Positions 1 through 21,873 of a DNA stretch of 21,873 nt are shown here, in pieces. The first letter of the stretch is position 1; every line of letters starts with the position of its first letter. The DNA is from Candidatus Hodarchaeota archaeon. GTDB taxonomy: Archaea; Asgardarchaeota; Heimdallarchaeia; Hodarchaeales; Hodarchaeaceae. The DNA lies in NCBI GenBank assembly GCA_016840035.1, contig JAEOTC010000207.1, positions 1 through 21,873 on the forward strand, in the 5' to 3' direction. A program made the position numbers and the translations under genes. Under the pieces are notes generated by a model. The model made no database searches and had not been told where the DNA came from. It saw only the letters and a program-made list of their open reading frames with translations.

Positions 1-1
1 C

Positions 2-196
2 TAATAACTCGTTTAAAGGGAGATAGGAGTATTTAATGACCATTAACGAAGATTCAATTAATGCCAATGTCTTATCAAGACCCTGTTTTGATAGAGAGGG
101 TCTAAATCCTAATTTTGTTTGGAAAGTCTTCCTGAGTAATTTTAACGCAAACTCCGCAATCATAATGGGTGGAAGTTTATCTGTAGTAATACTCAT
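2..196 (-). CDS. Partial gene (runs off the left edge): probable archaeal tRNA/RNA-binding protein (COG2517-like, N-terminal region)
   Basis: Not in the ORF track. Manual translation from ATG 196 gives MSITTDKLPPIMIAEFALKLLRKTFQTKLGFRPSLSKQGLDKTLALIESSLMVIKYSYLPLNELL with no stop before the edge. GGGGTAAG lies just upstream. The pattern T.K...AE.A..L...T...F...K...YSYL...EL resembles, from memory, the N-terminus of archaeal EMAP/tRNA_bind-domain proteins. Confidence 0.55.
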   Translation of the reverse strand, partial: MSITTDKLPPIMIAEFALKLLRKTFQTKLGFRPSLSKQGLDKTLALIESSLMVIKYSYLPLNELL

Positions 197-238
197 GAAG
201 CTTACCCCAGTACAATACAAGGAATTTTATCTGACATA

Positions 239-1273
239 TTAGGTGACATCAACAATTCCTGAAACCGTTACACCAAAAATTGCTTCATTTTCTGGTAATA
301 AAGGACTATCCACAATACGAGCGATCCTTCTTTCACCTTTTGATTTACGTAAGTAGACACGTGTCTGAGCTGCGTGGGCTACGATGTGACCACCAACTGC
401 GGTGGTTGGATCACCAAAAAACTGGTCTGGTTTAGCTTGTACCTGATTTGTGAAGATTACTGCAATATTCCAAACTTCAGCTGCATGAAGAATTGCATGA
501 ATATGCTGGTTCAGTTTCTGTTGACGCGTAGCTAAAGTACCTCTCCCGACATATTCAGCACGAAAGTGTGAAATTAATGAATCCACAACTAGAAGCTTTA
601 CGTTCTGAGAAGGAAGATACTGCTTAACCATTTTCTCAACTAATACCATTTGATGGTCTGAATTATGTGCACGGCCGTGGAGTATGTTTTCTAAGACTAA
701 ATCCATATCTAAATCATCTTTCCAGCGTTCAGCCATGTCTATAATACGTTCCGGTCTAAAAGTCCCTTCTGTATCCACATACACAGCTTTTGGATATTCA
801 TCTCCCTTTCGCAATCCACCTTTCTCTACGGGTAATTGTGTGGTTACACATAATTGATGGGCAATCTGAGTTTTTCCTGTTCTAAACTCTCCATATAGCT
901 CAGTAGCGGCACCCGTTTCAATACCACCTCCGAAAAGCTCGTCTAATCTTTGACTGCCGGTTGTAATCTTTGCTAAATCTTTTCTTCGCTCTAAAACGAC
1001 TTTAGCTGTCTCAAAATCAATGTCTAATGCCTCGCGAGCAGCTTCAATGATTTTTAGAACAGTTTTTTCCCCAAGACCTGCTAAAGATGATAGTTCTCCT
1101 ATGGAAACTGTTGCTATTGATTCCAACGATGAATAGCCAGCCTCTACCAACTTTGCTGCAGTTGAAGGCCCTATACCAGGCAAATCTGTGATAGATGTAG
1201 CTTTCTCTTCTGCCTTGGTGGTATTAGAATCACTAGATGATTCTGATTCTGTTTCTTTTTTCTTTGGGGACAT
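239..1273 (-). CDS. radA: DNA repair and recombination protein RadA (Rad51/Dmc1 family recombinase)
   Basis: N-terminal HhH domain (DLPGIGPSTAAKLVEAGY), FETA polymerisation motif, Walker A GEFRTGKT, YVDTEGTFRPERI, Walker B LLVVDS, FRAEYVGRGTLATRQQKL, NQV and GGHIVAH motifs. Confidence 0.97.
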   Translation of the reverse strand: MSPKKKETESESSSDSNTTKAEEKATSITDLPGIGPSTAAKLVEAGYSSLESIATVSIGELSSLAGLGEKTVLKIIEAAREALDIDFETAKVVLERRKDLAKITTGSQRLDELFGGGIETGAATELYGEFRTGKTQIAHQLCVTTQLPVEKGGLRKGDEYPKAVYVDTEGTFRPERIIDMAERWKDDLDMDLVLENILHGRAHNSDHQMVLVEKMVKQYLPSQNVKLLVVDSLISHFRAEYVGRGTLATRQQKLNQHIHAILHAAEVWNIAVIFTNQVQAKPDQFFGDPTTAVGGHIVAHAAQTRVYLRKSKGERRIARIVDSPLLPENEAIFGVTVSGIVDVT

Positions 1274-1710
1274 ATCTTACCCTTACCTGTTATCAACTCA
1301 ATCTACTAGATGTTTAAAGATCAAACTAATGTTTGAATAATTGTTTTCCGTATATTATTAACGTTTTTTTCCAGTTCAAGTTTATTGCCCAGAAATTATT
1401 ACTTCCTCGTTCCATCTAAGGATACTTTGGAACTATCATGATTCGGTCTTATTTGTTATAGCCAAAAAAAACTTGTTATCCATTGAAATAGTGGGAGTAT
1501 TATTCTTAATTATTATTTAGTAACTGAAGTTATTTGTCGAGAATTTAGTTCTTTATTTTACTAAACGAACAAATTGCTAGTCATTCTTTAAATCCAAATA
1601 CCAAACAATACAAAAATCCTTAAATCACTAGAGTACCCACCAAATTTTATAGAAGAAGTAGTTCCTTTTAACACTAAACATCATCTTAAAACTCAGTAAA
1701 GTGACCTAAC
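1274..1710. promoter_or_regulatory. Divergent (bidirectional) promoter region between radA and the type IV pilus operon
   Basis: 437-bp AT-rich non-coding gap between head-to-head genes. It contains a TTGTTAT direct repeat at 1453-1459 and 1473-1479. Individual TATA/BRE elements could not be assigned reliably. Confidence 0.6.
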
Positions 1711-2631
1711 TTGTTGGAGACATTGATATATTCCTATAGAAGGAAAAATCAACAAAGGTGGAATAGAAGAAGGAGAGGTGTTTCTCCTGTTCTTGCAACA
1801 GTCATTATTTTTGGCTTAATTATAACTGGAGTGATGGTAACCTTTATACAAGTAGTTCCCTTCATTGAACATGCGCAAAGCGAGCAAACAATAAGTTCAG
1901 TAAAAAATAGCTTTATTGATCTCGATGATACAATTGAATCTCTAATCAGTGAAAGTGGTAATCCTGGAGGATTTAGAACAATCTTATTTACTAAACCAGC
2001 GGGAACTCTTGAGTTTAATCCACTGGCGTATTATATTACTTTATATCTAGAGGATCAGGATGGAGAGCTAGTTCATAGTGTAGTCGACGAACTAGAAATG
2101 GGGATGCTTGATTGGATCTACAGTAGTCCAAGTACAATCATACCACGGGGAACAATGAAATATCTAACTGGTCCAGATCCGTACAAAACACGAGATCAGG
2201 CATTTATTACAGGTATGTTCTCAACTTCCGAGAACCAAGATTTGACAAACCTAACTTTAAGTCATCAATCAGACCGAAAGCATCATATCATGCTCGATTA
2301 TCGGATTTCAGTATATCTAACCGTAACTACTCAGCCCAATCCCGAAATACGGTTTCAAATATTCCTTATATCTCTAACAGCTGACTTTAGTTCAATTCAT
2401 AATCAATACAAGCAAATAACTGTCCATGTGAGTAATAATATATCTATCCCAACAACTCTAGCAATAGAATCGACCGTTTCCAAACTAGATCTTGTTATTG
2501 AAAAATCATTCACATCTACACCACCCTCCACTCTATTATGGAGTACTAGTTCAGTGAGTGGACTGAACGATCTTGATGCATTCGACATTGTAGTGCAATT
2601 GCTTAAATATGATATTAACCTTAAAACATAA
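1711..2631 (+). CDS. Type IV pilin-like protein with class III signal peptide (minor pilin/adhesin-like)
   Basis: Basic leader ending RRRRG/VSPVLATVIIFGLIITGVMVTF fits the [KR]G/xS plus hydrophobic helix pattern of archaeal prepilins. The true start may be TTG 1723, which has GGAG upstream. Confidence 0.85.
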   Translation: MLETLIYSYRRKNQQRWNRRRRGVSPVLATVIIFGLIITGVMVTFIQVVPFIEHAQSEQTISSVKNSFIDLDDTIESLISESGNPGGFRTILFTKPAGTLEFNPLAYYITLYLEDQDGELVHSVVDELEMGMLDWIYSSPSTIIPRGTMKYLTGPDPYKTRDQAFITGMFSTSENQDLTNLTLSHQSDRKHHIMLDYRISVYLTVTTQPNPEIRFQIFLISLTADFSSIHNQYKQITVHVSNNISIPTTLAIESTVSKLDLVIEKSFTSTPPSTLLWSTSSVSGLNDLDAFDIVVQLLKYDINLKT

Positions 2632-2659
2632 TAAAAATGAGTCCCTTAGGTAACTTAAT

Positions 2660-3112
2660 ATGGCTTCCCAATATATCACATTCATGATAATATTCACTCT
2701 TGGTTTAAGTTTAGTAATTATTACAAATAACATGTTTTCAACCTTGAGTGACCAATTTCGTGAAAATATTGCCCAGGTAGAATTAAATTCAATTCTGGAA
2801 CAAATTCAGTTACAGATTCAACAGAGTATGCTGATTCACCCTGAAAAAGATCAAGCTATCTATAAGAGTTTAGAGTTTCCTCCTGCGCTTGGTCAAGGAT
2901 TCCGATATACCCTAAATATAGCAAACTCATCAGACGGGAAGACGATAATTCTTAATGGGAGCACATTCAATGCTGAAGTAAACCAACAATTAGTATTCTC
3001 ATTGGGATCAGCGTATGTTGCGTCTGCTTCTGGGCATTTTACAAGCACAAACCCAATATTATCTCTCGACTTGACGAAAAATGGAAATTCAATCATTATT
3101 CGGATGTCGTAA
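2660..3112 (+). CDS. Pilin-like protein, apparently lacking the basic class III leader
   Basis: N-terminal hydrophobic helix (ASQYITFMIIFTLGLSLVII), then an amphipathic helix and a beta-rich domain (SLEFPPALGQGFRYTLNI). It lies between a pilin gene and the ATPase gene. An in-frame TAA at 2651-2653 precludes an upstream extension. Confidence 0.7.
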   Translation: MASQYITFMIIFTLGLSLVIITNNMFSTLSDQFRENIAQVELNSILEQIQLQIQQSMLIHPEKDQAIYKSLEFPPALGQGFRYTLNIANSSDGKTIILNGSTFNAEVNQQLVFSLGSAYVASASGHFTSTNPILSLDLTKNGNSIIIRMS

Positions 3113-3228
3113 TAGTTTACAATTATAATTAAAGATAAAATTAGAATAAAGATCGAAAGAAAATAAAAAAGGAGAAATAAAACGATATTTACATCAGGAT
3201 ATAATTAATCCAAAGGAGTAAGAACAAG

Positions 3229-4737
3229 ATGGCTGATTCAAGCAGTTTAATTCGTGAAACTTATCCATTAATCCCACCTTTTAGTTATGCATTGGTTGCT
3301 ACTGATCCTGACACTAAACAAACCAAATATACAGTAGTAGAAATACCTCTGAGCACGAAAGAAAAAGAAATTCTTGACATGATAAAAAATGTACTAGAAG
3401 AGGAGTTAGATGTTGATTTTAACGTCTTGAAATCTCCGGAGGTAGCTCGAGATTATCTACGTCAGAAAGTTATTGGTATAGCAAAGAACTACGGTCTAAA
3501 ACTAGATGAAAAGACTTTTGATAAAATAAATTACCATATTACACGTGATTTTGTTGGATTTGGACAAATCGATGCGATATTACGAGACCATGCTGTTGAA
3601 GATATTAGTTGCGACGGTGTTGGTATTCCGATATATATTTGGCATAGAAAATTTGAAAGCATCCAAACAAACATAAAATTTGACGAAGAAAATGATCTAG
3701 ATGCCTTTATTATTAAATTAGCTCAACGTGCAGGTAGACACATAAGCGTAGCACGGCCCTTACTTGATGCAGCTTTACCTGATGGCAGTCGACTTCAACT
3801 TACATATGGTCGGGAAGTAACCCAGAGAGGTAGTACTTTCACTATAAGAAAATTCCGTTCTGATCCTTTAACAATAACAGATATGATAACTTACAATACC
3901 TTAGATGAAGACTTGGCAGCTTTCTTATGGTATGCATTAGAAAATCGTAACTCGATAGTTATTGCAGGTGGAACAGCTGCAGGAAAAACATCTTTGCTAA
4001 ATAGTTTAGCAATGTTTATTAGACCTGGTATGAAGATTGTATCCATAGAAGATACTGCTGAATTGCATTTACCACATGAAAATTGGATTCCTTCAGTCGC
4101 AAGGGAAGGTTATGGAGGACGGGAAGCGGATGGTTCAAGACGAGGAGAAGTCTCAATGTACGACTTATTAAGGGCCGCTTTACGACAAAGGCCTGATTAC
4201 TTATTCGTAGGAGAAGTCCGTGGTTCTGAAGCATATAACCTCTTCCAAGCAATGGCAACAGGACACACTGGAATGGGTACCATTCACGGTGACAGTGTAA
4301 CAGGAACAATACGAAGATTGGAAAATGAACCAATGAATATCCCTCGAACGCTTATACAAACACTAAATCTCTTAGTAGTCCTTCGTAAAGTCCGGAGAGG
4401 AGATAAACAGGTTCGAAGAGTGATTGAATGTACAGAAATCGTTGGTATCGATCCAGTTACAACTGAAATCATCACCAACAAAGTATTTGGGTGGAATGCT
4501 CGTGAAGATGCTTATATTAACTACGGGAGATCCTATGCTTTAGAGGGTATACAAGAATCACAAGGATTAACTGAATCGCAAGTTTATGATGAAATGGAGA
4601 GGAGGAAGACAATTATGAGATGGATGGTAAAAAAGAAATTTGCTCATTTCTCACAAGTGTCTGAGGTAATCAACAGCTATTATCAAAATTCATTAGAAAC
4701 TGTAGATCGTGCAAAAAGAGAACTTAAATCTATATAG
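3229..4737 (+). CDS. Type II/IV secretion system ATPase (archaeal PilB/ArlI/TadA-type pilus assembly ATPase)
   Basis: EDISCDG, STFTIRKF, Walker A GGTAAGKTS, Asp box VSIEDTAEL, Walker B ALRQRPDYLFVGEVRG and His box AMATGH-x4-TIH. GGAG ribosome-binding site upstream. Confidence 0.95.
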   Translation: MADSSSLIRETYPLIPPFSYALVATDPDTKQTKYTVVEIPLSTKEKEILDMIKNVLEEELDVDFNVLKSPEVARDYLRQKVIGIAKNYGLKLDEKTFDKINYHITRDFVGFGQIDAILRDHAVEDISCDGVGIPIYIWHRKFESIQTNIKFDEENDLDAFIIKLAQRAGRHISVARPLLDAALPDGSRLQLTYGREVTQRGSTFTIRKFRSDPLTITDMITYNTLDEDLAAFLWYALENRNSIVIAGGTAAGKTSLLNSLAMFIRPGMKIVSIEDTAELHLPHENWIPSVAREGYGGREADGSRRGEVSMYDLLRAALRQRPDYLFVGEVRGSEAYNLFQAMATGHTGMGTIHGDSVTGTIRRLENEPMNIPRTLIQTLNLLVVLRKVRRGDKQVRRVIECTEIVGIDPVTTEIITNKVFGWNAREDAYINYGRSYALEGIQESQGLTESQVYDEMERRKTIMRWMVKKKFAHFSQVSEVINSYYQNSLETVDRAKRELKSI

Positions 4738-4762
4738 AGAATAAAATAAGGAGTACCATATT

Positions 4763-5671
4763 GTGAGCAAAGTAATTAGAAGAGTGGGATATCTTAGATT
4801 TGGTAGATTTATTGAACCTTGGATTGAAAAAGGCCGCTTTGAAAGACTTAATACTTCCTTAAAAAAAGCAGGAATGGATATCTCTGTTAGAGCTTATTTG
4901 GGAAGTGCCATTGTTAGCTCGATACTGGTTGGAATTCTTAGTTTTTTTATAACATTCGTATTATCATTCTTCTTTCTTCAAACAATCAATTCAACAATTG
5001 CAACAAACTCCTTAGTAATAAATTCCCTTCTCATAGGTTTGATAAGCGCCATAACCTGCACAATAATAACATATGTACCCTTCCTATATTGGCCACAAAT
5101 GAAAGCTGCTGATCGTAAAATTTTAATGGAATCTGGATTAACGTCAACAGCCTCATACCTTTCAGCGATGTCTAGTTCTGGAGTTCCTCCTGACCGATTA
5201 TTCTATTCCTTAGCAGGTGAGGAATCTGTTGCACCTGAAATCTCAAAGGAAAGCAAAAGAATTACAAGAGATATTGAAATTTTCGGGTATGATATTTTGA
5301 AAGCTTTACGGACTGCTAGTGAACGTTCCCCCTCGGAAAGATTTTCAAAATTTTTGGATGGTATGTCTGCTACAATAACAAGTGGTGGGGATTTAACATT
5401 CTATTTAACAGCAGAAACTAAAGCTCTTATGAAGCTTAAAGAAGAAGAAACTAAAGAATTTATTGAGCAATTAGGAGTGTTAGCTGAAATATTTATGATC
5501 ATTGGAGTTGTTGCACCACTTTTCTTTGTCGTTATTCTAGCTATTCTTGCTGTTATAAGTCCAGAAACTTCAATTGGAAGTGTGTTCATGCTTACACTCA
5601 CCTACTTTATAATGCCAATTTTATTGACGATTATGATACTGTTAATTAGTACAGTTTCACGTGAAATATGA
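4763..5671 (+). CDS. Type II secretion system F family / TadC-ArlJ-type membrane platform protein 1
   Basis: LKKAGMDIS...Y motif, multiple TM helices, DIEIFGYDILKAL...ERSPSERFSKFLDGM..TITSGGDL core. It follows the ATPase directly. GTG start with AAGGAG upstream. Confidence 0.92.
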   Translation: MSKVIRRVGYLRFGRFIEPWIEKGRFERLNTSLKKAGMDISVRAYLGSAIVSSILVGILSFFITFVLSFFFLQTINSTIATNSLVINSLLIGLISAITCTIITYVPFLYWPQMKAADRKILMESGLTSTASYLSAMSSSGVPPDRLFYSLAGEESVAPEISKESKRITRDIEIFGYDILKALRTASERSPSERFSKFLDGMSATITSGGDLTFYLTAETKALMKLKEEETKEFIEQLGVLAEIFMIIGVVAPLFFVVILAILAVISPETSIGSVFMLTLTYFIMPILLTIMILLISTVSREI

Positions 5672-5687
5672 ACTGGAGGACCAAAAA

Positions 5688-6656
5688 ATGGGAAAACTAA
5701 CTGCTAGTAAAGAAAAGAACTATTGGATAATTTCAGTTTGTCTCTTTATCCTTTTTTTGATAATTGCATCAATATTCTACATTCCTGTCATTACTCATGT
5801 CTTAGATGTAACAACTCCTACCGAGTTGGAAGAAGGGGTTGAAGCTCCTCCCCGTGATCCATTTCTATATTCTGTCCGTGAAATTTACCAGGATCCCATC
5901 ACAGGCTTTTTTGATATTATAGATGTTACAATATTCGCATGTCTTGCGTTATTACTTATACCAGCATTAGCATATAACTCTGATCAGGAATGGAGAGATG
6001 ATATTGATGACCATATTCCATCCTTACTAAGAGAGATATCCGATGCTCAAAAAACAGGTCTTCCTTTACCTAGAGCCATCATGGAGGCATCAAAGCATCA
6101 ATATGGAGCACTAACACCTGAACTAAAGAAAATGGCTTCAAAAATCAGCTGGGGTATTCCTTTTAGTGATACTTTACGTAGTCTTACAGTTACAGCAGAC
6201 ACACCTTTGATGAAACGAACATCATTATTAATTCTAGAAGCAGAACGATCAGGTGGTGCAATCGAGGAGGTTTTTGAATCCGCCCATAAACATGTTTCTG
6301 AAGTGCTAGGTTTAAAACGTGAACGTCTTGGTGCAATGAGACCTTATACATGGATTATCTATGCATCTTTCATCGTATTTGCTATTGTAATGATTATTCT
6401 TCTGTACTCCTTCTTTCAAACATTAGCGATTCAAATGGTAGATGCGGTACGTAGCCAAGAAGATCCTACAACAGCATTACCATTTAATGTGGCCGGACTA
6501 CAACTAATATTTTTTCACCTAATGGTAATTGAAGCAATTTTCGCTGGATTAATTGCTGGAAAGATGGGAGATGGAAATGCAAAAATTGGATTAAGACATT
6601 CTTGCATCTTACTAGCAATATGTTACGCTTTCTTTAAAATCACAATTCTTCTATGA
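5688..6656 (+). CDS. Type II secretion system F family / TadC-ArlJ-type membrane platform protein 2
   Basis: IPSLLREISDAQKTGLPLPRAI, YGALTPEL...ISWGIPF, EAERSGG, RERLGAMRPY and C-terminal FAGLIAGKMGDG...GLRH motifs. ATG 5688 with GGAGG at 5675-5679 is preferred over GTG 5661 from the ORF track. Confidence 0.92.
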   Translation: MGKLTASKEKNYWIISVCLFILFLIIASIFYIPVITHVLDVTTPTELEEGVEAPPRDPFLYSVREIYQDPITGFFDIIDVTIFACLALLLIPALAYNSDQEWRDDIDDHIPSLLREISDAQKTGLPLPRAIMEASKHQYGALTPELKKMASKISWGIPFSDTLRSLTVTADTPLMKRTSLLILEAERSGGAIEEVFESAHKHVSEVLGLKRERLGAMRPYTWIIYASFIVFAIVMIILLYSFFQTLAIQMVDAVRSQEDPTTALPFNVAGLQLIFFHLMVIEAIFAGLIAGKMGDGNAKIGLRHSCILLAICYAFFKITILL

Positions 6657-6676
6657 AGTATATTGAGGTAATAGTT

Positions 6677-7132
6677 TTGGGTAAAGAAGAAAAAATGTTA
6701 ATTGAGGTGTTGGAAAAAATTTCCGCTCTCGAGGATAAATTAACAAATATGGAATTTCTATTTGTACAATCTATGGGAACTGGTGGGGCCCCAAAAACCA
6801 CTGCTCCTGTTGGGGGTCCTCCTGCAGCTGTTACTGGCCCAGTTCAAGTGGATCTTGCTCCTTTGGAAAAGAAAATTGTGGAGGTTGAAGGGGCCATTGC
6901 TAAAATCAACAATAATTTTGGACCACTTAATGAATTAGTTTCAACTTTAAGCAGTGAGAAATCTCAGAAAGCTGATGAGCTAATCACCCAAGCAACTACT
7001 CTGTTAGAAAAAGGGTTACAATTGACAGAACTTGAGACCACGATGTTGGAGTTAAAAGATAGGCTGGATGAAATCACTATTCAACTTGAAGTAGCTAATG
7101 CAGGTACACCAAAAAGTGAAGAACTAATTTAG
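6677..7132 (+). CDS. Hypothetical soluble coiled-coil protein in the pilus operon
   Basis: Leu/Glu-rich heptad helices separated by a Gly/Pro/Ala/Thr linker (GTGGAPKTTAPVGGPPAAVTGP). No TM segment or signal peptide. TTG 6677 with GAGGT upstream is preferred; the ORF track start is 6653. Confidence 0.75.
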   Translation: MGKEEKMLIEVLEKISALEDKLTNMEFLFVQSMGTGGAPKTTAPVGGPPAAVTGPVQVDLAPLEKKIVEVEGAIAKINNNFGPLNELVSTLSSEKSQKADELITQATTLLEKGLQLTELETTMLELKDRLDEITIQLEVANAGTPKSEELI

Positions 7133-7175
7133 GTGATATTAACTAATAAGCGATTGTTCATTTTGAGCGGTAAAA

Positions 7176-8354
7176 ATGCTGAACGTAAACTTGAATAGAC
7201 GAAGAAGAGGTCAAATCCGAGCTATTGATTTCATAGTATCCCTGATGCTATTTCTTCTAATGTTATCCCAATTAATCTTAGTTGTGATTAATGTACAAAC
7301 TGGTTTAAATTCTCAGATGCGGGATAATTTGACATATTCAGAGCTGGATACGTTTGGTAGAACTCTCTTACAAGAAGAAGGGGAAACAGAATGGGGGTAT
7401 AGAAGATTACTCCCTAATTCTTTTGGTCTTGCAGATTCTAATACTGACACTTCTATAAACCTTGATGCAGCTAAGATCTCACGGATAATCACGGGTACTA
7501 CATTCCCTCCATCTCATATCTCGGGATTTGAACTTTTTAATTATCCAACTATCAAAACCCTAATGGGTTTAGATTCAAAAGAAGATTTTCAGCTTTCTCT
7601 CTTTCCATATCTGAATCTCACATTAATGATCACTGAAACCTCCTTTACAACATTTGATTTCTCTGTGCAAGTAACGGACACTGATGGGTTCTATTTTCTT
7701 GAACAATGTCAAATTACTTATTTTACTTTAGATCTTACAACCGGAAATGTTCGTATTGAAGGAACGGAAACCACAAATGAGATTGGGCAGGCTTCGATTG
7801 AATATACGGATCCTAATCTTAATGATCTTGGAAAACACATTAATATCGCTATAGCAAAAAAAGGTCCTTTTTGGGGAATAAACTGGGCTCATCCACCTGG
7901 AAATTATGAAGATGTTCTAATTGGTCAAGAATCAAATGCTACTGTATGGATTGGAGGTCTGAACTCTTCATCTATTCTCATTTCGGATATTCACGCACTA
8001 GAAAATGCTCCAGAGACCCATTTTCTTTCTTATATCTATGAAAACACTCAAGGAAGCTTCACAAACGAGTCTATAGAATTACCATCTTTGTACGAGGGAA
8101 ATACTACGATTAATATCCCAAATAATGGGTTATTTTTCTGTTTCAGTATAGTCAAAATGAATGATGTCTACAAAGTCGGAATAGGCACATACCCAGCAAT
8201 CTTAGATTCTGAACCTACTTTTGGTAATTTTTATCAGGTTTTTGGTAAAATTTCCGAGGGAACAAGAGAATTTGTGAAGACATCCAAGACCTATCCCGTT
8301 TATATTCGGGGAACGGTGATGAAATGTAGAATTATTCTGTGGAGGAGTCGATGA
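7176..8354 (+). CDS. Large type IV pilin-like protein with class III signal peptide
   Basis: RRRRG/QIRAIDFIVSLMLFLLMLSQLILVV leader and hydrophobic helix, followed by a beta-rich extracellular region with several N-x-S/T sequons (NLT, NAT, NSS, NES, NTT). Confidence 0.85.
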   Translation: MLNVNLNRRRRGQIRAIDFIVSLMLFLLMLSQLILVVINVQTGLNSQMRDNLTYSELDTFGRTLLQEEGETEWGYRRLLPNSFGLADSNTDTSINLDAAKISRIITGTTFPPSHISGFELFNYPTIKTLMGLDSKEDFQLSLFPYLNLTLMITETSFTTFDFSVQVTDTDGFYFLEQCQITYFTLDLTTGNVRIEGTETTNEIGQASIEYTDPNLNDLGKHINIAIAKKGPFWGINWAHPPGNYEDVLIGQESNATVWIGGLNSSSILISDIHALENAPETHFLSYIYENTQGSFTNESIELPSLYEGNTTINIPNNGLFFCFSIVKMNDVYKVGIGTYPAILDSEPTFGNFYQVFGKISEGTREFVKTSKTYPVYIRGTVMKCRIILWRSR

Positions 8355-8869
8355 TGGTAAATCATTTATTTAGAAAAGCACGTCGAGGCCAATTACAGAT
8401 TGCGGAAACACTCGTTTCAGTTTCACTAATGCTTATTCTCGCTTTGCTATTAATTAATGCGGCCGATCAAGTAAATAAAACGCAATCTGATCTAGAAAAC
8501 CTTCGTAATACTGCCTCTGACATTTTAATTACTGCAGATGAAGCCAATCTTCTGAGACCTGTGGTATACCTTCATGATCAGACAGAATATAGATCAGAGT
8601 TTAATTATCACCTTGAGGTTCTAAATGATTATATTACATTAAGTTTACGAGGGGGAGTGGGCTTTATCTTGAGAATGAGTGAAGTACAGGATAATGGAAA
8701 TGAGGATGAATATATCTATTTAATTGGTTCTCAGGCAATTATACTTTCGTTACAGCAAGGCGGAGAAAGCATTCTGTCAGATTACTTTGTAGGATCTTTC
8801 TCTTCTTCAGAATACGGACAGTACACAACACACTATATCGTTGAATTGTACTTATGGGAGAAAATTTAG
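8351..8869 (+). CDS. Type IV pilin-like protein with class III signal peptide
   Basis: RKARRG/QLQIAETLVSVSLMLILALLLI. GGAGGAG at 8341-8347 favours the ATGATG start at 8351/8354, overlapping the upstream stop. The ORF track start is 8339. Confidence 0.85.
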   Translation: MMVNHLFRKARRGQLQIAETLVSVSLMLILALLLINAADQVNKTQSDLENLRNTASDILITADEANLLRPVVYLHDQTEYRSEFNYHLEVLNDYITLSLRGGVGFILRMSEVQDNGNEDEYIYLIGSQAIILSLQQGGESILSDYFVGSFSSSEYGQYTTHYIVELYLWEKI

Positions 8870-9586
8870 ATGGTCTCAAAATTCAGTATTCGACAGAATA
8901 GACGGCGAGGACAGATGTTTATTCTAGCTACAATGCTAATAGCTGTCTATGTTGTTGCAATAAGTGCTACTGTTCTTAATATAGGCACAGACCAAATTAC
9001 ATCCAACGATGATACTCTACGTGAACCATACAATAACGTTAAGAGAGAATTACAAGCATTTATGGAAGTAATTCTAGCTAAATATACTGATAATACTACC
9101 GTTTATGACTTTTCTGACGCACGAACTGCCCTAGAATCCTTTTTACCTATAATAGAAGCTGTAGATACATCAAATTCTGTTTTAACAACTTTAAACCTTA
9201 TAGCCGACTCTTTTACAATAGAGGCAGTAATAACACCTAATTCAAACCTATCAGTGGGGACCGTGTATAGTAGCGCGATTCAAGCTCGTTTTTTCCTTGA
9301 CATGAGCACCTTTTACTCTACCATGAAGATAATTGAGGAATTTACTATTTCCTATACTGGACAAGTAGAAATCTTTGCAAATCAAATTGTAATTCAACAA
9401 TCTAGAAATTCAATTCAGAATTTCGTATCAGCTTCTCAAGTTTATATTTTAAATGGCAGCTCTCCATTATACCCAACCCTATACCCAAATGCTACAGGAC
9501 ATTATTTCTGTGAAGGCATTAGTTCAATTGACAATGTTGGGATTTTAAGCGTCACTTTTCCAAATGGAGTACGCGTTTATTCGTGA
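8870..9586 (+). CDS. Type IV pilin-like protein with class III signal peptide
   Basis: RQNRRRG/QMFILATMLIAVYVVAISATVL. The ATG abuts the upstream TAG with a 0-nt gap. Confidence 0.85.
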   Translation: MVSKFSIRQNRRRGQMFILATMLIAVYVVAISATVLNIGTDQITSNDDTLREPYNNVKRELQAFMEVILAKYTDNTTVYDFSDARTALESFLPIIEAVDTSNSVLTTLNLIADSFTIEAVITPNSNLSVGTVYSSAIQARFFLDMSTFYSTMKIIEEFTISYTGQVEIFANQIVIQQSRNSIQNFVSASQVYILNGSSPLYPTLYPNATGHYFCEGISSIDNVGILSVTFPNGVRVYS

Positions 9587-9593
9587 AACAAAA

Positions 9594-12500
9594 ATGATTG
9601 AATTAGAATTTCAAGAATATGTTGAACGGATAAAAAATTCTTTAACGGCACAAATTGGGATTGCAAATAAGGCTAGAAGTCTTAAATATGATCCAGTATC
9701 TGAAATTGAATCATTAATTACAGCATCATCAACTGGAAACATCCTAGCAATTTTAAATATTCCTGGATTAGAAAATTATCTTCCAGAAAGGATTAGTCAG
9801 CATAAAAACTTATTACTGCTCGCTGCAGATGTAGCAAAACAAATAGTGAACGGTAGGTTTATTAAAAAGGATCGAGAACATCTTATATTACAAGCAGTTC
9901 AAAGCTCGTTTGTCATTCTAAGTCGGGGTCAATGTTCAGTCCCAGAAGAATATGTCTATAAAGTTCGGATCGACCCTAAACAGAATTATCTTACATTATT
10001 CTTTACTAATACTATTCGATATGTTCCTGGAACCATCATCGGTTTAACAATTTTAATTTCTGATTATCTAAGAAGTATTTTGCATTTAAATCGCTTTCAT
10101 TCAAGTCCAGAAATAATTGGACGCTATGAGGAAGAATTAGATATCTATCTGAAGATGAATGACCGAGTCCCTCAATATAATGTTGAACATCTTAAGTTAT
10201 TCATAAAGAATATCGGCATTGAAATATCCAGTGATCCTTATGAGAGAATAGAAGTTCAGAAATATCGAAATTTACCGAAAATTACAAATCATTTACGAAT
10301 GGGTGTCTCGGTTACATTAGATCGCATTTTGCAAAGTTTAAATCCCATTATAGCTCAAAAATTAAAGTCTGGACTTCCTGAATGGGAGTGGCTAGACAAA
10401 TTACAATTTGAAGCTGGAAAACAGCATAAATCCTTTGGTAAAAGAGATATTAGAAGTACGCAACCACTTCTTTCCCAATCTAATCAAACAGGTGGGTTTA
10501 GATTGCGATATGGTGAATCAAGAACCACTGGATTTGGAACAATTGGTATTCACCCTGTCATAATGGCTCTTACAGGTATTTTAACCCCTGGATGTACAGT
10601 GCAATTAGATATATCTGATGATTATTATGCCATAAATACCGTATCCTCGATTTTTGGCCCACTCGTTGAACTTGATAATGGTTCTTTAATGAGGATTTCC
10701 ACACTAGACGAATTTCGGAAAATAGAGCGGAAAATTAACCAGATATGGGAAATGGGAGATATTTTAATTTCAATTTCAGATATTCGAGAGCCTACACCTA
10801 TTGTATTCTCTGCTTGGACGGAAGAATGGTGGAATTTAGAAATTAAAGCAGCTCTGAACTCCGAGGACAATGATGTAACAGAGCTAGAGAAAATCGGAGT
10901 AAGTGAAGATGAACTACTTCAACTACTCTTCAACCCTCTCCATTTTTATCCATCTTGGGACCTTGCTCTTGACCTTTCAAAGGTGTTAAATGTACCCCTT
11001 CACCCAAGATTTTCATTAAACTGGAATGAAATTGCAATAAGTGACTTTCTACTTCTAATTCAGAAAATAAGAGACAAATCAGAAGCCTATCTTCCTTTAG
11101 ATACTGATATATTACGGATTATCAAACAACTTGGAGTTCCTTTCAAAATTGTGGATGAAAAAATACACTCAGAAATATTTGAGCCTTTTATACCGATTTT
11201 TAGAGAGGAATCTACCAAAATTCTAGATTTATCGAATCGTGATATCAACACTTTGACAGTAGAATTATTATGTGAAGAAATGTTACAGGTTCCTATTCGC
11301 TCCTTATGCTATAAAAGGATTGGATTTAAACTCATCCGGATAGAAAAATCGGAAGCAAGATATTCAAACCCCCCTCATCATGTTATCTTTCCCTTGGGAA
11401 AATATGGGGGTCCCCAAAAAGATTTTTTCAAGCTTCCACAGGACTCGAAAACCCAAATCCGTATTGCGCATCGTTTTTGTAATTCATGTAATATAGATTC
11501 CTTCAATGCTTATTGTCCTGAATGTAAGCAGCAAACTGATCAAAAATATACATGTAGAGAAGGACATACTTCAGTTAGTTTGACTTGCGAGATTTGTGGT
11601 AAAAAAGGCTACCCTACAAAAGTAAAACCAATAAATATTAATGCAATTTTTAATTCTGGAATGAAGAAAGCAGGATCATCTGATATTAAAAAAGTAAAGG
11701 GAATGTCGTATTTGGATAACGTCTACGGCATTTCTGAAAATGTGTTGAAAGGGATTTTACGAGCAAAATATGGTATTTTTGTCTTCAAGGATGGGACATC
11801 TAGATTTAGCTGCACTAATGGTCCTATTACGGTTTATGCTCCAAGAGAGATAAATACCTCAATAGAGGAATTGAAACGACTTGGATATTTCCACGATATT
11901 TATGGCGAACCTCTAACGCGAGAGGATCAGTTAATCGAGATTTTCCCTTACGACATTGTTATAAACGAAGAAAGCCTTAAGTTTTTATTTGCACAAAGCA
12001 AATTTTTAGATGATGAACTAACTCTACACTACAGATTATCCCCTTATTATCGATTTCAATCATCTCAATCAGTGATTGGATCTCTTGTTGTGGGTATTTC
12101 CCCAACTTCACAAGTAGGAGTAATCGGAAGAATAATTGGCTATTCTACAAAAAATATATTATTTTCCCATCCGATTTGGCACCTTCTTAAATCTCGCTCT
12201 TGTAACGGAGTTTCTGACTCAATTACCCTCTTACTTGATGTTTTACTCAATTACTCCCGAGAATATATTCCTTCCTATCGTGGAGGAGCTCTAGATGTTC
12301 CCACAGTAATCAACTTAGTAGATAGCTGGACAGATCTTTTAGATTTCTCAAAAATTGACAAATTAGTCATGAATCGGATATTCTATAAGAGTATTAAAAG
12401 TAACCATTCAGATCAATCTAACCTACTTTCTAGGGAAATTTCCTTAATATCTCCTGAAAGCACCTTATTACATACCTCTACAAATATATCGGAATTTTCT

Positions 12501-12938
12501 CTCGAGAATCTATTTACTGAAAAGAAAGTTATTGATAGGATTAAAATTGCACTTGAAAGTCTCGAACACATTAGAGGAGTAGAAGAAGGAAAATACGTTG
12601 ATAATCTTTTAATAAATGATTTCCTAATAAAGATCTCAATGTCAATATCACGGTATTTTCAGCAACCAGTACGCTGCAGGTACTGTAAAACAACATACCG
12701 AAGAGTTCCATTATCTGAAAAGTGTCCCCACTGTAATAATAAAACATTAGAGCTTACATTATCTAAAGGATGGGTTCTCAGATACTTACAAATTATACAT
12801 CAGCTTTCTGAAAAATATTCAGATGATTTATCACAGTATACTAAATCTTGGATAAGGATTATTGAGTTAAATAAAAATCTCCTATTCGATGTAGGACCCC
12901 AACCGACGACTCTCATTTTTGGTGATTCTGATAAGTGA
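9594..12938 (+). CDS. polC: DNA polymerase D large subunit (DP2/PolC) homologue, full-length, highly diverged, predicted catalytically inactive
   Basis: Collinear DP2 motifs: GGFRLRYGESRTTG, GIHP, EEWW, VPLHP, IFPLGKYGG, KGILRAKY..FKDGT.R, LGY..D..G.PL, GRIIG, LLLD.LLN.SR...P..RGG..D.P and C-terminal RC..C...YRRVPL..KCP.C. The catalytic RNCDGDED motif reads RSCNGVSD. ATG 9594 is the probable start; the ORF track start is 9564. Confidence 0.93.
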   Translation: MIELEFQEYVERIKNSLTAQIGIANKARSLKYDPVSEIESLITASSTGNILAILNIPGLENYLPERISQHKNLLLLAADVAKQIVNGRFIKKDREHLILQAVQSSFVILSRGQCSVPEEYVYKVRIDPKQNYLTLFFTNTIRYVPGTIIGLTILISDYLRSILHLNRFHSSPEIIGRYEEELDIYLKMNDRVPQYNVEHLKLFIKNIGIEISSDPYERIEVQKYRNLPKITNHLRMGVSVTLDRILQSLNPIIAQKLKSGLPEWEWLDKLQFEAGKQHKSFGKRDIRSTQPLLSQSNQTGGFRLRYGESRTTGFGTIGIHPVIMALTGILTPGCTVQLDISDDYYAINTVSSIFGPLVELDNGSLMRISTLDEFRKIERKINQIWEMGDILISISDIREPTPIVFSAWTEEWWNLEIKAALNSEDNDVTELEKIGVSEDELLQLLFNPLHFYPSWDLALDLSKVLNVPLHPRFSLNWNEIAISDFLLLIQKIRDKSEAYLPLDTDILRIIKQLGVPFKIVDEKIHSEIFEPFIPIFREESTKILDLSNRDINTLTVELLCEEMLQVPIRSLCYKRIGFKLIRIEKSEARYSNPPHHVIFPLGKYGGPQKDFFKLPQDSKTQIRIAHRFCNSCNIDSFNAYCPECKQQTDQKYTCREGHTSVSLTCEICGKKGYPTKVKPININAIFNSGMKKAGSSDIKKVKGMSYLDNVYGISENVLKGILRAKYGIFVFKDGTSRFSCTNGPITVYAPREINTSIEELKRLGYFHDIYGEPLTREDQLIEIFPYDIVINEESLKFLFAQSKFLDDELTLHYRLSPYYRFQSSQSVIGSLVVGISPTSQVGVIGRIIGYSTKNILFSHPIWHLLKSRSCNGVSDSITLLLDVLLNYSREYIPSYRGGALDVPTVINLVDSWTDLLDFSKIDKLVMNRIFYKSIKSNHSDQSNLLSREISLISPESTLLHTSTNISEFSLENLFTEKKVIDRIKIALESLEHIRGVEEGKYVDNLLINDFLIKISMSISRYFQQPVRCRYCKTTYRRVPLSEKCPHCNNKTLELTLSKGWVLRYLQIIHQLSEKYSDDLSQYTKSWIRIIELNKNLLFDVGPQPTTLIFGDSDK

Positions 12939-13107
12939 AAATATTAATCATCCATCCTATAAGTCAAAAGACTTGAAAGAAATTTCAATTTGTATTTCAT
13001 GCAAAACCTTTTTTAGGTAGAGAGTTTCTTGTAAATTAAATCTGTCGTTCATTAGAGACAATAATTAGTTAGAGATTGAAGTATTCAACTTAAAGGAAGC
13101 TTTCCAA

Positions 13108-13704
13108 ATGACGAATGACGATGAAGAAGTATTGGTTGGAACCTTAGTAAAGAGTCCGATCATTTCAATGCCAAGTAACCTTCCTGTGACAGAAGCCGCG
13201 AAATTAATGAGAAATCATAAAATTGGATCTGTTATAATCAAGGATGATGAAATTGTTGGAATAATTACGAAAGGTGACATCATTCAAAGAGTTTTAGGAC
13301 GTGCTTTTGATCCAGGAATTGTTCTGGTAGGAGATGCAATGAGTAAACCAGTTTCTTTTGTTTCCTCTGATGAATCATTGGATGTAACGATGCGACAAAT
13401 GTCAAAGCTTAAGATTGAACGTATATTAGTTGTTGATGCCCAGGATTCTTCTAAAGCATTAGGAATTGTTTCCACTAATGATCTTCTTACATTTGCACCA
13501 GAATTATTAGCTATTCGAAGGGAACAACAAATTATTATGTCTCAACCCGCTTCAGAATTACAACCTCCACATCTTCAGGGATTTTGTGACGATTGTGGTA
13601 ATTACTCTGCTAATCTTTCCTCTACAAATGGGTATACATTATGTGCACAATGTATAGGTATCCAACCAAAAGAAGATCATATAGATGATGACGAAATAAT
13701 GTAA
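13108..13704 (+). CDS. CBS domain pair protein with C-terminal zinc ribbon
   Basis: Two CBS repeats (EAAKLMRNHKIGSVII...VGIITKGDI; VGDAMSKPV...LGIVSTNDLL), then GFCDDC-x15-LCAQC and an acidic tail. Confidence 0.88.
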   Translation: MTNDDEEVLVGTLVKSPIISMPSNLPVTEAAKLMRNHKIGSVIIKDDEIVGIITKGDIIQRVLGRAFDPGIVLVGDAMSKPVSFVSSDESLDVTMRQMSKLKIERILVVDAQDSSKALGIVSTNDLLTFAPELLAIRREQQIIMSQPASELQPPHLQGFCDDCGNYSANLSSTNGYTLCAQCIGIQPKEDHIDDDEIM

Positions 13705-13719
13705 TACTAACGCATTAAC

Positions 13720-15762
13720 CTAAATTCCTTGATATTGAACATCTATTATTTTCGAATTATGGGGAATAGCTTGGACAATCTCATTAAGATCAATGGCCTT
13801 TAGTTTGGCCTTTTGATCCCATGTAACAGCTTTTTTCAGAAATATTTTCTGAATTTGCTTAGCAATCTTTCCTTTAGATTCACTTCCAGGTCTAATTAGA
13901 ACTATTATTGGACTTACAGTTGAGAGCTGATCAGGAGACCCATAAATAATTTTAATATTGAATTCACTTTCTTCATATCCAATAGCAAGTTCGAGTTCAA
14001 CTCCACGGATATAATTCCTTTTCCCTCTAACCATAATCCCTCCTTTAGGTAAATATTCTCCGCTTGGAGCGGAAAAACCCACACTCTCACTGTTCACATA
14101 ATAAACATCAATTGCAGAATAACCAGCTTTCCATGCACTAGAAAAGCTTGCAGCTATTCTTGCTGCTAATTGTAAATCTTCCTCCATTAACTCATTATCA
14201 CTTGTTTCACGACTTATTATTGTGTATGGTGCGCCTTGAACATCAGCATGAAAAAAAAGATCGTCATTCCTCATTCGTCTTTTGGCTATCTCATCATTCG
14301 TGGAAATATCTTTTCCCCCAATAATCAAGAATCCATTTGGGGAAAAAGCCCAATGGAATTTTTCAAACCAGTTTCTTTTTCTCCGTTTCAAGATAATAGC
14401 ATCTGCACCCTCTTGTTCATCAATATCCTCACTTAATGAATTTATTTTAGATTTAGTCTCTAAAATGGCCTGTTCAGCTGGAATGATTTTACGTCTGGCT
14501 TTTTTTGCCTTTTCATAATAATCATTGGCAATTTCGGAGGCATTTTTCCTGAAATCTACCTCAACAACATCAAAATCTAAATCAATATTAATAGTTCCCC
14601 GTTTTGGATTAATTTTCTCAAGTAATCGAACGGATAAAATCCCTCTTTCTTTTGCTTGCTCTAGTTTCTCCAGAATTTCCTCCCAAGACACATTCTTTTT
14701 TCGTGCGTTCAATATTGTAGAAAGTAACTCATCTATATCACTGATATTTAGATAAATCGCATCTCCAATTCTTTTGTATATTTCTTGTCGATTTTTATGA
14801 CGATTCAATGTCTCTAACTGAGCTTGATACACCTTTTCATACTGTTCTTTCTTCCGTTGATATCGGTTTAATCCTGGGGAGATAACTGGCCTAACATTCG
14901 AATAGTAGAAATCTAACGCCCCAGAAAATGAATCAAAATGTTTTAACTGGTGAGGATTCGACCTATATGGAATAGGTTGAAAAGATACAAGTTGTTCATG
15001 AGGATCTAAAGATACTGATGGCTCAAGGTTCTCTACTTCCTTTTTAATTTCATTAATGACTTTGCAAATATTAGTTATATCATCTTTAGTAATTGTTTTC
15101 GCCAATCTTTTCTTAGGAATAACCGCTCTCGCCAGTATTTCCTCCATTAATACTCCTCCTCCCCCTGTTCCTCGAGCTAATACCCGAACCACCTCTTCAT
15201 CGGCATTATCAGCTGAACCAAGGATCTTCGCAATTTCATCACTATCCATCGAAAATATTGGTTTTCCTCTGCTTGGGGGTAGAACGAACTCTTTTCCTGG
15301 TAAAAGATCTCGATGACGCATCTTTCTATACCAAGAAGCAAACACCACCTTGTTACCATCTCCTACAACAACAAAGTTGGGTTTATTTCCAAATAGTTCA
15401 ACTATTACTTTATATGTTTGTTTTCCTGCTAGTTCAATTTCCACTAGACGATCAAAATCGATCTGTTTTATATCCTTAACAAAATTTCCCTTTAAATGTG
15501 CTTTTAACGCGATAATTTTTTCTTCAGGACGATTAGGAACATTGTGCTTAAACTCTGTTATGTGAATTCTTACTCCAGGCTCAATTAAAAGGTAAGGGTT
15601 CCTATATTCTCCTTTTCCTTTTAAGTTAAGTAGAAAAAATCTATCGGAGCTATCACGATATAGATTTTCTACTCTATAACCAATGATCCCCTTAAGTTCC
15701 TTTATAATCGCAAAGATGTCTATACTCGACATTTGTTTCATAAGAGATTTACACTCCTTCAC
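13720..15762 (-). CDS. rqcH: Ribosome quality control factor Rqc2/NEMF/RqcH (NFACT family)
   Basis: N-terminal MSSIDI, QIDFDRLV and VELFG..NFVV (NFACT-N), HhH-like segment, coiled coils, NA..YYEKAKK, WFEKFHW..S..GFLIIGGKD and FFHADVQGAP (NFACT-R), APSGEYLPKG. The true start may be the downstream MKQMSS. Confidence 0.93.
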   Translation of the reverse strand: MKECKSLMKQMSSIDIFAIIKELKGIIGYRVENLYRDSSDRFFLLNLKGKGEYRNPYLLIEPGVRIHITEFKHNVPNRPEEKIIALKAHLKGNFVKDIKQIDFDRLVEIELAGKQTYKVIVELFGNKPNFVVVGDGNKVVFASWYRKMRHRDLLPGKEFVLPPSRGKPIFSMDSDEIAKILGSADNADEEVVRVLARGTGGGGVLMEEILARAVIPKKRLAKTITKDDITNICKVINEIKKEVENLEPSVSLDPHEQLVSFQPIPYRSNPHQLKHFDSFSGALDFYYSNVRPVISPGLNRYQRKKEQYEKVYQAQLETLNRHKNRQEIYKRIGDAIYLNISDIDELLSTILNARKKNVSWEEILEKLEQAKERGILSVRLLEKINPKRGTINIDLDFDVVEVDFRKNASEIANDYYEKAKKARRKIIPAEQAILETKSKINSLSEDIDEQEGADAIILKRRKRNWFEKFHWAFSPNGFLIIGGKDISTNDEIAKRRMRNDDLFFHADVQGAPYTIISRETSDNELMEEDLQLAARIAASFSSAWKAGYSAIDVYYVNSESVGFSAPSGEYLPKGGIMVRGKRNYIRGVELELAIGYEESEFNIKIIYGSPDQLSTVSPIIVLIRPGSESKGKIAKQIQKIFLKKAVTWDQKAKLKAIDLNEIVQAIPHNSKIIDVQYQGI

Positions 15763-16044
15763 TATTGAGTGGAGAACTTATAATTTCATTGGTAAGCATC
15801 ATAAAAATTCCCAATTTCCTTATATCTCTAACTGCAGGCAAGATAGAAAATTTGAGATTTATCTTTTGTTTAGTAATTACTTTGGAGATAACGCTTGAGA
15901 CTTCTCTGAATGTGATACTCCGATTTAAATATTGAATTTACATTAGATTTGTGAAGATTTATTAAGAGTGGTAGTAAATTTTCCTCATAATCTCAGAAAG
16001 GGGTAGAAATTCAAGTATTGATTATCTAAAACGAATCTAGATGA

Positions 16045-16644
16045 ATGCAAATGGAATCAAAAGAATCTCAAGTTAAAACTACGAATCCTATAATTAATAC
16101 AATCTTAGTTATCTCTGTCGGTCTGTCAGCACTGGAAATAGCTCAACTGATTTTTGACCCTGCGAACGCGTCTGCAATTACCTCTCTCAAATTTGACGAG
16201 GTCTTTGAAAATATGTACCAAGGAATGTTCCTAAGAGCGGAGAATTTAACCGCATTTTGGTCTGTTTTAGTTGCTTGGGCGATATCTGGTATGGTAGCGG
16301 GAGTTCGGGCTAAACACGGAATGTTAGGTGCAATAGCTGGATTTGCTGGAACAATTTTAGGATCAGCTTTACTTTTAGTTGTTCACTTTGGAGCTGAAGC
16401 TAGTCTCACGGTTGCTAATGAGTTTATCATTGGAGCGGTAGCCTCAACTCTTGTTGCAGGAATCGCTGCATATGCGACAGGAACGGCCACAAAACCTAAA
16501 AAGACACCTGCGAAAGTTAAAAAGACAAGAAAAGCATGGGATGCCTCAAAAACCAAAGATGTTTGGATGTGTAACCGATGTGGTCAAAAAATACCACCAG
16601 GAGCATTCACATGTCCAAATTGTGGAGAACCAGTTATTGAATAA
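16045..16644 (+). CDS. Hypothetical multi-pass membrane protein with C-terminal zinc ribbon
   Basis: About four hydrophobic Gly/Ala-rich helices, a Lys-rich linker, then WMCNRCG-x9-CPNCG. Confidence 0.8.
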   Translation: MQMESKESQVKTTNPIINTILVISVGLSALEIAQLIFDPANASAITSLKFDEVFENMYQGMFLRAENLTAFWSVLVAWAISGMVAGVRAKHGMLGAIAGFAGTILGSALLLVVHFGAEASLTVANEFIIGAVASTLVAGIAAYATGTATKPKKTPAKVKKTRKAWDASKTKDVWMCNRCGQKIPPGAFTCPNCGEPVIE

Positions 16645-16682
16645 AAAAGAAAGGAAGAATTGACTAAAGAGAACTAAGGAGT

Positions 16683-17210
16683 TTACATTATTCTCTTTTG
16701 TCTCAGATCTTCCAGTTTTTCACTGATGGAATCGATTTCTTCAGATAACTGAACTAAAATTGAATCCAATTCGTGAAATTTGGAGTTTTCAACCACAGTC
16801 AGAAGATCCTTAACCACAATCCCTAATTCATTTGAACGAAGAGATTTATGAGCATTTCGAACTGTCGGTTCCATCTGTTTAAGTATATCAATAATTTCTC
16901 TTGATAATTGTGTTGCTTGGGTCGGTAGAGGACTTTCCATAATTTCGATTCCGGAAATTTCAGCGAGGAGATCTGTTAGATCCCAATATCTTTCTCGTAG
17001 TTCATCAATAATGACACCGATTCGTTTAAATCTTTGTTTTTTATCTAAACCATCATCCGAACTTCCATTAGCATCTGCTAATTTGGAAGCATGGGTGCGT
17101 AACTCTTCATAAAAATCTGAAGAGAGAGCACGTCTATCTTCGATCTCACGCACCATTCGATTCATTTCAGAATAAATAGAAGTAGAGGTGCGATATTCGG
17201 TGTTGTTCAA
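16683..17210 (-). CDS. Hypothetical alpha-helical/coiled-coil protein
   Basis: Long open frame with Glu/Leu/Arg-rich helical composition. TTG 17210 preceded by AGGAGA...AGGT is preferred over the ORF track start at 17273. Confidence 0.7.
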   Translation of the reverse strand: MNNTEYRTSTSIYSEMNRMVREIEDRRALSSDFYEELRTHASKLADANGSSDDGLDKKQRFKRIGVIIDELRERYWDLTDLLAEISGIEIMESPLPTQATQLSREIIDILKQMEPTVRNAHKSLRSNELGIVVKDLLTVVENSKFHELDSILVQLSEEIDSISEKLEDLRQKRIM

Positions 17211-17728
17211 ACCTTTTCTGTCTCCTATAAAGTGATTATAATTCCTTGTATGAGAATAAACGGATGAATACAATCCGTTGAGTATTCGTCGTCAGTACTA
17301 GAAACACCGTAATGATACAGGAAAGGTAATTCGCTCGAGAGTAATAAGCTTTTCGAAAACTGAAAACGAATCCTTTGAATTAATCTCCCCTTTTCCCTTT
17401 AAATCTAGAGATTAACGTATAATTCTCCACCCCGCACTTCCTACTTTTTTTTCAATAGCTTATTGCGAGTAAAAGTGATTTTTCGTGAAGAGAGTCTAAT
17501 TCATATGATATAAGGCTACAGTTCGTATTGAGATATTACGATCTTATTGACAATTCTGTAAAAATCAAAATAATATGACAAATCGTGGTGTTATCCACAA
17601 ATTTGATTAAGTATTAGGAATGAACACCTATCTGAAATTGAGAAAATTTAAAATTACCACATTCTGTAATAGAGTCATTGGAGATTTATGATAGGAATTT
17701 TATGCAAACTCAGTCAAAATGTGATAAA

Positions 17729-19009
17729 ATGGATGCCATAATTTTAACAGCTGGGAAAGGTACGCGTCTTCTACCACTAACAAAACAATTACCTAAGCCT
17801 TTATTCCCAATTGCAGGACGACCACTGCTTTGTAATATCCTAGACTCATTTTCCACTAAAATAAGTAGAGTTACTATTGTGGTCGGACATGAAAAGGAGC
17901 AAATAATTGAGAGAATTGAAAGTGAATCATATCACTTTGAGATAAATTGGGTCACTCAAGAAGTTCAGAGGGGCACTGGCCACGCTATTCAACAGTGTAA
18001 ACACCATATTAAAACAGATCAATTTCTAATGATGTATGGTGATATATTTGTGAGTCAACAAACCATTCAAAACGTAATCAATTTTCCTTTATCCACTGGA
18101 GATTTGAACGGAATGATTTCCACCTTCGAGGTCGACACGCCAGAAAACTATGGATGTTTGGAAATTTTAAACGATAAGCTAGTTCACATCTGGGAAAAAA
18201 AGCCTAATCCTCCAAGTAATTTCATTAACGCTGGAATCATGATCCTCCCTATAACGATTTTTTCTATTCTAGACAAGATAAAAGAGTCAGAGAGAGGAGA
18301 AATCGAATTAACTGATGGAATAAATGAGCTTGTGAAGCAAAATCATCCTTTTGGCATATATTCTATAATTGATTACTGGATAGATACTGGATATCCTTGG
18401 GATATTCTTGCAGCAAATGCTTTGGCTCTTAAACGTCTTCGAAAAGATCCTGAATATACTCCACCAAGTGGTGTGACAATCAAAGGACCTGTAAGTATTG
18501 CAGATTCTGTTATACTCCGTCCAGGAACATTTATCCAAGGCCCAGTAATCATTGATGAAAATTCGACCATTGGACCCAATTGTTTCTTACGAGAAGGGAG
18601 TTATATTGGAAAAAATGTTCGAATTGGAAATGCAGTAGAAGTAAAAAATAGTATTATCCTTGATGGCACAACAATCGGTCATTTAAGCTATTTGGGTGAT
18701 TCTATTATTGGAAGGAATTGTAATTTCGGTGCTGGGACAAAAGTGGCTAATTTAAAATTAAATAATTCAGCAATCTCAATGGAAATTCAAGGCAAACGAA
18801 TCAACAGTGGAAAAAGGAAATTAGGTGTAATCATGGGGGATAATGTTAAAACAGGTATTAACGTTTCAATTATGCCAGGAATTCTTATTGGAGAAAACTC
18901 ACACATTGGTGCACATACTCTTATATCTATGAATATACCCGCAAACAGTCTTTCCTTTTATGATCCCGAGAGTGGCCGTTTAATCTTGAAAGAATCCAAT
19001 CAGGGTTAG
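17729..19009 (+). CDS. glmU: Archaeal bifunctional sugar-1-phosphate nucleotidylyltransferase/acetyltransferase (GlmU-type)
   Basis: AIILTAGKGTRLLPLT..PKPL, GTGHA, YGD, EKK, SERGEIELTD, WIDTGYPWDIL, then left-handed beta-helix hexapeptide repeats with GNAVEVKNS, HLSYLGDS and GKRKLG...GDNVKTGIN. ATG 17729 is the likely start; the ORF track start is 17678. Confidence 0.9.
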   Translation: MDAIILTAGKGTRLLPLTKQLPKPLFPIAGRPLLCNILDSFSTKISRVTIVVGHEKEQIIERIESESYHFEINWVTQEVQRGTGHAIQQCKHHIKTDQFLMMYGDIFVSQQTIQNVINFPLSTGDLNGMISTFEVDTPENYGCLEILNDKLVHIWEKKPNPPSNFINAGIMILPITIFSILDKIKESERGEIELTDGINELVKQNHPFGIYSIIDYWIDTGYPWDILAANALALKRLRKDPEYTPPSGVTIKGPVSIADSVILRPGTFIQGPVIIDENSTIGPNCFLREGSYIGKNVRIGNAVEVKNSIILDGTTIGHLSYLGDSIIGRNCNFGAGTKVANLKLNNSAISMEIQGKRINSGKRKLGVIMGDNVKTGINVSIMPGILIGENSHIGAHTLISMNIPANSLSFYDPESGRLILKESNQG

Positions 19010-19016
19010 AACGAGA

Positions 19017-20489
19017 ATGAAGACTAAATGGGTTGAAGAAATCAATGTATTTCAGAAACCAAGCAGACTAGTTAATTGGAGAATTGGTCTTGTTTATCCA
19101 AACTCATATTCGGTAGGAATGTCAGGTTTATCTGTGAAATTACTTTATCACCTATTAAACCAGCATCAGAATATATACACTGAACGAATATTTAACCCAA
19201 AAGAAAAAACAGTAGTCCCTGTATCTTTGGAGACGCAAACCACGTTACATCGTTTCAATATCTTAGCTTTTTCATTCCAATTCGAATTAGACTACATAAA
19301 CGCCATTAAAATGTTACAACTATCGAAAATTCCACTTTATACTAAGGATAGAACTAATACTCATCCACTTCTTATCGCAGGGGGCCCTGCAGTTACTGCG
19401 AATCCAAGACCGATATTTAATTTCTTCGATTTTGTGTTTGTTGGAGAATTTGAGTCAGTAGCCGATAGATTTCTAAACTCAATTTATGACAGTAGGGAAA
19501 CTACAATCCATGATTCAATAACCGAAATTCCTGGTTTCTATCATTCAGAGAATTACAATGATTATGTAACACCTGTTGTGACAGATAGCTTGGATAGTGT
19601 CAAATACCCTACTGCTCAAGTAAGACCCTTATATAGCGAACCACAGAAGAAAGGTAGTCTAGATGGCTACTTTTTACAAGTTTCTCGTGGGTGTCCTCAT
19701 GGTTGTCACTATTGTCTGATCGGAAAGTTATTTCGACCACACAGAGAAAGAAATATAGAAAATTTAAAGCAATTGATTGAAAAAGGTAGTATTGAAACCC
19801 AGTCAGATTATTTTTCATTAATTGGTTCAAGTACAGCAGATTATAGTGAAATTGGGGATCTTATATCTTATTTTTTAGAGAAACGATTACGATTTACTCT
19901 TCCAAGTATCCGTGTCGATAGTGGGGAAGAGATTTTATCTCTCATCGCACAATCAGGCCAAAAATCTCTGACTATTGCCCCGGAAGCAGGAGCAGAAAAC
20001 ACACGGTACTCTATTGGAAAGAGGATTACGAATTCCCAGATTTTTTCATTTGCATCCCAAGCCAATACATTTGGAATCTCTCAATTAAAAACATATTTTA
20101 TTCTTGGTTTAACCTCAGATGTAGAGAATGAGGTTAAATCAATCTCAGAATTAATGAATACGCTAAAACTTAAGAATTCAAATATGAAGTTTAATGTGTC
20201 TGTCACTCCTTTAATTCCAAAAAAGGGAACCAAACTTGAAAAACAGAAAGTTGATTATGCTTCGATATCTGAAGGAACAAAGCTCCTTAAGGGAAACTTA
20301 AACCAGAAATTGAATTTTAAGGCATTTCCTACTCGGTGGGCAGCAATTCAAGCAATCATTTCCCTGGGGGGGAAGGAATTAAGCTCGATAATGGAGGAGG
20401 TAGCAATTCAGAACGGATCATATCAGTCATGGAAACGTGTTTTAGGGATGGAACCAGCGCAATATTACCAAGAGAAGATCTGTGATTGA
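19017..20489 (+). CDS. Radical SAM enzyme with N-terminal B12-binding-like domain, function unknown
   Basis: CxxxCxxC motif SRGCPHGCHYC, N-terminal YPNSYSVGMSGL, FSFQFELD, IAGGPAVTANP, LPSIRVD, TIAPEAG and YFILGL. Confidence 0.9.
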   Translation: MKTKWVEEINVFQKPSRLVNWRIGLVYPNSYSVGMSGLSVKLLYHLLNQHQNIYTERIFNPKEKTVVPVSLETQTTLHRFNILAFSFQFELDYINAIKMLQLSKIPLYTKDRTNTHPLLIAGGPAVTANPRPIFNFFDFVFVGEFESVADRFLNSIYDSRETTIHDSITEIPGFYHSENYNDYVTPVVTDSLDSVKYPTAQVRPLYSEPQKKGSLDGYFLQVSRGCPHGCHYCLIGKLFRPHRERNIENLKQLIEKGSIETQSDYFSLIGSSTADYSEIGDLISYFLEKRLRFTLPSIRVDSGEEILSLIAQSGQKSLTIAPEAGAENTRYSIGKRITNSQIFSFASQANTFGISQLKTYFILGLTSDVENEVKSISELMNTLKLKNSNMKFNVSVTPLIPKKGTKLEKQKVDYASISEGTKLLKGNLNQKLNFKAFPTRWAAIQAIISLGGKELSSIMEEVAIQNGSYQSWKRVLGMEPAQYYQEKICD

Positions 20490-20500
20490 AACTTAGATAC

Positions 20501-21871
20501 TTATCTGGAATCTAGTTCAATGAATGTTTTTGCATCTCTTAGATATCTAACAACATCCTTTATATTGGATATTGGTGATACATCTACACTTTCAACGCGT
20601 CTTTGTCTTATTCTGTTAAGTAATTCTTCAGCTAATTTGAAAATTCTGGGAACTTTTGCTTTTTTCTCTGATGTAAGATCAAGAAGTAAGTCTTCAGCTT
20701 CATACATTTTCCCCTGGGCCATGAGAAGTATAGCTGTTAGCCACTTCCCTTTTGCTACCCGTGGTGCATCAGTAATATTTTGAAGACCCGATTCAATTGT
20801 CTTTTGGGCAGTTGTGAGAATGCTAACATCCTCTGAAATCCGATATTCATATAAATATCCTTCAGTGAGCGCAAATAATACCGAAGAACGAATTTCTTTA
20901 CACATGTCTGAATTTGCTAAGACATTTTCCAAAATGCTTCTCGCTAATCCAATATTATGTCGATTTAACTCGAATTTTCCTTTGATGTATTGAAAATAAA
21001 GCGCACCACAATCACTGAATTCGTTCTCGTCAAGCTTTGATAAGAAAATTTCCGCATCATCTTGTTTATTTAGATCGAGCAAGATTTCTGCATATTTTAG
21101 CTCATAGTGATATTTAAGCTTATGAGTGAGGAATTCGGTGGCAATTTCTAATCCTTTTTTAGCATAATTTAGCGCAGATTCATTATTCAGAAGAAGAAAC
21201 GCAATATATGCCAATCCAAATTCAGCTCTTGCTTGATACATACTGTTGTTGAAAACCTTAGCTACTGTTTGCAGTTTAGAAAAAGTTTCACCTGCACTAT
21301 CAAGTTCTCCACATTCAATCTGCATTTGAGCTAATTGTGATAAAGGATACACAGCGAGTGGCCCAGGATGCTCCTGATCAGGTGTTAAATCATTCGCTAC
21401 GTTCAGCGCTTTAATAAAATACTTCCGTGCACTTCCAATACCCGACTTCATGCCTAGAAAGTTTGCATAATTAGTATAGGCAATTATTAATCTATGCCTT
21501 GCATCAATTTCTTTTAGATGTTTGAATGCAGACATGGCATTGTGAAGGTGGGAAGCTTCATCATCAGTGTGTGAAAGGAGTGTGTAGGTAAGGGCAGAGT
21601 CCAAATTGTTCCCAGTCTTCAGTATAGCCGAGAGAAGCTCCTCTCGCTCTTTCATATCAAGATTTTTCTTCTTCTTGTTTACGAATAGGTAAATTGGAAT
21701 TAATTTCGGATATTTAGAGATAGGATCAGTCGAGTCAATTTCGACTAGGTCTTGGATTTCATTAAACAAAGAAACTAACTTTTCATGGTTATCATAATTA
21801 TTCAATATGAGAGAGTACGGAGTACTTATCTCTATAATTGCCTCCCGATCCAATTTGAGCTTTAAATCTTT
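20501..21871 (-). CDS. Tetratricopeptide-repeat-like helical protein, possibly 5'-truncated by the window edge
   Basis: TPR-like repeats (AYTNYANF...ARKYFIKAL; LSQLAQMQIECGELDSA; FGLAYIAF...ALNYAKKGL; AILLMAQGKMYEAE). The frame stays open upstream of TTG 21853 to the window end (KDLKLK-LDRE). Confidence 0.8.
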   Translation of the reverse strand, partial: KDLKLKLDREAIIEISTPYSLILNNYDNHEKLVSLFNEIQDLVEIDSTDPISKYPKLIPIYLFVNKKKKNLDMKEREELLSAILKTGNNLDSALTYTLLSHTDDEASHLHNAMSAFKHLKEIDARHRLIIAYTNYANFLGMKSGIGSARKYFIKALNVANDLTPDQEHPGPLAVYPLSQLAQMQIECGELDSAGETFSKLQTVAKVFNNSMYQARAEFGLAYIAFLLLNNESALNYAKKGLEIATEFLTHKLKYHYELKYAEILLDLNKQDDAEIFLSKLDENEFSDCGALYFQYIKGKFELNRHNIGLARSILENVLANSDMCKEIRSSVLFALTEGYLYEYRISEDVSILTTAQKTIESGLQNITDAPRVAKGKWLTAILLMAQGKMYEAEDLLLDLTSEKKAKVPRIFKLAEELLNRIRQRRVESVDVSPISNIKDVVRYLRDAKTFIELDSR

Positions 21872-21873
21872 GA

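Follow-up and report, generated by a model that had tools for sequence, protein, structure and literature searches.

A PolD large subunit lacking both catalytic aspartates is the only DP2 found in a Hodarchaeales genome and is retained under purifying selection

Most archaea that possess PolD depend on it as their essential replicase, and the Hodarchaeales have been placed beside the eukaryotes by some studies. The closest described system is the Heimdall_B3/LC3-like group, which has no active PolD large subunit (DP2) (Kazlauskas et al., 2020, NAR, PMC7544198, section 20, Fig. 7B, Supp. Fig. S16) and combines a divergent DP1 with a co-occurring B10 Pol-epsilon-N-like PolB carrying a Zn-binding C-terminal domain (PMC7544198). 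That report covers two genomes and treats the inactivation of DP2 in one sentence and a supplementary alignment (PMC7544198). Among the literature found, it is the only one to report the inactivation; three further papers on polymerases or primases of Hodarchaeales (PMC12680538, PMC12395588, PMC12770985) do not mention it. Here, we describe a DP2 gene on a 21,873-nt stretch of DNA (the window; contig JAEOTC010000207.1 of assembly GCA_016840035.1, Candidatus Hodarchaeota archaeon), the product of which is 71% identical to the B3_Heim DP2 (P0006). The novelty put forward in the initial annotation is therefore not upheld, as the inactivation of DP2 has been known since 2020 for two close relatives. 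Since it was already published, the value of the present analysis lies in its confirmation and in four added details: the loss extends across the order, it proceeded in steps, purifying selection acts on the gene, and both fold and DP1 interface are predicted to be intact.

The reading frame of the window DP2 contains no internal stop (Table 1). An alternative ATG is located upstream at position 9564, which would yield 1124 aa and overlap the preceding gene; the start at 9594 was favoured because the relatives measure 1112-1113 aa. All three Pfam DP2 domains (PF03833, PF24844 and PF24846) are present in order, and the best PDB matches obtained with phmmer were the DP2 proteins of P. abyssi and T. 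kodakarensis (E ~1e-148). Scores remained below both NCBIfam equivalog cut-offs (PRK04023 / TIGR00354; 723 versus 1269 bits and 611 versus 702 bits). The AlphaFold model (pLDDT 88.4, pTM 0.87) matched P. abyssi PolD chain B in Foldseek over its full length (TM 0.84, E 2e-82), and the two-barrel DP2 fold is thus predicted to be kept over the entire protein. The assignment as a full-length DP2 was borne out by length, domains and model; of two checks proposed with it, the structural comparison agreed and the profile comparison fell short of the equivalog thresholds.

Table 1. Positions of the DP2 gene and its modules in the window.
Feature	Position (nt)	Strand	Remarks
DP2 (PolD large subunit) gene	9594..12938	+	1114 aa, then TGA stop
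DP2 N-terminal domain, residues 8-271	9615..10406	+	PF03833, E 1e-35
DP2 central domain, residues 284-661	10443..11576	+	PF24844, E 4e-65
Zn-I module, Cys629/632/641/644	11478..11525	+	4/4 Cys kept
DP2 catalytic (DPBB-2) domain, residues 697-908	11682..12317	+	PF24846, E 5e-68
Degenerate catalytic loop HPIWHLLKSRSCNGVSD	12168..12218	+	compared with P. abyssi DP2, canonical columns
Zn-III module (C-terminal domain), CRYC...CPHC and YRRVP loop	12675..12734	+	fully kept
C-terminal tail NKNLLFDVGPQPTTLIFGDSDK	12870..12935	+	clade-conserved

The catalytic loop was aligned with P. abyssi DP2 using phmmer against the PDB, and the offset between the two proteins was constant (+85) across the KRRNCDGDED segment. 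Asn871 (AAC, 12204-12206) occupies the column of P. abyssi D956 and Val873 (GTT, 12210-12212) that of D958, while Ser874 (TCT) replaces Glu and Asp875 (GAC), corresponding to D960, is kept. As reference for the column comparison 53 canonical DP2 sequences were used. The D956 column is Asp in all 53, the D958 column in 51, with Glu in the remaining two. Polymerisation is lost when D956 and D958 are substituted by alanine (Shen et al., 2001, summarised in PMC4996933). Both catalytic aspartates are hence replaced, as the initial annotation had claimed. Asn871 and Val873 do not stem from an assembly or sequencing error, since the substitutions are also seen in 13 sequences of the subclade that were assembled independently. 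An assembly artefact was ruled out on the same ground, without recourse to read mapping.

The changes are not confined to the loop. Of the 169 columns with a conservation of at least 90% in canonical DP2 (n=53), 62 are altered in the subclade of the window DP2. In the central domain GR289-290 is changed to TQ (GRP to TQP), PGK341-343 to SDD (10614-10622) and RMGRPEKA579-586 to KLIRIEKS (11328-11351); upstream of the catalytic loop HTS838-840 reads TSQ and RR867-868 reads SR. Among the sequence features typical of a functional polymerase, the window DP2 thus lacks the Asp pair together with the near-invariant PGK, GRP, RMGRPEKA, HTS and RR motifs. Judged by its sequence and by mutants made in a distant orthologue, the two-barrel active site appears to have lost its chemistry, so that this DP2 would be unable to polymerise DNA and in this sense 'dead'; with Asn871 and Val873 in place of the Asp pair, it is most plausibly a non-catalytic protein, as first proposed.

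In the DP2 tree, 44 sequences including that of the window form a monophyletic clade (support 1.0), the stem of which is the longest of 97 internal branches (1.43 substitutions per site); a long-branch clade sharing the substitutions, for which the initial annotation had suggested searching, was thereby recovered. Position 871 is Asn in 41 of these 44 sequences, Ser in two and Asp in one. Most members still carry the second and third Asp (CNGDID), and CDGDID is found in one metagenomic sequence, P0029; the window DP2 belongs to the B3_Heim-like subclade, in which the second Asp is lost as well. Asp875 (D960) is invariant across the clade. A sister family within the same order is more degenerate, with TANGDID in one genome and no motif left in the other, and other families of the class retain NCDGDED. 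The first Asp was replaced by Asn at the base of the order, and the loss of the second Asp followed later, in the B3_Heim-like subclade. Lineages still carrying CNGDID or CDGDID may possess weak or altered catalysis.

The partner subunit DP1 was detected in 19 of 21 genomes of the genus. For the genome of the window, a Pfam search had suggested that DP1 is absent, which was overturned when the DP1 of a relative was used as query and identified a C-terminal fragment of 97 aa, located at a contig edge (C41) and adjoining Orc1/Cdc6. DP1 has kept its phosphodiesterase (PDE) motifs I, II, IV and V as well as the proton-donor His, and motif V is retained in the fragment; the sole change is GNHD to GEHD in motif III, a replacement of the metal ligand Asn by Glu that is found throughout the genus. 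Six of the seven metal ligands are present, as is the proton-donor His, in 12 of 12 genus sequences examined. A Pol-epsilon-like PolB occurs in 20 of 21 genus genomes and in both genomes of the sister family, and was found in none of the 17 genomes from other families of the class. It accompanies the dead DP2 across the order; this co-occurrence counts as one evolutionary event, not as many independent ones. In the genome of the window it is encoded by a 2009-aa ORF (contig C117) that contains an intein and ends in a CxxC...CxxC tail; in the PDB, catalytic subunits of Pol epsilon match it best (E 6e-50). Heimdallarchaeal PriL bound the DP2 C-terminal domain in yeast two-hybrid experiments, and no binding to Hodarchaeal DP1 was seen for the C-terminal domain of the Hodarchaeal Pol-epsilon-like PolB (PMC12680538). 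In T. kodakarensis, primase and GINS are connected through PolD (PMC8096248, PMC9023282).

In the C-terminal region of the window DP2, the Zn-III quartet (C1028/1031/1044/1047) is kept together with R1037 and P1039, and the Zn-I quartet is likewise intact. The K-x-RR-x-P motif, represented here by the YRRVP loop, touches DP1 in P. abyssi (PMC6355029), and the DP1-binding RRxP loop is intact in the window DP2. Canonical DP2 proteins terminate in sequences like KLSDFY or SLTEFF. A canonical PIP box, Qxx[LI]xx[FY][FYL], was not recognisable in the tail of the window DP2, which reads GPQPTTLIFGDSDK and may hold a degenerate hydrophobic version of the motif; residues 1103-1114 have a pLDDT below 50 in the model. 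In T. kodakarensis the C-terminal PIP motif mediates binding of primase and PCNA (PMC9023282), and the fact that it is not recognisable here speaks against a scaffold.

The identity and the state of the gene can be read in several ways. The initial annotation regarded it as a second, repurposed paralogue, in which case a canonical catalytic DP2 would be encoded at another locus of the genome. Searches of its own genome gave a single DP2 match, whether the protein or PF24846 served as query, and each of 20 genomes from the same genus, among them the closed 4.9-Mb G010 (96% completeness), has one DP2; a second, canonical DP2 was found in none of them, and the query does detect canonical DP2 in other families at 30% identity. 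Although the own genome is 87% complete and a further copy could sit in unassembled sequence, a paralogue is extremely improbable in view of these searches. As the sole DP2 in its own and 20 same-genus genomes, the window gene is the orthologous PolD large subunit itself, and the paralogy claim was dropped. Equally hard to credit is that the gene is a decaying duplicate or pseudogene in which stops have still to accumulate. Its evolution has been accelerated, as seen in the very long stem branch and in an identity to the nearest relatives of 72%, where the Pol-epsilon-like PolB reaches 80-83% and a neighbouring CBS protein 83-86%, and an in-frame TGA stands at the invariant Gly237 in the closed genome G016. 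This TGA is directly followed by an ATG and the remaining frame is open; of four in-frame stops flagged in relatives it is the only truly internal one, the other three being natural gene ends or contig breaks. Against decay, about 40 lineages have an uninterrupted frame of about 1110 codons, the full-length model is confident, many replaced columns have become fixed anew and are invariant inside the clade (e.g. N139, T140, D1009, K1013, S1017), and dN/dS is about 0.1, whereas a pseudogene predicts a value near 1. As 12 of 13 pairs, some of them with dS below 1, gave a dN/dS of 0.07-0.14 (one near-identical pair gave 0.27), the gene is under purifying selection and is not decaying, in line with the initial view that its uninterrupted frame is still selected. 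This strong selection, the clade-invariant Asp875, the presence of D873 in most members and clade-specific acidic residues such as D1009 and D342 would also fit a remodelled metal site, with DP2 still acting as a polymerase or other nucleotidyl transferase. Such activity is very unlikely: D956, invariant in all 53 canonical DP2, and D958 are essential by alanine scan (PMC4996933), both positions are uncharged in the window DP2, neither the PGK lysine of DPBB-1 nor the GRP and RR motifs are retained, and the third Asp is dispensable, since canonical sequences with CDGDEA lack it.

We therefore consider it likely that the window gene encodes a single orthologous DP2 which has kept its architecture and lost catalysis, that synthesis has passed to PolBs, and that DP2 serves as a non-catalytic partner of DP1 or scaffold. 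DNA synthesis would have been handed over to family-B polymerases, and DP2 would persist beside DP1 as a DNA-binding scaffold, tethering primase through its C-terminal domain and the CMG helicase through the N-terminal domain of DP1; it may also support the DP1 exonuclease. Eukaryotic Pol epsilon, with its inactive C-terminal half and its B-subunit, would offer a parallel, and the most likely role we infer is that of a non-catalytic replisome scaffold made up of DP1 and DP2. More tentatively, dead DP2 and DP1 might form an essential replisome organiser that links primase and CMG while PolB synthesises and the DP1 exonuclease is active in trans. If true, this would be a living archaeal counterpart of the eukaryotic step in which only the DP2 C-terminal domain and DP1 were kept. 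Rather doubtful, but compatible with a scaffold and not exclusive of it, is that DP2 is mainly a DNA-holding platform activating the Mre11-like 3'-5' exonuclease of DP1, with trans-proofreading, primer removal or end processing as possible uses. The near-complete set of DP1 ligands in all genus sequences examined and the invariant Zn-III loop contacting DP1 favour such a platform, and Kazlauskas et al. (2020, PMC7544198) remark that DP1 of B3 'might still be active'; the genus-wide Asn to Glu change in motif III argues against it, and the same authors classed DP1 of the group as inactive in part. In a last reading, DP2 would have been co-opted by the type IV pilus-like operon that lies directly upstream, e.g. 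for DNA handling in an uptake machine. The preceding pilin-like gene lies on the same strand at a distance of 7 nt, and this order is kept in 18 of 18 genus loci checked. Yet the order is limited to one genus-level clade, the DP1-binding module is kept, DP1 adjoins Orc1/Cdc6, and two-hybrid data tie the DP2 C-terminal domain to primase (PMC12680538); a functional tie to the pilus operon was thus judged highly improbable and rejected.

A whole order appears to have switched off PolD chemistry and yet retains an 1100-aa protein under selection. The case bears on the shift of replication from PolD to family-B polymerases and on the survival of DP1 and the DP2 C-terminal domain in eukaryotic polymerases, and the dead DP2 is a clear experimental target. 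In eukaryotes, the inactive half of Pol epsilon pairs with a DP1-family subunit and serves replisome assembly. The C-terminal half of Pol epsilon with Dpb2, like the archaeal inactivated PolB2, is a functional analogy to the window DP2, a conserved replicative-polymerase module with catalysis lost (discussed in PMC7544198). The folds are unrelated, a two-barrel DP2 as opposed to a family-B palm, and in contrast to Dpb2 the DP1 partner has near-complete nuclease motifs; an assembly role would be conjectural here.

Compared with canonical PolD DP2 (P. abyssi 6T8H/6HMS/8PPT; T. kodakarensis 6KNB), the window DP2 shares domain order, fold (TM 0.84), Zn-I, Zn-III and the RRxP loop, but is without D956, D958, PGK, GRP, RR and a recognisable PIP box. 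An independent loss of the first Asp was observed in two other sequences on a separate long branch, P0078 and P0079 (CSGDID and CGGDAD), which probably represent the Nitrososphaeria GCA_002499005-like DP2 of Kazlauskas et al. (2020); these differ from the window DP2 in lineage and in the accompanying substitutions. The Heimdall_B3/LC3-like group belongs to the same clade as the window DP2, B3_Heim shares the CNG[VA]xD loop, and its combination of inactive DP2, divergent DP1 and B10-type PolB with a Zn-binding C-terminus is reproduced here. Relative to that description (PMC7544198), the inactivation is now seen in 44 sequences, as an order-wide and stepwise loss in a gene under purifying selection with a predicted intact fold.

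The DP2 gene of the window encodes the large subunit of DNA polymerase D (PolD). A start at 9594 is favoured over a possible longer start at 9564 because the proteins of relatives are 1112-1113 aa long. All three Pfam DP2 domains (3/3) are present, and DP2 of P. abyssi and T. kodakarensis were the closest solved structures in a phmmer search against the PDB. Its score reaches neither NCBIfam equivalog cut-off, in line with the 'hypothetical protein' label on most relatives; those with a name belong to Candidatus Hodarchaeales or Heimdallarchaeota, among them B3_Heim (71% identity). An AlphaFold model built from a 50-sequence alignment (pLDDT 88.4, pTM 0.87) superposed over its full length on chain B of P. 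abyssi PolD (TM 0.84, E 2e-82, 28% identity).

To characterize the catalytic loop, nt 12168-12218 were translated, giving HPIWHLLKSRSCNGVSD. The codons AAC (Asn871), GTT (Val873), TCT (Ser874) and GAC (Asp875) were found, in which the substituted codons match exactly the positions named in the initial annotation. The segment aligned without gaps and with an offset of +85 to KRRNCDGDED of P. abyssi DP2 (phmmer against the PDB), and therefore Asn871 corresponds to D956 and Val873 to D958. Sauguet et al. (2016, PMC4996933) describe this pair as the invariant Asp of the DPBB-2 loop; alanine scanning showed both to be critical for catalysis (Shen et al. 2001, as given in PMC4996933), and D956 has been equated with D481 of RNAP-II (Raia et al. 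2019). Translation and alignment thus confirm that a full-length DP2 has lost its catalytic Asp pair.

To analyze how far this loss extends, columns were compared across 99 aligned DP2 sequences. All 53 canonical sequences have Asp at position 871, while the Hodarchaeales clade (44 sequences) has Asn in 41, Ser in two and Asp in one. At position 873 canonical DP2 carries Asp (51) or Glu (2); in the clade, Val or Ala is present in all 13 members of the window's B3_Heim-like subclade, Asp in 29 and Asn in two. The third Asp (875) is retained and is not invariant among canonical enzymes, some of which read CDGDEA. The clade is monophyletic (support 1.0), and its stem (1.43 substitutions per site) exceeds every other one of the 97 internal branches (median 0.096); the subclade has a separate stem of 0.39. 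The only member with Asp at the first catalytic position, the metagenomic protein P0029 (1095 aa, CDGDID), sits deep within the CNGDID clade and carries all other clade-specific substitutions, and therefore represents a reversion or variant at one site. DP2 is more degenerate still in both loci of the sister family within this order (L050 and L051, from genomes G023 and G022), whose frames are open over 1029 and 1194 aa: one genome has TANGDID and lacks the RGG motif, and in the other no recognisable catalytic loop was found. Three other families of the class retain NCDGDED, some with inteins. This distribution shows a loss in two steps: the first Asp disappeared already at the base of the order, and the second was lost afterwards, within the B3-like subclade.

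Two further variants were seen in the alignment. The DP2 proteins P0078 and P0079 form a separate long-branch group with an independent loss of the first catalytic Asp (CSGDID, CGGDAD), probably the Nitrososphaeria group mentioned by Kazlauskas 2020. P0091 and P0095, which cluster with CDGDEA-bearing sequences, read RRDLDGEET, the acidic residues apparently being shifted by two positions (D-x-D-x-E).

Changes are not confined to the loop. At 169 columns conserved to at least 90% in canonical DP2, the canonical residue is kept at 121 in the main clade and at 107 in the window's subclade. Lost positions concentrate in GR289-290, PGK341-343, RMGRPEKA579-586, HTS838-840 and R867, with further losses in the first helix of the DP2 C-terminal domain (H1009D, D1013K), and many replacement residues are invariant inside the clade. 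All eight cysteines of Zn-I and Zn-III are kept, as are R1037 and P1039 of the K-x-RR-x-P loop, which in P. abyssi touches the OB-PDE groove of DP1, the small, nuclease-bearing subunit. Thus the zinc modules, the DP1-contact loop and, as predicted, the fold are intact. Whereas canonical DP2 ends in a PIP box, the clade has a different conserved tail (NKxLLFDxGPxPTTL...) that lies outside the PIP consensus.

Pairwise Nei-Gojobori estimates gave dN/dS of 0.07-0.14 for 12 of the 13 pairs, some of which have dS of 0.36-0.95, and 0.27 for one near-identical pair. DP2 evolves more rapidly than its neighbours: it is 72% identical to its nearest relatives, whereas the adjacent CBS protein reaches 83-86% and a Pol-epsilon-like PolB 80-83%; its constraint is looser than theirs, yet clearly present. 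In the closed genome G016 (locus L009), GGA is changed to TGA at the invariant Gly237 and directly followed by ATG, the remaining frame being intact, so that DP2 is split into pieces of 238 and 868 aa in the same frame. A split gene, a recently acquired nonsense mutation or an error in sequencing could explain this.

The gene had been proposed to be a second DP2 paralogue. Neither a protein query nor PF24846 returned another DP2 in its own genome (4.3 Mb, 293 contigs, 87% complete), and 20 genomes of the genus each yielded one orthologue (45-72% identity); one of these genomes, G010, is closed and 96% complete. The query used for them also picks up canonical DP2 (~30% identity) when run on other families of the class. 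These results make the gene the PolD orthologue itself and not an additional paralogue. The pilus-like operon includes pilin-like DUF7289 and DUF7261 genes, and in 18/18 genus loci checked the order of the two pilin-like genes before DP2 and the CBS gene after it is conserved.

Location of DP2, its neighbours and its candidate partners (G000, own genome; C41 and C117, its contigs; L048 and L049, fetched loci)
Feature	Location	Strand	Remark
DP2, 1114 codons	window 9594-12938	+	open reading frame
Type IV pilus-like operon	window 1711-9586	+	ends 7 nt before DP2 start
PilB-type ATPase, pilus-like operon	window 3229-4737	+	
Two T2SSF/PilC genes, pilus-like operon	window 4763-6656	+	
RadA/Rad51 recombinase gene	window 239-1273	-	PF08423, E 6e-90; divergent from pilus-like operon
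NFACT-family protein (NFACT_N + NFACT-R_1)	window 13720-15762	-	downstream of CBS gene
DP1, last 97 aa	L048 3-293 (G000 C41, contig edge)	+	match to relative's DP1
Orc1/Cdc6 gene	L048 296-1567 (G000 C41)	-	tail to tail with DP1, 2 nt apart
Pol-epsilon-like PolB, 2009 aa	L049 1690-7719 (G000 C117)	-	closest solved structures: Pol epsilon catalytic subunits

DP1 (PF04042) was detected in 19 of the 21 genomes of the genus. In the own genome it escaped the Pfam search; with a relative's DP1 as query, residues 431-527 matched the first bases of C41, and a homologous Cdc6-like gene adjoins DP1 at all genus DP1 loci fetched. Genus DP1 retains its N-terminal domain, D-x-H, G-D, the motif IV His, G-H-x-H and the proton-donor His. 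The only changed metal ligand is the Asn of phosphodiesterase motif III, replaced by Glu in all genus sequences (GEHD versus GNHD; L036-L044, L046, L047). Besides three ordinary PolB genes, the own genome encodes the Pol-epsilon-like PolB, which has a LAGLIDADG intein (~residues 941-1469) and a C-terminal CxxC...CxxC finger; the length of its orthologues (~1440 to 2020 aa) suggests that intein presence varies. It was found in 20/21 genus and 2/2 sister-family genomes and in 0/17 genomes of other families (E <= 1e-20), a distribution equal to that of dead DP2 that represents a single phylogenetic event and not a statistical association.

Inactivation of DP2 is not new, although novelty had been tentatively suggested. 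Kazlauskas et al. (2020, PMC7544198; DP2 alignment in Supp. Fig. S16) described a 'Heimdall_B3/LC3-like' group with inactive DP1, without active DP2, or with co-occurring CTD-bearing PolBs. Heimdallarchaea AB125, by contrast, 'do encode active DP2 and DP1' according to these authors. The inactivation is not taken up in later papers on Asgard replication. The phenomenon is therefore known and the window gene is one more orthologue. The present analysis extends the known loss to 44 sequences across the order and shows that it took place in two steps. It also adds an estimate of selection, a predicted fold, a description of the DP1 motifs and the finding that the Pol-epsilon-like PolB has exactly the same distribution.

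The loss of the Asp pair and other canonical motifs under retained purifying selection upholds the reading as a pseudo-polymerase; DP1 persists and alternative polymerases are present. We propose that DP2 remains the partner of DP1 and may act as a non-catalytic, DNA-binding replisome scaffold, possibly also aiding the DP1 exonuclease, while family-B enzymes would carry out DNA synthesis. In yeast two-hybrid assays, a heimdallarchaeal PriL interacts with the C-terminal domain of DP2, and no binding to Hodarchaeal DP1 is seen for the CTD of the Pol-epsilon-like PolB from Hodarchaeales (PMC12680538). In T. kodakarensis, PolD links primase with GINS/CMG, and DP1-N binds Gins51 (PMC8096248, PMC9023282). 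Such a DP2 would resemble the inactive half of Pol epsilon together with Dpb2 in its proposed working, but not in ancestry.
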